From: an uncultured virus (IMG/VR IMGVR_UViG_3300024279_000006)
Lineage: Duplodnaviria > Heunggongvirae > Uroviricota > Caudoviricetes
Strand: one strand, 5' to 3'
DNA length: 64,000 nucleotides
IMG/VR virus record: IMGVR_UViG_3300024279_000006
Span: 1-64,000 of that record
Positions 1-64,000 of the stretch are shown here, one piece after another; within the stretch, counting starts at the first letter, position 1; every line of letters starts with the position of its first letter. The translations under genes and the position numbers were made by a program. The notes beneath the pieces are model-generated. The model saw only the letters and a program-made list of their open reading frames with translations. It ran no database searches and was not told where the DNA came from.

Positions 1-6
1 CGCACG

Positions 7-1116
7 ATGGACAAGGCCACGCGCGATACCATTGCCGCGCTGAAGAAGACCAATCCTGCCGCAGCGAAGTTGCTGGCCAAGCAGTACTACGGCCGCCAAG
101 CCTACGAAAAAGAATTTCCTACGGTGCAGGACGCTCGCCGCGCCAAAGCCACAATCGAATCTCTCGGTGGCGAAGATGGCATCACCGAACTGCAAAACAA
201 GGTGCAGGACTATACGACCGAAATGGAGCAGTTCGCCAATGGCGACCGCTCACTGGTCGAGACTCTCTACAAATCCAATGCTGAATCGACTGTGAAGATG
301 GTCGAGGCTGCATTGGATATTTTTGCAGAGAACAAGAACATGGAAGCGTTGGACTCAGTACTTATGCGTCCGATGGTCCAACGATTGAATGATGCCGGAC
401 TCAGCAAGAGTTTGGTAGCTATGGCTGACTTCCTGAAAGTCGGGAAGGGCCAAGAAGCCTACGATCTGTTGCAGAACGTCGGCGAGTGGTTGGCCAAACT
501 GACTGGCGACGCGGAGAAGATGAAGGCCACGAGGACTCAGGTCGATCCGCGCGAGAAAAGTTTTCAGGAACGCGAGCAGAAGTTGCAACAACAGGAAAAA
601 GAGAACAAGGAACGCGCCATTGGCGACGAAGTAAAAAGGCTTAACAGCGAGAAACTGGCCACAACCCTTGCTCCGTTTTTCAAGGAACTAAAATTGTCCG
701 GCGAAGGGCAACGCGAGTTTTCACAAAACCTGAAACAGAAAGTTTGGGCGGCAATGAACGCCGACAAGGTATTCCGGCGACAAGTCCAAGCCAACATCGC
801 CAAAGGTGACCAAGCCTACGTCGCGAAGTTCATTAACGCGAAGTTCAATGAATTGCTGCCGGGGATATTCCGCAACTACAAAAACACGCTATACCCGAAT
901 CTCTCCCGGAGCGCGACTCCAACGCCAAAGCCGAATGGCCAAACTCCGGTCAACGGAAGGACTCCGGCGAAGCCAGCCGCAGCAGTGGAAGGGCAGGCAA
1001 TCCAGGTTAAGGATGCTCCCGCGTTTGAGGAAGTGGATTGGTCAAAGACCAACGACACTACTTGGGCGAAAGGCTTCGCGCACCTGAAAAACGGGAAGTA
1101 CGTCTACTTCCACTGA
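7..1116 (+). CDS. Putative capsid scaffolding protein (probably 5'-truncated by the window edge)
   Basis: Helical, charged coiled-coil ORF with a Pro-rich linker and short C-terminal domain, upstream of the major capsid gene; frame is open at position 1. Confidence 0.55.
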   Translation: MDKATRDTIAALKKTNPAAAKLLAKQYYGRQAYEKEFPTVQDARRAKATIESLGGEDGITELQNKVQDYTTEMEQFANGDRSLVETLYKSNAESTVKMVEAALDIFAENKNMEALDSVLMRPMVQRLNDAGLSKSLVAMADFLKVGKGQEAYDLLQNVGEWLAKLTGDAEKMKATRTQVDPREKSFQEREQKLQQQEKENKERAIGDEVKRLNSEKLATTLAPFFKELKLSGEGQREFSQNLKQKVWAAMNADKVFRRQVQANIAKGDQAYVAKFINAKFNELLPGIFRNYKNTLYPNLSRSATPTPKPNGQTPVNGRTPAKPAAAVEGQAIQVKDAPAFEEVDWSKTNDTTWAKGFAHLKNGKYVYFH

Positions 1117-1188
1117 TACAGGTAGTCCGGTATTGCACAGACAGGTTTAATCTCCCACAGTGACAATGCCTTAGAAGGGGGAATCCTC

Positions 1189-1353
1189 ATGATTATCTAC
1201 CTCAGTCTTTTGGTCGCACTCGTTGGTGTCCTCATGTACGCACTCAGCGCGAATCCAAAGCTGGTTGAAATCGGGCGACTGGCTTTCTTCGCCGGACTGC
1301 TGGCGTTCCTGATGCTCGTGGGCGGCGGCCACTCCCTCGCCATAGTTAAGTAA
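1189..1353 (+). CDS. Small two-TM membrane protein (54 aa)
   Basis: Manual translation MIIYLSLLVALVGVLMYALSANPKLVEIGRLAFFAGLLAFLMLVGGGHSLAIVK; AAGGGGG SD upstream; below ORF-track cutoff. Confidence 0.7.
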   Translation: MIIYLSLLVALVGVLMYALSANPKLVEIGRLAFFAGLLAFLMLVGGGHSLAIVK

Positions 1354-1362
1354 AGGAACACC

Positions 1363-1533
1363 ATGAAAAAGAAACAGGCAGTCAAGAAGCCGGTAAAGCG
1401 CGCTGAGAAAAAGCCGGAGACGCAGCCAGAGCCGCCAGCGGTCGAGCCGATTGTTTCCGAAGCAGAACCAGTTACCGCCTCGCCTGAGTCTGGTGACGGG
1501 CGCTCCGCGATGGACGGCAAACGTCCCGATTGA
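1363..1533 (+). CDS. Small Lys/Pro/Glu-rich disordered protein (56 aa)
   Basis: AGGA SD right after previous stop; MKKKQAVKKPVKRAEKKPETQPEPP... Confidence 0.6.
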   Translation: MKKKQAVKKPVKRAEKKPETQPEPPAVEPIVSEAEPVTASPESGDGRSAMDGKRPD

Positions 1534-1603
1534 CTTCGTACAGACGAGCTAAGGTCAGCGTGAGCCGCTTAAACCTTAGGGTTAGTTTGTAACGTCCAAA
1601 GAT

Positions 1604-1654
1604 AGGGCTGGTTTCGCCGGATAGTACACTCTGCGAGGCCAGCCTTAATTTTTT
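1604..1654 (+). terminator. Probable intrinsic terminator
   Basis: AGGGCTGGTTTCGC...GCGAGGCCAGCCTT stem followed by AATTTTTT. Confidence 0.55.
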
Positions 1655-1657
1655 CCC

Positions 1658-1896
1658 TTGCATCATTCCCACGTTTAGCAGTAGCCTTGCTTCCGTTGAG
1701 CGATGCGGGGCGCGCGTTCCCCAAAATGCAGCAGTACGATACCGTCGCTAAACAAATCCAAACGTATATCGGGTGTTGTAAGAGTCTGTGCGATTGAGTT
1801 CGTGCAGATTGCCGACGCAGAAATACTCCGCAGAGCGAAGCGGGCGCGTCATTCGCGCGAATCGCAGGCGTCGAGCTGAGTCTGAGGTATACGTGT
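1658..1896 (+). promoter_or_regulatory. Putative promoter and ~200-nt structured 5' leader of the capsid gene
   Basis: TTGCAT-18-TAGCCT; nested stems 1762-1770/1886-1894 and 1789-1795/1860-1866. Confidence 0.45.
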
Positions 1897-3231
1897 ATGG
1901 CTCCTCTATTAGAGGCCGCAGTACAAGGCGTTGAAATCGAAGCATTTGCGAAGGGCATCCCGAATTACGTTTTCAAAGGTCGGACGCTTTACAACTTCTT
2001 CAAGAAGGGTGCAAAGACCTATCCGACCGCAGTTACCACGGCCGCCGGCGGCACCAGCCGTCCCGCGTTCCGTATTCCGATCCGCATCCAGTCTGGCGCG
2101 GCAATCTTCCAGGCAACCGGCGACGGCGATTCTCTGAATCGTGGCACTGGTTCTCTGTGGGTTTCCGGCGATCAGACCGTAGTTGGAACCTTTGCCGGGA
2201 ACGAAATCACCTACCTGGCCCGAATTGCTACACAGGGTCCGAAGCGTGGTCTCATCTCGCTCAAAGCGGAAGAACTGAAAAACTCCTTCGATTCGTACAT
2301 GCAGGGGTTGGATTCTCAGTTCCTCTCCGACGGCAGCGGCGCGGTCCTGCAAATCCCATCCACAGCCACGGTCAACAACACCACTGGCACCGGCAACTCC
2401 ACGTCCTCGATCGTTGGTCTTGGCGGACAGGCCAACCAGCTTCAGGAACAGCAAGTCGTGCAGTTCTTCGCGGCTGAAGGCGGCTCGGCCCGTTCCGGCA
2501 CTGCAACGGTCTCTTACGTTGACGGCGCCGCGGACACCGTGTACTTCTCGACCGCTTTGCCAGCAGGCACGGCAGCCGGCGACTTCATTATGATTCAGGG
2601 GTCTTCGGGCGCTCTGAACTCCGGCATCACTGGTATCTACACGTACCAGGTGGCCGCGACGACCGGAACCGTGCTGAACCTGTCCCGCGCAACCTATCCG
2701 GGGCAGTTGTCCACTCCGACCATCAACAAGGGCGGCTTCGCAATCAACACCACCGATCCCTACAAGGTGCAGATTCTCATCCGCCGCGGTTTGGGTGATG
2801 ACAACGAGCACGCCAAGAACTTCCAGTTCGTCTGCAATGCCGACCAAGAACTTGCGGTTGCGCAGCTCTACACCAACGTTCTTTCCCAAAACCAGAAACC
2901 GTCCGGCGACAAGGCTCTCGACATGACGATGGAATACATGCCGACGACCTACGGCGGCCGGCCGCTGCACGTCAGTTACAAGGCGAAGCAGGGACGGCTG
3001 GACGCGGTTTGCCCGGAAACCTGGGGGATCTGCGAAACCGTCGAGCCAAGCCTGTACGACTTCGGCGACGGCGTTACCACCATGCCAGTTCCGGCCAACG
3101 ATGGAAGCGGGAACACCACCTACAAGACGAGTTCCATTTTTTACTACCATAGTTTTCTCAACCTCTTCAACACGAACATGAAAGCGGCAGCAGTACTGAG
3201 TAATTGTGCTGTTCCTTCAGTAACTTCGTAG
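1897..3231 (+). CDS. Major capsid protein
   Basis: 444 aa after the scaffold, strongly biased codons, HK97-like segments (spine helix ...LDSQFLSDGSG; FVCNADQ; YGGRPL), followed by hairpins. Confidence 0.8.
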   Translation: MAPLLEAAVQGVEIEAFAKGIPNYVFKGRTLYNFFKKGAKTYPTAVTTAAGGTSRPAFRIPIRIQSGAAIFQATGDGDSLNRGTGSLWVSGDQTVVGTFAGNEITYLARIATQGPKRGLISLKAEELKNSFDSYMQGLDSQFLSDGSGAVLQIPSTATVNNTTGTGNSTSSIVGLGGQANQLQEQQVVQFFAAEGGSARSGTATVSYVDGAADTVYFSTALPAGTAAGDFIMIQGSSGALNSGITGIYTYQVAATTGTVLNLSRATYPGQLSTPTINKGGFAINTTDPYKVQILIRRGLGDDNEHAKNFQFVCNADQELAVAQLYTNVLSQNQKPSGDKALDMTMEYMPTTYGGRPLHVSYKAKQGRLDAVCPETWGICETVEPSLYDFGDGVTTMPVPANDGSGNTTYKTSSIFYYHSFLNLFNTNMKAAAVLSNCAVPSVTS

Positions 3232-3273
3232 TAGAATCTTTCTCGCCGTCACTTGATCCGTGACGGAAATGGT

Positions 3274-3315
3274 GAAGGGAAAGGTGCCTTGAACACTTTT
3301 CCCTTTGCCGCTCTT
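3274..3315 (+). terminator. Hairpin / possible terminator after capsid gene
   Basis: GAAGGGAAAGGTG...CACTTTTCCCTTT inverted repeat. Confidence 0.45.
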
Positions 3316-3329
3316 TCAAGGAGAGTGAG

Positions 3330-3953
3330 ATGGGAACTCGGGAATATCACCGCGCGTATTATTTGAAAAACAAGGAGAAATTAAAAGCGAGAAGCAAGGC
3401 TTATTATTACAGCAATTCAGACGCTGCGCTGGAATTGAGAAGGCAGAACAACGCGAAAAGAACTCCTGAGCAAATCGCCAAAGATAAGCAATATCATCGC
3501 GAGTGGTACGAGAAGAACAGAGAGAAGCAACTTGCGAACGCAAAAGAAGATTACCGACAAAACCCTGAGCCAAAAAAGCAGAGCGCACGGAGATACATCC
3601 GACATCTGCCGAAAGACATCCATTCCAAAAGATGTCGAGCGAGGCTCATTTCTGTCTTCCACACCACGGAAGAGTGGTATCTGGCAAAGCTGGAATCTCA
3701 AGGAAACCGCTGCGCGCTTTGCGAACGTGTCCGAGAAGAAAACGGAAACCGTCTCGGGATCGACCATGACCATTCCTGCTGCAAGAAATATGGTTCGTGC
3801 GGGAAATGCTTGCGCGGAGTTCTTTGCCGCCGATGCAACGTTCTTGTGGGCAACTTAGAAGTTTTGATTTCTCTTGGGTTGGATATATCGGGCGAGTGTT
3901 CGGGTTGGGTTAAAAAGGCACTTGAGTATCTCGGGAAATATCGGGGGAATTAA
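3330..3953 (+). CDS. Endonuclease VII-family (HNH) nuclease
   Basis: QGNRCALC...IDHDH..C....CGKCLRGVLCRRCN motif with basic N-terminal repeats. Confidence 0.85.
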   Translation: MGTREYHRAYYLKNKEKLKARSKAYYYSNSDAALELRRQNNAKRTPEQIAKDKQYHREWYEKNREKQLANAKEDYRQNPEPKKQSARRYIRHLPKDIHSKRCRARLISVFHTTEEWYLAKLESQGNRCALCERVREENGNRLGIDHDHSCCKKYGSCGKCLRGVLCRRCNVLVGNLEVLISLGLDISGECSGWVKKALEYLGKYRGN

Positions 3954-3954
3954 A

Positions 3955-4290
3955 ATGGCCACGCCAGCACTTGCAAGGAAGACAGTTATTCGTCCGCGCG
4001 ACAAGTGGGTGATTATCCGAAAGTTCATCCGCGGCGAAGAGATTCGGGACGGCATCATAATCCCGGAAACGAAAGACGACCGTTCCCAGCGCGGCGAAGT
4101 GGTAGCACTCTCACGGTGCGCGGGGCGCACGGCAGACGGAACCGAAATTCCCTGGGACATCAAAGTGGGTGATGAGGTGATCTTCACCAACTACCCGATG
4201 GACATCCCAGCAGTGGAAGAGTTGACCGGAGAACCAAACCTGGTGCTGGTACAGGCCGATGAAGTCTTCGGAGTCGCAGAAGCAGCATGA
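3955..4290 (+). CDS. groES: Co-chaperonin GroES-like protein
   Basis: IRPRDKWVII...GIIIPE...GEVVA...IKVGDEVIF signature; start moved to ATG 3955. Confidence 0.85.
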   Translation: MATPALARKTVIRPRDKWVIIRKFIRGEEIRDGIIIPETKDDRSQRGEVVALSRCAGRTADGTEIPWDIKVGDEVIFTNYPMDIPAVEELTGEPNLVLVQADEVFGVAEAA

Positions 4291-5093
4291 AGGCCGAACG
4301 CCACGAAAGGCGCCAATGTCCGCCAGAGTTCCAAGAGCGTTTGACTCGGAAATTTGGCGTCTCGCAGTTCGGGGAGCCGATCTTCAAAATTGTTTGGGGG
4401 CAATCCGAATTTCTCCGCATGGGGGACATCTGGCGGGATCGATTCGGAAACGAGCGACGTGCCTATCGGGATATTTACCAGTGCCACGGAACGCCGTGTT
4501 GGGTAATCATGCGTTGGAAGCAGCCAGCGCACTACGGCTCTCCCGCCACGTATTACGAAACCACTTGGGACACGTTCAGCAAGATGCACTTTTTGGGCGA
4601 GTATCCGTGGCGCGGCCGCTACGAAATTGTCCAACCGCTGTACCACCAGGAAATTACGCCGGGGCGCAAGGTGCGGGAATGGGTTCCAATGCTGAACCCA
4701 CACACCGGGATTATCGAGAACGTGGACTGCTGGAAGACCGTAGACCAGAAAATCATCATTCACCACATGCCGCTGTCCCATGTTTTGATCGACACCATCA
4801 TTCCGTTAATTGCCAAAGTACAGGCACTCTCGCAGGACGAACTGAAAGCGATTCACCAGGCGAACAAACTGGCGCAGCACAAAAAGGATGTCGCAGAAAT
4901 GGCGGAAGTGATGGCCGAGAACATGCCGAGTTACTTCGGTCCGGTCTCATATTCGCGGCAGGGTGTTCGTACATCGTTACTTGACCGCAAGATGGAACAG
5001 ATTGAAAAGGTTTGGAAACGGGAACTGAAGAACGGAAGGCGTTTCACAAAGGGATTCCAGACGGGCAATCGGGTACTTTCGGTAGCTCGCTGA
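4287..5093 (+). CDS. Hypothetical protein, head region
   Basis: 268 aa ORF coupled by ATGA overlap. Confidence 0.6.
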   Translation: MKAERHERRQCPPEFQERLTRKFGVSQFGEPIFKIVWGQSEFLRMGDIWRDRFGNERRAYRDIYQCHGTPCWVIMRWKQPAHYGSPATYYETTWDTFSKMHFLGEYPWRGRYEIVQPLYHQEITPGRKVREWVPMLNPHTGIIENVDCWKTVDQKIIIHHMPLSHVLIDTIIPLIAKVQALSQDELKAIHQANKLAQHKKDVAEMAEVMAENMPSYFGPVSYSRQGVRTSLLDRKMEQIEKVWKRELKNGRRFTKGFQTGNRVLSVAR

Positions 5094-5122
5094 GAAAATT
5101 AAAAATCGGGAGGAAGTAGATT

Positions 5123-5980
5123 ATGGGTACGTCTGCATTTCCAGTAACCGGAGCACCGCCAACCGCGCGACTCGATAAGGCGCGGCAGATTGAGAACGGC
5201 GGCCCTGGTGGTGAAGGGCTAGGAGAAACCAAACTTCAGACCCAAGACAACACGCAACTCAAGCCGCCGATCTATATCTACAATATTTGCGCGCTGCCTC
5301 ACGTCCGCAATCAACCGCCAGAGTTTCCGATGTTCACGATCGAGCCGTGCGAAAAAGGAAAGAAGTTTTCCGTCAAACCGTTTCCGGGACTGGTCAACGA
5401 GCGCTACGTCAAGCCGGGAACGTCGGAGTATCACTACAAACAGGTGGACGGCCGGAAGTACGCCACCAGCCTGTTGAACCCGAGTCACTTTCCCGGAACC
5501 GATTGGCGCACGCAGCTTAACGACCGCATCACCGGCCAGGAAGACATGAGCGGTATGGACATGAACGCTTTCGGCGTGTTCTGGTCCGAACTTACGCCGG
5601 ATGATCCCGCACTCAATGAGCAGATCGCACTGTTCAGGAAACGCGCAGACCGCACGATGGAAGCTCTGGTGGCCGAAGGAAACAAGTACCACGCGGAAGG
5701 GCGTCCGGGCGTAATCAGCGGACTAATGCACTTTGCGATGGACTACTTCGGACTTTCCGCACCGTGGCACATGAGCCACCGTCACAAGACCGAGTGCCTC
5801 AACTGCGGCGACTTGGTTCTGGAAGGAATCGCGTACCACCGCAATTCCAGCGGAGACATTTGCATTATCGACCGCGAACGGTATGAGGCATCCGTCATCA
5901 CTGCGAAGCAGCAGAAAGAGACAGGCGCCGAGCCGAAGCAAGCTGCGGAGAGAAAGCCGCGCACAAAGGCCGCCGGCTAA
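5123..5980 (+). CDS. Hypothetical protein with C-terminal CxxC motif, head/neck region
   Basis: 285 aa, GGAGG SD, ECLNCGD motif. Confidence 0.6.
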   Translation: MGTSAFPVTGAPPTARLDKARQIENGGPGGEGLGETKLQTQDNTQLKPPIYIYNICALPHVRNQPPEFPMFTIEPCEKGKKFSVKPFPGLVNERYVKPGTSEYHYKQVDGRKYATSLLNPSHFPGTDWRTQLNDRITGQEDMSGMDMNAFGVFWSELTPDDPALNEQIALFRKRADRTMEALVAEGNKYHAEGRPGVISGLMHFAMDYFGLSAPWHMSHRHKTECLNCGDLVLEGIAYHRNSSGDICIIDRERYEASVITAKQQKETGAEPKQAAERKPRTKAAG

Positions 5981-5990
5981 ACGATCTTTC

Positions 5991-6060
5991 TTGGGGGGCA
6001 CTCTCTACACCCGCGGTCAACCCGATTCCGTGGCTGACGGTGCCCCTCAAGTAAGTTTTT
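5991..6060 (+). terminator. Intergenic stem-loop
   Basis: CTTGGGGGGCAC...GTGCCCCTCAAG followed by TAAGTTTTT. Confidence 0.4.
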
Positions 6061-6077
6061 GAAAGTGAAAGGCATGG

Positions 6078-6899
6078 ATGTCGCCAAGTTTCCAACAGAA
6101 CGGATTCCCAACGATGGGTTCGATTGCGAACCTGGCGCGGTCGGTCGTGAACGACACGTTTACTGGCGTCAACGGCCAGCAAGGGCGAATCTTCACCAAC
6201 GATGCTCCGTTCATGCTGCCGTATTTCAATTCCGCATTTCGCACGCTGCAACGCAAGCTCCGCAATGAAGGCGTCACGTTTCCGATCAAGGACAATGTAA
6301 TCCTGACGAACATGACGCCAGTGGTGGAAGTCAACAACGCCGTGCAGGTGTACGTGGGGTACGACGGATATTTTGACGGCACCACAATGCACGCAACTCC
6401 GAAACTGCCAAGCGACCTTCTACAGCCGTACTTGGTGCAAGAGCAGACTATCGGTAGTGGATTCCCATTTACACCAATGGCCCAGCCAGAAGAAGGACTC
6501 CCCTCGGCGATTCAGGGGCCGATGCTGAAAATGTGGGAGTGGCGCAACTACAAAATCTACATGATTGGATCGACGCAGGCGAAGAACTTGCGGTTGCGGT
6601 ATCAGTCTGGCCAGCCTCCGCTTGACGTTCCGGCCGCCGACTTCGATACCACAGCGGTAGGGATTATCGACTGCGAAGACGCGATGGCGTTTTTGATGGT
6701 TGGATTGTACGGCGCATCCCGCGGCGCGAATCCACAAGTGCTCTTGGGGCTAGAACAGAAAGCCGACGCAGCAATTTCGGACATGGCTTTGGAATACGTT
6801 CGCCGCTCTCAAACGGTCACGTATCGCCGTACAGCCTACGGTGAAGGCGGTTCCAATGACGGTGGCAACACCAATTTGGGACAGGCAGGGCAGGGATAA
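6078..6899 (+). CDS. Putative head-tail adaptor (tail tubular A-like)
   Basis: Size, position and helix-beta-helix layout (YFNSAFRTLQ...LPSDL...LRLRY...) typical of podovirus adaptors; positional inference. Confidence 0.55.
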   Translation: MSPSFQQNGFPTMGSIANLARSVVNDTFTGVNGQQGRIFTNDAPFMLPYFNSAFRTLQRKLRNEGVTFPIKDNVILTNMTPVVEVNNAVQVYVGYDGYFDGTTMHATPKLPSDLLQPYLVQEQTIGSGFPFTPMAQPEEGLPSAIQGPMLKMWEWRNYKIYMIGSTQAKNLRLRYQSGQPPLDVPAADFDTTAVGIIDCEDAMAFLMVGLYGASRGANPQVLLGLEQKADAAISDMALEYVRRSQTVTYRRTAYGEGGSNDGGNTNLGQAGQG

Positions 6900-7894
6900 T
6901 GTCCTTCTTCCGCTATGACGGGGTAGTGCGCAACGCGCCAGGGGAAGCGATTCCGGGCGCTTACGTGTACGTCTGCAACCAGCCGGCGACCACCAGTGCC
7001 ATTCCGCCAAGTCCGCTTGCCAACATCTATTCCGATTCAAGCGGAACAGTGCTGGCGAATCCCGTCATTGTTGATGGCAACGGTAACTTTTCGTTCTACG
7101 CATCGCCCGGACTTTTTACACTTGTCTTCTTCGATCCATTCGATCGTATCCCGACCACGGTATTTCTTGACCAAACTGTTGCGAGTCCGGGAGCTGGAAC
7201 AGTAAGCAGTGTCGCGGAGACGGTTCCGACGGAGTTTGCCATCGCCGGTTCGCCGATTACGACTTCGGGAACGCTGGCGATTACCAAAGTCAATCAGAAC
7301 GCGAACTCGGTATGGGCTGGACCTGTTTCAGGACCGGCCGCGCAGCCAACGTTTCGTGCATTGGTCTCTGCTGACCTTCCCGCCGGCGTGGGGAGTGTTA
7401 CCAGCGTCGCGCTGACTTTCACGCCATCGGCACTGTTCACGTCGAGCGTTGGCGGAAGTCCAATCACCAGTTCCGGGACTCTTGCGGTAACTCTTGGGCT
7501 GGCGAACCAGGCCGCAAATAAATTCCTTGCCGGTCCTGCATCGGGCGGCACTGGCGCGGTCACTGCGCGCCTAATTGTTCCCGCTGATTTACCGGGACAG
7601 GTTACAACGACGTTCTCAGCAACACCGACGTTCGATGCCAGCGCGGGAGATGGTTTCAAAATGACGCTCACTGGAAACGTGACTTCCAGCAGTGTCACCA
7701 ATCCGACGGCGGCGCAGACCATCACGTTTGTTATCACGCAAGACGCCACTGGCGGCCGGACGTTTGTCTGGCCAACGAATTTCAAGGGCGCAACGGCTAT
7801 TTCGCCAGACGCAAGCTCGGTGAGTGTCCAAAGTTTTTACTACGATGGAAGTTTTTGGCGTGCCAACGGACCCGGCATGACGATGGGATCGTAG
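6899..7894 (+). CDS. Tail fibre/structural protein
   Basis: N-terminal NPVIVDGNGNFSFYA domain, repeated VSSV...GSPITxSGTLA motifs, C-terminal ITQDATGGRTFVWP motif common in phage fibres. Confidence 0.7.
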   Translation: MSFFRYDGVVRNAPGEAIPGAYVYVCNQPATTSAIPPSPLANIYSDSSGTVLANPVIVDGNGNFSFYASPGLFTLVFFDPFDRIPTTVFLDQTVASPGAGTVSSVAETVPTEFAIAGSPITTSGTLAITKVNQNANSVWAGPVSGPAAQPTFRALVSADLPAGVGSVTSVALTFTPSALFTSSVGGSPITSSGTLAVTLGLANQAANKFLAGPASGGTGAVTARLIVPADLPGQVTTTFSATPTFDASAGDGFKMTLTGNVTSSSVTNPTAAQTITFVITQDATGGRTFVWPTNFKGATAISPDASSVSVQSFYYDGSFWRANGPGMTMGS

Positions 7895-7975
7895 TAAATG
7901 CAGGCCACGTGAGCCTTAACACGGTTGCAGACAAAGAAAAGGCCAGCGTTCGGGGGCTGAGTTGGAGAAAATAAA

Positions 7976-8359
7976 ATGGCACAAGCAACGCTTTCAGTAG
8001 CAGGTGGCGCAGTACAGACCAACGACCAGCGTATTCAACGTTTCTATGGAACGTTGACGTTGAGCGCTCGGACTGACACTTATCCGGCAGGCGGATTGAC
8101 TCTCGATTCCGTACTGTCTGCGGCACTCCCTGTCACTTCTAATTCCGCAATGGTTTCCTTTCGGGCGACTGGCGCCGGTGCTGGCTACATCTATCAGCGC
8201 ATCCCGTCCACTGGAAAACTGATGGTCTTGCAGGTTCCACCGTCCGGCTCTCTCACCACGGCGGCACCGTTGCAAGAATTGTCCTCGGCCGCGAACTCGC
8301 TGTCCGGTGTTTTCGCCGACACGATTTCGTTCGTCGCGGAATATCTGCGGAACGCATAG
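7976..8359 (+). CDS. Small virion structural protein
   Basis: 127 aa, GGAG SD, YPAGG motif, beta-rich, within the tail cluster. Confidence 0.5.
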   Translation: MAQATLSVAGGAVQTNDQRIQRFYGTLTLSARTDTYPAGGLTLDSVLSAALPVTSNSAMVSFRATGAGAGYIYQRIPSTGKLMVLQVPPSGSLTTAAPLQELSSAANSLSGVFADTISFVAEYLRNA

Positions 8360-8370
8360 TAAATCCAAAG

Positions 8371-8420
8371 AAGGAGGACGGAACTAGGCGAGTGATGCCG
8401 CTTAGTTCCGTTTTTTCTAT
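8371..8420 (+). promoter_or_regulatory. SD (AAGGAGG) plus 13-bp hairpin and U-tract
   Basis: ACGGAACTAGGCG (8378-8390) pairs with CGCTTAGTTCCGT (8399-8411), then TTTTTC. Confidence 0.65.
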
Positions 8421-11400
8421 ATCCAAAACGCGCAAGACCCACTCGTTCAAGTCCCACTGAATCTCTTTGGCGGCCTCTACACGGAGGCGTCGCCAGAAAG
8501 TTTGCCGGATGGCGCCAGTCCGCTTTCGATCAACTGCGACTATGACTTGGGTTCAGTGTTTGGGCGTCCAGGAAAAGAAAGTGTATTCAGTTACGCCGGT
8601 TCGTCCTACATTCTCAATCCAGCTTTCACTCAATCAGTAGGAAGTGGCCAAGCCTGGTCGGGTGGCAGTGTTACTTTGAACGAAGGCGGCGGCGGCTCAG
8701 GGGCTAGGAAGCTCCAAAGTGTATTTAAGCTGGGCGAAAACGTTGATACCGACTCAGTAACTTTAAATCTGAGCGCAGGCAGCCTCGTCGTTATCAGTTT
8801 GTGGCATTACAACTTGGGTGTCGTGAGCATCATCGACAGCTTCGGACTGGATTGGCACGCAATCCACCAGAGCCAGTATTTCTACCAAGCAGGTCCGGCA
8901 AACGAAGCGCTGGAAATGTTTTGCGCTTTCACCGGAAGCAATTCAGGTGAGAACACGATTAGAATTTCAACCCTGAACAACGGGCGCGCGTTCAACGTTG
9001 CTGAATTTGCTGGCATCATTCCAGTTAGCACGGTGCCTGGTTCGGCCGGGGCGTCGAGCACAAGCACACCCACTGAAGCGCCTACCGACATCGGCAGCGG
9101 TCCCGTAGAGACCAACAACAACCCAAGTTTTGTCGTATCGGCTGGATACTCGGCAGCCCCTTCCACGCTGACCCCCGGATTTGGTTTCACTTCATCCGGT
9201 GGTGGTCTCGTCGCTGACGTTGGAATTTTGCAGACGCAATTCTTTGTTCCGTCCACTATTGGAAGTTACTCGCCTACGTTTGGATTGGACGCCAAGAACG
9301 TATGGGCCGCGGTAACTCTAGCGTTTGGTTCCACACCTGGCGGGGGTGGTGGCAGCCCTAGTTCGCAAACACTGCAATCGCTTAATTTTGGTCCGCCGAT
9401 CCCTGTAAATATAAACCCTCTCCCGGTTCCTTCATGCGGCTGTGGATGTACGGAAGCCGACGAACTCCCTGTTTTTGGCGTGGAAGTGTTGATTACCGGC
9501 AGTCAGGACAACGCTGCTCCTGATGCGATTCTGTCCGTGCAGTTGCAATTACCAGATGGCACGCTCTCTCCAACGATTCACACGACACAACTTCCGGCAA
9601 GCCCCGGAACCGTAGTCGTCGGGAGTCCTACCGATAATTGGGGATTGACGCTCAGTGCTTCGATTCTCAGTGACCCGAATTTCACGGTGAACATCGTTGC
9701 AACGACAACTGGCGGCGAGGTTGTAACTTTCACTGCGACGGTACAGATTCAGGTCTTCACAACGCCGAATCCACCGCCAGACATCAATTACCTCAAAACA
9801 TTCGCGCAGACCGGCGGCGAAGTCTACTCGCTGGTGCTTGGCAGCAACGGTACGATGTACCGCGAAGATGCCATCAACAATCCCAACGTGCTCTCCGCAG
9901 TCTATTCGGCGATCGAGCCGGACACGTTCGCTGAATCGGCCACGATTGACGACCGAGAATTTATTGCCCTGTCCAATTTACTGAACGGTACGGACATCCC
10001 GTACACCTACGACGGAACGAACTTTGACCGACTCTCGCAGGTTGGTCCTGGCGCGCCGCCGACGGCTTCCACGTCCACCGCGACTATCGATATCCTGAGC
10101 ATCACCCAGCCGACTGCCAAAGGCGACCCGGAAGCCCCTGGGCGGCTATCAGGGATTCTCTGGTCCAATGGTCCCGGTTCCACCGCACCCGGAAACGTGT
10201 TGACCGTCTATTACGCTCGCGTCAGTGCGCAACCAACGGCAGACCCCGACTTGCAGCCCGGAGTAGGTGTCGAGATTGCTGGCGTTGATGTTCCAGGGCC
10301 AAACCAGGATTTCAACGGCCAGACGGTAGACGGCGATTACATTGTGGTGAGCATCGGGCAAGGTGTGCCGCCCGGAGCAGAGTTTGAACGCTGGTTCTTT
10401 ACCGTGGTCATGCCGTCAACGCAAAGCGTTAATCAGGCCGACCATGAAGAAGGCCACGGGCCGTTTGGCACCTACCAGGTCACGACCGCCACGCTGACGG
10501 CTTCGGCGCAGGTTCCCAATCTGGAAGTGGGGAACTCTATGGCCATCTCCGGCACTGGCGGCTCCCCGCCGGCGGGATATGACGGCACCTGGGTAGTGCA
10601 GAAGACGCCAAACGCGGCACAGTTGCAGATTACCAGCACGTCGCTAACGGGCAACGTCGCCACTTATGGTTTCAACCTAATAAGCGGAACTAATCCGACG
10701 GTTGGACAAGCTGTGACCGTAACCGGAACGCTGAATGGCAACGGCATTTTCAACGTGACCAATGGAGTCATTTCCTCGACCTCGGCAGGCGTGTTTTCGA
10801 TCAATCTGACTGGCGCGGACGTGTCCAGTGTGGCAGAAGACGGCATCGGCGTAATCTTCGGAACGATCTTTGTCTTCGATCCGCTGAAAGTGGTCGGGAA
10901 CAAAACTGGCGGTACTCTGGTCACGGTGGGAATCATCTCCGCTGGAATCCGTAAAGTCTGCTACTCGTTTCTCACCCGCAATGGGTACATGACCGCGCCA
11001 TCTCCAATTCTGACGTTTGACGTTCCAGTAGGAGCCTCGACGCTGACCATCGGGAACCTGGCATCCGGGCCGGACGACGTGATTGCGCGCGTGGTGCATT
11101 TGACGGCCGCCAACGGTGGAAACTTCTACAACATCCCTATTCCGGTGGACGTGTTGAGCAACGGAATCACTGTCACCAATACCTCGACCTACCTGAACGA
11201 CAACACTTCGCGGAGCATCAATCTGAGTTTCTCGGATGGAGTCTTGCTCGCGGCCAGCGGAATCGACATTCAAGGAAACAACCTTTTCGCCACAATCGAA
11301 TTGGGAAGCATCCTCGGAGTTATCGGTTACGCGTCCAGGGCTTTCGCTATCGGCGAGCAGAACAAAGTCCCGAATCTTCTGAACTGGTCTTTTGACGGTG

Positions 11401-13037
11401 GGTATCTGGAAGTGGCTCCGGCGCCGCCGAAACAGCCGCTTGGCTGGACCTTTGACGCAACTTCGGGCGCTGGCGGGACGCTGGTGGATTCTCCGATCTT
11501 CGGATTCGCCTACGAGATTTCAAACGCTACCGGAAGCACTCAGGCCAAGTACGGCATGATTACTCAACCTGCCTTTCAGGATGAGTTTAAGGTGCCGATC
11601 ATCCGGGCATCCACAAAATACAGCACGCGCATTACTGCGCTGAAGACCGCTGGCGGCGCAAGTGGGAATCTCGTTGTCGATCTTTACAGCCCGTCCACAG
11701 GAACATCACTCGGAACATTCTCGGTTCCTCTTGCGTCACTGACGGACACGATGCAGATATTCACTGGAGCGATGCTGACTTCCGTTTTGGCTCCGGTGCC
11801 GAACGATTTGCTTCTGCGAATCTACGCGCAGAACATTCCAGACGGAACGACAATTCAAATTGACCGAAACGAGCCATTTCCGACAGAGCAGCCGAATCTG
11901 GACACGCAAGTTACCGGAAGCTACGTCAACAATTTTGAGGCGTTCGATGAAAGCGGCGAAGGCGGCATCGTTGACACCGCGGGAGAGAACCAACAGCCCG
12001 TGCGCAGCGCGTTTACGCTGTACGACACACTGTATTTGGTGAAGACAGGATCGTTTGTCTCGACACAGGACAACGGAAGCACGGAGCCTTCTGGTTGGAG
12101 CCTCAGAATCGTATCGAACTCCGTCGGTACACCGTCAATCTATGGTGTGACGACCGGAATTGACGAACCAAACACCGGAGAAGCGTGGGCGATTATTGCA
12201 GGACAGGCCGGGGGCTACATTTTCAACGGTGGCGAACCGATCAAAATCACCGAAGAGATTCAGCGGCTATGGAATCAGATTAACTGGCGCTACGGCCACA
12301 CCCTTTGGGTGAAGAACGACGTGAAGAATCGGCGCGTGATGTTTGGTGTGCCTCTAAAAACTCCTAACCAGTGGTTGCCGACCGGAATTATTGCCGACGA
12401 CAGCAACCCAACGACGCCAAACGTCATTCTGATGTGCAACTACCGCCAGTTGAACACCGGATCTGCGCTGGCAGAGAAAGTCGGAGTCCACGTTTCGTAT
12501 TCTGGGCGTCTGATTGCCTCGGAACTGACGCGGAAGTGGTCGATCTGGACAATCAAAGCGCCGTGCGCCGCGTTCTTGCGCCGCGACGACACCACGGAGC
12601 CGCTTTTCTTCGGAAACTCCGATGGAAACGGAAAAGTCTTTGAACTTGTAGACGATTTTGGCCAAGATGACTGCTCGGCCATCCAGCAGATTTACGATAC
12701 CTACGGATTTGTGACCGATGAGCAAGGGCAAGGTCTCAGAATCGGCTCTCTGCGCAAGGTCTACACGTATATGTCGATGCTGGTGGACGGAACCGGGGAT
12801 TTGAACGTCCGGGTGTTCCCGAACTCACTCGATTCTCAATATGCGCATGATTTGCTGCCAAGAATAACCCTGCCGCAGATGACCGACGGAGATATTGAGC
12901 TACCACTGAACGAAACGGCCAACCGACTGTTCTTCCAGTTCAAGACTGACGCTATTGGAGCGTCTTTTAACCTAAGTAGAATGATGGTGGCTTTGCAGCA
13001 AGACCCCTGGTCAAGCGTGAGAGGCCGCAACGGTTAA
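8421..13037 (+). CDS. Large tail nozzle / tail tubular B-like protein with inserted beta domains; start uncertain
   Basis: Over 1500 aa, beta-rich. Frame is open upstream of the TTG at 8502 back to a TAG at 8403 and encodes LFGGLYTEASPESLPDGASP, resembling nozzle N-termini. Confidence 0.6.
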   Translation: MQNAQDPLVQVPLNLFGGLYTEASPESLPDGASPLSINCDYDLGSVFGRPGKESVFSYAGSSYILNPAFTQSVGSGQAWSGGSVTLNEGGGGSGARKLQSVFKLGENVDTDSVTLNLSAGSLVVISLWHYNLGVVSIIDSFGLDWHAIHQSQYFYQAGPANEALEMFCAFTGSNSGENTIRISTLNNGRAFNVAEFAGIIPVSTVPGSAGASSTSTPTEAPTDIGSGPVETNNNPSFVVSAGYSAAPSTLTPGFGFTSSGGGLVADVGILQTQFFVPSTIGSYSPTFGLDAKNVWAAVTLAFGSTPGGGGGSPSSQTLQSLNFGPPIPVNINPLPVPSCGCGCTEADELPVFGVEVLITGSQDNAAPDAILSVQLQLPDGTLSPTIHTTQLPASPGTVVVGSPTDNWGLTLSASILSDPNFTVNIVATTTGGEVVTFTATVQIQVFTTPNPPPDINYLKTFAQTGGEVYSLVLGSNGTMYREDAINNPNVLSAVYSAIEPDTFAESATIDDREFIALSNLLNGTDIPYTYDGTNFDRLSQVGPGAPPTASTSTATIDILSITQPTAKGDPEAPGRLSGILWSNGPGSTAPGNVLTVYYARVSAQPTADPDLQPGVGVEIAGVDVPGPNQDFNGQTVDGDYIVVSIGQGVPPGAEFERWFFTVVMPSTQSVNQADHEEGHGPFGTYQVTTATLTASAQVPNLEVGNSMAISGTGGSPPAGYDGTWVVQKTPNAAQLQITSTSLTGNVATYGFNLISGTNPTVGQAVTVTGTLNGNGIFNVTNGVISSTSAGVFSINLTGADVSSVAEDGIGVIFGTIFVFDPLKVVGNKTGGTLVTVGIISAGIRKVCYSFLTRNGYMTAPSPILTFDVPVGASTLTIGNLASGPDDVIARVVHLTAANGGNFYNIPIPVDVLSNGITVTNTSTYLNDNTSRSINLSFSDGVLLAASGIDIQGNNLFATIELGSILGVIGYASRAFAIGEQNKVPNLLNWSFDGGYLEVAPAPPKQPLGWTFDATSGAGGTLVDSPIFGFAYEISNATGSTQAKYGMITQPAFQDEFKVPIIRASTKYSTRITALKTAGGASGNLVVDLYSPSTGTSLGTFSVPLASLTDTMQIFTGAMLTSVLAPVPNDLLLRIYAQNIPDGTTIQIDRNEPFPTEQPNLDTQVTGSYVNNFEAFDESGEGGIVDTAGENQQPVRSAFTLYDTLYLVKTGSFVSTQDNGSTEPSGWSLRIVSNSVGTPSIYGVTTGIDEPNTGEAWAIIAGQAGGYIFNGGEPIKITEEIQRLWNQINWRYGHTLWVKNDVKNRRVMFGVPLKTPNQWLPTGIIADDSNPTTPNVILMCNYRQLNTGSALAEKVGVHVSYSGRLIASELTRKWSIWTIKAPCAAFLRRDDTTEPLFFGNSDGNGKVFELVDDFGQDDCSAIQQIYDTYGFVTDEQGQGLRIGSLRKVYTYMSMLVDGTGDLNVRVFPNSLDSQYAHDLLPRITLPQMTDGDIELPLNETANRLFFQFKTDAIGASFNLSRMMVALQQDPWSSVRGRNG

Positions 13038-13597
13038 TAAAGATGCTTCCACCGATCTCCACGAGCTATCCTCGAAGCCCAATTAAAGCTAATTCTATGC
13101 TTCTTGCAAATTGCGGCAATAATGGCTTTCTCTTTTGGTTCTCTTGGTCCAGTCCTTGTAGCCTTTGGATAGCGTCTCCGAATATCCATAACGGCCTTTT
13201 CTGTGAGCAAGGCAGAACCGTTCCTTTCTCCAAAACAACCCCGCCCACGTTGAACCATGTCCGTTATATTTTCAGCCTGCGTTCCTGTGCGCAAATGGTT
13301 TGGATTTACACATGGCGGATTGTCACAACTGTGAAGAAGGAATTTATTTTTAGGGATTTTCTTCCCTGCAAGTACCCAGGAAACGCGGTGGGCGCGGAGC
13401 CTTCTATTATGAGTTCCGTTCCAGATAAGTCCGTAATGATGTTTAGATTTCTTGTCGGTAATTCTGGCACCAGTCCACATCCAACAGTTACCCAAAGATG
13501 GCTGAGTCGGGTGTGGCGGTCCATTTTTGTTAACTTTCTCCCAAAATCTATCTTTCATTGGGACTCGTACAAAGCGACCTTTGGCGTCGATTTTCAT
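13034..13597 (-). CDS. HNH homing endonuclease (antisense insertion)
   Basis: RFWEKV...CWMWTG...AHRVSW...HSCDNPPCVNPNHL; TTGCAT-17-TAACAT-7-ATG supports start 13597. Confidence 0.85.
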   Translation of the reverse strand: MKIDAKGRFVRVPMKDRFWEKVNKNGPPHPTQPSLGNCWMWTGARITDKKSKHHYGLIWNGTHNRRLRAHRVSWVLAGKKIPKNKFLLHSCDNPPCVNPNHLRTGTQAENITDMVQRGRGCFGERNGSALLTEKAVMDIRRRYPKATRTGPREPKEKAIIAAICKKHRISFNWASRIARGDRWKHLY

Positions 13598-13647
13598 ACC
13601 CCTAATGTTACGTCCGTAGTCCCTAATATGCAAGAAGTGAGGGCGTA

Positions 13648-14262
13648 ATGGCGAAGAGTGCTTCTCCGGCGGCGTTGGATATTCAAAAAGAAATTTCTCG
13701 CCTGCGCAAAGTCGATGAAGGACAGTGGTTACAGTCTGCTTTGCAACGCATTGAGGATGCCGTCAACAATCTAGGGAAAAACGGAGCTATTCCGCCCAAA
13801 GGTGTTCTGCCGCCACCGCCTACCATTCAAGAACTAACGGTTAAAACCAACGGGACTGGTATGGTCCATGCGGTAATCAACGACTCCAACCCCATCGACA
13901 AGGGACTCAGGTATTTTATTGAATACGACACAGACCCAAATTTTACGCGCCCTCATCCGGTTCATCTTGGCGCTTCTCGTTCAATGACTCCAATTACTTT
14001 ACCTGCGCAGGACGACGACGGAAACCCGCAGCAGTTTTATTTTCGCGCCTATTCGCAATATCCCGGTGGAAAGCCTGGGCAAGTAGTGCATTATGGTGGC
14101 ACTACGCCGACCGCAGTGGACCCTGGCGGCACGCAGCAAATGACGCTTATTCCCAGCACTGGAAGTGGGACAGCTCAGGTTTCAGGACAGCAAGGCGGTT
14201 CAGGCTTCGGAAAAGTTCTCACTCGGCCATCGGCGGGACCGAAGAGGGCGATTGTATCGTGA
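13648..14262 (+). CDS. Hypothetical virion protein
   Basis: 204 aa, GAGG SD, follows the nozzle gene. Confidence 0.55.
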   Translation: MAKSASPAALDIQKEISRLRKVDEGQWLQSALQRIEDAVNNLGKNGAIPPKGVLPPPPTIQELTVKTNGTGMVHAVINDSNPIDKGLRYFIEYDTDPNFTRPHPVHLGASRSMTPITLPAQDDDGNPQQFYFRAYSQYPGGKPGQVVHYGGTTPTAVDPGGTQQMTLIPSTGSGTAQVSGQQGGSGFGKVLTRPSAGPKRAIVS

Positions 14263-14561
14263 GCAAATCGGTCGGTTCAGTTATTCAGGAGTACTACTTA
14301 AAGACTACGGACTGGACACCGATTGTCGCTCCAATTGAGTGCGGCTATTGGATGTTTCTGCGAACCAACAACCGCACAAAGATTGGGCGCTGCTCCGACG
14401 ACCAAAACATGGAAACCTGCTATTGGCTGGACGGGTATGACTGGGTGACGTTTAGTTGTCCGGCTCTCTACAAAAAGTTTCGGTTTGCAAAGGGTGACAC
14501 CGTAACATTCCTAAAGGCCACGGCAGAGAATACGATTGCATATTTTGAATTTTACAACTGA
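14259..14561 (+). CDS. Hypothetical protein
   Basis: 100 aa, GTGA coupling. Confidence 0.55.
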   Translation: MSKSVGSVIQEYYLKTTDWTPIVAPIECGYWMFLRTNNRTKIGRCSDDQNMETCYWLDGYDWVTFSCPALYKKFRFAKGDTVTFLKATAENTIAYFEFYN

Positions 14562-14570
14562 GGTGACGGA

Positions 14571-15284
14571 ATGAAATATCTGGACAAGATGGGAACGTGG
14601 AGGCGGGTGTTGTATTTTGCACTCTTGCTGGCGTTCATCGGTGCCGTCAATATGTCGGGACAGCAACAGAACTCTGGCGGCCAAGCGGTCACGATCAGCG
14701 GTTCTCTGCCGGCTGGTGCTGCCATCGTTGGAAAAGTAGGGATTGACCAAACGACTCCCGGTACAACGAACCTTGTTTCCATCGGGACGGGCGGCCACGT
14801 AATTATTGACTCGGGATCGACGACAGCGGTAACAGGAAACGTTACCGTCGCGCAGGCCACGGGAAGCAATCTCCACGTCGCAGTGGATTCGGCTCCGACT
14901 ACCACAGTGAGTGGAACAGTGGCGAACGGAACGGGAGTTGCGAATATCGGTATCGTGCGCTCCGTCCCTTCGGCGTGTACGCAGTCAACAAATTTCACCA
15001 ATAGCACGGTCGGAGTCGCCACGGCCGCCGGAACGTCCGTCACTAGCACCACCACTTGCGTTACGGATGTGTACGTCAACAACATCACCAATTCCGCGGT
15101 CACATTTCGCCTCGCGGACAAAACCGGGACTCCGATCATTTGGATTGGTGGCAACGCAGATTTCACCATCCCGGCGAACTCCAATGTGAGGTTTCCGTTA
15201 GGCGGGGTGACATTCGCTAACGGGATAACCGCCATCGCTGGAACTGGCAGCGCGTTGAACCTACAGGTCAACGGGTTACAGTAA
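14571..15284 (+). CDS. Signal-peptide-bearing structural-like protein
   Basis: RR + hydrophobic core + MSG|QQQ; Thr/Gly-rich body with two Cys; GAGG SD. Confidence 0.65.
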   Translation: MKYLDKMGTWRRVLYFALLLAFIGAVNMSGQQQNSGGQAVTISGSLPAGAAIVGKVGIDQTTPGTTNLVSIGTGGHVIIDSGSTTAVTGNVTVAQATGSNLHVAVDSAPTTTVSGTVANGTGVANIGIVRSVPSACTQSTNFTNSTVGVATAAGTSVTSTTTCVTDVYVNNITNSAVTFRLADKTGTPIIWIGGNADFTIPANSNVRFPLGGVTFANGITAIAGTGSALNLQVNGLQ

Positions 15285-15709
15285 TGCGGCGAATCGGGTG
15301 GCTGTTCCTTCTTCTTCTGGTTCCTACGTTTCTTGATGGGCAGCAGCAAACTTCGCTGCCCATAACCCGATTCAGTTGCTTTGTTCAAGCGGTAACAGCT
15401 ATAACGCAGTGCCAAGCCGCGCCAGCAGCCGGACTGCGCGCCTACGTCACTGATTTTTCTTTTTCCAACCAGGCGGCGACAGTTCAAACTCTCGACATCG
15501 TTTTCGGAACAGGAACAAACTGCGCAACAGGAACCACTGCGCTGACTCACAAATTTCAAATGGGTACGAACGCGACTACAACAAGTCCACAGGTAGTTGG
15601 CGCGGATTTAGTTTCTCCATTGGTGCCGACGGCCGCCAACGCCATTTGCGTGCGTCCTTCTGCCGCTACCGCGTTTGGGGCAACCTTAACGGGTTATACC
15701 GGACCATGA
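15284..15709 (+). CDS. Signal-peptide-bearing beta protein
   Basis: MRRIGWLFLLLLVPTFLDG|QQQ; four Cys. Confidence 0.65.
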   Translation: MRRIGWLFLLLLVPTFLDGQQQTSLPITRFSCFVQAVTAITQCQAAPAAGLRAYVTDFSFSNQAATVQTLDIVFGTGTNCATGTTALTHKFQMGTNATTTSPQVVGADLVSPLVPTAANAICVRPSAATAFGATLTGYTGP

Positions 15710-16098
15710 TCCGCCAGTTCGTGGAAGAGGATTTACCCGTGCTGACTGAGATCCATGCGGCGAACGAACTGCCGCCGAACTGTATGCCGGACCCTTCCGA
15801 CCCGCTGATGTTGGTGAAAGCGGTAGTGGAAAAAGATGGTCGCGCAATCATGGCGACTTTCCTGCGCGGAGCCTCGGAAATATATCTACTGGTCGATCAC
15901 CAGTATGGAACGCCAGAAGAACGTTGGGAGTGGATGAAAGAACTAAAAACGTACTTGGCGCACGAAGCATGGAAACTCGGGCTGGACCAGATGACTTGCT
16001 GGGTGCCGCCGGAAGTGGACAAGAGTTTTGGTAAGCGATTGGAAGAGTTAGGCTTTCAGCGCTCTACCTGGCAGTCCTATACCCTAAACATCACATAG
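15706..16098 (+). CDS. GNAT-like protein preceding the ejection genes
   Basis: MIRQFVEEDL...KRLEELGF GNAT pattern; ATGA coupling. Confidence 0.6.
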   Translation: MIRQFVEEDLPVLTEIHAANELPPNCMPDPSDPLMLVKAVVEKDGRAIMATFLRGASEIYLLVDHQYGTPEERWEWMKELKTYLAHEAWKLGLDQMTCWVPPEVDKSFGKRLEELGFQRSTWQSYTLNIT

Positions 16099-16143
16099 TT
16101 GTGGTACGATTTCTGCACATCGGGTGAATCGTGAGGCGTTGCA

Positions 16144-16809
16144 ATGTTTCGAGTACGCGACAACCCGACTTTTGACATCGCCACAGGTAAGTTCCTCCAT
16201 TCAGATGGCGAATCGTTCATCGAAGAATTTCCCATCCGACTTGACCGCGACGTGCAGGGCAAAGCGAAGAAAGATCGCCAAACTGCGCAAGATACCGCGT
16301 CCGGCTACGGCTCCGGTGCCGCGCAAATTGGTTCTTCCATCATCCCTGGTCTTGAGCGTGACGCCAACAATCCCACCGGCTACGACCCGACCGACCTAAA
16401 TAACATGCTGGTGTCGAGCCAAGAAGCGGTAGGCGGCTCAAACGCTGGCGTGACTGGCGAAGCGAACCTCGCCGCAGCACGCACGCGCAATGCCGGTGGA
16501 TTTGGCCGTGTTCTCGATGAAGCTGCACGAATCAAAGGCCGTCAACTCTCCACCAATGCGCTGAACGTGCAGAATGAAAACGCTCGGCTGAAACAGCAGA
16601 AGCAGCAAGAAGCCCGTACTGGATTGGAACATCTGTACGGCGTAGATACTTCCGCCCAACTTGGGGAAGGGAAACTGGCCAACGAAGATTTGAATACCGC
16701 GCTGGAAGCCGGGAAGTCTGGCTGGCAGCAGAACGCAATGGGATGGATGAACACAGCGGCGAACGTGGCAAAGGCGTTCAAGCCGGAAAGTGGCGGGGGC
16801 GGCGGCTAA
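16144..16809 (+). CDS. Putative DNA ejection (internal virion) protein 1
   Basis: Ala/Gly/Gln-rich helical protein after the GNAT gene; positional. Confidence 0.55.
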   Translation: MFRVRDNPTFDIATGKFLHSDGESFIEEFPIRLDRDVQGKAKKDRQTAQDTASGYGSGAAQIGSSIIPGLERDANNPTGYDPTDLNNMLVSSQEAVGGSNAGVTGEANLAAARTRNAGGFGRVLDEAARIKGRQLSTNALNVQNENARLKQQKQQEARTGLEHLYGVDTSAQLGEGKLANEDLNTALEAGKSGWQQNAMGWMNTAANVAKAFKPESGGGGG

Positions 16810-16812
16810 TCC

Positions 16813-18594
16813 ATGCTGACTTTGGACGACATTCGGGCACTCCCCAACGATCCCAGCGAAGAACATCTCATCGCTGCTGGTCTGTTGCCGAAGCCTGCTC
16901 CACCACCGTCCATTATTCCGGCGGCCAGTGGGCCGATTCCTACGCCTTCTGCGGTTACTCCGCGCGCTGAACCTTCTGCGGATTGGAAAGCAAAACTGGC
17001 GGCTACGGCTCCGCACGCTGCGACGGTGATACCGCCGATGCAGCCGGTTGCTCCCGACCTCGGCAGTCCTGTTACTCCCGGAAACGCAGGAGCACATCCT
17101 ACGGACGAACTTTCGAGTCCAACGATCCCTGCATTGCCAAACCTGAATTTCAAGGAACGGCAAGCACTTCCGATTACTTCTCCGGGTGCTCCGGCGAACA
17201 GTTCCGCATCGTTCCGCGCGCAGATCGAGCGGTTGCAGGACCAGAAAGCACACCCCTGGGGAACTGAAGAGAACCATCCTGGCCTGCTAGGTAAAATCGC
17301 CCACTACGCGGCGAAGGTTGGGAACATAGCAGGTGACATCTTTGCGCCAGCGACAATGGCGAATATCCCCGGCACCGAATTGAACAAGACGGAGCAACTC
17401 CGCGAGGCCGAAAGCAAAGAAGCTAAAGCGGAAGGCCGCGAGACTGCGGAGAAGACCGCTGAATCAGAAAACGAATTGCGCGCAGCGGAAACCAAGAAAA
17501 ATTTGGCGATGGCTGACCGTGAACCAGGCACGACCGCTGAACGGGAAGTGTTTAAGGATTTGACCACTGGCGAGAACGGTGGTCCGCGCGTCAATCCCGA
17601 TACCGGGAAACCATATACCGCGCTAGAGGCTTTTGAGGCTGTAAGGCAAGCCGAACAGAAGTCCACGACAAAGCCAGAGAGCATTGACCAGGCCGCAGTA
17701 GACGCAAAGATGAAGGAAACCAATCCGCAGACTGGCAAACCTTTTACGGCGTATGAGGCACGCGTGGAATTGGCGAATGACATTGCCGGCGGTAAGAGCA
17801 AGGGACCGTCCAGCGCGGAAGAGGATCAACGATACGAAAAAATAATGACCGACGTGCGGATGGGAAAGCCGGTGTCGGCAGAAGATAGGGCGTGGGCTGG
17901 CGTTTACGAAAAGCGTAAAACGCTTGGTCCTTTTGCCGCGGCTGTTGCGCAAGCTCCGCAAAAATCCACCGAACGGTCTGACAAGAGCTACCAGTACAAT
18001 GCAACCGCTCTTGAAAAAGTAGCTACTCCTGTCGAGCAGACAATGGCTCGCATGGGGCGTTTGATGGAAGCCCTGAATCAACATACCCCGGCCGCCGATG
18101 CTCTGGTCGGTCCTGAATTACTGACCATTATGGCTGGTGGACAAGGTTCCGGTCTTCGTATGACTGAGGCGGAAATTTCACGCATCGTCGGTGGACGTTC
18201 GCATTGGCAGGATTTGCAGGCAGCAGTACAGAAATGGAGTCTCGACCCATCCACAGCCAACTCCATCACAGCAGATCAGCGGAAACAGATGCGCGATTTG
18301 GCCAGCGCTGTTCAGCGGAAACTTGTAGCAAAACAGGTTGTGTTGGACAAAGCTCACGAAGAACTTCTGGATAGCGAAGATCCAAAAGACCACCGTCGAG
18401 CAGTAACCGACGCGCGGCGAGAACTGGACAAGATTGACGCCGGCGCGGAAGCCGCGAAGATTCGCGGAGAAGGCGGGGAGAAGATCGCCACGAAAGAATT
18501 ACTGGACGCTTACGCCAAAGCGCACAACGTCTCCGTCGATGAAGCCAAAGCCGCAGCCAAGAAATCTGGATATAAGATTCAAGGCGAAAAGTAA
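16813..18594 (+). CDS. Putative DNA ejection protein 2
   Basis: 593 aa, Pro-rich N-terminus, helical body, internal repeat NPxTGKPxTAxEA. Confidence 0.55.
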   Translation: MLTLDDIRALPNDPSEEHLIAAGLLPKPAPPPSIIPAASGPIPTPSAVTPRAEPSADWKAKLAATAPHAATVIPPMQPVAPDLGSPVTPGNAGAHPTDELSSPTIPALPNLNFKERQALPITSPGAPANSSASFRAQIERLQDQKAHPWGTEENHPGLLGKIAHYAAKVGNIAGDIFAPATMANIPGTELNKTEQLREAESKEAKAEGRETAEKTAESENELRAAETKKNLAMADREPGTTAEREVFKDLTTGENGGPRVNPDTGKPYTALEAFEAVRQAEQKSTTKPESIDQAAVDAKMKETNPQTGKPFTAYEARVELANDIAGGKSKGPSSAEEDQRYEKIMTDVRMGKPVSAEDRAWAGVYEKRKTLGPFAAAVAQAPQKSTERSDKSYQYNATALEKVATPVEQTMARMGRLMEALNQHTPAADALVGPELLTIMAGGQGSGLRMTEAEISRIVGGRSHWQDLQAAVQKWSLDPSTANSITADQRKQMRDLASAVQRKLVAKQVVLDKAHEELLDSEDPKDHRRAVTDARRELDKIDAGAEAAKIRGEGGEKIATKELLDAYAKAHNVSVDEAKAAAKKSGYKIQGEK

Positions 18595-21578
18595 TGTTCC
18601 AGAGTCCTCAGGTAGATTTTGATGAATTTGCGAAGTCTCGCGCGCCGAAAGCGGCCCCTCCGTCCGATTTTGGAGAGTTCGCCGAATCCCAACAGCCAGA
18701 AGAGGAAACTGGCGGTGAGCAAACCCGCGAAGAACTTCCAGGAGCAACCCCGCGGCTGAAAGCCAGCGTAGAGGCTGGAAAATCTCCAAAGATACCGCTT
18801 ACTCCGCTTGAGAAACGCACGCCGGGAGAAGGAATCTCCACCAAAGGTGCTGGCTCGGAATGGTGGAATAAACTAAAGCAACTCGCGCCATCGGACCCAA
18901 CTGAGGGACGGTCTGTTTTTGACCCTAAGTTTTGGTACAACCCGAATAAGGCTGGTGTCGATCCTGCTCATGGCGGCTTGGCTCAGGCTGGCGATGAAGC
19001 CTCTCACGAATACGACCGCGCGCGGAAAGCAGGTAGCGGGATTATTCCTTCCATCGCTACGGCGGGAGTCGTTGGCGCTGGCTCTTTGCTTGGAGTAAGC
19101 AACAAAGAAGAGGAAGAACAAGCAGAGCGCGGCGAGGGCGGAAAGATCATCGGCGGTGCCGCTGCACCCGCAACCGTGGCCGCACTCGCTCCTTTGGTTG
19201 GTCCGGCAGTTGAAACCGGAGCCAAAGGCTTGCGAGCTGGTGTGATCCGACCGATTGCCGACACGATGGCAGATAGGTTCGCCACACCTGCGGTTGCTCC
19301 CGGCCTATCGGATGTCGCTAAAGCGAATCTTGAGCAACCTCTCGCACGGCGCGGGGTTGAGAAAGTCCTACGTTCCAGCGGTATGCCATCGGGACAAGCG
19401 GGATTACGAGACGCGTTCTCTATTGCTGCACCTGACCTTGCTGAAATTGAACGTAGTCAACCAATCGGGAAATCTGGCACACAGGGCGGAATAATCCGTC
19501 CTGACATGCGGCTGCGGCAAACAGTCGAGAATATCGACAATCGGCTGGACGATATTTGGAAGAAAGAACGCCAGCCACAAATTGAGCGAAATGCAGAATT
19601 GCCAACCCTGTCCCGCGAGCAGTTGCTTGGCGATGCCACAATAGACCAACTCAAACGAATCGAAAAAACGTTCAAGATGGACATCCCTGACCAGATCAAT
19701 CTTGGCGATGCCGACAAGATGCTGGTCAAGGTAAATGCCCGTCTTCGTCGCGCTGAAGGCATGACGCCAGAAGCAAGGGCGCTTGCTCTTGAATTAAGTC
19801 CAGACTTGCAGAAATTCAACGAAATGAAGGGAGAACTCCACCGGAGCATTGGCGACTTGCTTGAGCGCGTCAATGAGCCGGGAATCAAAGAATTTAATCG
19901 GCGGTACGGTGCGTTGTCGGAAGTACGCGATGCTCTACGAAATAAAATGAATCCCGTGGAAGCGGAGCGGGTTCTGGACAGTGTTCGCGCCACTGGCGGC
20001 TTAGGCCGCAACGTAAACCTTTTTGAACGGTTGCATCTAAAAGCCTCGCCGGGACGTTTGGCGCAAAAAGGATTGGAAGACCTCTCGCGGTCTAACTTGC
20101 AAATCGTTCCACCTATAGAACGTCCACCAGTTGCAGGGCTACTGCCAGGGATTCCTGAACCTCTCAGCGGTCCCGGCGATACCAGTGGACCAGTCCGCGG
20201 CGGCCGCTGGACGACTCCCGCCGGATTGATTGAAGGTATCCCCCCGGTAGAGGGCGAGTACATCCCGCCGGCGGAAACGGCTAACGGTCTGCCATCGGCT
20301 ACCGTAATAGAACCACACCCGAAAGTTCCAACACCTTTCCGCGTGGAAGCTCCACGTATGCGCGCTGGCACGATACCGCCGATTGAACCAGTCACCAGCA
20401 CAACGATGCTCCCGGGTGGGGCTGGCGTTCGCAATATCAAACTTTTGTCCGGGCCGACTGCCGAAGCGCCTGCCGCAGTAAAGCCGATTGAGCCGGTTGC
20501 TCCGAAACCTGCTCCGATTGAAACAAAGCCTGTCATTCCTGAGACGAAGCCGGTTATCCCTGAAACGCCGGAAGAAGAGGCCATACCAGCCGAAATTAAG
20601 GGCATCACTGAGCCTGTAAAACCAAAAATCGCAAAGGTGAAAACGAAGCCGATCGAGAAGCGGTTCACCAGCGAAGAGATTGCCGACGCAGAAGGCATGT
20701 TGCGCGCCGAAGCGGAAGCGTCACAGTCTGGCGAAAAACCTGCGCGGTATTTCGATGAAGTTGGCCAGACAGATCAACCGCTAAAGGAACGTCCGAAAGA
20801 AGGAACCCGAATTGGTGGCCAGTGGCGCAGTGTTTCCAGCGGCCGCAATATGTTCCCATTCCTGAGAGAGAATCCAAAGGTCAACGCAGGCGAAATTCTC
20901 AAAGCTCTCCGCAACAAAGACAGCGCAGCATATAGCAGGCTGATGGAGCGCGCCGTGGACTTTAACAAGCGCCACGCGCCCCCACCGGATGAGGCTTATG
21001 ACTTCATTCGTGGACTTGGCGGGAATCCTGATGCCGAAACAGAAGGAATCCAAGAGGACATTGGTGGGGCTGAACCAACTTTCAACCCGGAAGAGATCGA
21101 GCAGGCACCGGAAGTAAAAGAGCATCCGTCGATTGGTCTCATTAAGGCGATAGCCGAAAAGAAGGGTGGCATCCTTCCTGGCATGGAGGAACACGTCGCC
21201 AACCAGCAGAACGGCGCCGCAAAGGTGGCCGGGGAGAATCTGACCGCCGAAGCCAACACGCCGAAAGACATCTCGCAGGCCGCCGGCCGCATGGAGACAC
21301 ACTCGCCGCTATTCCGCGGCACAGAGGCAAGTCCGCAACGGGAGATATTCGGCAACGCACCGGCAAAGGCAGAACTCCCGGCGACCGTTGCTCCGGTAGT
21401 CCAAGAGGCAGGCTGGAAGTTTGAGGGAAAGAACAATCTCGGCCAGTACATCATCCGTATGCCCGGTACGGAAGTACGGCTCCATCTGTTTGAAAGGGAA
21501 TTGCAGCCGGACTTCATCCGCCGTCAGATCATCGCCAAAGAGAAGCAGTACGGCACTCCCGGACCAGAAAAGAAGTAA
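18594..21578 (+). CDS. Putative DNA ejection protein 3
   Basis: 994 aa, Gly/Ala hydrophobic patch, Pro/Glu-rich linker, no Cys. Confidence 0.55.
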   Translation: MFQSPQVDFDEFAKSRAPKAAPPSDFGEFAESQQPEEETGGEQTREELPGATPRLKASVEAGKSPKIPLTPLEKRTPGEGISTKGAGSEWWNKLKQLAPSDPTEGRSVFDPKFWYNPNKAGVDPAHGGLAQAGDEASHEYDRARKAGSGIIPSIATAGVVGAGSLLGVSNKEEEEQAERGEGGKIIGGAAAPATVAALAPLVGPAVETGAKGLRAGVIRPIADTMADRFATPAVAPGLSDVAKANLEQPLARRGVEKVLRSSGMPSGQAGLRDAFSIAAPDLAEIERSQPIGKSGTQGGIIRPDMRLRQTVENIDNRLDDIWKKERQPQIERNAELPTLSREQLLGDATIDQLKRIEKTFKMDIPDQINLGDADKMLVKVNARLRRAEGMTPEARALALELSPDLQKFNEMKGELHRSIGDLLERVNEPGIKEFNRRYGALSEVRDALRNKMNPVEAERVLDSVRATGGLGRNVNLFERLHLKASPGRLAQKGLEDLSRSNLQIVPPIERPPVAGLLPGIPEPLSGPGDTSGPVRGGRWTTPAGLIEGIPPVEGEYIPPAETANGLPSATVIEPHPKVPTPFRVEAPRMRAGTIPPIEPVTSTTMLPGGAGVRNIKLLSGPTAEAPAAVKPIEPVAPKPAPIETKPVIPETKPVIPETPEEEAIPAEIKGITEPVKPKIAKVKTKPIEKRFTSEEIADAEGMLRAEAEASQSGEKPARYFDEVGQTDQPLKERPKEGTRIGGQWRSVSSGRNMFPFLRENPKVNAGEILKALRNKDSAAYSRLMERAVDFNKRHAPPPDEAYDFIRGLGGNPDAETEGIQEDIGGAEPTFNPEEIEQAPEVKEHPSIGLIKAIAEKKGGILPGMEEHVANQQNGAAKVAGENLTAEANTPKDISQAAGRMETHSPLFRGTEASPQREIFGNAPAKAELPATVAPVVQEAGWKFEGKNNLGQYIIRMPGTEVRLHLFERELQPDFIRRQIIAKEKQYGTPGPEKK

Positions 21579-21581
21579 CCC

Positions 21582-21616
21582 TTGCGCCAGAACGCAAATT
21601 TGCGTATAAATCTTGC
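21582..21616 (+). promoter_or_regulatory. Sigma70-type promoter for a leaderless mRNA, with a 14-bp palindrome
   Basis: TTGCGC-17-TATAAA-6-GTG; ACGCAAATTTGCGT at 21592-21605. Confidence 0.65.
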
Positions 21617-23482
21617 GTGCCAAAAATCGGGATAGTTACAAACTTAGGTTCTCGCGGACTGCTCCGCGATGCCACTCTCATTAAGCCAATAATCGAAGCG
21701 TTGGGATACGAAGTGCAGTTTCTTCAGTATGAGGAACCATGCGAAGAAACGTTCGCGCTTTGTATTTTTTTAGAGGTAACTCCACGCAGTTTGATTAAGT
21801 GCTCCGAAGCGCCGCCGTGGGTATTCGTCAATCCTGAGTTTCTCCGACCGGAGAACGTGAAGATTATCCAGCGGCATTTTTCCCGCGTGCTCTGCAAGAC
21901 CCATGAAGCTCACCGTGTCTGCTCAGAAGTGTTTGGCGAGAAGGCGCGGTACGTCGGTTTCATTTCAGAAGACAAGCACGATCCGTCAGTACAGCGGATA
22001 CACACGTTTCTCCACGTCGCCGGGAACAGTAAGGTCAAAGGCACTCAGGCAGTCATGGACGCTTGGAAGTGGCGCAGGAACGGAGAAGGATTGAACGCCA
22101 GCCTAGTCGTTGTGTCGGACTGGCTGGAACAGAAAGACGCTCCGAACGGCGTAACTGTGTTCAGCAAGATTGACGACGCTGAATTGACGCGGCTACAAAA
22201 CGCCTGCATGTTCCACTTGCAACCATCGGAGACAGAAGGATTCAGTCACGTAATCCACGAAGCGATGTCGGTGAACGCCACGATCTTAACGGTGGACGCG
22301 CCGCCAATGAACGAGATTCACTCGGTCTACAAGATTCCTTCCACTGGTCAGACCAAGCTGCACCTGGCCACGATGAACGAAGTTTCCGCACTGGACATCT
22401 ATACCGCTGTGCGCGAGATGTTGAAATACAAAGGACAGGGATTCGCCAAGCAAGGGATGCCGCGGGAAGAGTTCCTTGCTGGCAACGAAGCGTTCAAAGA
22501 AGCATTTACGGAGCAACTGAAAGACATGGAGCCAAAACAATTCAAGCCGGTCAATCGTCCAAAGTCTAAATCACCGTCCATCGCCTTCATCGGTAACTTC
22601 GCCGCAGAACACTCAACCGAAAATCAAATTTTGTGGGCATTGGAACAAGGTCTCGGCTACGAAGTCGAAAAGCTCCAAGAGAACGAGACCAACTTGGACG
22701 CCATTATGGAAGCAGCACTCTACAACGGGCTATTGCTGTGGGTGCGCACTCCGGGTTGGTTAAAGGTTCCAGATGAGCATATGTTCGATGCGTTGGAGCA
22801 CCTGAAAACAAATTACGTTAAGACATTCGCGGTTCACTTGGACAAGTTTTGGGATATTCCAGAACGGGAATCGCTAATCGGGAAGTCTCCGTTTTGGAAT
22901 GTGGAATATGTATTTACCGCCGACGGCTCCCGCCAGAAAGATTTTGCCGCGCGTGGGGTAAATCATTTCTGGATGCGGCCAGCGGTCTCAGAAGTCTACT
23001 GCCATTCGGGAACGGTGCGGGAAGAGTACCGATGCGACGTTGGCTTTGTCGGAGCCAAGAACTACCACGAACAGTACCCGTTCCGCCGGCAGATGATTGA
23101 GTTTCTGGAACAGACCTACGGAGAGCGGTTCAAACACGTTGAGGGAGTCCGCGGCCATCTTCTCAATGATGTATACGCTTCGATGAAGGTGGTTGTCGGG
23201 GATTGCTTCGGTGCCGGGATTCCTTTCTACTGGTCCGATAGACTTCCAGAGACTTGCGGTCGCGGCGGTCTATTGCTGCATCCATTTGTAGAAGGCATGG
23301 AAGTTCCTTGCCCAAACTACGCCCCGCAAGACTTGGACAACCTGAAATATCAAATAGATTGGTGGCTGGATGTGGACGAGTCAGAACGCAGGGTGGTGCG
23401 GCAGAATTGCATGGAGCACGTCCGGCATCACGATACCTGGACGGACAGGATGGAGTGGATTCTTGAAACCGTTATGCGTTGA
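21617..23482 (+). CDS. Two-domain GT-B glycosyltransferase
   Basis: N domain PSETEGFSHVIHEAM (GT4-like); C domain DVGFVG...SDRLPETCGRGG...HTW (CgeB-like). Confidence 0.8.
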   Translation: MPKIGIVTNLGSRGLLRDATLIKPIIEALGYEVQFLQYEEPCEETFALCIFLEVTPRSLIKCSEAPPWVFVNPEFLRPENVKIIQRHFSRVLCKTHEAHRVCSEVFGEKARYVGFISEDKHDPSVQRIHTFLHVAGNSKVKGTQAVMDAWKWRRNGEGLNASLVVVSDWLEQKDAPNGVTVFSKIDDAELTRLQNACMFHLQPSETEGFSHVIHEAMSVNATILTVDAPPMNEIHSVYKIPSTGQTKLHLATMNEVSALDIYTAVREMLKYKGQGFAKQGMPREEFLAGNEAFKEAFTEQLKDMEPKQFKPVNRPKSKSPSIAFIGNFAAEHSTENQILWALEQGLGYEVEKLQENETNLDAIMEAALYNGLLLWVRTPGWLKVPDEHMFDALEHLKTNYVKTFAVHLDKFWDIPERESLIGKSPFWNVEYVFTADGSRQKDFAARGVNHFWMRPAVSEVYCHSGTVREEYRCDVGFVGAKNYHEQYPFRRQMIEFLEQTYGERFKHVEGVRGHLLNDVYASMKVVVGDCFGAGIPFYWSDRLPETCGRGGLLLHPFVEGMEVPCPNYAPQDLDNLKYQIDWWLDVDESERRVVRQNCMEHVRHHDTWTDRMEWILETVMR

Positions 23483-24278
23483 TTTGTACTGCGGACTTGG
23501 TGGTTGGGCGGAAGGTTTTCTTTCAGAGGGTTACGACGTGATTGGATTTGACATCGAAAAACACGACTACGGAACCGGAGCGTATCCGGGCCAACTGGTT
23601 TTACAGGACGTGCTCTCGCTGCATGGTTCACAATTGAAACGGGCTAGGGTAATCGTTGCTTCGCCGCCGTGCCAAGAGCCGAGCTATCGCGCAATGCCGT
23701 GGAAGCGAGCCAAAGCATTGAACGAAATCGGTCCACCGCACAAGTTCATTGAACTGTTCAACGCCTGTTTTAGGATTCAGCAGGAAGCATCGGAAGCGGC
23801 TGGACGGCATATTCCGCTCATCGTAGAAAATGTGATGGGCGCTCAACGATGGGTTGGCAGTGCAGCATGGCATTTTGGTTCGTACTATTTGTGGGGCGAC
23901 CTGCCAGCATTAATGCCGATTCCATCGAAATTGCGGAAGAGTTCGCACGTTCCTTTGGTCGAAACACCGCCTGGTACGGGCAAGACTTCATGGTTCTTTG
24001 GTAACTCAAAACACGAAGGCCAGAATTGGAGCAAGTTTGCAAAGACTGGTGAAGTCTTACCCCATTGGCGCATGGAAGCGCATCGAGATGATGTTGCGGG
24101 AGTAAAACAAAGAAACGGTGGTACTCAAGGATGGTTCGGAGAATACAAGCCTACCGGACAAGGTTCTAGGAATTTTTCTTCAAACTCAAAGGCACGCAAA
24201 GCCGCCAGTGCTCAAATTGCCAAAATTCCATTTCCTCTTGCTCGCCATATCGCGCAATGTTTCAAGGTGAACCAATGA
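23463..24278 (+). CDS. C5-cytosine DNA methyltransferase
   Basis: DLYCGLGG (motif I), ASPPCQ (IV), VENV (VI); TTG start with GGAG SD. Confidence 0.8.
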   Translation: MKPLCVDLYCGLGGWAEGFLSEGYDVIGFDIEKHDYGTGAYPGQLVLQDVLSLHGSQLKRARVIVASPPCQEPSYRAMPWKRAKALNEIGPPHKFIELFNACFRIQQEASEAAGRHIPLIVENVMGAQRWVGSAAWHFGSYYLWGDLPALMPIPSKLRKSSHVPLVETPPGTGKTSWFFGNSKHEGQNWSKFAKTGEVLPHWRMEAHRDDVAGVKQRNGGTQGWFGEYKPTGQGSRNFSSNSKARKAASAQIAKIPFPLARHIAQCFKVNQ

Positions 24279-25081
24279 TCCCCTGCTTCTGGCATTACGG
24301 CGGCCGCGGGGCGTGGTGCCAAACAATCGTGGAATTTCTCACGCGTGGCTGTGAGCACCAAATGGGCATAGGGCCAGCCGTTACCGCCGTGGTAGTGGTG
24401 AAAGCTGACGCAGTGCCGTCAGAGCAGCAGTTAAACGCTGACCTAGCGCAGATCGAGCGCGGCGTGCTGATAGTGACCGCTAACGAGGAAGGAACCTTCC
24501 GGCCAGAGCTGATTACTCACCCACGGTTCAAAGTGTGGTTGCAGACTCCGGCGAAACATCAGTTTGCTCACCGATACTTGCCGTGGGGCTGGACGCCACT
24601 TCAGCACATGGACCTCGCGCGCCAATATGATTGGAGTTTTGCGGGACAGGTAACACACCAACGACGGGAACAGTGCGTGGAAGTGCTGCGAACTCTGCCA
24701 CACGGCAAACTCGTTGTCACTTCGGGGTTTTCGGAAGGGCTGGACCGTGAAACATACGCAGACCTGTTGCAATCGAGTAAAGTAATTCCGTGTCCGTCCG
24801 GTCCAATTACGGTCGATTCGTTTCGTTTCTGTGAGGCTTTAGAGTCGGGAGCAGTGCCGATTCCTGACGGTATCTCTCCGCGTGGTCCGTATTTCGATTA
24901 TTGGAAGCGTGTGTTTGGTAGGCATTTTCCATTTGCAGTGGCATTCTCTTGGAATCACGCGCCGGGGATTCTTAGACAGATATTGGTAAATTGGGACGAG
25001 TTCTCCCGTGGCTCTACGGCATGGTGGAAAGATAAAAAACAGGAATGGATTCACCAGTTGCTTGAGGACATCCACGCATGA
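24275..25081 (+). CDS. Exostosin (GT47)-like glycosyltransferase
   Basis: WSFAGQ...Y...LQSSKVIPCPSG...SFRFCEALESGAVPI. Confidence 0.75.
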   Translation: MIPCFWHYGGRGAWCQTIVEFLTRGCEHQMGIGPAVTAVVVVKADAVPSEQQLNADLAQIERGVLIVTANEEGTFRPELITHPRFKVWLQTPAKHQFAHRYLPWGWTPLQHMDLARQYDWSFAGQVTHQRREQCVEVLRTLPHGKLVVTSGFSEGLDRETYADLLQSSKVIPCPSGPITVDSFRFCEALESGAVPIPDGISPRGPYFDYWKRVFGRHFPFAVAFSWNHAPGILRQILVNWDEFSRGSTAWWKDKKQEWIHQLLEDIHA

Positions 25082-25833
25082 ACGACATCACCGTACTCGT
25101 TCCAACGTCACCGATAAAAAGCCATCCGTCAACCGCCATCATACAAAAGGCCATTGCCTCAGTTCAGAAACACCTACCAGACGCAGAAATTCGGATAATG
25201 ATCGACGGCATCCGCGACGAGCAGAAAGAGTACTTGGAACGGTACGTGGACTACATCGGCAGGCTGGCGACCGAGGACTTCTTCTGCCAGGACAATATCC
25301 GGCTGTTTCCGTTCGTCAGTCACCAGCACCAAGTTGCCATGACGCGCCACGTCCTGAAAAGCGTCACGACTCCGCTGATAATGCTGCTCGAACATGACAC
25401 CTTTTTCCTTGACGGTTTGCCAATAGACTTCGCGGGGATCGCCAGAGTAATTAAAGCAGGCCATGCGAATATGGTTCAGTTTCACTGCCAGTGGGAGCCG
25501 TGGATTATTCCAGAGCACGAGCACCTAATGTTGGACAAGGAACGGAAGTACATTGACGGCGTGCCGATGGTGCGGACGTGGCAATTCAGCGCGCGGCCTC
25601 ATGTTGCGAGTGCAGACTTCTACCGTGGGATGCTGTCCAGTTGGTTCACACTGAACGCCAGAACCTTCATTGAGGATAGGATGGTGGACGTACTGGCTGG
25701 TGCGCGCATGGCTATCGGGAACGATGCGTGGGAAGACTGGAAGTTGTTCTACTATGCGCCAGAAGGAACGATTAGAAGGACATGGACCGACGACGGCAGA
25801 GCTTCCGATCCTAAGTTCCCTATCACATACTGA
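25078..25833 (+). CDS. GT-A fold glycosyltransferase
   Basis: ITVLVPT...IDG...MLLEHD. Confidence 0.7.
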   Translation: MNDITVLVPTSPIKSHPSTAIIQKAIASVQKHLPDAEIRIMIDGIRDEQKEYLERYVDYIGRLATEDFFCQDNIRLFPFVSHQHQVAMTRHVLKSVTTPLIMLLEHDTFFLDGLPIDFAGIARVIKAGHANMVQFHCQWEPWIIPEHEHLMLDKERKYIDGVPMVRTWQFSARPHVASADFYRGMLSSWFTLNARTFIEDRMVDVLAGARMAIGNDAWEDWKLFYYAPEGTIRRTWTDDGRASDPKFPITY

Positions 25834-25843
25834 AGAGGTCATT

Positions 25844-26266
25844 GTGGCCAAATCTAAAGAGGAAAGATACCAACAACAGCGAGAGTGGGGCAGGAGAAAT
25901 AGAGAAAAACTTTTAGCTTACGGCAGAACATCTGCAAAATTATGGAGAGAACGACACCCCGAAAAGGTTAGATTCCACAGGAATGAATATCGCCGGAGAC
26001 TTAAAGAATCTGCATACGACAAACTCGGGAATAGATGCAACAACCCAGCGTGCCAGTGGTTAAATCCAGATGGGAGTCGAGGGTGCATAGACCGGAGATG
26101 TCTTCAAATTGACCATGTATTTGGCGGTGGTTGCAAAGAAAGAGCTATATTCCGAGGAAGCTCACCACTATACATCGCAGTGATTCGGGACAATCACGGT
26201 AGATACCAATTGCTTTGCGCAAACTGTAATTGGATAAAGAGGTCCATGATGAAGGAACATAAATGA
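25844..26266 (+). CDS. HNH endonuclease
   Basis: LGNRC...LQIDH...YQLLCANCNW; GTG start with GAGG. Confidence 0.75.
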   Translation: MAKSKEERYQQQREWGRRNREKLLAYGRTSAKLWRERHPEKVRFHRNEYRRRLKESAYDKLGNRCNNPACQWLNPDGSRGCIDRRCLQIDHVFGGGCKERAIFRGSSPLYIAVIRDNHGRYQLLCANCNWIKRSMMKEHK

Positions 26267-26267
26267 C

Positions 26268-27011
26268 ATGCCAGACATCTTCATTCCAACCAGTGAAGTG
26301 ACATTCTCCGAGAAGCTAGTCTGCGGCCGCTATCCGGTCAAAGTTCCGTCTTTCATGGACGTTCACAACTGGTGGGGAGAGTGGGAGACAGAGCGTTTCA
26401 GGTCGATGGAAACTCTACTTGAACCTGGGATGCTCTTTTATGATGTTGGCAGCTTCGATGGTTGGCAGTCTGCAATTATCTCGCGCTTCGTCGGCGGCGG
26501 TAAAAACATGGTGCTGATCGAGCCGGTAGCGGAGAATTGGGCGAACATCAAAGCCACTTGGGAAGCGAACGGAATCGGAAAGCCGGGGATAGCGTTCAAA
26601 GGCTTCGTGGGAGTGGAACAAGGACGGTCTGGCGCCGTGGTGAGTGTAAATGGAGACTGGCCGCAAGGCGTGGACTACTCCAAACTCATCGCGGTAACGA
26701 AATTCCAGCATATCAACGAGAACGCTGAGACTCCGGGCGTCCCGCTCGACGTTCTAGCGTTTGTCGCCGGTTCGCCGAAAGCAATCAATATTGACGTGGA
26801 AGGCGCGGAACTGATCGTGCTCAAGAGCGCGGAGATGGTCCTGCGAATCTGCTCACCGATAGTCTGGATCTCCATTCACCCGGAATTTATGCGGGACCGC
26901 TACCAGCACGAACCGGATGAAGTTCACGATTTTATGCGGAGACTTGGCTACGAAATGTATCTGCTTGGAATAGATCACGAAGAACATTGGATTGCTCGGA
27001 GAAGGCCGTGA
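26268..27011 (+). CDS. FkbM-family methyltransferase
   Basis: FYDVGSFDG...IEP...INIDVEGAE...ISIH. Confidence 0.85.
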   Translation: MPDIFIPTSEVTFSEKLVCGRYPVKVPSFMDVHNWWGEWETERFRSMETLLEPGMLFYDVGSFDGWQSAIISRFVGGGKNMVLIEPVAENWANIKATWEANGIGKPGIAFKGFVGVEQGRSGAVVSVNGDWPQGVDYSKLIAVTKFQHINENAETPGVPLDVLAFVAGSPKAINIDVEGAELIVLKSAEMVLRICSPIVWISIHPEFMRDRYQHEPDEVHDFMRRLGYEMYLLGIDHEEHWIARRRP

Positions 27012-27748
27012 ACCTGAAAGATGCCATAACTCTAATCGTTCCGACTTCTCCGGTTCCATCGCATCCTTCCACGTCGCTGATAGAGAACGCAATCGCCAGC
27101 ATCCGCTACCACTTGCCGGACTGCCCAATGATTATTCAAGCGGACGGTGTGCGGCCAGAGCAAGAACAATTCAAGACTCAGTATCAGATGTACCTCTTGC
27201 GGATGGATGAGCACATCAATGCCGGGAAGTTTGGGCCATGCAAAATGATTCGCTTTCCTGAGTTCCGCCACCAAGCCGCCATGATGAAAGAAACGATGGC
27301 GAAAATTGCGACACCACTGCTCGGATACTTTGAGCACGATTTCCTGATGCTCCCTGAGTACGTGGACTGGAAAGGGATTGCCAGTGCCATTCTGTCTGGT
27401 GAAGTAAATCAGATTCGGCTCTACTATTGGTCTTCCATCATCCCTGAGCATCGGCATTTGATGTTAGACACGGAGCCAATTTTCGTGTGCGGAGTTCCCT
27501 TGATTCGCACACTTCAATGGTCGCAGCATCCTCAAATTGCATCGAAAACTCTGTATGAACAATTATTGGCCACGCTCTCAGATGGTTGCCGAACCATGAT
27601 CGAGAACGGGGTGTACAGTGCTGTTTTGACGCAACCGTGGGAGAACAATCGCTGTTCAATCTACGCGCCGATGCCATTTCTTAAGCGCGAGGCCCATCTT
27701 CATTTAAGGGAAGAACAGCCTAAGTGGGAAGAAGGTTTCACGTTTTGA
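27008..27748 (+). CDS. GT-A glycosyltransferase, paralog of 25078-25833
   Basis: Shared VPTSPxxSHPST, DGxRxEQ, HQ, TPL...EHD and IIPEHxHLMLD motifs. Confidence 0.7.
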   Translation: MNLKDAITLIVPTSPVPSHPSTSLIENAIASIRYHLPDCPMIIQADGVRPEQEQFKTQYQMYLLRMDEHINAGKFGPCKMIRFPEFRHQAAMMKETMAKIATPLLGYFEHDFLMLPEYVDWKGIASAILSGEVNQIRLYYWSSIIPEHRHLMLDTEPIFVCGVPLIRTLQWSQHPQIASKTLYEQLLATLSDGCRTMIENGVYSAVLTQPWENNRCSIYAPMPFLKREAHLHLREEQPKWEEGFTF

Positions 27749-28491
27749 CGCCAGAGCAAAAAGCCGACCGCGACAGTGTTTGGGAGCGCATAGCCCAAGA
27801 GCGCCCGGAGTTTACCCGTTCAATGGATTTGACCAACAACTACCACACGGTACGCGAAATCGTTTTAGGCGGTTCGCTGACCTGGCAGGAATCCAATAAG
27901 CGGTTCAAGCCATACCTCGGCGCGCGCATCATGGACATTGGAGCCAACGTGGGAATCTTTACCGCATGGTGTGCCGCGAACGGTGCGCGAGTGGTGGCCT
28001 ATGAACCGCATCCCCAAGTCTTTTCAGTGCTGACCGAAATGCTCAGTAGGAGCCAACTGCAAGCGCAGGTTGTTGCGGTGAACGCCGCAATCTCAGACCA
28101 TAACGGGAAGATTCCGTTTATTGCGCACGTCAATCCCGATCCGATGTGCATTTGGTACAACGGAGCGGTAGAGGCCGTAGCAGGGCCGTGGGTGCCAGAC
28201 GATTACAAAAACTCCGTGCCGGTCCCTTGCGTGCGGTTTGAGGATGCCATCGGAGACAAAGAGTGGCAGATGGTTAAAATCGACATCGAGGGCGCGGAGT
28301 TCCCCGTTCTGCTGGCTACTCCCGATGAAGCCTTGCGCCGAATCAAATATATGTACGTCGAGTTCCATCCGTGGGGAACCGAAGAGGCGTACAACCGGAC
28401 AATCGAGAAACTGGCAGACATCTTCCATTTCACAGGATTCTTTCAAAACAACGTTGGACGCTGGGAAGTCGGCTATTGCCACAAACGATGA
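27745..28491 (+). CDS. FkbM-family methyltransferase
   Basis: MDIGANVG...YEP...KIDIEGAE...VEFH. Confidence 0.85.
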   Translation: MTPEQKADRDSVWERIAQERPEFTRSMDLTNNYHTVREIVLGGSLTWQESNKRFKPYLGARIMDIGANVGIFTAWCAANGARVVAYEPHPQVFSVLTEMLSRSQLQAQVVAVNAAISDHNGKIPFIAHVNPDPMCIWYNGAVEAVAGPWVPDDYKNSVPVPCVRFEDAIGDKEWQMVKIDIEGAEFPVLLATPDEALRRIKYMYVEFHPWGTEEAYNRTIEKLADIFHFTGFFQNNVGRWEVGYCHKR

Positions 28492-29114
28492 TTACTGAAC
28501 AAGACCGCGAATCCCTATGGGAAATCTGCGTTAACGAGCATCGCTACACACCACGAATCGGCGACTCTGTTCTGGACATCGGTGCGCATCACGGCTGGTT
28601 TTCTCTCTACTGCGCAACGCGCGGCGCAACGGTGTCGGCTTACGAGCCGGACCCCGCAGCGTTTGAGTACTTGGAGAGCCAAGTTCACGTTTCCCTGAAA
28701 TGCGGAGGAACTACCATCATGCCGCACAAGGCGGCCGTGTGGAGCGAAGAGGGACAGAAGCTACTCTGGCAGCGACCGAACCACATCGCCAACTCCATGC
28801 TGCGTCCGTCCGAATACTCGGTGTTGGTCAAAACAATTTCTCTCAAGCAAGCGCTGGCCGGTAAAAAATGGGATTGCGTGAAATGCGATGCAGAGGGAGC
28901 AGAAGCTCAGATATTTCTAACGGCGAAACATGAAGACTTTGCACTCATCGGGTATTTGACAATAGAGCTGCATAGCGACGTTTTGACACTCGACCAAAAC
29001 AATGCCCTGGTGCGGACATTCCGTGAACATTTCAGCAGAGTGGATACTGTTCCAGAATTGAAAGAAGGTTTACAAACTGGACGGACGGCTAAGGCTTTCT
29101 GTTGGAGGGTATAA
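28488..29114 (+). CDS. FkbM-family methyltransferase
   Basis: LDIGAHHG...YEP...KCDAEGAE...IELH. Confidence 0.85.
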   Translation: MITEQDRESLWEICVNEHRYTPRIGDSVLDIGAHHGWFSLYCATRGATVSAYEPDPAAFEYLESQVHVSLKCGGTTIMPHKAAVWSEEGQKLLWQRPNHIANSMLRPSEYSVLVKTISLKQALAGKKWDCVKCDAEGAEAQIFLTAKHEDFALIGYLTIELHSDVLTLDQNNALVRTFREHFSRVDTVPELKEGLQTGRTAKAFCWRV

Positions 29115-29115
29115 A

Positions 29116-29655
29116 ATGGGAGCACCAAAAGGAAGCCTCGGTCCACTTACTCACGGCCATGCTAGGAAAGGTCGACGAACTACAGAGTACTCCGCTTGGA
29201 GAAACATGCTTACCAGATGCTTCAACGTTAAAGGCGAGAAATATCCTTCGTACGGAGGAAGGGGCATCACTGTTTGCAAGCGGTGGATGCGGTTTGAGAA
29301 TTTTATTAAGGACTTGGGACCAAAGCCAAATGGTTTAACGCTCGACCGAATCAACAACGACGGGAATTATGAACCTGGGAATTGCCGGTGGGCGACACCA
29401 TCTCAACAAGCCCTTAATAGAAGGCTTACTCAATCATTCAGAGAAGCGCAGTCCATGTACAAGCCGTCTTCTCTCTCAAAGCGAAGTGGTCTTCCAAAAG
29501 GTGTTTGCTTTGTCAAAGGGAAGTACGTTGCCCGTGTGACCATTCTAGGCACAGGGATTGGCGGTGAGAGATCAAAAATTAGACATCTCGGGACGTTCGC
29601 TACAGCACATTTAGCTGCACAAGCCGTCAGGAGTGCGGAATGCAAAAAGAATTAG
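29116..29655 (+). CDS. HNH homing endonuclease with AP2-like C-terminus
   Basis: YGGRGI...LDRINNDGNYEPGNCRWAT; SGLPKGV...HLGTF. Confidence 0.85.
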   Translation: MGAPKGSLGPLTHGHARKGRRTTEYSAWRNMLTRCFNVKGEKYPSYGGRGITVCKRWMRFENFIKDLGPKPNGLTLDRINNDGNYEPGNCRWATPSQQALNRRLTQSFREAQSMYKPSSLSKRSGLPKGVCFVKGKYVARVTILGTGIGGERSKIRHLGTFATAHLAAQAVRSAECKKN

Positions 29656-30608
29656 TCGTCCTGCCAACTTTTAACAGGAACGAACTTTTATTTTGTTGCC
29701 TTAGACGGATTCGTGAATCAGACCAGACCATTCCCGTATGGATATTTCCAGACAGGGGAACATGGAGAAATACTGAACTCCAAAGCATCGCAGAGCGATT
29801 TTCTGCGAAACTAGTACACGTACCGGACCACTCACATTACGGCAATAGTTGGAACGCCGGAGAAGCTCTTCGGCTCGCTTATCAATTTGAGTTTGACTTG
29901 ATTCATTATGTAGAGGATGACACCTTCGTCAAGCCGGATTTTTTCAAGTGGACGCGCAAACAACACGGCAATTTCAACGACATATTCTGTTCGGCGGGAT
30001 GGGTGTTCAATCTTCACTCCCCGTTGGATTCAGGAGACTACTTCGTTCCGTGGCTTTACATCCCACAGTTCTCGATCAAGAGGGACAAACTTGCTCTCAT
30101 CTATGAGCATCTTGGGCCGAAATATTACACTCAGATGCAGGACTACATCGAAAAGCATTTCAAGGGAAACGTGCTGAACAAGATGTATACGGACATCCTG
30201 CACTTTGAGATCGACGGTCTTATTCAGAGGATTATCTTTGAGGACAAGTCTCAGGTGTTATGGCCGTCAATCGCCAAAGTCGAGCATATGGGGTTTGGTG
30301 GGTACAACCGCGGCGGGTACGAACGGTACGAAGAGTTTTTCTCTGACTTTTCTGCAAACACATTGACTGCGCGCGTCGAGGCCATCGAGTCAGTGTTTGA
30401 GGATGTCCATTGGAGAGCGAACGTCTTTGGAAAATCAATTGTTGAAAGAGAGATAGGCGCGGAGTTGGTGAAGCGGGAGTTTGTCTATCGGATAGAACTT
30501 CCGGGTGGCTGGACCTCTGAATACAAGTCCGACCTCAGAAAGGCTTTACTGCCGCGCCGTATAAATTCCGTAAACCTGCCTCATAAAGCGGAAATCGTGT
30601 TAGCATAA
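29640..30608 (+). CDS. GT-A glycosyltransferase
   Basis: VVLPTFNR...YVEDD...PSIAKVEHMG. Confidence 0.75.
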   Translation: MQKELVVLPTFNRNELLFCCLRRIRESDQTIPVWIFPDRGTWRNTELQSIAERFSAKLVHVPDHSHYGNSWNAGEALRLAYQFEFDLIHYVEDDTFVKPDFFKWTRKQHGNFNDIFCSAGWVFNLHSPLDSGDYFVPWLYIPQFSIKRDKLALIYEHLGPKYYTQMQDYIEKHFKGNVLNKMYTDILHFEIDGLIQRIIFEDKSQVLWPSIAKVEHMGFGGYNRGGYERYEEFFSDFSANTLTARVEAIESVFEDVHWRANVFGKSIVEREIGAELVKREFVYRIELPGGWTSEYKSDLRKALLPRRINSVNLPHKAEIVLA

Positions 30609-30663
30609 CCCCAATCTCGGAAATCGGGCTGAGAGTGATTCTCCATTTAGGAGACAGTCCGAT

Positions 30664-31341
30664 ATGCCGCCATACAGTTCCAATCAAGGCAATAATACGC
30701 CCGTCGCTTTGCTCCAACCTGGGGTAAACGGCTATGCCTTTGGTTCTTTTCCTGCTAGTTCACCAGTTCTGCGCGGCTCCATTACTCGCGCTGGTGTCTC
30801 TTCAAACGTTGGCGTGATCGAGTTCCAACTCCTTGAGGGGAATGTCCCGTCGGTTGGAGATTTAATCAGTGTAAGCGGTGCGTCACTTTCATATCTGAAC
30901 GTCACAAGCGTTCCCCTCGCCGTGGTTCTCGTTTCCGATCCGTTGACCGGACTCTTCTTGGTTGACTTCGCGCTTGTCCATGCCGATGTTACCTTTGCGG
31001 CCGCTTCAGGGATGATCTCCATTGTTCCAGGTGAGGCAGGAGAGACTTTGGCGGCCGGTTCAAGCCAAGCCTTTGCTATCCCGGACGAAGCTGGATACAA
31101 CGAGAACGGCAAGACAATTACCTGGAGCACACACTATCCGGCTCCTCCATCTCTTGTGACCATGACGCTGCAAGCTGCGATGGTGAACGAGGATAGCCAG
31201 TATGTCACTCTCGACACCAGTACCAATACCTCTGGCGAAATTCGCTCACTGACACTGCGCCTTTATCGGTTTTTGCGTGTCACTGCATCTGGCATCTCCG
31301 GCGGAACAAATCCAAGTGCGGTTGTGCGACTCTCGATCTGA
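30664..31341 (+). CDS. Hypothetical structural protein
   Basis: 225 aa beta-rich, C-terminal YRFLRV motif; TGTTAGCAT extended -10 at 30598 and AGGAG SD. Confidence 0.55.
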   Translation: MPPYSSNQGNNTPVALLQPGVNGYAFGSFPASSPVLRGSITRAGVSSNVGVIEFQLLEGNVPSVGDLISVSGASLSYLNVTSVPLAVVLVSDPLTGLFLVDFALVHADVTFAAASGMISIVPGEAGETLAAGSSQAFAIPDEAGYNENGKTITWSTHYPAPPSLVTMTLQAAMVNEDSQYVTLDTSTNTSGEIRSLTLRLYRFLRVTASGISGGTNPSAVVRLSI

Positions 31342-31343
31342 GG

Positions 31344-34067
31344 ATGACGATGAAACGAAAAATTCTGTTTTTGCTCCTGCTATTGTGCGGGGCCATTCCT
31401 GCGTTTGCGCAGCATCGTATGCCTGTCGGAACGATGATGAGCGCCAGCGGCAAGACCATCTATGCGGATTACTCAGCGCGGGAACTTTCCAAGCCGGAAC
31501 CACAGGCCATCTCCATCACGCAAGAAGTAGTCGTGGATTATCAGTGCGTACCGAATCCCGGAAATCCATCTTCGGGCAACGTGCGGCTGTATTGCGACTC
31601 TGGAACCGGACAACTAACGTGCCTCACTTCTACAGGAGCATCTTGTCTTTCCGGCGGTGGTGGCGGCGGCGCGACTGTCTCAAGCGTTGGCCTCGCGGCT
31701 CCGACAGGGATTCAGGTATCAGGGAGTCCGGTCACAACGTCCGGCACGCTGAGTTGGGCCATGCCTTCGGGTTGGATTCTTGGAGACCTTTTAGCAGGGA
31801 ATGGAAGTAATTCGGTAGCGCGAGTGGCAGCGCCGACGACGCCCGATGACGTAGGCCAAGTTTTCGTATCGACACCCCTTTCTGGCGTTGGACAGATAGG
31901 CGCATTTGCGCTTCCGGGCCTCGGTGGGCGCGTAGTGTCGTCATGTCCCGACACCATTCTTTCAACCGACCGGAAACCGTCAACGATTGAATACCAGAAC
32001 ACGGCCGCGTGCGCCGTGACTGTTCCAGATCCAGCCAGTGCAGGTTTTACGGCTAGTCCTGCTTTCGTCACGATCGCGGAAGGCACTGCATCCGTGACCT
32101 TCACGGCGCAGACCTCGGCAGTTATGGAAGTCTGCAACGGCTCTCTTTGTGACCCTGGACAGTCCGCGGTAACGCTCTTGCCTGGGCAATATGCTTCATG
32201 GTCATCGCCAGGGACTTCCAATTGGCTTGTGCGCCTCGGCACTGCTGGAACTTCTGCTCTCCCAATTTTCAACAATCAGCTCATTTCTGGTGGTGGCGTG
32301 GTCTGGACCGGCGGCCTAAATTTCACGGTTGGCGCCGCAATTTACAGCATCGCCAGCACGCAGTATTCTTCGCCACAGACCAACGTCACTCTTGCGGCGG
32401 CCGACCCGACCAACCCACGGATCGACGTGATCGCTGTGAACACGTCTGGTGCGGCGGTGGTCATTACCGGGACGCCGGCTGGAAGCCCTTCGGCTCCTAC
32501 GGTGGACCCGACAAGCCAACTCGCGCTGACTTTCGTGACGGTGGCCGCGAACGCCACGACTCCGACACTCAGCAGTATTTTGGTGTACGACGAAAATTCC
32601 ACACCTCCGACCGAATGGACTTGCACGCCTTCCTCGAATTTCAATTGCAACTCGACCAACAATCCGTATCACTCGACGCACGACATTGAGGCGACCACGG
32701 CGGTAGCGGGAAACAACGTGGTGTTGGTCAACAACGCGACGATCAACCCGTCCTCGTACACCACTTTCTCTTTCAATATCCGCAACAAGGCTTCGTGGCC
32801 GAACCAGAAATCCCTTTCGATTTGTTTCAAGAACGGCTCCACGACGGTAGGAGTCTGCCTCGGTTTTAAGAATGGCGTGTTTGGATACAACCAGGCCAAC
32901 ATCACCGGATACCAGCAGATTGTCGTTCCGCTTTCGCAATTCCAGCTTGGCTCGACTTCCGTGGACCGCGTGAGTTTCACGGTCACGGGCGGCGGCGGCT
33001 CCATCGGCTTCTATCTGGACTACATGCAGATTCAGAGCGCGCTGAGTGGGGCGGGTTCGTCAGTTTTCCAGCTTCAAGTCAACGGAGCCAACTCGCAGCC
33101 GACCGCAACGCTTAACAACAGCGCAAGCGTGACATTTGCTCAGTCAGTACAAAACGGAGTGAGTTCAATTACGGCCACTGCCATCGGCGCTCCACCATCC
33201 GGTGCGGCGGGCGGCGCGCTGGCCGGAACTTTTCCCAATCCCACTTTGGCGAATGGAACTTCCTGCACCAACCAGGTCGTTACGGCAATCAACCAGAGCA
33301 CGGCGGCTGGCACTTGCTCAAGCGTCGCAAACGCGATGCTTACCAATCCCGCGACCACCGTGAACGGCCAAACCTGCACGCTCGGTTCTAGCTGCAACGT
33401 AAACACGGGAGCCACGGCGCACAGTGTGGCTATCAACCAGGGCAACGGAGCGGCACAAACAGGTGTTGGGGCTGGAACTACAGGCCAATTCCTGCGAGCC
33501 GCGACGGGGGCCGACCCGACGTATAGCGATTTCCCGGATGTAAAATTTATCCCGGCAGCGAATTGCAACAACGCGACCGCAGGAAACGGGTGGGCCATCG
33601 GCTCGGGCGGGACAGTTACTTGCCGTGCGGGAACGAACAACCTCGGCGGCTATGTTTCGATCACCGACACCTCTTCCACGTTCGCCACGTTCCAGATCGC
33701 CATCCCTGAGGATTGGGACACGGCTTCCAACCCGTACATTCGCTTCCATTTGGCGTCCACCGACGCCACCAACGGCCACACTGTCATTCCTTCGATCCAG
33801 GTGGCTTGCTACAAAGGCGACGGCTCTACGACCGACGACGTGGCCGCGAACGCAGCGCACTCGCTCTCGACAGTGACGCTAAACGGAAACGCAAATCGGT
33901 TCTGGTCTTCGGCGAACGTGCAGATGAACTCAACCGACGTAACCGGATGCGTGGCTGGCGCACTGATGCAGGTCACGGTGGGCCGTGCTACCGACACTGC
34001 CACCAACGCCGAATTTTACGGAGCAACGATCACCTTCCCACGGCTCTTGACGGTGCAGGCAAACTAG
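31344..34067 (+). CDS. Signal-peptide-bearing, Cys-rich tail-fibre-like protein
   Basis: KRKILFLLLLLCGAIPAFA|Q; fibre motifs GSPVTTSGTL, ADPTNPRIDVI, GGALAGTFPNPTL. Confidence 0.7.
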   Translation: MTMKRKILFLLLLLCGAIPAFAQHRMPVGTMMSASGKTIYADYSARELSKPEPQAISITQEVVVDYQCVPNPGNPSSGNVRLYCDSGTGQLTCLTSTGASCLSGGGGGGATVSSVGLAAPTGIQVSGSPVTTSGTLSWAMPSGWILGDLLAGNGSNSVARVAAPTTPDDVGQVFVSTPLSGVGQIGAFALPGLGGRVVSSCPDTILSTDRKPSTIEYQNTAACAVTVPDPASAGFTASPAFVTIAEGTASVTFTAQTSAVMEVCNGSLCDPGQSAVTLLPGQYASWSSPGTSNWLVRLGTAGTSALPIFNNQLISGGGVVWTGGLNFTVGAAIYSIASTQYSSPQTNVTLAAADPTNPRIDVIAVNTSGAAVVITGTPAGSPSAPTVDPTSQLALTFVTVAANATTPTLSSILVYDENSTPPTEWTCTPSSNFNCNSTNNPYHSTHDIEATTAVAGNNVVLVNNATINPSSYTTFSFNIRNKASWPNQKSLSICFKNGSTTVGVCLGFKNGVFGYNQANITGYQQIVVPLSQFQLGSTSVDRVSFTVTGGGGSIGFYLDYMQIQSALSGAGSSVFQLQVNGANSQPTATLNNSASVTFAQSVQNGVSSITATAIGAPPSGAAGGALAGTFPNPTLANGTSCTNQVVTAINQSTAAGTCSSVANAMLTNPATTVNGQTCTLGSSCNVNTGATAHSVAINQGNGAAQTGVGAGTTGQFLRAATGADPTYSDFPDVKFIPAANCNNATAGNGWAIGSGGTVTCRAGTNNLGGYVSITDTSSTFATFQIAIPEDWDTASNPYIRFHLASTDATNGHTVIPSIQVACYKGDGSTTDDVAANAAHSLSTVTLNGNANRFWSSANVQMNSTDVTGCVAGALMQVTVGRATDTATNAEFYGATITFPRLLTVQAN

Positions 34068-35246
34068 ATGATGAAACGGATTCTTTGGCTGCTCTACATC
34101 CTGTTGACGCTGGCTCCATTGGCGTTTTCGCAGAATGGATTCTCCGCGCACGTCGCGGTCACTTACGACCACACCCAGGTTCCGAATACTGACCAGACCA
34201 ATTTTCCCGTGGCGGTAGTCACGACGCAGACTGCTTTCAAAACAACGGGGAATGGCGGCAAGGCGACCAGTTCCAGCGGGTTTGACATCATCCCGTACAG
34301 CGACGTTGGCTGCACTTCGATCCTAACTTTTGAGTGGGTGACGCAAAGCTATGGCGCATCAACTGGCGCGATTGAGATGCACGTGGTCATCGGGACCGTT
34401 TCGCATACAGCGGACGGAACGTTTTATTTGTGTGTCGGGAAAAGTTCCATCACCACAAACCAGAGTTCGCTGACTTGGAGTGGCTATTCGCTAGTAGACC
34501 ATCTCAGTGATACCGGAGCTTCTGGCACGTTCAACGATTCCAGTTCTCAGGGAAACAGCATGAGCGGTATTTTCGGCGGAATGTCTGACGGCGCTGGTGT
34601 GATGGGGCGCGGTGCGGTCGGTTCAGGGACAGGGGGAATCTCGAAAACTTCTCCAACAGGATTGCCAACAGGTAACGGTGCTCGTTCGGCGTCTGTTTGG
34701 TTCAAGTTTAGCTCGACCTCAGGAAATCAGGCTCTTTTAGGGTTCGGTACAAATGCTTCTACTCAACGGTTTATGTTAGGTTGGAGTGGAACATTCTTAT
34801 CTCTTCAGAATGATATTGGTGGTACTGGTTGGGGAACAACTACTTGTTGTAACGATACGACGACGTGGCATCAGTTTGTGTGGACTTTTCCTGCTTCGGG
34901 AAATTTGAATCAATCCGTCTTGTATGTTGACGGGGCGCTTAACTCAAATCCTGGCTCGCCTTCTTCGTCTGTAAACACGGTCATCGGTGGGCTGATGTCA
35001 TCGCAGTTGTGTTGCGGTGGCGCGTCGTCCTTCGCTTTTACCGGCACATTGGATGAATTAAGGATTACCTCGGCTGTTCTAACAGCCGATTGGATAGCAA
35101 CCGAATACAACAACCAAAAGTCCAGTTCGACCTTCCTGACGTTTGGTTCCGTAGTCAACAATGGCTACATGATGCCGTTCGTGGCTGATGTGGAACTCCC
35201 GATCTGGACTCCCCGGATTCTTTTTCCTCTTCTGGTGCAAAGGTAA
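34068..35246 (+). CDS. Secreted DUF2341-like + LamG/ConA-like protein
   Basis: Signal peptide AFS|Q; NFPVAV; WHQFV...LYVDG...GTLDELRI...WIATEYNNQ. Confidence 0.75.
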   Translation: MMKRILWLLYILLTLAPLAFSQNGFSAHVAVTYDHTQVPNTDQTNFPVAVVTTQTAFKTTGNGGKATSSSGFDIIPYSDVGCTSILTFEWVTQSYGASTGAIEMHVVIGTVSHTADGTFYLCVGKSSITTNQSSLTWSGYSLVDHLSDTGASGTFNDSSSQGNSMSGIFGGMSDGAGVMGRGAVGSGTGGISKTSPTGLPTGNGARSASVWFKFSSTSGNQALLGFGTNASTQRFMLGWSGTFLSLQNDIGGTGWGTTTCCNDTTTWHQFVWTFPASGNLNQSVLYVDGALNSNPGSPSSSVNTVIGGLMSSQLCCGGASSFAFTGTLDELRITSAVLTADWIATEYNNQKSSSTFLTFGSVVNNGYMMPFVADVELPIWTPRILFPLLVQR

Positions 35247-35249
35247 ACC

Positions 35250-38200
35250 GTGAAACGACTACTGCATCTCGCTCTGGTTCCCTTGCTGTTGATTTTGGCT
35301 CCGTCTGCATGGTCTGCCACGTATTACATTTCTTCGGCCGGCAGCGACAGCAACGCCGGAACGTCCACCGGGACCGCATGGGCGCACGCTCCGTACATGA
35401 CGGGCGCGACTGGAAACCCTCTCGCTTACGTCTGTCACGCCGGAGACACTTTTATCCTTCGCGGCGGCGAGACCTGGACGACTGCAAGCCTGCCGTGGAC
35501 GTGGAACTGCTCAGGCACGGTCGGGAATGTGAACCTGGTCGGCGGCGACGGAAGCTGGTACAACGCGACGAACTGTTCCAACGCGGGCTATAGCGGCTAC
35601 TGCCGGCCAATTCTCGACGCGGGCGGAAAGTCCACCACTTGTGTTTTCAACGCTGGTGGAACCTTCAGCGCGATTCTCTCAAACGGCTATCCAAACTATG
35701 TTGAGTTTCGCTACTTGGAATTTACCGGGGGCTGCACGGCATCGAGCGGGAACACGTCCGCTTATTATCTGTTCGCCGGCAACTCCGCGAACCACGTCTC
35801 GATCCACGACAACTATTTCCACGGCTGGAACTCGGTAGGCACCAGGTCTGCTTTCAACTGCTTTGCTGGCCCGACCGGATCAGGCTCCGACGCGGTTGCC
35901 TACAATAACGTGGTCGATGGGACGGTGGACGGCGAGACTGACGGCGCCATGAATTGTTCGATGAACGGCGCCTGGTCGGAGTTCCACCACAACTACGCCT
36001 CAAATCAGGCCGATTTCATCAACACGAATTACATCAAGTCGTTCCATCACAACACCTTCAAGCTGTTCACCTCGGCTCACGATACCAGTGAGCACGGGAA
36101 TATGTTTGAGAACAATTCCAGCTCCCCGACCGGAAGCCTCGTCTATAACAACGTTTTCATCCCGCACAATCCGGTCATCGCCACCAACGCCATCGTGATG
36201 TGGAACGCTCCGCAACTCGGCCAGACCGACTACGTTTTCAACAACGTCATTTACGACGTTCCCCAGGCCGGCGACAACACCCTGATGTGCGAGAAGTCTC
36301 TGGTTAATCCGGGCGGCTCTTGCGTGTTTTTCAATAACACAATTCAGTGCGGCACTGACGCTTCGGCGACCAAAATATGCGGCTCACAGGATTTGCAGGT
36401 AAGCGGGACGACCAAAGCGGAAAACAATCACTTTATTACGTCGGTAGCAAGTTGCGCGACCGCGGCAATCTCCGTCCACAGCGGCAACGCTATCAACTAC
36501 GTCACAAATACCTGCATGACTCCAGCGACGGCGACATCGCAAGGATACACCAGCGCAGAGACCTACGCTTTTTCTCCAACCTCGATTACCAACTCGACGG
36601 TGGGCGCTGGAACGAATTTCAATTGCTCCACGATTCCCGATGCCTCGGCTGCTACGGCTTGCCAGTCAGATACGAGTTATGGTGTCGGCTACGACGCCAC
36701 AAACCACGTGGTCACGAATCCCAAGACTCCATCCGCGCGCCCGACGAGTGGCGCATGGGATACCGGAGCGTATGAATTTACTGGCGCGGCCGCTCCGCTG
36801 CTTTCGTTCAGTCCAAGTCCTGCGGCCTTCGGCAATCAACTGGTGGCAAGCACTAGCGGTCCGCTGACCATTACTGTTTCAAATATCGGCACTGCTTCAC
36901 AGATTCTATCGACTCCGTTTTTCACCATCGGCGGAACCAACCCGACCAACTTTGCGAACGCTGGCACAGGTACTTGCGTAAACGGCGGGACAATTCCGGC
37001 GAGTGCCTCTTGCACGATCAAGCTGACTTTCACGCCGTCAACTACTGGTGCGCGGTCGGCAACTCTCACAATCAACGGAACGGTGTTTGGCACCGACGCT
37101 TTGACTGGCACCGGCACACAGCCGGCGCTTTCGTTCTCGCCTAGCCCAGGCGCGTTCGGCAATCAGAACGTGAGCACTACCAGTTCACCGCTGACCATCA
37201 CCGTATCCAATACCGGGACCGCCTCTCAGGTGCTCTCTACCCCGTATTTCACGATCACCGGGACGAACGCCTCAAACTTCGCCAACGCCGGCACCGGGAG
37301 CTGCGCGAATGGTGGAACCATTGCGGCCAGTTCATCTTGCACGGTGAATTTGACCTTTACCCCTTCGGCGCTTGGGGCGCGCGCTGCCACGCTGACGATC
37401 AATGGGACGGTAAGCGGTACGGATTCCTTGACGGGTACGGGCTTGCAGGCTCAGGTTTCACTCAGCCCGACCAGCATCGCATTTGGCAACCAGGCTACCG
37501 GAACTTCCAGCGGCAACCGCCTGGTGACGCTGACGAACCCGGGCAACGCTACGTTGACGATCGCCAGCATTACGCTCACCGGAGCCAACGCCGCGGAGTT
37601 CTCGACCAACGGAAGCACTTGCAGTTCAACCCTTGCGGCTCTGGCGTCCTGCTCGATTAACGTGGTCTTCTCGCCCACGACTGCCACGGCCAAAAATGCG
37701 AATCTGACCTTCGCCACCAGCGCATCGACCAGCCCGGACAACGTTGCTTTGACTGGTACGGGTGTCACACCAGCAACCCCGGCTTTGAGCTTCTCACCAT
37801 CGCCGGCGGCCTTCGGAAACCAGCGGACGGCCACCACCAGCGCGCCATTGACCATCACGGTCACAAACACCGGGAACGCATCGGAAATCCTCTCCACGCC
37901 TTATTTCACGCTGTCCGGGCCTAACTCCACGTCCTTCGCCAACCCAGGGACGGGAACGTGCGCCAACGGCGGCACAATTGCGGCCAGTGGCACCTGTACG
38001 ATCAACCTGACATTTACCCCGTCCACCACTGGCGCCCTAAATGCCATTTTGACCGTGAACGGGACGGTGAGTGCGCAGGATCTTCTGACCGGAACCGGGG
38101 TCACGCCGGTTATCAGCATGTCACCGTCGCCGGCGGCGTTCGGGAACCAAAGCGTGAGCACCACCAGTTCGCCGTTGACAGTGACAGTCTCCAATACTGG

Positions 38201-39740
38201 AACTTCAAGCGAGACACTCTCGACGCCTTACTTCACCATCACCGGGACCAACTCATCGAATTACGCCAACGCGGGTACTGGAACCTGCACCAATGGCGGC
38301 ACGATCGCGGCGAGTGCGTCCTGCACCATCAACCTAACCTTCACGCCTTCGGCTTCCGGGAGCCGTACAGCGACGTTGACGCTGCAAGGGACGGTAAATG
38401 CCACGGATTCGCTGACAGGCACCGGAGTCGCGGCCGTGGTAGGGCTGGCGCCTACCTCCATCGCGTTCGGGAACCAAAATACCGGAACATCGAGCAGCAA
38501 CAGTGCGGTGACGCTGACCAACACCGGCAACACCACGCTGAATATTTCAAGCATCGCCCTGAGCGGAGCGGATTCCGGTCAGTTCAGCACCAACGGAAGC
38601 ACTTGCGGATCGACGTTGGCGGCTTCGGCAGCCTGTTCTATCAATGTCGTTTTCGCTCCAACCACAATCGGAGCCAAGAGCGCCAATTTGACGTTCACCA
38701 CGGACGCGGCCAGCAGCCCGAATAACGTGGCGTTGACCGGAACCGGAGTTTCCAGCGGTACGCCATCGCTTTCCTTCTCTCCGAGTCCGTTGGCTTTTGG
38801 GAATCAACCAACCGGGACAACTAGCTCACCATTGACGCTTACGGTCACGAATAACGGGACCGCGACACAGGTTCTCTCGACGCCTTATTTCACTTTGGGT
38901 GGAAGCAACCCGACCGTCTTCGCCAACACCGGCGGAGGTACTTGCGTGGACGGAGCATCTATCGCCGTCAGTGGCTCTTGTACAATTCTACTGACGTTCA
39001 CGCCAAGCAGCGTGGCGGCCTTCAGCGCAACCATCACGATAAATGGCACCGTGAGCGCTTCCAATGCGCTGACAGGCACCGGCGGAACACTGCCGACCAT
39101 CACACTGACTCCAATCAACATCGCTTTTGGGAATCAGGACAATGGCACGTCCAGCAATCCAATGTCGGTAACGCTGACCAACTCCGGCGGCGCAACCTTG
39201 ACCATTACCAGCATCGCGGTCACAGGAGCGGATTCCAGTCAGTTCTCGATCAACACCAATACTTGCGGTTCAAGTCTGGCGAGTCTGGCTTCCTGCTCAT
39301 GGAACGTTGTTTTCTCTCCAACAACGATCGGAGGAAAATCGGCTGCCGTTACTGTGACCACCAACGCTGGAACAAGCCCGGACGCGGTTACGCTGAGTGG
39401 AACGGGACGCGTACCAACTCCCCCAAGTCCTACGGCGCCGGCGATTACCGTGGTTTCTGTGCTACCACCTGGCAGCGTATTAATTGCCGGGAACGGCGGA
39501 GTCTCGCCGCGGAATGTTCTTGTGTCGGCCAACGGATGCAGTTCAGATGGAACGAATTATTCCACGCCATGCCGATTCTCAATTTCTTGCGGGAATTGCA
39601 GCCAAAAGACGCGCGTATTTTTCAATGGCACTCAGGTCACAACCTCTTACTCCAAAGGGGTTATCACGGCTTCGGTTCCGGTATCCTTAATCCCGACACC
39701 GAATGTCTCGACAGATTACGCTTTCTCGCTTCTAAACTGA
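35250..39740 (+). CDS. Secreted beta-helix protein with eight ASH/Cep192-type (choice-of-anchor D) Ig-like repeats
   Basis: Signal peptide AWS|ATYYISSAGSDSNAGT; WDTGAYE; 8 repeats of the form P..AFGNQ...NTG...C...C...FxP...LTGTG. Confidence 0.8.
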   Translation: MKRLLHLALVPLLLILAPSAWSATYYISSAGSDSNAGTSTGTAWAHAPYMTGATGNPLAYVCHAGDTFILRGGETWTTASLPWTWNCSGTVGNVNLVGGDGSWYNATNCSNAGYSGYCRPILDAGGKSTTCVFNAGGTFSAILSNGYPNYVEFRYLEFTGGCTASSGNTSAYYLFAGNSANHVSIHDNYFHGWNSVGTRSAFNCFAGPTGSGSDAVAYNNVVDGTVDGETDGAMNCSMNGAWSEFHHNYASNQADFINTNYIKSFHHNTFKLFTSAHDTSEHGNMFENNSSSPTGSLVYNNVFIPHNPVIATNAIVMWNAPQLGQTDYVFNNVIYDVPQAGDNTLMCEKSLVNPGGSCVFFNNTIQCGTDASATKICGSQDLQVSGTTKAENNHFITSVASCATAAISVHSGNAINYVTNTCMTPATATSQGYTSAETYAFSPTSITNSTVGAGTNFNCSTIPDASAATACQSDTSYGVGYDATNHVVTNPKTPSARPTSGAWDTGAYEFTGAAAPLLSFSPSPAAFGNQLVASTSGPLTITVSNIGTASQILSTPFFTIGGTNPTNFANAGTGTCVNGGTIPASASCTIKLTFTPSTTGARSATLTINGTVFGTDALTGTGTQPALSFSPSPGAFGNQNVSTTSSPLTITVSNTGTASQVLSTPYFTITGTNASNFANAGTGSCANGGTIAASSSCTVNLTFTPSALGARAATLTINGTVSGTDSLTGTGLQAQVSLSPTSIAFGNQATGTSSGNRLVTLTNPGNATLTIASITLTGANAAEFSTNGSTCSSTLAALASCSINVVFSPTTATAKNANLTFATSASTSPDNVALTGTGVTPATPALSFSPSPAAFGNQRTATTSAPLTITVTNTGNASEILSTPYFTLSGPNSTSFANPGTGTCANGGTIAASGTCTINLTFTPSTTGALNAILTVNGTVSAQDLLTGTGVTPVISMSPSPAAFGNQSVSTTSSPLTVTVSNTGTSSETLSTPYFTITGTNSSNYANAGTGTCTNGGTIAASASCTINLTFTPSASGSRTATLTLQGTVNATDSLTGTGVAAVVGLAPTSIAFGNQNTGTSSSNSAVTLTNTGNTTLNISSIALSGADSGQFSTNGSTCGSTLAASAACSINVVFAPTTIGAKSANLTFTTDAASSPNNVALTGTGVSSGTPSLSFSPSPLAFGNQPTGTTSSPLTLTVTNNGTATQVLSTPYFTLGGSNPTVFANTGGGTCVDGASIAVSGSCTILLTFTPSSVAAFSATITINGTVSASNALTGTGGTLPTITLTPINIAFGNQDNGTSSNPMSVTLTNSGGATLTITSIAVTGADSSQFSINTNTCGSSLASLASCSWNVVFSPTTIGGKSAAVTVTTNAGTSPDAVTLSGTGRVPTPPSPTAPAITVVSVLPPGSVLIAGNGGVSPRNVLVSANGCSSDGTNYSTPCRFSISCGNCSQKTRVFFNGTQVTTSYSKGVITASVPVSLIPTPNVSTDYAFSLLN
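36793..39408 (+). repeat. Eight tandem ~105-aa Ig-like coding repeats in pattern AABAABAB
   Basis: Type A has LSTP(Y/F)FT and GTCxNGGTIAAS; type B has TCxSxLAxxASCS and SPxxVxL. Confidence 0.8.
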
Positions 39741-39754
39741 TCGGAGGAAACAGG

Positions 39755-40123
39755 ATGGACAGCAATATCGTAATGACTCAGATCACCCTCAGTACTCTGG
39801 TGGCTGGCGTACTCGCGTTCCTCAAAGCAAAAGCCTGGGTGCCGTGGTTCAGCAAGCACTCTGCGACGATCAACCATGCGTTCCTTTTGGTCTCTTCGGC
39901 TTTCACTGCGATTGGTGTCCATGCGGTCTGGAATCATGACGCTGGCTCTTTGACGATTACCGGACTCAATCTGATGGTGATTTTGAACGGCATTTGGGAA
40001 TGGGCGAAATCCTGGGCCATGCAATACTTGGTTCAGCGCGGCGCGTTTGGTCCAGTTGCGACTCCTGGTGATGCTCCACCAGTTACGACGATGCCAGTAA
40101 AAAGTTCCGACGTTAAACCCTAA
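39755..40123 (+). CDS. Membrane protein, possible holin
   Basis: GGAGG SD; 2-3 hydrophobic segments; near the endolysin. Confidence 0.5.
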   Translation: MDSNIVMTQITLSTLVAGVLAFLKAKAWVPWFSKHSATINHAFLLVSSAFTAIGVHAVWNHDAGSLTITGLNLMVILNGIWEWAKSWAMQYLVQRGAFGPVATPGDAPPVTTMPVKSSDVKP

Positions 40124-40156
40124 CTCAATTTACAATAGGCACAAGAGGCCATCGGG

Positions 40157-40459
40157 ATGAACGGCAGCCGTATAAAATACGACGATTCTCCCGAGGGCCG
40201 GATTGCTGCGGTCGCCAAATATCTCTGCGTCCACTTTGAGGAAAATCACATTCGGACTGGTGTAGGACCGAAAGAGCCAGACTACGCCGATTTCAAAGTA
40301 GCCTTGCGGCCATTTATCCAAAGAGAATTGCTTAAAGCGCGGATCGATGAAGCGCGCACAACCCAATCACGCATCCTCACCGACCGTGTTATGGAATTGG
40401 CAAAAGAACTCGCTATAGTCGAGGCGCAGATTCCGAAGGAACTCCGTCCACATGAATGA
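40157..40459 (+). CDS. Hypothetical protein
   Basis: 100 aa ORF. Confidence 0.5.
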   Translation: MNGSRIKYDDSPEGRIAAVAKYLCVHFEENHIRTGVGPKEPDYADFKVALRPFIQRELLKARIDEARTTQSRILTDRVMELAKELAIVEAQIPKELRPHE

Positions 40460-40700
40460 GTGGGTAGTCGCGGTCGCTATAGCCGTCTTCGGAGCAATCT
40501 ATGCTGCCGGCCGGATTGTGGCAGGAACTCGCAAAGAAGTAGAGCACGCCAAAGCTGATATAAACCGCATGGGCGCAAAAAACAGAGACGAGCAAAGAGA
40601 TGCTGCGCGCCGTCACCACAATATGTGTTTAGTGATGATAGCGGCCGAGAACAATCGGAAAACCAGATTCAAAATGGCTGCGATGCTGCGAGAGGATTAG
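40452..40700 (+). CDS. N-terminal TM + coiled-coil protein (lysis-associated?)
   Basis: MNEWVVAVAIAVFGAIYAAG. Confidence 0.5.
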   Translation: MNEWVVAVAIAVFGAIYAAGRIVAGTRKEVEHAKADINRMGAKNRDEQRDAARRHHNMCLVMIAAENNRKTRFKMAAMLRED

Positions 40701-41121
40701 GAATCGGCTTGTAGAATTTTAGCCGTCCGACGTTCAGGGTGTTCACGTATTCCGTTTCACTTCCCCATGCTTTCGGCCAGCCCATGCTGGTGTCATGGTA
40801 AAAGGTAGCGCCCCCGGTTAGGTCGTCATCCACGCCAGCATAGACTCCGCTTGCCGCAGATAGGCAATCCGTCCAACTAGGACTATCATCTGGTGGCCAC
40901 AGAGAATTATTTGGGTCGTTTACGTTGAAACTGGAAAACTGCCAGGGTTTGAGTATGACCGATTTCCAGTCACCGCCCCACCAACTCGGCTGGTTTACGC
41001 GATTCCTGATTACGTGACAGACTCCGCGCTTTCCGTCTAACGGCTCGCCACGCGCTTCGCGGTAACAACACAGAGCTATTAATTTCAGTTCTGACAGTTG
41101 ACCATACGGCACGGCTTCCAT
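40669..41121 (-). CDS. SleB/Hydrolase_2 cell-wall hydrolase (endolysin)
   Basis: YREARGEP...VIRNRV...WQFSSFN...TGGATFYH...LKFY. Confidence 0.85.
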   Translation of the reverse strand: MEAVPYGQLSELKLIALCCYREARGEPLDGKRGVCHVIRNRVNQPSWWGGDWKSVILKPWQFSSFNVNDPNNSLWPPDDSPSWTDCLSAASGVYAGVDDDLTGGATFYHDTSMGWPKAWGSETEYVNTLNVGRLKFYKPIPNPLAASQPF

Positions 41122-41132
41122 AGGTTCCTTTC

Positions 41133-41174
41133 AAGAAAAAGGGCACATGCCGGTTTTGGGGTAGGCACATGCCC
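41133..41174 (-). terminator. Intrinsic terminator directly upstream of the endolysin
   Basis: Minus-strand GGGCATGTGCC...GGCATGTGCCC (two G-U pairs) followed by TTTTTCTT. Confidence 0.6.
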
Positions 41175-41210
41175 CGAAGGGTTACTGCGTTTGTTGGAGT
41201 CTACTACGGA

Positions 41211-41423
41211 TTACTTGGATTGTTCCGAATGTGCTGTGGCCACGATGCTCGACCAGTCAGTAGCGTCGCTGGCGAGAATGTCTGCGTCCGACTTGCCTTT
41301 CAATCCGCGCACCAACGATAAGACAAGATTGAACGCAATCGGTTCCAGCATCGCAATGTCTCCGATGATGGCGATTGCTCCATTCGCTGACGGTCCTGCT
41401 GAGCCTGTTGCTGGTGTTCCCAT
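41211..41423 (-). CDS. Small hydrophobic protein
   Basis: 70 aa, GGAG SD, next to the lipoprotein. Confidence 0.55.
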   Translation of the reverse strand: MGTPATGSAGPSANGAIAIIGDIAMLEPIAFNLVLSLVRGLKGKSDADILASDATDWSSIVATAHSEQSK

Positions 41424-41435
41424 GTTCTCCCTTTC

Positions 41436-41906
41436 TTACGGCTTGGCAGCGACCGGAGCCGCTGCGTTAAGTTCTTCTTGGACGTTGGACAGAACCGCTT
41501 GCGCAGTCTGTAGAGAGGCTTTCAGGATGGCCTGAGAGTTAGGGTTTTTGACTCCCAGGACGCCATCGTTCATTAGAGCTGTAGTCGAGTCGATCAGTAG
41601 TTGCAGGTCGGCGCTGATTGTCGGATTCGCGGCGCCGTTCTGCATCGCGTTCACCAGGATAATGCCGGACGTTCCGATTTTCTCAATCCCGGCCTCGATC
41701 CTGTGGTGCTCGTCAACAGAGATGCGGCCGTTCTGATATTCCAGAATCTCAGCTTTCTGGAAGGCACCAACTCCTGATTTGAACGCATGCTCCGCGACGA
41801 CAGCGGAGTGATACGCTCCACCTTTCGGACAGCCAACGGAAAATATTGCTGCGGAGATTATTGCGACCGTCAGTACTGCAACTGCGGCGAACCTGCGTAC
41901 CATCAT
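41436..41906 (-). CDS. Helical lipoprotein (spanin-like candidate)
   Basis: Lipoprotein signal ending SVG|C; AAGGAG SD; TGATAGCAT extended -10 at 41936-41928. Confidence 0.6.
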   Translation of the reverse strand: MMVRRFAAVAVLTVAIISAAIFSVGCPKGGAYHSAVVAEHAFKSGVGAFQKAEILEYQNGRISVDEHHRIEAGIEKIGTSGIILVNAMQNGAANPTISADLQLLIDSTTALMNDGVLGVKNPNSQAILKASLQTAQAVLSNVQEELNAAAPVAAKP

Positions 41907-41933
41907 TGTTTTCTCCTTTGAGGCGTGATGCTA

Positions 41934-42278
41934 TCAGACTTTTACGGTTAAGCGGTACTCAAAAAGCCCGTGGGCGCGTTCCCCGCGGTTTCGTTTCTCT
42001 ACCAGGTGCGAACCAAATCTGGCTTTGCGGAGATGGCGCATTTGCGCGGAAATTGATGCGTGTGGATCTCCGGTGATGCCGTTCAGTTCATCCAACGTAA
42101 ACCAACCGCCGTTCTTCATGGCGTTAAATACCCGTAGAATCTGCCCGGACAGTCGTTCGTCGTCATGCTTCGGTGAGTATTCAGGTCCATCAAAGCGCAC
42201 TTTGGTAGCGTTCGGAATCGCTTCTTTGGCGCGCACCATGTTCGTTGCTCGTTCTGGAAAGAGAGTGCTCTGAACCAT
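41934..42278 (-). CDS. Winged-HTH protein
   Basis: WFTLDEL...ASISAQMRHLRKARFG...FEYRL. Confidence 0.65.
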   Translation of the reverse strand: MVQSTLFPERATNMVRAKEAIPNATKVRFDGPEYSPKHDDERLSGQILRVFNAMKNGGWFTLDELNGITGDPHASISAQMRHLRKARFGSHLVEKRNRGERAHGLFEYRLTVKV

Positions 42279-42285
42279 TAATCCC

Positions 42286-44040
42286 TCACAGGAAAAGAGT
42301 TTCGCTGTTTGCTGCTACCGTCCCATCACGATTCACTACAACTAACCGCGCAGTTTTCAGGTCCGACAGATACGCGCTAAAAGTTCCCGACTTCTGCAAC
42401 CCGGCGATTTCTCCCAACTCTTCTTTGGTGATCGGCTGGCCGCCCTTGCCAACTAAAGCGAGAAGCATACGGCGCGCGCCGTCTCGCAATTTCGGACTCC
42501 AAATGGCCAGCACTTCCTCGGTGGTCTGCGGCGCCGGTGGAATGTGCTGGCAGTAGTCCAACCCTTCTTGAGTGGCGAATACCAAGCCGCCGCGTTCTTC
42601 GATATACCCTTTGCGTAGGTCGCTGAGATACGCGGAGAACGTTCCGCTTTTCTTTAGGCCGGCGTGGGCGCGCATCTGCCCTTCGGTCATTCCATTGGGT
42701 GCCCACATAGCAAGCGCCGCGAGCATCCTTTCTGCGCCCGACCGGAGTTTCGCATCTCCATTCTTTGCACCTTGTCTCTCCACTGACGCAGGGATTCTAA
42801 CTTCACCATGTTGCGTCGGATACGGTCCAATTTCTTTTCGAGTCTGATAATCAATGCGAATACTTCTCGATACTGTTTTTGTGTCAAAAGGAACCTCCTT
42901 AAGTTTAATCGGTGGGAGTTTGACTCCAGCCAATGCTGCGGCATCTTTTGCGATGGCTCCTAAGCCAGTCAGGAGTTTGCGGATGGTTTTATCCCGCGTG
43001 TCTATTTCCCGTAACAATTGAATTTGGGCTTCTTTCACGGTCGCCTGAATCTTTTTTATATCTACCTTCTCAATCGGTTGTTGTCTCACCTGCATCGCGG
43101 CGACAAGTTGTGCTTTCAGTGAGCGGATTTGTGTCTTATATTCCGCCTCTGTCCGCGCTTTTTCTTCCGCTGTCTTTGGCAGGTCTGCCAGTTTCGGAAG
43201 CAACTTCGCAATCGCTTCCGGTGGTGGTGGTGGTTCGGCGCCATGCTTTGCGCTACCTGCTTCCGGGTGAGTGGTTTCCACTTCCCCGACGTGGACCAAA
43301 ACACGGTCTACTGAAATAGCAGGGCCAAGAGCGAAGAAGTACCCACGCTCCATGACCTTGATCTCATCGAAGAACTTGTGCAAATCGGCACCGTACACGC
43401 CGAGGGCATCCGCGGCGCGTTTCCGGTCGATGTCGATAAAGGTTCCGCCGACCATGATATTCAGCAATTCCGCCGCGGCATCCTTGCGGAGTTTTCCGAG
43501 TCGCTGTGTGGCGAAGACGCACGCGAATCCTCGTTTGCGGCCGCGGGTGGCCAATCCAATCATGGCGTCGGAAGCCTCGCTCTCGCCGGCGCCTTTCTCC
43601 GGGCAGAATACGTGCGCCTCGTCCACGATCACCACGCAGGGGTGCCAAAGGTTCTTTGGAGCGTCGATCATCGCGTCTAAAAACTTCTTCACCCATTCAT
43701 GGCGGGTTGCTGGTTTCATTTCGTACAGGTCACAGACTGCCGAGGCGCGCAGTTCCAGGAGTTTGTGAGCTACCAGTGCGGCAGAGCGGGGATCGGCTGG
43801 CGTCTCGCCCCCTTTGCCCACTAGGACATACCCATACTTCTCGCGGAGTGTGGCGAACTCCCCTTCCGGGTCGATGATGATTACTTGGATCTTGCCAAAG
43901 AGTTGTTCGGCGATCCGGCGCAGGAGATGGCTTTTCCCTTTTCCACTATTGGCCTGAACCAACAGGCGCGTGGCCAGTAAGGAATCAACGTCAAGGCTTA
44001 CAGTTTTGTTTTCGTGCTTCCCGATTGCAACTTTAGTCAT
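42286..44040 (-). CDS. HerA/DUF87-like P-loop ATPase with coiled coil and two C-terminal wHTH repeats
   Basis: QANSGKGKS, IIDPEGE, IVDEAH, RGRKRG, ATQR; duplicated KSGTFSAYLSDL. Confidence 0.8.
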   Translation of the reverse strand: MTKVAIGKHENKTVSLDVDSLLATRLLVQANSGKGKSHLLRRIAEQLFGKIQVIIIDPEGEFATLREKYGYVLVGKGGETPADPRSAALVAHKLLELRASAVCDLYEMKPATRHEWVKKFLDAMIDAPKNLWHPCVVIVDEAHVFCPEKGAGESEASDAMIGLATRGRKRGFACVFATQRLGKLRKDAAAELLNIMVGGTFIDIDRKRAADALGVYGADLHKFFDEIKVMERGYFFALGPAISVDRVLVHVGEVETTHPEAGSAKHGAEPPPPPEAIAKLLPKLADLPKTAEEKARTEAEYKTQIRSLKAQLVAAMQVRQQPIEKVDIKKIQATVKEAQIQLLREIDTRDKTIRKLLTGLGAIAKDAAALAGVKLPPIKLKEVPFDTKTVSRSIRIDYQTRKEIGPYPTQHGEVRIPASVERQGAKNGDAKLRSGAERMLAALAMWAPNGMTEGQMRAHAGLKKSGTFSAYLSDLRKGYIEERGGLVFATQEGLDYCQHIPPAPQTTEEVLAIWSPKLRDGARRMLLALVGKGGQPITKEELGEIAGLQKSGTFSAYLSDLKTARLVVVNRDGTVAANSETLFL

Positions 44041-44224
44041 GCTTATGGAACTCCAAGCGTTGTGGGTCTGCATCTTCGTAGCTGGGTATCACGCTCATCC
44101 CCATACGCTTTCCCTTTGGGGTTGTGAACCACTCAATGTCTTTGCCGCACTGCCGACAGATGGATGAGCCGGTGTACTGATAGCCAGCGGCTTCCAGAGT
44201 GTCTCTGGTGTCTGGAACGGCCAT
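44033..44224 (-). CDS. Small Zn-ribbon protein
   Basis: CRQCGKDIEWFTTPKGKRM. Confidence 0.6.
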   Translation of the reverse strand: MAVPDTRDTLEAAGYQYTGSSICRQCGKDIEWFTTPKGKRMGMSVIPSYEDADPQRLEFHKHD

Positions 44225-44225
44225 T

Positions 44226-44609
44226 CTAGTCTTCGTCGCCGTCGAGCATCCGTACTTTTACGGTCTCATCTTTGGCGACGATCTTGATTTCCATTTCCTC
44301 AACCCGATAGATGGTTTTCTGGTGGCGCTTCATCAAGGTCAAAAGGATGTCTTTCAGGTCGGTCTCTTTGCGAGTCAGAGCCATTCGCTTGTCACGAACC
44401 TCAGCATATTCCGTGGCGGCCGTTTCCAAATCTTCCAGGTGTTTGTCTTCCATGCCAGGAAGTTCTTTTTGCCGCTTGCCTTTGTTGGCTTCGGAGAGTA
44501 GTTCAGGTTTGCGTTTCACTTCCTCAGGATCGGGCTTGGGACCGATTCCTTTCTTGCCGGTGCGCTTCGGTGCTTTTGCAGGTAGATGATCTTCTGGCTT
44601 TTTACTCAA
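44226..44609 (-). CDS. Hypothetical protein
   Basis: 127 aa, GGAGGA SD. Confidence 0.6.
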   Translation of the reverse strand: MSKKPEDHLPAKAPKRTGKKGIGPKPDPEEVKRKPELLSEANKGKRQKELPGMEDKHLEDLETAATEYAEVRDKRMALTRKETDLKDILLTLMKRHQKTIYRVEEMEIKIVAKDETVKVRMLDGDED

Positions 44610-44660
44610 CTAGATTCCTCCTGTTCGGGATACTGCGGATGGATTCGCAAAGTAGCGTAC

Positions 44661-45023
44661 TTAAATGGGCGTCGTCAAGAGCTTTTTGTCACGCGCCCCA
44701 ACTAAGTGCATTATCGAGGTATGGTGCATCTTCAAAAGTCCGGCGATCTGTGGGTAGGAGTATCCTTGCTCTCTGGCTTTTATGGCAATCTTACGCCGAA
44801 TCTCTACCATCGTCCGGTGCTGCCCTCCGGTCAGGATGTCGTCGGGAGTGATGTCGTACTCCCTGGCCGTTTCGTTTAGAAGGGCGTTTAGCCGCTGGGC
44901 TGCCGTAGGTTTGCCGTTTATTTGCGTCTGCGTGATCTTCTGGCGCACTTTTTCTTGGCAGTTAGAGCAGAGACCGCCGACCATTGCCAAAACGTCTGAA
45001 AGTGGAATAAACAAGTGGTCCAT
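44661..45023 (-). CDS. Stand-alone DnaA C-terminal (domain IV) HTH protein
   Basis: TAREYDITPDDIL...R...SYPQIAGLLKMHHTSIMH matches the DnaA_C signature; N-terminal CxxC. Confidence 0.75.
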   Translation of the reverse strand: MDHLFIPLSDVLAMVGGLCSNCQEKVRQKITQTQINGKPTAAQRLNALLNETAREYDITPDDILTGGQHRTMVEIRRKIAIKAREQGYSYPQIAGLLKMHHTSIMHLVGARDKKLLTTPI

Positions 45024-45039
45024 TGACCACCTCCCGATT

Positions 45040-45245
45040 TGAAATTCCTGTCAAGAAATCCATGTAGGAAATATCACAGAGATATTCACAGGCACTCTAT
45101 GGAAACAAAGGACTTATTATTTTTATCCTCACGCAATCAACAGAAGTTGCACACTTCCACAAAAGGTTCCACGGATTCCGAGTTAGCTTGTATCTAGAAC
45201 TCCGAGTCAAAAGCATCCTCCAAAAGAAATTCAAATACTTATCAC
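45040..45245. other. AT-rich noncoding region with co-oriented degenerate DnaA boxes (candidate origin)
   Basis: ATATTCACA 45082, TTATCCTCA 45123, CAATCAACA 45134, AGTTGCACA 45145, ACTTCCACA 45153, GGTTCCACG 45165. Confidence 0.45.
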
Positions 45246-45651
45246 CTTCGCGAACTGTTCAATTCCAAATTTCTAGAATCCGCATAATCGCCAAGTGGGT
45301 CCCAAGTCCATTCGCAGACCTGTACGCGGCCGGTGCGGTCACAGATTAGGGTATGCACCCAATTCCCTGCGCGCACGATCCTGCCGGCGTCAGGGTCGTC
45401 CAGAAGTACCTGAAATTCAAGCACTGCGGCCATTCAGTACTCTCCCGCTGCTGCATCGCGCACGGCCTGGATGTTGCTGGGGCGCGGGGCTTCGAGCATG
45501 TAGCCGCCGCAGTCTGGCTCAGGGCAGCCAAATCCAGTTCCCTCACTGCCATCTGGCGCTATGCACGGCTCGCATTCCAGAAGCGTGCAGACTTTTCCGC
45601 ATTTGGTGCAGCGCATTGGTGTAGTTAGGATTCTAGCCAGCGTCTTGCCGC

Positions 45652-45957
45652 TCATTCCGGCCACTCTGGAATCTCTATGGTTTGCCCAGCCATTTTGTGC
45701 GTGCAGTCTCCTAGAAATTGAATCTTTCCATCGGTCACGAACGAATGGCAAATTGGGGCTGTTGGATTGCCGCCACCAACATTGACTAGTAGACTCGGTG
45801 TGAAAGTTGGGCTATCTATGTTGCCATTCCAGTTCCAAGCGCGAGGATTGCCGCGTACCGGGATGTTATGTGCGCTCTCGCAGCCAGGGCAGTGAAACGC
45901 TACCCAAGTTTCCTCGCTATCAGCCATCTTGCCAATTGTGACGTGTAATTTGCTCAC
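45652..45957 (-). CDS. DUF6527-like protein
   Basis: FHCPGC...WNWNG...PTFTPSL...CHSFVTDGKIQF. Confidence 0.7.
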   Translation of the reverse strand: MSKLHVTIGKMADSEETWVAFHCPGCESAHNIPVRGNPRAWNWNGNIDSPTFTPSLLVNVGGGNPTAPICHSFVTDGKIQFLGDCTHKMAGQTIEIPEWPE

Positions 45958-46830
45958 GGCTCCCCCTGACAGCTCTTTAGAATGGCGTCCAGCGTGGCCA
46001 TATACTCGCCAGGCAAGTCGTTAATACACTCATCGCCAAATTCTTTGACTATAGCCGCTATCGCCGCTTCCCGCCGCGCTGCACGAATCCCTTCGTTCGA
46101 TTCCCGGCCAAGAAAGCTGTTTACCTCGAAGGCGATGGATTGCACCAGTTCTCGCGCCGCCCCACAGCCATAAACGTTGAATCCCTGCTGAATCGCATCC
46201 TCTAGTGTGTTGTTGCTCATGGGCGTGGCTCCGGTGGAAATATCTCCGGGTTAGGAATCCAATCGCTGCCAGTTAAATCTAGTCTGAGATTGTACGGATA
46301 GTAAGGACTTGCGATAAAACACTCATCGCACAGGAAATAGCCCTCCGAATTGGGGTGTACTATCGGCACTGATTGATTGCATCTCTCGCAAAGCAACTCG
46401 ACTTCACACAGCATTGATATAGTTCCTGTCTGTTCACTCATAGCTTCCCTTCCTTCTCGCTCGCGGGGGTGGAGAGCAGTGCTTCAAGTTCTTCTCGTAG
46501 ACCGTCAATGAGTTCCAGCGTCCCTGTGGGCCACTTTCTCAGGTCTTTTTCCTGCCACGTCTTAGCGCGTTCAATTAGACGTTTGGCCTTCAATTTCTGC
46601 GTAACGTCCGATTGGCACGCATTGTCACCGTCTAATTCAAGCGTGTCGTCACAATCTCGCTTCTCCTGCGGGGCAGCGTCCGGCTGGCGAGCGGCGGCGC
46701 AAAGTGTATCGTGTCCTACATCCCAAGGTTGCGCACAGACAGCGCAAATCCGCACTGGCCCACCCTCCGGCATCCTCTCCCCTTTCTGCAAGGCTACTCG
46801 ACGCTGGACTGATTTCGATTTCATTTCCAT
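45954..46830 (-). CDS. Three coupled small hypothetical genes (45954-46220, 46217-46441, 46438-46830)
   Basis: Overlapping stop/start codons; CxxC motifs. Confidence 0.55.
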
Positions 46831-47972
46831 ATTTTCCTCCGTCTAAAGCCAGCTTGCTCTGGTATGAACTTCCGATGCTTCAGTTCTTCCACCTGAACTT
46901 CCGATGGCGGCACCGGATTTCTGACGGGCGTTTTATGCGCCCTCTCGTGGCTCATTCCAAGCCCGACGATCAACGTGTTGATGGCCGCATTGCAATCACG
47001 GTCATGCTCGGCACCACAGCCGCACGTCCACCGTCTTACCGCAAGCCCGCTCAATCCTGTAGGACCGGACAGGCTCCCGCAGTTTGAGCAGCGCTTGGTG
47101 GAATTTCTAGACTCCGGCTCAACATAGACCGCACCGCCTGCACGGCTCTTGTACGTCAGCATTGAGCGAAGCTGCCCGTGGCCAGAAGAAGCCACAGACT
47201 TACCGAAACGTTTTGCAATCCTATTGTGTGAATCTTTGGAGAAGGCAATCAGAACATTCTCGGATACCAACTGCCGAGAAATCTTGTGGTTACGATCTTT
47301 CCGGCGATTTCGGATGCGCTCTTGGATTCTAGCGGTTAGCTTTCGATTCCGTGCTCTCTGTGCTTGGCCCAGTCGCTGCGCTACCGCTTCCAGCTCTCGT
47401 GGATGCTCAATGATTTCGCCGGTGGATGCGGTCAGCAGGTTCTTGAACCCCGCGTCTATGCCGATCTGACCGCTTGCCTTGCGAGGGATGGCGTTCGGCT
47501 CCGCGTCGATGAACAGGCAGTAATACCAACCCGAAGCGCGGCGTACAATTCGAGCGCACTTAATCTTTCCCTCTGGCATCTCCTGTTTATGAAACTTGAC
47601 CTTCCCTAACCCGCTCACATGGATGCGAGCAGCCTTTGGCCGCAAGATTTGAGCGGAAAATGGGATGGAGTTTAGGCGGTTGCGGTTTCCCTTTAGACGG
47701 GGCTTTTTGGACAGCTTTTTGAAACAACGCATCCACGCCTGATGCACCGTGAAAATCGTGCATTTTAGAACCTGTTTCGGTATCTCTAGTCGAGTGCAAT
47801 GGCCCACAAGCATCGCATCCAAGTCATACTTGGAGTGGTAAATCTTATCCCTGGCATCCAACTCGATCTTCCGAACAGCCCAATTCCATACCCCTGTCAG
47901 CCTGAACAGCCAGACTTCGAGGGTGGCTTCCTGGGCCTTAGTCAGTCGGAGCTTGAGTTGGCACTGAATCAT
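46821..47972 (-). CDS. tnpB: TnpB-family protein with atypical RuvC-II (possible nuclease-dead TldR type)
   Basis: N-terminal LRL...VWN, RASGWY, RuvC-I GIDAG, Zn finger CSNCG...WTCGCG, RuvC-III HDRDCNAAIN; RuvC-II reads IAFSKD instead of xxEDL. Confidence 0.9.
   Translation of the reverse strand: MIQCQLKLRLTKAQEATLEVWLFRLTGVWNWAVRKIELDARDKIYHSKYDLDAMLVGHCTRLEIPKQVLKCTIFTVHQAWMRCFKKLSKKPRLKGNRNRLNSIPFSAQILRPKAARIHVSGLGKVKFHKQEMPEGKIKCARIVRRASGWYYCLFIDAEPNAIPRKASGQIGIDAGFKNLLTASTGEIIEHPRELEAVAQRLGQAQRARNRKLTARIQERIRNRRKDRNHKISRQLVSENVLIAFSKDSHNRIAKRFGKSVASSGHGQLRSMLTYKSRAGGAVYVEPESRNSTKRCSNCGSLSGPTGLSGLAVRRWTCGCGAEHDRDCNAAINTLIVGLGMSHERAHKTPVRNPVPPSEVQVEELKHRKFIPEQAGFRRRKIWK
46849..46906 (-). 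repeat. CRISPR-like mini-array: 2 x CATCGGAAGTTCA with a 16-nt spacer
   Basis: Exact 13-bp repeats at 46894-46906 and 46865-46877; spacer GGTGGAAGAACTGAAG; second guide TACCAGAGCAAGCTGG... Confidence 0.7.
46878..46970 (-). ncRNA. omegaRNA-like scaffold 3' part plus first guide (5' boundary unknown)
   Basis: Minus-strand hairpins GGCTT/GAGCC, GGGCG/CGCCC and CCGGTG/CATCGG ending in AAGTTCA, overlapping the tnpB 3' end as in IS200/IS605 right ends. Confidence 0.65.
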
Positions 47973-48005
47973 TTCACGCCCGTTCTTCCACGTTCACGCG
48001 CTCGG

Positions 48006-48176
48006 TCATTTTGCCACCTTCATCATCGTCCAGCAGCCGCAGTTTGGACACGTCATCCGGCGCGGAACTTCTTTCCCTACAGGGAAACTCATTTGCGCTT
48101 CAGTGCCACAATTCGAGCACCACACTTTTACTGAGTACTGTCTGGCCGCTTCCGGTTCCCGCTCACTTGCTGCCAT
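48006..48176 (-). CDS. Zn-ribbon protein (56 aa)
   Basis: Manual translation MAASERE...WCSNCG...CPNCGC...; GGGAG upstream. Confidence 0.55.
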   Translation of the reverse strand: MAASEREPEAARQYSVKVWCSNCGTEAQMSFPVGKEVPRRMTCPNCGCWTMMKVAK

Positions 48177-50235
48177 GTTCCCGCTCCCTTCGCTTGTCGC
48201 CGCGCACTGTAAAGCGCTTCCTAAACTCTCTGGTTTGAGTCGTGAAAATCCTCACTAAGCCGGTTCTCCAAGCTCGGCAGTACTGTCTGCCGTACTCCGT
48301 GTCGAGGAACTCATATTCGTCGGCGCTGATGAGTCCGTTTGGGTATGCGTCACGGAGGTCACAGGCTCGGTTGTAAATCGCGTCGATCTTTCTCCTCTGC
48401 CGTTTAAGCACCTCGGCATCCAGAGCCAAGAACAATTTGAGGTCATCCAGCGTCCGCTTGCGCTCACTCTTCGGCATGTCCTGGCTCCCTTTTTTGTTGC
48501 GGCACAAACATCGGCTTGACATGATACATTTCGTACATGCAGGCGGCTAAGTGGCACGCTTCGCGCAGTTCGGTCGGCGTATATTTGGCCTCGCGCATGT
48601 GGTAATAAAACGTGTCCACAAGTACATGGAACGTTGCATCGTTGTGATACCGTTCCTCGACTGGCGTGCGATTTGGGTACAAATTCATTGCTGCGTTATT
48701 CTCGCCCATCCCCTTCACCCATCCTCTCTGCTGCGCTCAGGGGCGCGGCGCTCAACAATGCTTTGCCATCCACCAAAACTTCACTTTTACGAGTTCGTTG
48801 ATATTCTTCCAAAGGCGCTTCAGTCCATCGACGCCGCCATTTTCCTCGAAGCACTTTCGGCAGGTGAATGGGTTGCCTCCGGCGCTCGACCCATCGTTTG
48901 TAAATATCCAGCGGAACTCGTCGCCAGCCTCAAACTTGTGTCCGCAGAAGTAGCAGCGAAACCATTTACCGTCCTTGCCGCCAGACCAAGGCAACTTGCA
49001 CTGCTCTGGCGTAGCGTGAACAAAATCAATCATCCAATCTTGCATCCCGTTCCCCCTCACTTGGCTCCCGCGCAGGAGCCGCTAGGCTCGCTGGCCACGA
49101 CTAGTCTCTTCGTGCTGCTGCCGCTCCATCTCTTCGTAATAAGCCTTTGATTGCTCAACACAGGCATCGCAAACGCCGCAATCCATGCAATCGTCAGGGT
49201 CGCGCTCGTCATCCTCAGCATCCGGCTCACAAACGCATCTGCGCTGCCCACAATACGTACACAAGCCCTCGCCAGTAATCCAAGCGTCTAATCCGTCCAT
49301 GTTCCACCCCTCTCCGATGAAGGTTGCTGGCCGCGCCGCTGGGTCACAGTTTCAGCGTTGCCGGGTCGAACCACTTGTTCTTCATCAAATGGCCGATTCG
49401 CAACACTCTGCCGCCAACGCCTTCTGTCTCAACGCGGCAATGCTGCCCTTTCAGTTTCTCCCAAGTTTCCACTTCTAGCGTCCGCAGAATGGCGCCAATG
49501 AACTCCATGCCGTAAGCCGTCCCTACTCGGCGCTTCAGTTCGTTTTTATACTCGTCCAGCGCGTAACCACCGAAGCCGCAACCCCAGCCATCGCCAGAGA
49601 GATGCAAGTAGCAGCTAAAGATTCCGTGGTCCTCGACGCCCAAAGTCGTTGCTACAATCTGGACATTCTCAATTTTCATCTCCGCTCCTCCTCGCCACCG
49701 TCAGGCAGCGAGCGAAAGTCACCTTACCGCTTACTCTCGGCCTTCGTCAGCCTCCGGCAGAGCCACGCGGTTTTATTCGCGTAGACCTCGAAGCGCGTGA
49801 AGCATGGCTTGCAGCACTGGCTGCCCCGCACCTTTCGCACCACCACTTGCTTCGCTCGACAGTTCGAGCAAGTGCCCATAAACTCCCTACGCTTACCTGG
49901 CCTTCGTCCGCTCATCCGCTTCCTCCCGCGAAACTCGATTGCTGTGCCGATACCTAGCGGCTCTGGCTTATCGGCGTCAGCCAGCCACGCGATTCTGAGC
50001 CATGTAATTTTCTAAGAGTTTCTGGGTATGGTTCGCAGACAAAGTAGCCGCCGCCGCTATGTGCGGTACGCTCTTCGACATGCCAACCATCGGGACAATT
50101 GCAATAGCCAATAATGGGACCAGCAAGTGGACCCCCCTCACTCGGAAATTTACAATTTGGCTCAGGAGCTTTTTTATCAAGTAGCATCACCATCCTTCCC
50201 CGCGCCAGTAGCGCTCGAAACTCGATTGCTTGCAA
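48163..50235 (-). CDS. Run of small early hypothetical genes (e.g. 48464-48718, 48752-49060, 49082-49300, 49344-49679)
   Basis: Closely packed minus-strand ORFs with SD sites; several CxxC; boundaries partly uncertain. Confidence 0.5.
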
Positions 50236-50256
50236 GGACGCCCCGCCGCCAGCCGC

Positions 50257-51084
50257 CTAAAACAGCCGCGTTCCCATCTGCCAAGCCCGCTTGTTAATCC
50301 AAAGCACTTCTGTCCGCGCTCTAGCTCCGTCTGCACGGTGTTTCTTCTCGACGCGATGCCAGTCTTTGTACAGTTCCTCGTCATACAACGCACACGGATA
50401 GCCCGAAAGCACCACGAAGCCCTTGACCGCTTTTAGCTGCTCTGACAATTCCCGGTGGCCGTCGTCGGTCATGTCGTAGACGTAGACTGCATTGCCTCGC
50501 GCCATATTGCGCGTTGAGTGCGGATAGGGCGGGTCAACGTAAAAGAGAGTTTCGGTCGTGTCGTGCTGCGCGATAACGTCCGCTGCTGCCTTGTTTTCGA
50601 TTACCACTCCGCGAAGCCGCTCAACGAAAGCCCTGACATGCGATGGATAGTTAACCCAGTCGTGCGCAGGCGTGGTTCCGGAGCGGTTGGAATTGCAGCG
50701 AAAGCCGGTCGCATATTCTCCATTGGTGCTGGCGCTTCCAAATCCGGCATAACTCCTAAGAATGGTCAACCTGGCGCACTCAACGTCCCCAATTCCTGAC
50801 GGCCGGCGCTTGAATGCAGAGTCAAACTCGGTGCGGGAAAACGGGGTCAGTTCCAAGAGCGTTTTAAGCTGCTCGGCTTTCGCTGGGTCACGCATACAGA
50901 AAAACACGTTCACCACGGCGTCCCACATATCGTTGTAGACTTCCGCATAGGAGCGGGACTTCCGCATGAGCACAGAACCTCCGCCGCCGAACGGCTCGAC
51001 GTAGACGCGATGCTTTGGGAAGTGCGAAATAATCCAATCAGCCAACTTCCACTTCCCTCCGTGATAGCGCAATACAGGCCTCAA
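50257..51084 (-). CDS. DNA adenine methyltransferase (Dam/D12 class)
   Basis: RYHGGK...YVEPFGGGGSV...ND...YVDPPY. Confidence 0.9.
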   Translation of the reverse strand: MRPVLRYHGGKWKLADWIISHFPKHRVYVEPFGGGGSVLMRKSRSYAEVYNDMWDAVVNVFFCMRDPAKAEQLKTLLELTPFSRTEFDSAFKRRPSGIGDVECARLTILRSYAGFGSASTNGEYATGFRCNSNRSGTTPAHDWVNYPSHVRAFVERLRGVVIENKAAADVIAQHDTTETLFYVDPPYPHSTRNMARGNAVYVYDMTDDGHRELSEQLKAVKGFVVLSGYPCALYDEELYKDWHRVEKKHRADGARARTEVLWINKRAWQMGTRLF

Positions 51085-51159
51085 ATCTTCTCCCTTTCAG
51101 TGCGCCAGCGCCGCAGCGAGACGCCCATGCAAGCAATCACCTAATCCCAAAGTCTCCCG

Positions 51160-52005
51160 TCATGCCACTTGGTTCTTGTGAGTCAACAATGGCATTTGTG
51201 GTTGTTCTCCAAATAGCTTCAGCGCGTCGTGCACGGCATCCATTGGCCAACCTTGTTGATTCAATAATTGTAGAAAACCCAACGTGTCACCCCGCAGTAA
51301 GCAAACTTCTGCTGTGGTGGTCTTGCGGGAATGACATGGAATGCACGTCGTCAGTAAGTTTCTGCCGTCGTTAGAAGCGAACATCCGAAAGGGAACTATG
51401 TGGTCTACGTGCAAAATAACACCGCGCTCTTTGATTCTTCCACACACTCGGCAAGTATTTCGATCTCTCTTCCGAATTTTTTTAGACTTCTGCGGCCAAT
51501 CCGTTCCCCTAAAATGGTCATCTCCTCGGAATTGAGGCGAGTTTACGCCTCGATTGTGCGCAATGAAACATTGGCGTGAGCAAAAAGTTCGTTTCACCCG
51601 AGTCCTTAGTGCTTTAGCACGTTGGAATATATTTCGACAATGGGGGCAACGGAGGGATATTTTGGTATCTTGGGTAGCACCTCGACATTTTCGCGAGCAG
51701 AATCTCCTGTTGGTCGTCCGTTTAGATTTGAAGTCTTTCTTGCAGGTTTGGCATTTTAGAACAACCCATGCGTTCCTAAAGACGTTGTAACACTCCCTTG
51801 AGCAAAATCGCGTGCGACCTGTAGTCCTCTCAACGGTCCAAGTCTTTTTGCATATAGAGCAGGTTTTAGTTGGTCGTTTGGATCGTGAATGCTCATAGAA
51901 ACAACGTGGAGAGCAAAACTTGGTTTTCACACTTGGGCGAAATGGGAAGTATTTAACTGGACTTCCACATTGTCCGCAAGGGCGCGGCTCACGGTCTTTA
52001 TTCAT
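51160..52005 (-). CDS. HNH endonuclease with four CxxC...FCSxxC zinc repeats
   Basis: RDRNTCRVCG...HVDHIVP...NLLTTCIPCH. Confidence 0.85.
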   Translation of the reverse strand: MNKDREPRPCGQCGSPVKYFPFRPSVKTKFCSPRCFYEHSRSKRPTKTCSICKKTWTVERTTGRTRFCSRECYNVFRNAWVVLKCQTCKKDFKSKRTTNRRFCSRKCRGATQDTKISLRCPHCRNIFQRAKALRTRVKRTFCSRQCFIAHNRGVNSPQFRGDDHFRGTDWPQKSKKIRKRDRNTCRVCGRIKERGVILHVDHIVPFRMFASNDGRNLLTTCIPCHSRKTTTAEVCLLRGDTLGFLQLLNQQGWPMDAVHDALKLFGEQPQMPLLTHKNQVA

Positions 52006-52006
52006 C

Positions 52007-52471
52007 TCAGTACGCTTTCTTCGTGCCGGCTAGATTCTGAATCTCGTCATGGGACAGGTCCGCGAAGCAAGCATTGAGAAACTCTATTAGGTCGTCGCTG
52101 GTTTTCAGTTCCGCGTGCATCTCTAATCTCTTCACTGTGCGACACCATTCGTCGGCCAACGAACGCGAGACACGGTAGCGAAGGATTGTGTCCGGTTCCT
52201 GCTTCTCGGCCTTCCTAGAGGCTGCAAATGCTGAAAGTGTGGTTCCTTGTCCGGCGGCGGCGATAGCTTTTTCGTTCCAACCCTGCTCTCGCTTATGGTG
52301 AACGGCTTGAAACTTCCGCTTGATCGTCGCCTTCGTTGCTCCGGTAGCTTTGGCCAGTATTTCGGCTTCACGGTCCACGTGCTCAGGTCCACACTGGAAA
52401 GCAATTGAGACAATGGCCGCCCATGCGTTGCCGTGGCTGGCGATGTACTGCTGCATGGAGCTGGGAGTCAT
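52007..52471 (-). CDS. Hypothetical protein
   Basis: 154 aa, coupled to bet. Confidence 0.55.
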   Translation of the reverse strand: MTPSSMQQYIASHGNAWAAIVSIAFQCGPEHVDREAEILAKATGATKATIKRKFQAVHHKREQGWNEKAIAAAGQGTTLSAFAASRKAEKQEPDTILRYRVSRSLADEWCRTVKRLEMHAELKTSDDLIEFLNACFADLSHDEIQNLAGTKKAY

Positions 52472-54117
52472 GGATTAAACAGGGTTCCTTCTCGCCCAGG
52501 AGCGCGGTCTTTCTGTATCACTGGCACCTTGCCGTCAAATTCTCGTCCAGCCAGCATCTTGAATCCGACTAGGTTCCAAAAGTCTCCGTTTTGCGTTACC
52601 AGAAACTCCCCGCTCTTGCCTTTTGCCTTACTGACGTATTCAAACAGGTCACGGTCAAAAGCAGAGTACCAACGGTCTCCGCTTTCGGTTTTGATGAGCA
52701 CGTTCATGTACGGCGCCGACGGCTTGCGTGCGGAGCCTTTCGTCATTTTCTCGGTGAAGTGTTGGATGGTTCCTTTTACAATAGACGGCGCAGTGCTGGC
52801 AGAGGGCACAGATCCAGCACTGGCCGTGGGTTTTGAGTTTGTCTCCTTTCGTGAGGTTGTGGGAGCAGCCGCACTTTGAGCCGCGGACGACGCGGCCTTG
52901 TTTTGTGCTACTCCCTTTCCCTGTGGGGGAACTTGTTTGGGTAGAATCTCGATCACGCGGTAATTCAACTGCTGCGCCATCGCGTGAATAGTGGCAACGT
53001 CCGACGGAAGGATGTGCCACCAGTCACCCGCCCATTTCGCCGTGCAGTGCTTTTGAATCAAATCGAGCAGGTTTCCCAAGTCACCGCGGATGATTGGGTC
53101 GTTGGCGTCGGTAAGGTCTAACTCGATGGTTCCGTTAGGGGATTGGGGCGCGGCGATGTCTATTGCCGCGTTCTGCGTCTCCGGCTGGTCACTCGCCGTA
53201 GTTTTCGCAGCCTTCGCGCCCACAAGTTCAGCATCGGCCGCTTCCACGCGTGCAAGAGCGGCTTCGGCTTGCTTGGCTTTCTCGGAGCCTGGTTCGTGGC
53301 CATGCGCAAGTTTTTCGTCCAACACTTCTTGCTGCCGTTGCTTTCCAAGTTGCCGATGCGCTTCGTAGGTTACAGGCTGGCCGGATGGCGTGAATCCGTT
53401 GGCGTCGGTAATGATGCGGCCGCCTTCGGTGTAGTCCTGATCGGCTTGTACCATTTCTTCGCTGGTGTAAATGTCGGACAGGTCCGGGTAGCCTTTGCGA
53501 ATCGCTTGAGCTTCGGCGCATTTCGCTAACATTAAACGGGGCATACGGTTGTAGAAGTCAGCCTTAGATTCGGTCAAATCTCGCGGCGCAAACTCATCCC
53601 AATACGCCACGCCAACGATAGGATGCTCTAATCCCTTCTTCCATAACCGGATTGTGGCGCTCTCTGGTATCGGCTTCCCGGCTGGTGTCTTGATGCCAGA
53701 CATTACAAACTGCGGTTCATCGCACCCGCCAAAGTCTTTATGATGACGTCCGGCCAGCGCTCGCAGTCCGTCGATCCCCATCTGGATTGTCATTTGCTTT
53801 CCGGCAACCCAAATTCCTTTTTCGTCCGTGTGGTGTTTGGTGACGTTGCGCATCACGGCGTAAATCTGGCGGGTGATGGGATCTAGCTTGTGCTTGCGGC
53901 AGGTCCAAAGGAATAGCGCAAACTCGTCGTTGCTGGCGCCCTTGCACACCGTCCGCTTGAGTAGTTCGATCTCGTCGCCAGTCAGCGCGCGCTCACGGTT
54001 GCGCTGCACGATAATCGGCCGCGGGAGTGCTACCGCTGGAACGATGGCGCTAGAAGGGGGTTGTTTCGTCTTTGTCGGTTTTGAACGGCTTGCGCGCTTC
54101 TTTGTCTTCTTCGGCAT
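52468..54117 (-). CDS. bet: Bet/RecT-family single-strand annealing protein with long C-terminal extension
   Basis: FLWTC...LDPITRQIY...GIDGLR...MPRLMLAKCAEAQAIRKGYP...IYTSEEM. Confidence 0.85.
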   Translation of the reverse strand: MPKKTKKRASRSKPTKTKQPPSSAIVPAVALPRPIIVQRNRERALTGDEIELLKRTVCKGASNDEFALFLWTCRKHKLDPITRQIYAVMRNVTKHHTDEKGIWVAGKQMTIQMGIDGLRALAGRHHKDFGGCDEPQFVMSGIKTPAGKPIPESATIRLWKKGLEHPIVGVAYWDEFAPRDLTESKADFYNRMPRLMLAKCAEAQAIRKGYPDLSDIYTSEEMVQADQDYTEGGRIITDANGFTPSGQPVTYEAHRQLGKQRQQEVLDEKLAHGHEPGSEKAKQAEAALARVEAADAELVGAKAAKTTASDQPETQNAAIDIAAPQSPNGTIELDLTDANDPIIRGDLGNLLDLIQKHCTAKWAGDWWHILPSDVATIHAMAQQLNYRVIEILPKQVPPQGKGVAQNKAASSAAQSAAAPTTSRKETNSKPTASAGSVPSASTAPSIVKGTIQHFTEKMTKGSARKPSAPYMNVLIKTESGDRWYSAFDRDLFEYVSKAKGKSGEFLVTQNGDFWNLVGFKMLAGREFDGKVPVIQKDRAPGREGTLFNP

Positions 54118-54340
54118 GTTCTTCCTCGATCTTTCTGCATGGAAACTTTGGCTTGATGGTTTTCAAGAAGTGACTGCCCTTTGACTCGGCTTGCTGAAAC
54201 GCTTCCCAATCCGCCGGCGTAAAGTTGCTGTAGTGGTAGACCTTCTCCGGGTGAGCACGAAAAGACAATTCAAGCACTTGGCTTGCTGCGTCATAAGCGG
54301 CGGTAGAAAGCAAAGATGATTCAATGGCGGTTCTCTTCAT
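54050..54340 (-). CDS. KTSC domain protein
   Basis: SSLLSTAAYD...LELSF...YHY...AESKGSHF...IK; AGGAG SD. Confidence 0.8.
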   Translation of the reverse strand: MKRTAIESSLLSTAAYDAASQVLELSFRAHPEKVYHYSNFTPADWEAFQQAESKGSHFLKTIKPKFPCRKIEEEHAEEDKEARKPFKTDKDETTPF

Positions 54341-54803
54341 ATTTTCTCCTTGCGACGCTGATCTTGCGCCTGCGTTCCTTTTCTGTTTCTGCTGTGGGTT
54401 TCCGTCGATTAGCCGATTGCTCTTTTCTAGTTGCCCACCGGCAATTCCCAGGTTCATAATTGCCGTCGTTGTTGATTCGCTCTATTGTGTGCAGCGGAGT
54501 TGGTTTCGGTCCCATGTCAGCTAGAAAATTTGCAAACTTAGCCCACCGTTCGCACACTTTAATGCCCCGTCCTCCATAGTAAGGAAAGGCCACGGCTTTG
54601 GGATTTAGGCACCTGTAGCGCATCATGAACCACGACCTTCGCTCTGGTGAGTAACCTTTACGTTGAAAGTACTTTCGCTTGGCTTCCTTTATCTGTTCCA
54701 GGTGTTCGGCACGATATTTGTGTACTCGTGCCAAAATCTTGTCCCTGTTCGCTAGATAATAAAGATGAGCAGAAAGTTTCCTCCGGTCCGTTTTTGGTTT
54801 CAT
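54321..54803 (-). CDS. HNH homing endonuclease
   Basis: YGGRGIKVCERW...FLADMG...RINNDGNYEPGNCRWAT. Confidence 0.85.
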   Translation of the reverse strand: MKPKTDRRKLSAHLYYLANRDKILARVHKYRAEHLEQIKEAKRKYFQRKGYSPERRSWFMMRYRCLNPKAVAFPYYGGRGIKVCERWAKFANFLADMGPKPTPLHTIERINNDGNYEPGNCRWATRKEQSANRRKPTAETEKERRRKISVARRKYEENRH

Positions 54804-55576
54804 ACTTTGCCGCCGAATGCGTCTTTGGCTTCACAAGTCACGCCAGGAATCTCTTTGTTGAATTGCTCGGGGTCTTTCAGTTCCTTTGCGTAGGCGGCCA
54901 GCTCGCGTTCATTCAATACCACAAAGCGTGAGAGAAACTGCACGCGCTTGGTGTCGGTCTTCTTGTACGCTTTGAGCATCGCGCGAATCAATTCCTTTGG
55001 GTCTCCGATGGTGATCGGGTAATTGGTGGTCTGTCGCACGCTGGTCTTGGGTAGGCTCGGCTGCACGCGAACCTCTGGCGCTGGCTCTTTCGCTATTTCT
55101 GCGGCTTCGCGCTTGGTGATCTCGCCAGTTTTAACCTGGGCTTTCAAGTCAGCGTCACGCTTGCGCTGCGCTTCTTCGTTCAGTCGGCGCTGTTCTTCTT
55201 CGGCGGCCGCTTTTTCCTTGCGGGAGTAGTCTCCCATTTTCATATTCAGAACGCCGCGCGCCTCTTCTGCTCGGTTCTTATTTCTGTTGAAGCGTTGCTG
55301 GATGAAGTCGAGCACCTTCCGCACTTTCAATTTGTACGGCTCCATGCACGCTTCTGATGCCGACGTGGTGTGCTTGAGTTCGGCGATCAGATTCCCAGCC
55401 TCGGCGAAAGAGTCCGCGTCTTTCACTTCCAACGCGCGCGCTTTGTTGAAAAGCGCAGTGGCTTCCGTTTCGTGCTGGTCCATCTCGGTCAGCGACTCTT
55501 GCCAGCGGTCGAGAACGATAGGGCTTAGACTAGTCTCCACGTTTGACGGATGTACTACTATTTCCTGTGTGTCCAT
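54800..55576 (-). CDS. Coiled-coil protein of the recombination module
   Basis: GGAGG SD; long heptad-rich helix. Confidence 0.6.
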   Translation of the reverse strand: MDTQEIVVHPSNVETSLSPIVLDRWQESLTEMDQHETEATALFNKARALEVKDADSFAEAGNLIAELKHTTSASEACMEPYKLKVRKVLDFIQQRFNRNKNRAEEARGVLNMKMGDYSRKEKAAAEEEQRRLNEEAQRKRDADLKAQVKTGEITKREAAEIAKEPAPEVRVQPSLPKTSVRQTTNYPITIGDPKELIRAMLKAYKKTDTKRVQFLSRFVVLNERELAAYAKELKDPEQFNKEIPGVTCEAKDAFGGKV

Positions 55577-55590
55577 TCTTTCCTCCAGAT

Positions 55591-55989
55591 TTATAAAATT
55601 TCCTGTTTCAACGTCCAAACCTTTTTTGCTCCGCGCACTCCGTCTTTCGGGCGTAACTTCCAACCATGCAACAGAACCAAACCACCGGCGTCCTTCCACT
55701 TCTCGAACTCAGGAATGGCCAGAATCTTTGCGCGATGCTTTGAAATGCTGGTCCAGTCCGTTGTTTGTATTAGGGCAATTTCGCGCCTGTCTTTGGTCGT
55801 TAAAACTCCATTGTCCAAAAATGAATCAGTCCAACTCAGGCGGCACGCCAGAATATCCCCGAATCCCCACACATCTTGACGAACGCCAAACTTCATTCCA
55901 GGGAAGTGCTTCCACTTCTCGACAACGGCCACAGTCCAGCCCGTATCTTTCAAATGCTTTAGGCTGCGCTGCATGGGTTTCGATGCCAT
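55591..55989 (-). CDS. PD-(D/E)XK nuclease, resolvase-like
   Basis: LKDTGWTV...GFGDILA...LIQTT. Confidence 0.6.
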   Translation of the reverse strand: MASKPMQRSLKHLKDTGWTVAVVEKWKHFPGMKFGVRQDVWGFGDILACRLSWTDSFLDNGVLTTKDRREIALIQTTDWTSISKHRAKILAIPEFEKWKDAGGLVLLHGWKLRPKDGVRGAKKVWTLKQEIL

Positions 55990-57298
55990 TAGAGTGACAA
56001 CACTCCCGCAATAATCAAATACGAAACGGCGCAAATCGCCACAACCTTCAGTAGAAAGAACCCGACAGCCTTTGCCAATTTGATATTGGCCGCGCGGTTC
56101 TGCTTGCGCTCGCGTGCGTAAAACTTCCGCAAGGCTTCCTTCTCGCGCTCGTCTTCGATCTCCAAACCTTTGATGGCCACTTCCACATCTTGACGGCTGG
56201 GTGTCTGGTAGTTCACGTAAAAGCCTCCTAGCGGATAGTGTCGGCTCACTGGTTCACTGCCTCATAAGCTCTTTGCAAATAGCGCTGCAAGCGGTCAGCA
56301 ATGACGTGCTCCGTACAACCGCACTCGCCGTCGATCTGAACTTCCTCCACGGTGATGCTCCGGTCGTGCTCGCAACCGTTCTTGCCGTGGTCACTGATTG
56401 GGTGGAAACATTCCCCACACTCAACCTCGGGCGGTTCAAACTGCGGCATGGTCTTGTGCGCCAGTACGTCAACGGGATTCTCTCCGCGTTCTAGGGCGCC
56501 TTCCACTATGCGGTCGTATTCTTCGATCATGACGATGCCCCCGTTTTCAAAAATTCATCAATGGTGATTTCCTTCACCGCGAACACGCCAGAGTACCCAA
56601 ACTTCTCGCGCGCTTCCTCTTCGGTCTCGGCGGCAACATACGTTACCCCTACCTTCCCGCTGGTAGCTGTGAATTTCGGGAAGCTCTCGTTAAAAGTGTG
56701 AGCTACTGCGAATATCTTCACGACGCTATCTCCAATCGCCGGCGAATGTCTGGCAACGCATACCATTCGCGGCAAATCCGCGCGTAGGTCGTGCAGGCTT
56801 CGCAATACGCTTCTTCCTGCAATTTCAACTCAATACAGTCTGTCCCAACATCTTCTGCGGCGCACTGTTCCGGTACACCTGCTGGCCAATTAGCGGTAAG
56901 GAAGTCGGCAAACTGTTCTCCGTTGCGTGGTCGGTGCGCGCGGAGTTGGGCTATCGTGTCCTCTGCTGGCAGGTTCGTGCTGGTGAGTACTTCCGGTTCG
57001 ATCTGTTCTTGATTCATATGCGGACAACCTCCAATCGGAAACTATCGGGACATACGAGCGTTACCACTCCGGCGTTAAACTCGATCGTGCATCGGCAGTC
57101 GGCGGCCAACTCTTTGATCTTGCTGATGATGCGTTCCAATTTGCGGTCCTCTGCGAAAGTGCGCGGGTACTGGTTCGTTAAACGGTACACCGTCGAGCTG
57201 TATCGCATAAACCGCTGCGCTGCACTGTAATCAGTCGCCGGAGCGCGCCGGATTAGTTCGGCCAAAAACTTCTCTCGGTTGGAATGGGTAGCGGTCAT
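55989..57298 (-). CDS. Run of small early hypothetical genes (55989-56249, 56246-56530, 56718-57017, 57014-57298)
   Basis: Coupled ORFs from the track. Confidence 0.55.
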
Positions 57299-57303
57299 GG
57301 GTT

Positions 57304-57429
57304 TTAACGCGAGTATTTGTTAACCGTGAATCGCACAGCTACGACAAACCCGACGAAAAACACCATCAAAAAAGCATCGGAAACAAAGGCTTGGTACACC
57401 GTTGCGGCTGCGTTGGAAAGTTCATTCAT
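57304..57429 (-). CDS. 41-aa single-TM protein, first gene of the leftward operon
   Basis: Manual translation MNELSNAAATVYQAFVSDAFLMVFFVGFVVAVRFTVNKYSR; GGAG SD. Confidence 0.6.
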   Translation of the reverse strand: MNELSNAAATVYQAFVSDAFLMVFFVGFVVAVRFTVNKYSR

Positions 57430-57479
57430 TGGTTGGCTCCGTTTATCGTCTGACCGACGTATTGCTTACTTGCAAAGCG

Positions 57480-57558
57480 AATATCGCATTTCCACAAATA
57501 CTTGTCAAGAGAAATCTACAGGTCTTGACAAAATAATTATGGTGGGGTACAAAGCCAC
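57480..57558. promoter_or_regulatory. Back-to-back divergent sigma70 promoters
   Basis: Minus: TTGACA (57508-57503)-17-GATATT. Plus: TTGACA (57525-57530)-17-TACAAA-5-ATG. Confidence 0.75.
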
Positions 57559-57744
57559 ATGGCCAAAGCAGGTAGACCACGTAAGGAAAAGACCAAAGTA
57601 CTATACATTCGGCTCTCAGAAACAATAGCCAAAGCTCTTCAAAAGAAGGCCCAGAACGAACGGCGCGGCCTCTCCGATACAATCTCCATAATTCTCGAAG
57701 GTAAATCCACTCTGTATCCACCGGCCACCGATGCCAGACTTTAA
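57559..57744 (+). CDS. Arc/ribbon-helix-helix regulator
   Basis: GRP...VLYIRLSE...AL...AQNERRGLSDTI. Confidence 0.7.
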   Translation: MAKAGRPRKEKTKVLYIRLSETIAKALQKKAQNERRGLSDTISIILEGKSTLYPPATDARL

Positions 57745-58180
57745 GAAGAACGCGCGGGTGCGATTAAAATACGCCGTTGATACCGGCAAGCTAAAGCGCC
57801 TTCCTTGCGAAGTTTGTGGCGAGGTCAAGTCGGAAGGGCATCACGAAGATTACACACTTCCTTTGGAAGTCCGCTGGCTCTGTAAAAAGCACCACATAGC
57901 CGAACACCGTAAACATCTAAAGTCTAAGTGCCAACCGTTGCTTCGCAGGAAAACCTTTACTGAAGCAGAGTTGCCACTATTCATCTTGGCGCTGTCTGAG
58001 AAGTGTGGGTCGCAAAAAGACTTCGCTAAAAAAATGCGGATTTCACCGTCAATGCTGAGCGACATGATCTCGGGACGCCGAAACGCTTCCGACAAATTCT
58101 TGGCGAAAATCGGACTAGAGCGCGTGGTGACTTACAGATACATAGTCAACTCGCTTCCTTTGCCCGTTTCAGCGGTCTAG
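57731..58180 (+). CDS. HNH-like Zn domain fused to a Cro/XRE HTH
   Basis: PCEVCG...HHEDY...VRWLCKKHH; SQKDFAKKMRISPSMLSDMISGRR. Confidence 0.7.
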   Translation: MPDFKKNARVRLKYAVDTGKLKRLPCEVCGEVKSEGHHEDYTLPLEVRWLCKKHHIAEHRKHLKSKCQPLLRRKTFTEAELPLFILALSEKCGSQKDFAKKMRISPSMLSDMISGRRNASDKFLAKIGLERVVTYRYIVNSLPLPVSAV

Positions 58181-58198
58181 TGGTACGATTCCTTCATC

Positions 58199-58783
58199 AT
58201 GGGTCGGAAGTCTCATCACAAAGCGCGTGCCAGAATAGAATCCTTTGCCCGTCAGTATGTCATTCTTGATTGCAACGGAACTGAGGCTGCCATTGCCTGC
58301 GGTCTCTCTCGAAAGACAGCGGCTTTTCAGGCATCACGGCTGTTAAAGAATGCTCAAGTAAAGGCGGAAATTACCCGCATTTTGGCCGAGAGTAGAAAAA
58401 AGTTGGATTTTACGGTGGAACGCACGCTGAAACAGCTCACGCGGCACGCTTTTGCAGACCCGCGGCAAGCGTTTGACGCGAACGGGAAGTTAAAGAATAT
58501 CTCGGAGATGGGCGCCGATATTGCTGCTTGCATCCATTCTTATGATGCGAAAACTGGCTCGGTTCGCTTCACGAATCCTCAGCAGGCGTTAGAGATGCTG
58601 GCCAGGTATCACAAGTTTTTTGCTGATGACCGCACACCAACAGATATGGGAGTCAAGATTATCGTACTCGATTCCCCGCGGCCGCCGCGACTGGTTGGAG
58701 CTGGTGCTGCCCAACTGCCGCCGATCCAACATACCAATGGCAACGGGCATAAGAACGGCCACAAGACCCCTAAAGACGAATAG
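58199..58783 (+). CDS. terS: Terminase small subunit
   Basis: FARQY...NGTEAAIACGLS...A...ASRLLK...; ALEMLAR. Confidence 0.85.
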   Translation: MGRKSHHKARARIESFARQYVILDCNGTEAAIACGLSRKTAAFQASRLLKNAQVKAEITRILAESRKKLDFTVERTLKQLTRHAFADPRQAFDANGKLKNISEMGADIAACIHSYDAKTGSVRFTNPQQALEMLARYHKFFADDRTPTDMGVKIIVLDSPRPPRLVGAGAAQLPPIQHTNGNGHKNGHKTPKDE

Positions 58784-58819
58784 TTGCGTATCAGTACGTA
58801 CTCATGCTACTGTGTGCGC

Positions 58820-59275
58820 GTGCCAAAGATAGCTGTCACATTTAGCGAGGATGAGCTGGCGCAGGTACGCCGCGATGCGGGGCTGGTCCCGCTGAGTGCT
58901 TGGATTCGGAACTGCACCATAAAAACCCAGCCGGAGAGTGAGCAGTCAAATGGAAGTACGGCTAATCAAAACGTGTCACGGGTTGCAGGAAGTTCGATTC
59001 CTGGACGGCGCGCTTCTGTCTCCGGGAATGACTCCATACGAAGTAAGCGAAGCTCGCTATTGGGCAAGAGGCGAGCGGTGGCTGACGGAATCATTGGCGC
59101 AACTACGGAAACTGATAAACCGCCGGACGGATCACTTGGACCTGAAACACTGGGGACGGTCCACACAGCAACCAGCAACCGATTAACCTGCCTCTGTAAT
59201 ACCTGCTCGACCTGGCGCAAGAACAACGCTATCCCGCTCGGTGGACTGCCGAAGAAAGAGAAGGCCAAACGGTGA
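58820..59275 (+). CDS. Protein with N-terminal RHH-like motif
   Basis: MPKIAVTFSEDE...VPLSAWIR; TTGCGT-18-TACTGT-6-GTG supports start 58820. Confidence 0.55.
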   Translation: MPKIAVTFSEDELAQVRRDAGLVPLSAWIRNCTIKTQPESEQSNGSTANQNVSRVAGSSIPGRRASVSGNDSIRSKRSSLLGKRRAVADGIIGATTETDKPPDGSLGPETLGTVHTATSNRLTCLCNTCSTWRKNNAIPLGGLPKKEKAKR

Positions 59276-60473
59276 GTTTAAGAATGCGTAAGGTTGGGCT
59301 GGATGCGCTAAAAGGCAGGGAAGCCACAAATGCGATTAAGGCCATCGCAGCGGACACCAGATTCTCCGATTCGCGTGGCGCGGCAATGATGTATTTGACG
59401 ATGGTCGCCTGCTCAAATAAAAACGGCATGATATTGTCCAAGGAGTACGAACTTTCAGAATTTATGACTGTGCATTGGAAAGAATTGGAAAGAATGCTCG
59501 ATGAGGTTTTGACGCGTGAGTGACCTAGACTTCGATCAACTAATCCACACAGCAGAAGGCAGACTGGTGATAGAAGTCCTGCAACAGCGTCGGCTCCCGC
59601 TGATGATCGCCATTCAGGATAAAGGGGAAGTCACGTTCTGGTATCCACCGACCGCGGTGCTGGCCGAAATGGAAAAGGATTCAGAGCGTTTGCTTGAATG
59701 GGTGCGGCTGCTCGAAGAACACGCGCGGCTGTTGCAGAATATGGCTCCGAAGCAATGAGAGAACGAAAGCGGCGAGACTTCCGTATCGTGCTGCCCGTCG
59801 CTTTACTTGCGGCCATTGGGGTTGTGTTGTTCCTGTGGGCCGCGCTGCCGTGAGAATCATGCGCTCCAAGTCCGGCGAGAAGCTCTACCGCAATATGACG
59901 GTGCGCGTAATCATGCCCGGACAGAAGGACGTAACCTGGCGCGCTCGGGCTAAACCTGGAACGGGTTACGGTTCAGAACAGTTAGACGAAATGCTTGAGC
60001 ACGCGGTTAAGCGCGCCGATCAAATGTTCCCGTCTGTCGAGTTTCGGTTAGTCGAGTTGGCTCCGAATGATTTCAAATTCATTTACGAGGGGAGAAAAGG
60101 TATGCCAGAAAAGATTGCGAATCCGTGCGGGTTGTCGGCACAGAGTGCAGCTATCTCGGAGAAAGTCTGCTCTGTATCCGGCCACACAATCGGTGTGTAT
60201 CAGGACGGGATTCAAATCACGTCACAGGGAGCCATTCCGAAGGCGATCAAGTTCTGTTCCAAGTGTGGCTTCGGGCTGAGTGAGATTCGCGGGGATATGG
60301 ACTTGGTATTTCAGGATGCGGTACGCCAGACAGCCGCGGCGACGCTGGAAGCGAACAAGCCAAAGAACCCCGGCGACACTGCGCAACCCGGAGTTGGCCC
60401 GATTCCCATCAGCAACGCAAAGGATGCCGGCGACCCGCCACCAGAAAAGGCTAACGCAGCGACCGCTGATTGA
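59272..60473 (+). CDS. Four coupled hypothetical genes (59272-59523, 59516-59758, 59755-59853 TM peptide, 59850-60473)
   Basis: Overlapping stop/start codons. Confidence 0.55.
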
Positions 60474-60511
60474 CGTACACTACTTTTCGATACGCGGTAA
60501 GGCATGGCGTG

Positions 60512-60563
60512 CGGGAGATAGCTTTCCAGGACTGATCCTCCGAGGGACTGTCTCCCGTTTTTT
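60512..60563 (+). terminator. Intrinsic terminator
   Basis: CGGGAGATAG...CTGTCTCCCG followed by TTTTTT. Confidence 0.55.
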
Positions 60564-60583
60564 ATTGTGATAGCATCCTTCCA

Positions 60584-61123
60584 ATGTCTTCGTCACGGAA
60601 CAAAGTCCGAGTTTTAGCCCTAAAGCATCTTGGAAATAAGTGTGCCAACCCTGACTGTCGGTGGCAGAACGCAGACGGCTCTTTCGGCTGTGACGACCCG
60701 GACATGCTCCAGATCGACCATCCTTCCGGTAGTGGCAATATTGACCGCAAGACAAGGAATCTTCACACCATTTACCGAGATGTTCTGAACGTGCCGCTTG
60801 GCACCTATCAACTACTTTGTGCAAACTGCAACTGGAAGAAACGGAAACTGAACGCAGAAGTTGTAGGACGACCCCACACCGAAGCGAACAAGCAACGTAT
60901 TTCCAATGCACTTCGAGGGCGTATCAGAACAGCGGCGCATCGCGCCAATATATCTGCGGGTGGCAAAGGCAAGCATAGCGTCCCATGTCCCGAAGAAACG
61001 AAGCGAAAACTTTCAGCAATCCACAAAGGCCGCATAATTACGCCCGAATGGAGAGCCAAGATTTCAGCGACTAAGCGACTGCGCAACGCCGCCGCTCGCG
61101 GTCAAGCGGAATTACCCCTGTGA
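60584..61123 (+). CDS. HNH endonuclease with NUMOD3 repeats
   Basis: LQIDH...YQLLCANCNW; HTEANKQRIS / EETKRKLS repeats. Confidence 0.8.
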   Translation: MSSSRNKVRVLALKHLGNKCANPDCRWQNADGSFGCDDPDMLQIDHPSGSGNIDRKTRNLHTIYRDVLNVPLGTYQLLCANCNWKKRKLNAEVVGRPHTEANKQRISNALRGRIRTAAHRANISAGGKGKHSVPCPEETKRKLSAIHKGRIITPEWRAKISATKRLRNAAARGQAELPL

Positions 61124-62754
61124 CCATAGAAGTACAAAGAGACGAAGGCTCGCGCAATATAAGCGACTTTTATGTCCCGTGGGCGCACCAGATTGCCTTT
61201 CATATATCTCCAGCAAAATTCAGATTACAAGTTGGTGGATTCGGGAGCGGAAAGTCGAGACCGCTTTTAATGGAAGCGGTGTTCCATGCGCTTGAGTATC
61301 CTGGGAGCAACAGCATAATTTTACGCAAGACCATACCAGACATGAAGCGGACCGTGATTGACAAGTTCTTGGCGGACGTTCCGCGCTGGGTGTACGAGTT
61401 CTACCACCAGGGCGACCACATCGTTTACTTCCACCCGCAACCGGAGATCGGATTAGACGGCAAGCCGACAGGCAAGATGCTGCAAAGCAAACTGTTCTTT
61501 GGTGCCTGCGAACGGGAACAGGACGTTGGAAAGTATCTCTCCACTGAGTACGTCTTTATTGGCTTTGAGGAATTGGGCGAGTTCTCATTCGCCATTTGGG
61601 ACGCGCTGGCCGGCCGCAACCGCTGCCCGATACCTGGCGCACGCGCAACGATGGGCGGCGCTACTAACCCGATGGGTATTGGTTGGTCCTGGATTAAGAA
61701 GCTCTGGAAAGACCATAAGCCAGTGCAGGGGATGGACGCGGACAAATACAACCCTGCGGATTATGAGTTCTTCCACTCGACGGTAGACCAGAATCCAATT
61801 TACGCGCAGGACACGGAGTACATCGCTACGCTTGAAAAGTCTCCACTGCGGGACAAGATCCGCTGGGGCAACATGGATTCCGTCTCCGGGCAATTCTTTG
61901 ACAATTGGGAACCGAAGCGGCACGTCCGGCCAGCGTCAGACTTCCACTTTGAGGACTGGCAGCCAGTTTGGATTGGCTACGATTATGGATTCGGCCACTT
62001 CGCCTCAATCGTGTTTATGACTAAGGCTTTGCTCAAGCCGCGATGGGACGGTGAGAAGCCCCGCATGGTTAACGTTGTAATCCAAGAATTGTGGATGCAG
62101 GAAAAGACTCCAGAGTTCCAGACTAACGCACTGGTCTCTTCTATCCCACGCTTTCAAGAACGACGAGAGATTGCCGCTGGCGAATCGTTTTTTGAGGAAG
62201 ACCAAGCGAAATTTGAGCGGAGTCAGGAAGGCTATCGGTGGAATATCAGTTCAATCCATTTCTCCTGGGAGCGGTTCAATCGAACAGTAAGCAATCGTAC
62301 CGTGGCTGATGAAGTCGGAGATATTCTAGCGGCCGCTGGATTGCCTCGCCCAACCCGTTCAAATACTGATCGAATAGCTGGATGGCAGAAAGTCTACAGC
62401 CTTCTCGACTCTGATGAATTATTTGTCTTGAATACCTGTACTGCGGTGGCTGAAGCAATTCCAATGTTAGTGCGAGACCCGATTCATTTGGAAGACGTTC
62501 AGAAACCAAAGGGAGTCAGTCTCAACGATGATTTGGGGGATGCCCTTCGCTATGCGGTGGCGGGGGCACTACTTGACCCTGAAGATAAACCAGAGCACAT
62601 TAAAAAGCGAGAGAAATACGCTGCGATTACAGACCCGATGCGCCGCGCCGCTGTAATGTATAAGGATTACAATCTAGAACGCGCCAAAGAGCGCAGGCCG
62701 CAGAAGCCAATTACAGTGCCGACTTGGTACAGAAGAGTTAAACCAAATGCGTAA
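61120..62754 (+). CDS. terL: Terminase large subunit
   Basis: GGFGSGKS Walker A, FIGFEE Walker B, GATNP, GYDYG and DDLGDALRYA nuclease motifs. Confidence 0.92.
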   Translation: MTIEVQRDEGSRNISDFYVPWAHQIAFHISPAKFRLQVGGFGSGKSRPLLMEAVFHALEYPGSNSIILRKTIPDMKRTVIDKFLADVPRWVYEFYHQGDHIVYFHPQPEIGLDGKPTGKMLQSKLFFGACEREQDVGKYLSTEYVFIGFEELGEFSFAIWDALAGRNRCPIPGARATMGGATNPMGIGWSWIKKLWKDHKPVQGMDADKYNPADYEFFHSTVDQNPIYAQDTEYIATLEKSPLRDKIRWGNMDSVSGQFFDNWEPKRHVRPASDFHFEDWQPVWIGYDYGFGHFASIVFMTKALLKPRWDGEKPRMVNVVIQELWMQEKTPEFQTNALVSSIPRFQERREIAAGESFFEEDQAKFERSQEGYRWNISSIHFSWERFNRTVSNRTVADEVGDILAAAGLPRPTRSNTDRIAGWQKVYSLLDSDELFVLNTCTAVAEAIPMLVRDPIHLEDVQKPKGVSLNDDLGDALRYAVAGALLDPEDKPEHIKKREKYAAITDPMRRAAVMYKDYNLERAKERRPQKPITVPTWYRRVKPNA

Positions 62755-63244
62755 AATGTTGGACCTGAGCGGGAGAACATTCGGGAGATTGAAAGTTCTC
62801 TGGCCAGTTGGCAGAGTTCGGCATGTACGCTGGTTGACCGCTTGTGAGTGTGGCGCGATGCGAATGGTTGCGAGCCACCATCTCGTAGCCGGTGGAGTAC
62901 AATCCTGCGGTTGTTTGGTCCGCGATACGAGCCGCGAACTAATGAAACGTCTACCGCAGTTACGCCACGGCCACGCAATACACGGTAAAATCTCGCGGAC
63001 CTTCCGAAGCTGGGATGCCATGCGCCAACGATGTTTGAACCCTAACTCAAATAAGTTTTCACGATACGGCGGTCGTGGGATTACAATCTGCAAGCAGTGG
63101 GATAGGTTCGAGACGTTCTTGGCCGACATGGGGCCACGTCCGATTAACATGACCATCGACCGAATCAACAACGATGGAAATTATGAACCGGGAAATTGCC
63201 GGTGGGCTACACCGAAAGAACAAAGAGCGAATCGTTCTAATTGA
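62747..63244 (+). CDS. HNH homing endonuclease
   Basis: DLSGRTFGRL...CECG...SCGC...YGGRGI...DRINNDGNYEPGNCRWAT. Confidence 0.85.
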   Translation: MRKMLDLSGRTFGRLKVLWPVGRVRHVRWLTACECGAMRMVASHHLVAGGVQSCGCLVRDTSRELMKRLPQLRHGHAIHGKISRTFRSWDAMRQRCLNPNSNKFSRYGGRGITICKQWDRFETFLADMGPRPINMTIDRINNDGNYEPGNCRWATPKEQRANRSN

Positions 63245-63468
63245 GGTGCCCATTGGAAGACAAGCGCGAGCAAATCCGTAAAGCCCCCGACGCACGTCAA
63301 CAACGCCAGTGGGCGCAAGAAGCGGAAAGAGAAAAAGCGGCCGCGTTTAACGCGATGACCATCGAAGAAAAGGAACAGGAGTACCGCGAGCGAGCCAGAC
63401 TCTCAGTACTGAACCTGACGGCTCGGGACAAACGATTTCTGCAAGCGTTGAAAGTGAAAGGTGATTGA
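63241..63468 (+). CDS. Hypothetical protein
   Basis: 75 aa helical ORF. Confidence 0.5.
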   Translation: MRCPLEDKREQIRKAPDARQQRQWAQEAEREKAAAFNAMTIEEKEQEYRERARLSVLNLTARDKRFLQALKVKGD

Positions 63469-63797
63469 TGGATAGGCGAAATTTCATGCGGTCGATACTT
63501 GGCGTTGCTGCCGCTACTGCGCTGCCGTCTGAGGTCTGGCCGTTTAGAAAGATATTCCTGCCAGCGGTTCCCCCGATTACTAATTTCTGGCTGCAAGCGT
63601 CGGGCATGGTGAATAATCCCAACGGCCTGTATCGCGTTACCGGAATATGCGTTCCGGCAATTGAAATGCAAAATACAATGAATGAGTTTCTCCGCAATCT
63701 TGATGCTGTATTATTCAGCGATGGCTCAGGGCGACTTGAACAACCAGTATCATACAAAGACGGTATTTGGCATTCGCAGCGAGGATTATTTACATGA
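63465..63797 (+). CDS. Twin-arginine-motif protein with a capsid-like segment
   Basis: DRRNFM N-terminus; segment similar to the major capsid spine helix. Confidence 0.6.
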   Translation: MMDRRNFMRSILGVAAATALPSEVWPFRKIFLPAVPPITNFWLQASGMVNNPNGLYRVTGICVPAIEMQNTMNEFLRNLDAVLFSDGSGRLEQPVSYKDGIWHSQRGLFT

Positions 63798-64000
63798 GTT
63801 GGACTGACCTTCTCCGTTCTCGCTACGTCCGCGCTCTGGAAGCTGAACTGGCCACGTTACGCCAGCGACACATAGACGAATTGGAGCGGCTAAAAACTGT
63901 TCACGCCGAAGAACTGAATCGGTGTATTGTAGAGGCGAATCGGGGCTGGGCGGAAGCGGATCGCCTGCGGCAATACCTGATTCCTGGTCTTCCCGTTGCG
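63794..64000 (+). CDS. Coiled-coil protein, runs off the window
   Basis: MSWTDLLRSRYVRALEAELATLRQ...; open to the end. Confidence 0.55.
   Translation, partial: MSWTDLLRSRYVRALEAELATLRQRHIDELERLKTVHAEELNRCIVEANRGWAEADRLRQYLIPGLPVA

Follow-up and report, generated by a model that had tools for sequence, protein, structure and literature searches.

A doubled omegaRNA tail enclosing a copy of the element's own left edge in a phage-borne tnpB cassette

We analysed a 64,000-nt stretch of the genome of an uncultured soil phage (Caudoviricetes; IMG/VR record IMGVR_UViG_3300024279_000006; hereafter, the window), in which the 3' end of a TnpB omegaRNA is followed by a second, partial copy of itself, and the short sequence caught between the two copies reproduces the left edge of the element. 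This self-origin points to a leftover of a rearrangement and not to the beginning of a CRISPR array. Specifically, we favour, at a probability of roughly 55%, a reading in which the additional 29 nt represent a vestigial mini-copy that has lost its interior and follows the full element in tandem, and in which TnpB works with a single guide. The original prediction for this locus had been a phage-borne multi-guide TnpB, an intermediate on the way to CRISPR, and found no support, given that there are only two copies with a self-derived piece between them, no Cas1 and no conservation.

The tnpB cassette and its right end

Between two small phage genes lies a tnpB cassette of the IS200/IS605 family that belongs to the "phage type", with TGAAC as its transposon-adjacent motif (TAM), a 19-nt leader replacing the hairpin left end, and no tnpA (Table 1). 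The gene had been correctly recognised as tnpB: its product contains the OrfB_IS605 domain (PF01385; 6e-9, 36.6 bits against a cut-off of 30.5) and the Cas12f1-like TNB zinc ribbon (PF07282; 3e-17, 63.2 bits against a cut-off of 26.3) and matches the ISDra2 TnpB structures 8bf8/8h1j (E 7e-20), and most of the 120 homologues listed are 343-403 aa long and cover ~90% of the query. The RuvC-I Asp (IGIDAG) and the RuvC-III Asp (HDRD) align to those of the top structure match, 9yyg_A, which is an AI-designed nuclease, not ISDra2. The position of the RuvC-II Glu is occupied by Ser (AFSKD) in the window TnpB and throughout the family, with S245 and D247 invariant in the 12 family members compared, in agreement with the "rearranged RuvC-II" class of clades with a relocated Glu, as described in the accessible part of PMC10691335. 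Over its last ~38 codons, the tnpB ORF continues through the right end and the repeats into the flank, and the ATG of the downstream gene overlaps the read-through stop (ATGGAAATGA).

The upstream ORF ends 33 nt before the tnpB ATG, leaving no space for a canonical left end of ~85 nt. An nhmmer profile of 26 canonical left ends recognised nothing in the window (its best score, E 0.18, fell inside tnpB), and a profile search of the whole 68-kb virus record detected no Y1 TnpA (PF01797); the cassette is non-autonomous and probably immobile or homing-only. A corresponding search of the record detected no Cas1 (PF01867), and an Rfam scan of positions 45500-49500 returned no family, with RydC alone appearing at 23 bits, below its gathering score of 48. 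The phage genes include a RecT-like annealing protein and several HNH endonucleases, which makes for a background of abundant break-induced recombination.

The scaffold of the omegaRNA extends over the 3' end of tnpB and stops at the right end, beyond which the flanks vary; within one Acidobacteriota MAG, six copies (L103-L108) cease to resemble each other immediately behind GGTTCAA. In the window, the minus-strand order is GTCAGAAAT-CCGGTG-CCGC-CATCGGAAGTTCA-GGTGGAAGAACTGAAG-CATCGGAAGTTCA-TACCAGAGCAAGCTGG. The family consensus of the terminal module reads CAGGAAT-stem-loop-stem-AGGTTCAA, and an alignment of 35 sequences contains compensatory changes in each of the five consensus hairpin pairs; the window hairpin is U-CCGGUG / CAUCGG-A with the loop CCGC, followed by the tail AGUUCA. 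From this anatomy, CATCGGAAGTTCA is the whole 3' strand plus the tail, as had been proposed. By analogy to TTCAA in relatives, the right end may extend to the G at 46893.

The predicted repeat is likewise real, its two copies being separated by 16 nt, with a start-to-start spacing of 29. Allowing up to 2 mismatches in the window, or up to 1 in the whole 68,065-nt virus record, reveals no occurrence of CATCGGAAGTTCA beyond these two, and the pair is the sole exact 13-nt direct repeat at a spacing of up to 60 in the window; any such repeat arose in 3 of 200 mononucleotide shuffles. With up to 3 mismatches allowed, the flank behind copy 2 has no second occurrence in the window. When three transcript lengths were folded with a partition function, CCGGUG paired with copy 1 at a probability of 0.74-0.85 and with copy 2 at 0.15-0.25. 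A Logan contig of soil DNA run X1 spans positions 46662-48300 with 0 differences; because this run is probably the source sample, the contig represents a second assembler and no independent sample.

Table 1. Features of the tnpB locus (positions in the window)
Feature	Position	Strand	Basis or remark
Downstream phage gene, 130 aa, no family	46438..46840	minus	RBS GGAGG 46836-46840; ATG 46830
tnpB ORF, 383 aa	46821..47972	minus	ORF call and translation
Conserved TnpB part, residues 1 to ~345	~46938-47972	minus	Family alignment stops near residue 343-345
Phage flank after copy 2, TACCAGAGCAAGCTGG	46849..46864	minus	"Guide 2" of the original prediction
Repeat copy 2, CATCGGAAGTTCA	46865..46877	minus	Solo 3' strand and tail, no 5' strand of its own
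16-nt piece between copies, GGTGGAAGAACTGAAG	46878..46893	minus	Predicted guide of an ordinary omegaRNA from right end 1
Repeat copy 1, CATCGGAAGTTCA	46894..46906	minus	13/13 identical to copy 2
Terminal omegaRNA module (right end 1)	46894..46923	minus	Family consensus and covariation; starts with CAGAAAT
Right end 1, tail AGTTCA	46894-46899	minus	
Right end 1, 3' strand CATCGGA	46900-46906	minus	
Right end 1, loop CCGC	46907-46910	minus	
Right end 1, 5' strand CCGGTG	46911-46916	minus	
19-nt leader or minimal left end, GTGGAAGAACGGGCGTGAA, without hairpin	47973..47991	minus	Profile and repeat comparison
TGAAC, family transposon-adjacent motif (TAM) at left border	47992..47996	minus	Flank of canonical relatives; 19 nt before tnpB ATG
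Upstream ORF, 56 aa, two CxxC pairs	48006..48176	minus	No PHROG match

Self-derived sequence between the repeats

The TAM was taken from the left-end borders of canonical relatives, in which (A/T)TGAAC directly precedes the conserved left end, and was thus defined independently of the similarity described here. The natural left border of the window element reads TGAAC+GTGGAAGAACGGGCGT, and the first 10 nt of its leader (47982-47991) are identical, 10/10, to positions 2-11 of the 16-nt inter-repeat piece (46883-46892). Of the 173 TGAAC sites on both strands of the window, the left border alone is followed by a seed match of more than 3 nt to this piece, namely, the 10-nt seed (12/16 overall), which is located at -19 to -10 relative to the tnpB ATG. 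Furthermore, TGAA at positions 12-15 of the piece corresponds to the last 4 nt of the leader, provided that GGGCG is skipped. As a generic local alignment of the upstream and downstream regions, the 10-nt match is not significant, with its score reached in 61 of 300 shuffles (for L019, the closest relative, the same alignment gave 200 of 300, also not significant); its weight comes from its position beside the TAM and beside right end 1.

A comparison of the spacers with phage and host sequences had been suggested; the 16-nt piece matches the element's own left border. Exact scans of IMG/VR with TGAAC plus the piece and with the flank after copy 2 yielded 0 matches each, and the window contains no TAM-associated target of guide 2 (best seed 7). 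We also considered whether resemblance of the flank to the TAM-adjacent left border is a general rule and rejected this: across 20 hairpin-less loci, the matches between each flank and its own left border were 10, 6, 6, 5, 5 and 5 nt plus 14 zeros, and the window alone stands out. Mismatched control pairs reached at least 6 nt in 23 of 380 cases, so that the matches in L013 (6 nt after ATGAA), L046 (6 nt) and L019 (5 nt after GTGAC) are within the control range.

The omegaRNA of the cassette ends in the normal terminal hairpin and tail of right end 1, and the 29 nt behind it are composed of the first 10 (perhaps 14) nt of the left end, followed by the last 13 nt of the right end. Under the mini-copy reading, they are the remnant of a right-end/left-end junction. 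Such a junction could have been produced if a second insertion had hit the same TAM, if the element had recombined with a circular or tandem form, or through template switching in recombinational repair, the phage encoding a RecT-like annealing protein. The lack of a left-end hairpin, which Y1 TnpA would need, argues against the first of these routes. The guide is predicted to be the 16 nt after right end 1, with a perfect match to an allele carrying TGAAC and the mini-copy alone (TGAAC+GTGGAAGAACTGAAGC); the element's own left border would be matched over the 10-nt seed only, which is probably too short for cutting and might thus protect the element from itself. Copy 2 would be a passenger, not a CRISPR-like repeat. 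In this account, the anatomy, the self-derived piece and the missing conservation are observed, whereas the tandem or junction origin, the use of a single guide and the protection from self-cutting are inferred. We favour this scenario because right end 1 is in the family register with covariation whereas copy 2 has no 5' strand of its own, because the TAM-adjacent identity extends over 10 nt compared with at most 3 nt at other TGAAC sites, and because the doubling is unconserved, with neither Cas1 nor Y1 TnpA in the record.

Several features fit a mini-copy less well. TGAAG, the 5 bases between the left-end copy and copy 2, requires an additional 5-nt deletion (GGGCG). Both repeats are perfect (13/13 and 10/10), which is also compatible with selection. 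Typical TnpB guides are ~16 nt long, and the spacing of the two tails equals this length. Apart from the 10-nt match falling short of significance as a generic alignment, tandem full copies were not seen among the relatives, and the left-end look of the second unit in one of them, L079, was judged by eye only.

Doubled ends among relatives and the search for other alleles

Doubled tails are rare and unconserved in this TnpB family. The original prediction had expected homologues with a conserved repeat and variable spacers, or with more units. We found a second right-end copy in 3 of 73 unique loci (the window, L069 and L079), each with a different architecture, no three-unit right end in any of the 73, and no second copy in 25 further unique IMG/VR viral loci with the canonical module. 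L019, the closest relative (79% at the amino acid level), has a single end, and beyond the tnpB borders its nucleotide sequence is no longer similar to that of the window; homologues without the second repeat, which the prediction itself had named as speaking against it, are largely what this family contains. A search of IMG/VR for the doubled GGGAGGTTCA tail gave 11 matches, none of which is an omegaRNA end.

In L069 and L079, the right end is followed by a second, diverged right-end module, which is 63 nt long in L069; the second unit of L079 includes a left-end-like GTGAGCG motif, by eye, and the left-end profile had no match to this unit. When the fetched loci were searched with a regular expression for further mini-elements, L079 alone was returned. 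Tandem full-length copies were not found in these loci, all 60 left-end profile matches being upstream of tnpB. Relatives occur with Y1 TnpA and in multiple copies (L103-L108).

No GenBank phage matched the window phage by blastn, and the two flanking phage genes had no match in IMG/VR, and hence no empty-site allele was found. Additionally, among three soil DNA runs, X1 yielded the identical contig, and X2 and X3 yielded diverged tnpB fragments of relatives only. No contig without the 29 nt was present in X1-X3, where contigs drop rare variants and are silent on minority alleles. Altogether, a related phage whose allele is empty, mini-only or single-ended was found neither among GenBank phages nor in IMG/VR or the soil-run contigs.

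Alternative explanations and known systems

The alternative that survives best, albeit an improbable one, is a scar of break repair. The original flank next to TGAAC would have been GTGGAAGAACTGAAG joined directly to TACCAGAGC; TnpB would have cut it ~15-16 nt from the TAM, and imprecise repair would have inserted there a templated 13-nt copy of the nearby right-end tail, with 10 nt of the target retained at the left junction. TnpB-type enzymes such as ISDra2 cut 15-21 nt from the TAM, and copy 2 starts 15-16 nt after right end 1, where a cut would be expected; the partial target copy adjoins the TAM at the left junction, and the RecT-like protein would fit as well. However, this scenario requires two separate imprecise junctions, no priming microhomology is present beside the 13-nt insert (GAAG/CATC against CCGC/CATC; TTCA/GGTG against TTCA/TACC), and exact IMG/VR scans recovered no allele with the assumed original flank.

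We consider it unlikely that the locus is a functional two-guide mini-array, a minimal proto-CRISPR in which the CCGGUG strand would pair with either CAUCGGA copy, so that one ribonucleoprotein would carry guide 1 and another guide 2. In its favour, the repeat coincides exactly with the 3' strand and the tail, 16 nt separate the copies, both copies are perfect, the modelled pairing with copy 2 is a minority state rather than nil, and type V arrays have been proposed to originate from duplicated omegaRNA segments (in the accessible parts of PMC10691335 and, for TranC, PMC13565253). Against this, there are just two 13-nt repeats with a single self-derived "spacer", the arrangement is unconserved in 73 + 25 relatives, and Cas1 is missing. 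Pairing with copy 2 would need a 33-nt loop, in competition with a cis hairpin that has a 4-nt loop. Furthermore, guide 1 would aim at the element's own border, with no obvious benefit, and guide 2 lacks a TAM-flanked target in the window. An extended version, which we regard as equally unlikely, is that the doubled tail is a working two-guide omegaRNA that arose by natural "guide capture": the tail would have been re-joined to the nearest TAM-adjacent DNA, which is the element's own, one complex would sense the own border or the mini-copy allele while the other would home to the empty allele, and the process might be recurrent in phages (compare L069 and L079). Were a two-guide omegaRNA real, it would provide an extant example of the initial step between an omegaRNA and a CRISPR array.

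There is a slim chance that guide 1 serves as a self-directed regulator. By analogy to TldRs, it would bind the TAM and the 10-nt seed upstream of the tnpB start without cutting and throttle tnpB expression, and copy 2 would keep the homing guide. The only TAM-flanked seed match of the window does lie just upstream of the tnpB ATG; guide length switches the ISDge10 TnpB between cleavage and repression, according to the accessible part of PMC13507860, and TldRs are mentioned in the part of the review PMC13565253 available to us. The matches of relatives, however, do not exceed 5-6 nt, a range also reached by mismatched controls (at least 6 nt in 23/380), and a single locus offers no support from conservation.

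Slimmer still is the chance of a nested insertion, with copy 2 as the right-end tail of an older, independent element, the present element having landed 16 nt upstream and the 10-nt match being coincidental. The second modules of L069 and L079 are diverged, as old stumps would be, whereas copy 2 is 13/13 identical and has neither a 5' strand nor the remaining scaffold; moreover, the TAM-adjacent 10-nt match is an outlier among the 173 sites, and no TGAAC precedes the 16-nt piece inside the putative older element. Finally, a chance repeat or an assembly artefact is very improbable: repeats of at least 9 nt do occur in 142 of 730 random 300-nt windows of the loci, but this is the only closely spaced 13-nt repeat in 64 kb, rarely equalled in shuffles, its position is exactly on the omegaRNA end, and the contig of the second assembler, from probably the same sample, is identical.

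CRISPR arrays comprise several repeats of ~23-40 nt with unique spacers of similar length, compared with two 13-nt copies and one 16-nt piece here; their spacers are foreign, whereas the intervening piece matches the own left border; and they are accompanied by cas1/cas2 or have a conserved repeat architecture, whereas PF01867 is absent and no relative (73 + 25 loci) has the same architecture. PATE-like mini-elements are deletion derivatives of IS200/IS605 elements that keep the ends only. The 29-nt unit resembles them in having the start of a left end and the tail of a right end with the interior missing, but it is far shorter and lies in tandem directly behind a full copy; without a hairpin, it would not be mobilisable by itself.

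The cassette shares with the IS200/IS605 TnpB/OMEGA systems (ISDra2; PDB 8bf8/8exa/8h1j) the OrfB_IS605 and TNB domains, a scaffold overlapping the 3' end of the gene, the conserved hairpin and tail, and the TAM at the left border, and differs in the lack of tnpA and of a left-end hairpin, the RuvC-II Ser, the ORF that reads through the right end, and the doubled right-end tail. An origin of type V arrays from split or duplicated omegaRNAs has been proposed (Altae-Tran et al. 2023, PMC10691335), and TranC are described as transposon-CRISPR intermediates (Jin et al., Cell 2025, via the review PMC13565253). As far as the accessible parts of these sources go, the likeness is that part of the omegaRNA 3' end recurs downstream of tnpB, at the site taken by the array in type V loci, and LaTranC structures are distant sequence matches to the window TnpB (E 2e-10); the window differs in having two 13-nt copies with one self-derived piece, no separate tracrRNA, no cas1 and no conservation. 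The irregular omegaRNA-like arrays that the accessible part of PMC10691335 reports for one TnpB cluster, with repeats of more than 60 bp attributed to "alternative guide capture", are similarly omegaRNA-derived repetitions beside a tnpB-family gene; L069 is closer to them than the window, with its 13-nt repeat in two copies and a piece from its own left border. The free-standing homing endonuclease genes of phages, as covered in the accessible part of PMC13565253, are also lone nuclease genes between phage genes, and other HNH genes are present in this genome. By analogy, the tnpB cassette probably spreads by cutting the allele that lacks it, with the difference that the target would be recognised by an RNA guide and a TAM.

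To conclude, type V arrays are thought to derive from duplicated omegaRNA ends, and natural first steps are rarely seen. This locus represents a concrete route for such a duplication, in which the tail is repeated and the element's own TAM-adjacent sequence is caught in between. If the second guide is used, the transition from an omegaRNA to an array would be testable with a 1.2-kb construct; if it is not, the locus would be a negative example, in which a repeat-spacer-repeat look comes from a tandem or junction remnant. In addition, the locus documents a hairpin-less and tnpA-less "phage type" TnpB within phage operons, akin to a free-standing homing endonuclease.

The tnpB locus and its doubled right end

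The virus record containing the window (68,065 nt, rated complete by IMG/VR) is a tailed-phage genome according to PHROG matches to small and large terminase, endolysin, Dam-type methyltransferase and endonuclease VII, and it carries a single tnpB copy. Neither a Y1 TnpA nor a Cas1 was found in the 68,065-nt record. The TnpB has OrfB_IS605 and Cas12f1-like zinc-ribbon domains; among solved structures, ISDra2 TnpB is the best natural match (E = 7e-20), with an AI-designed nuclease ranking first overall (1.9e-20). Homologues numbered 1885 proteins at E ≤0.001 among 4718 candidates, and most of the 120 matches listed are ~343-403 aa long with ~90% query coverage. The locus belongs to the IS200/IS605 TnpB/OMEGA elements and is non-autonomous. 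Stand-alone nuclease genes are unusually many in this phage: endonuclease VII and at least five HNH-type or homing-endonuclease-like genes (PHROG matches), plus tnpB.

Features of the tnpB locus and related genes, by position in the window
Feature	Position	Strand	Basis or remark
Nuclease gene set	3330-3953, 51160-52005, 54321-54803, 57731-58180, 60584-61123, 62747-63244		
tnpB ORF, 383-aa TnpB	46821-47972	minus	translation
13-mer, copy 2	46865-46877	minus	
16-nt piece	46878-46893	minus	between the 13-mers
13-mer, copy 1	46894-46906	minus	
Right end 1	46894-46923	minus	terminal omegaRNA hairpin plus tail
RuvC-II site, AFSKD with Ser at catalytic Glu position	47230-47245	minus	family alignment
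Leader, 19 nt	47973-47991		
Left-border TGAAC	47992-47996	minus	
Small CxxC...CxxC ORF	48006-48176		stop 33 nt before tnpB ATG
RecT-like annealing protein	52468-54117		PHROG match

At the RuvC-II site, Ser245 and Asp247 are invariant across 12 aligned family members, suggesting that the active site is rearranged clade-wide; "rearranged" catalytic sites, some virus-specific, are described in passages of Altae-Tran et al. 2023 (PMC10691335). The family alignment stops around residue 343-345 of the window TnpB; therefore, the last ~38 codons (46821-46937, minus strand) are a read-through across the right end, running over the omegaRNA end, the two repeat copies and the flank to a TGA that overlaps the start codon (ATG) of the following phage gene (ATGGAAATGA). 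No stop occurs near residue 348-350, where it would be usual, and the protein of the closest relative (P0002, 381 aa) likewise has a long C-terminal extension, unrelated in sequence.

On the minus strand, the doubled region reads GTCAGAAAT-CCGGTG-CCGC-CATCGGAAGTTCA-GGTGGAAGAACTGAAG-CATCGGAAGTTCA-TACCAGAGCAAGCTGG. The two 13-mers are identical at 13 of 13 positions, have no further copy in the window or the whole record, and form the only exact 13-nt direct repeat at spacing ≤60 in the 64 kb, any such repeat appearing in 3 of 200 shuffles. A contig built by a different assembler (run X1, probably the source sample) covers 46662-48300 with 0 differences. By the exact repeat, the shuffles and the second assembly, the second copy is present as originally predicted and is a real, non-random feature.

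Relatives were fetched with their DNA (17 IMG/VR loci, the best 80 of 126 metagenome loci, and 17 from genome contigs). Their 3' regions contain CAGGAAT, a 6-8-bp hairpin and AGGTTCAA (or GCATCAA), followed by divergence; six copies in one Acidobacteriota MAG (L103-L108) are identical through GGTTCAA and differ immediately after, which fixes the position of the right end. The consensus terminal hairpin, for which Rfam has no family, comprises five pairs with compensatory changes in each (35-sequence alignment). The window hairpin (U-CCGGUG / CAUCGG-A, loop CCGC, tail AGUUCA(G)) follows the consensus layout, and thus the 13-mer is exactly the 3' strand of the terminal hairpin plus the tail, a point on which the original prediction was correct.

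Two other repeats were observed in the window. CGCGAAGTTCA occurs twice, 15 nt apart, at 822-847 (plus strand) within ORF 7-1116 (coding AKF..AKF), and the GAAGTTCA that it has in common with the right-end tail is probably a coincidence. A 14-nt near-identical direct repeat, GTTCCCGCTC(A/C)CTT, 22 nt apart, lies at 48155-48190 (plus strand), where two small ORFs upstream of tnpB overlap.

The left border and the source of the 16-nt piece

Relatives with a canonical left end, which is conserved over ~85 nt and includes a hairpin, invariably have (A/T)TGAAC as the last bases of the flank, immediately ahead of that end, and TGAAC is therefore the transposon-adjacent motif (TAM); TGA(A) alone is common to some subgroups at this position. 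A profile built from 26 canonical left ends gave 60 matches in the fetched loci, all upstream of tnpB, and none in the window. The window cassette has kept the TAM, with the leader alone standing where a left end would be, and the 33-nt gap before tnpB reads CCGAGCGCG-TGAAC-GTGGAAGAACGGGCGTGAA-ATG. Several other viral copies share this layout, with (A/G)TGAA ~15-21 nt ahead of the ATG, and nucleotide similarity between the window and its closest relative (L019, 79% aa) extends from one base before the ATG to near residue 344. The right-end tail GTTCA reverse-complements to the family TAM (TTGAACC in relatives), so that every right end bears an inward-facing TAM on the opposite strand; owing to the doubled tail, the window has two (46865-46869 and 46894-46898, plus strand).

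Positions 2-11 of the 16-nt piece, GTGGAAGAAC, are the 10 nt right after the left-border TGAAC (46883-46892 = 47982-47991). When the DNA adjoining each of the 173 TGAAC sites in the window (both strands) was compared with the piece by contiguous match, the left-border site gave a 10-nt seed (12/16 overall) and all others ≤3 nt. As an unanchored local alignment, the match is unremarkable, its score being reached by 61 of 300 shuffles; its weight comes from its being in register, with the TAM next to one copy and the right end next to the other. Skipping GGGCG also brings the four bases that follow in the piece, TGAA, into agreement with the end of the leader (its last four bases), which taken alone is weak support. 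The 10-nt match shows the piece between the repeats to be self-derived rather than foreign, its source being the left border of the element. The flank after copy 2 has no comparable TAM-flanked match in the window (best seed 7, elsewhere).

Resemblance of the flank to the TAM-adjacent border is not a general rule: among 20 hairpin-less loci, none but the window exceeded controls. In L013, L046 and L019, the 5-6 nt immediately behind the right end (TACTTA, TATTGA and CACTG) recur directly after TGAA/GGAA/TGAC upstream of tnpB, a hint only, being within the mismatched-pair control range.

Doubling among relatives

Because generic repeats of ≥9 nt are common (142 of 730 random control windows), only repeats involving the right-end tail were counted, in 73 unique loci extending 120 nt or more past the anchor. 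Three had them: the window, L069 and L079. In L069 (1401-1540), two related scaffold ends lie in tandem with no spacer: directly behind the complete right end comes a whole 63-nt second 3' module, whose hairpin has another sequence, with compensatory changes, and agrees with the right end of L074. In L079 (3563-3660), 35 nt separate the right end (…GGGGAGGTTCAG) from a further hairpin and tail (AAGCTTTAGTCGTGGGGAGGTTCAA) with three differences; the 35 nt include a GTGAGCG motif resembling canonical left ends, unscored by the left-end profile. The architecture of the window recurs in neither, and none of the 73 loci has three units. In IMG/VR, scanning for two GGGAGGTTCA tails at a distance of 10-40 nt returned 11 loci; these are coding or other tandem repeats, none of them an omegaRNA end. 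The canonical terminal module was found at 33 loci (25 unique), none of the 25 having its last 13 nt copied ≤150 nt downstream (≤2 mismatches). Thus, homologues largely lack the second repeat, and the predicted conservation of an array was not borne out.

Other tandem sequences were seen directly behind right ends. In L129 (IMG/VR), the guide region right after GGGGAGGTTCA is a perfect ~31-nt tandem duplication (AAAGGTATCTGTTGTAAATGCAAAAGAAAA, twice); L049 (1894-2000) has about five ~22-nt units (TGACTCAC....TATCGCTG..), array-like in look and unrelated to the right-end sequence; L011 (4093-4125) has AGTTCTC-type 7-8-nt units, and L135 a 6-nt tail duplication (GGTTCA, GGTTCAA).

Readings of the doubled end

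We consider it somewhat better than even (about 0.55) that the 29 extra bases are a vestigial tandem mini-copy behind the full cassette, the remnant of a right-end/left-end junction, and that TnpB is single-guide. The mini-copy would join the left-end start to the right-end tail, with the interior missing, and the junction might have arisen by recombination or template switching, the phage having its own annealing protein. In IS200/IS605 chemistry, such junctions form on circularisation or through insertion of a second copy at the same, still intact TAM. TnpB would be an ordinary one-guide enzyme using the 16 nt after right end 1; this guide would match perfectly an allele of TGAAC plus the mini-copy alone, and its own occupied border over 10 nt only, which is probably too short for cutting, given the seed requirements of ISDra2 TnpB. 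Against the mini-copy, a further deletion has to be assumed to account for the five bases TGAAG, the hairpin required by TnpA is missing from the element, the left-end-like look of the second unit in L079 is not confirmed by the profile, the fetched loci show no tandem full-length copies, and no event-ordering allele was found in GenBank phages, IMG/VR (flank genes and exact scans) or soil-run contigs.

Alternatively, though this is unlikely, the 13-mer could be a break-repair scar, filler at the expected TnpB cut position. A functional two-guide RNA, as in the original prediction, is more doubtful, although predicted folding leaves room for it: across three transcript contexts, the CCGGUG strand has a pairing probability of 0.15-0.25 with copy 2 and 0.74-0.85 with copy 1. 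Passages of PMC10691335 propose that arrays arose by serial duplication of omegaRNA segments and mention irregular omegaRNA-like arrays whose repeats exceed 60 bp, and the review PMC13565253 cites TranC intermediates; the titles and abstracts searched describe no 13-nt duplication of the tail enclosing a self-derived piece. Type V-style arrays have multiple long repeats, foreign spacers, adaptation genes and conservation, and the window has none of these, so that a CRISPR-like mini-array is not supported. A partial guide directed at the element itself and serving as a regulator is improbable, a nested stump of an older copy slightly more so, and chance or artefact is hardly credible for an exact repeat recovered by two assemblers.

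The doubled end is a structural variant within a known type of element; with the mini-copy as its preferred explanation, it is most likely a rearrangement remnant rather than a working mini-array.
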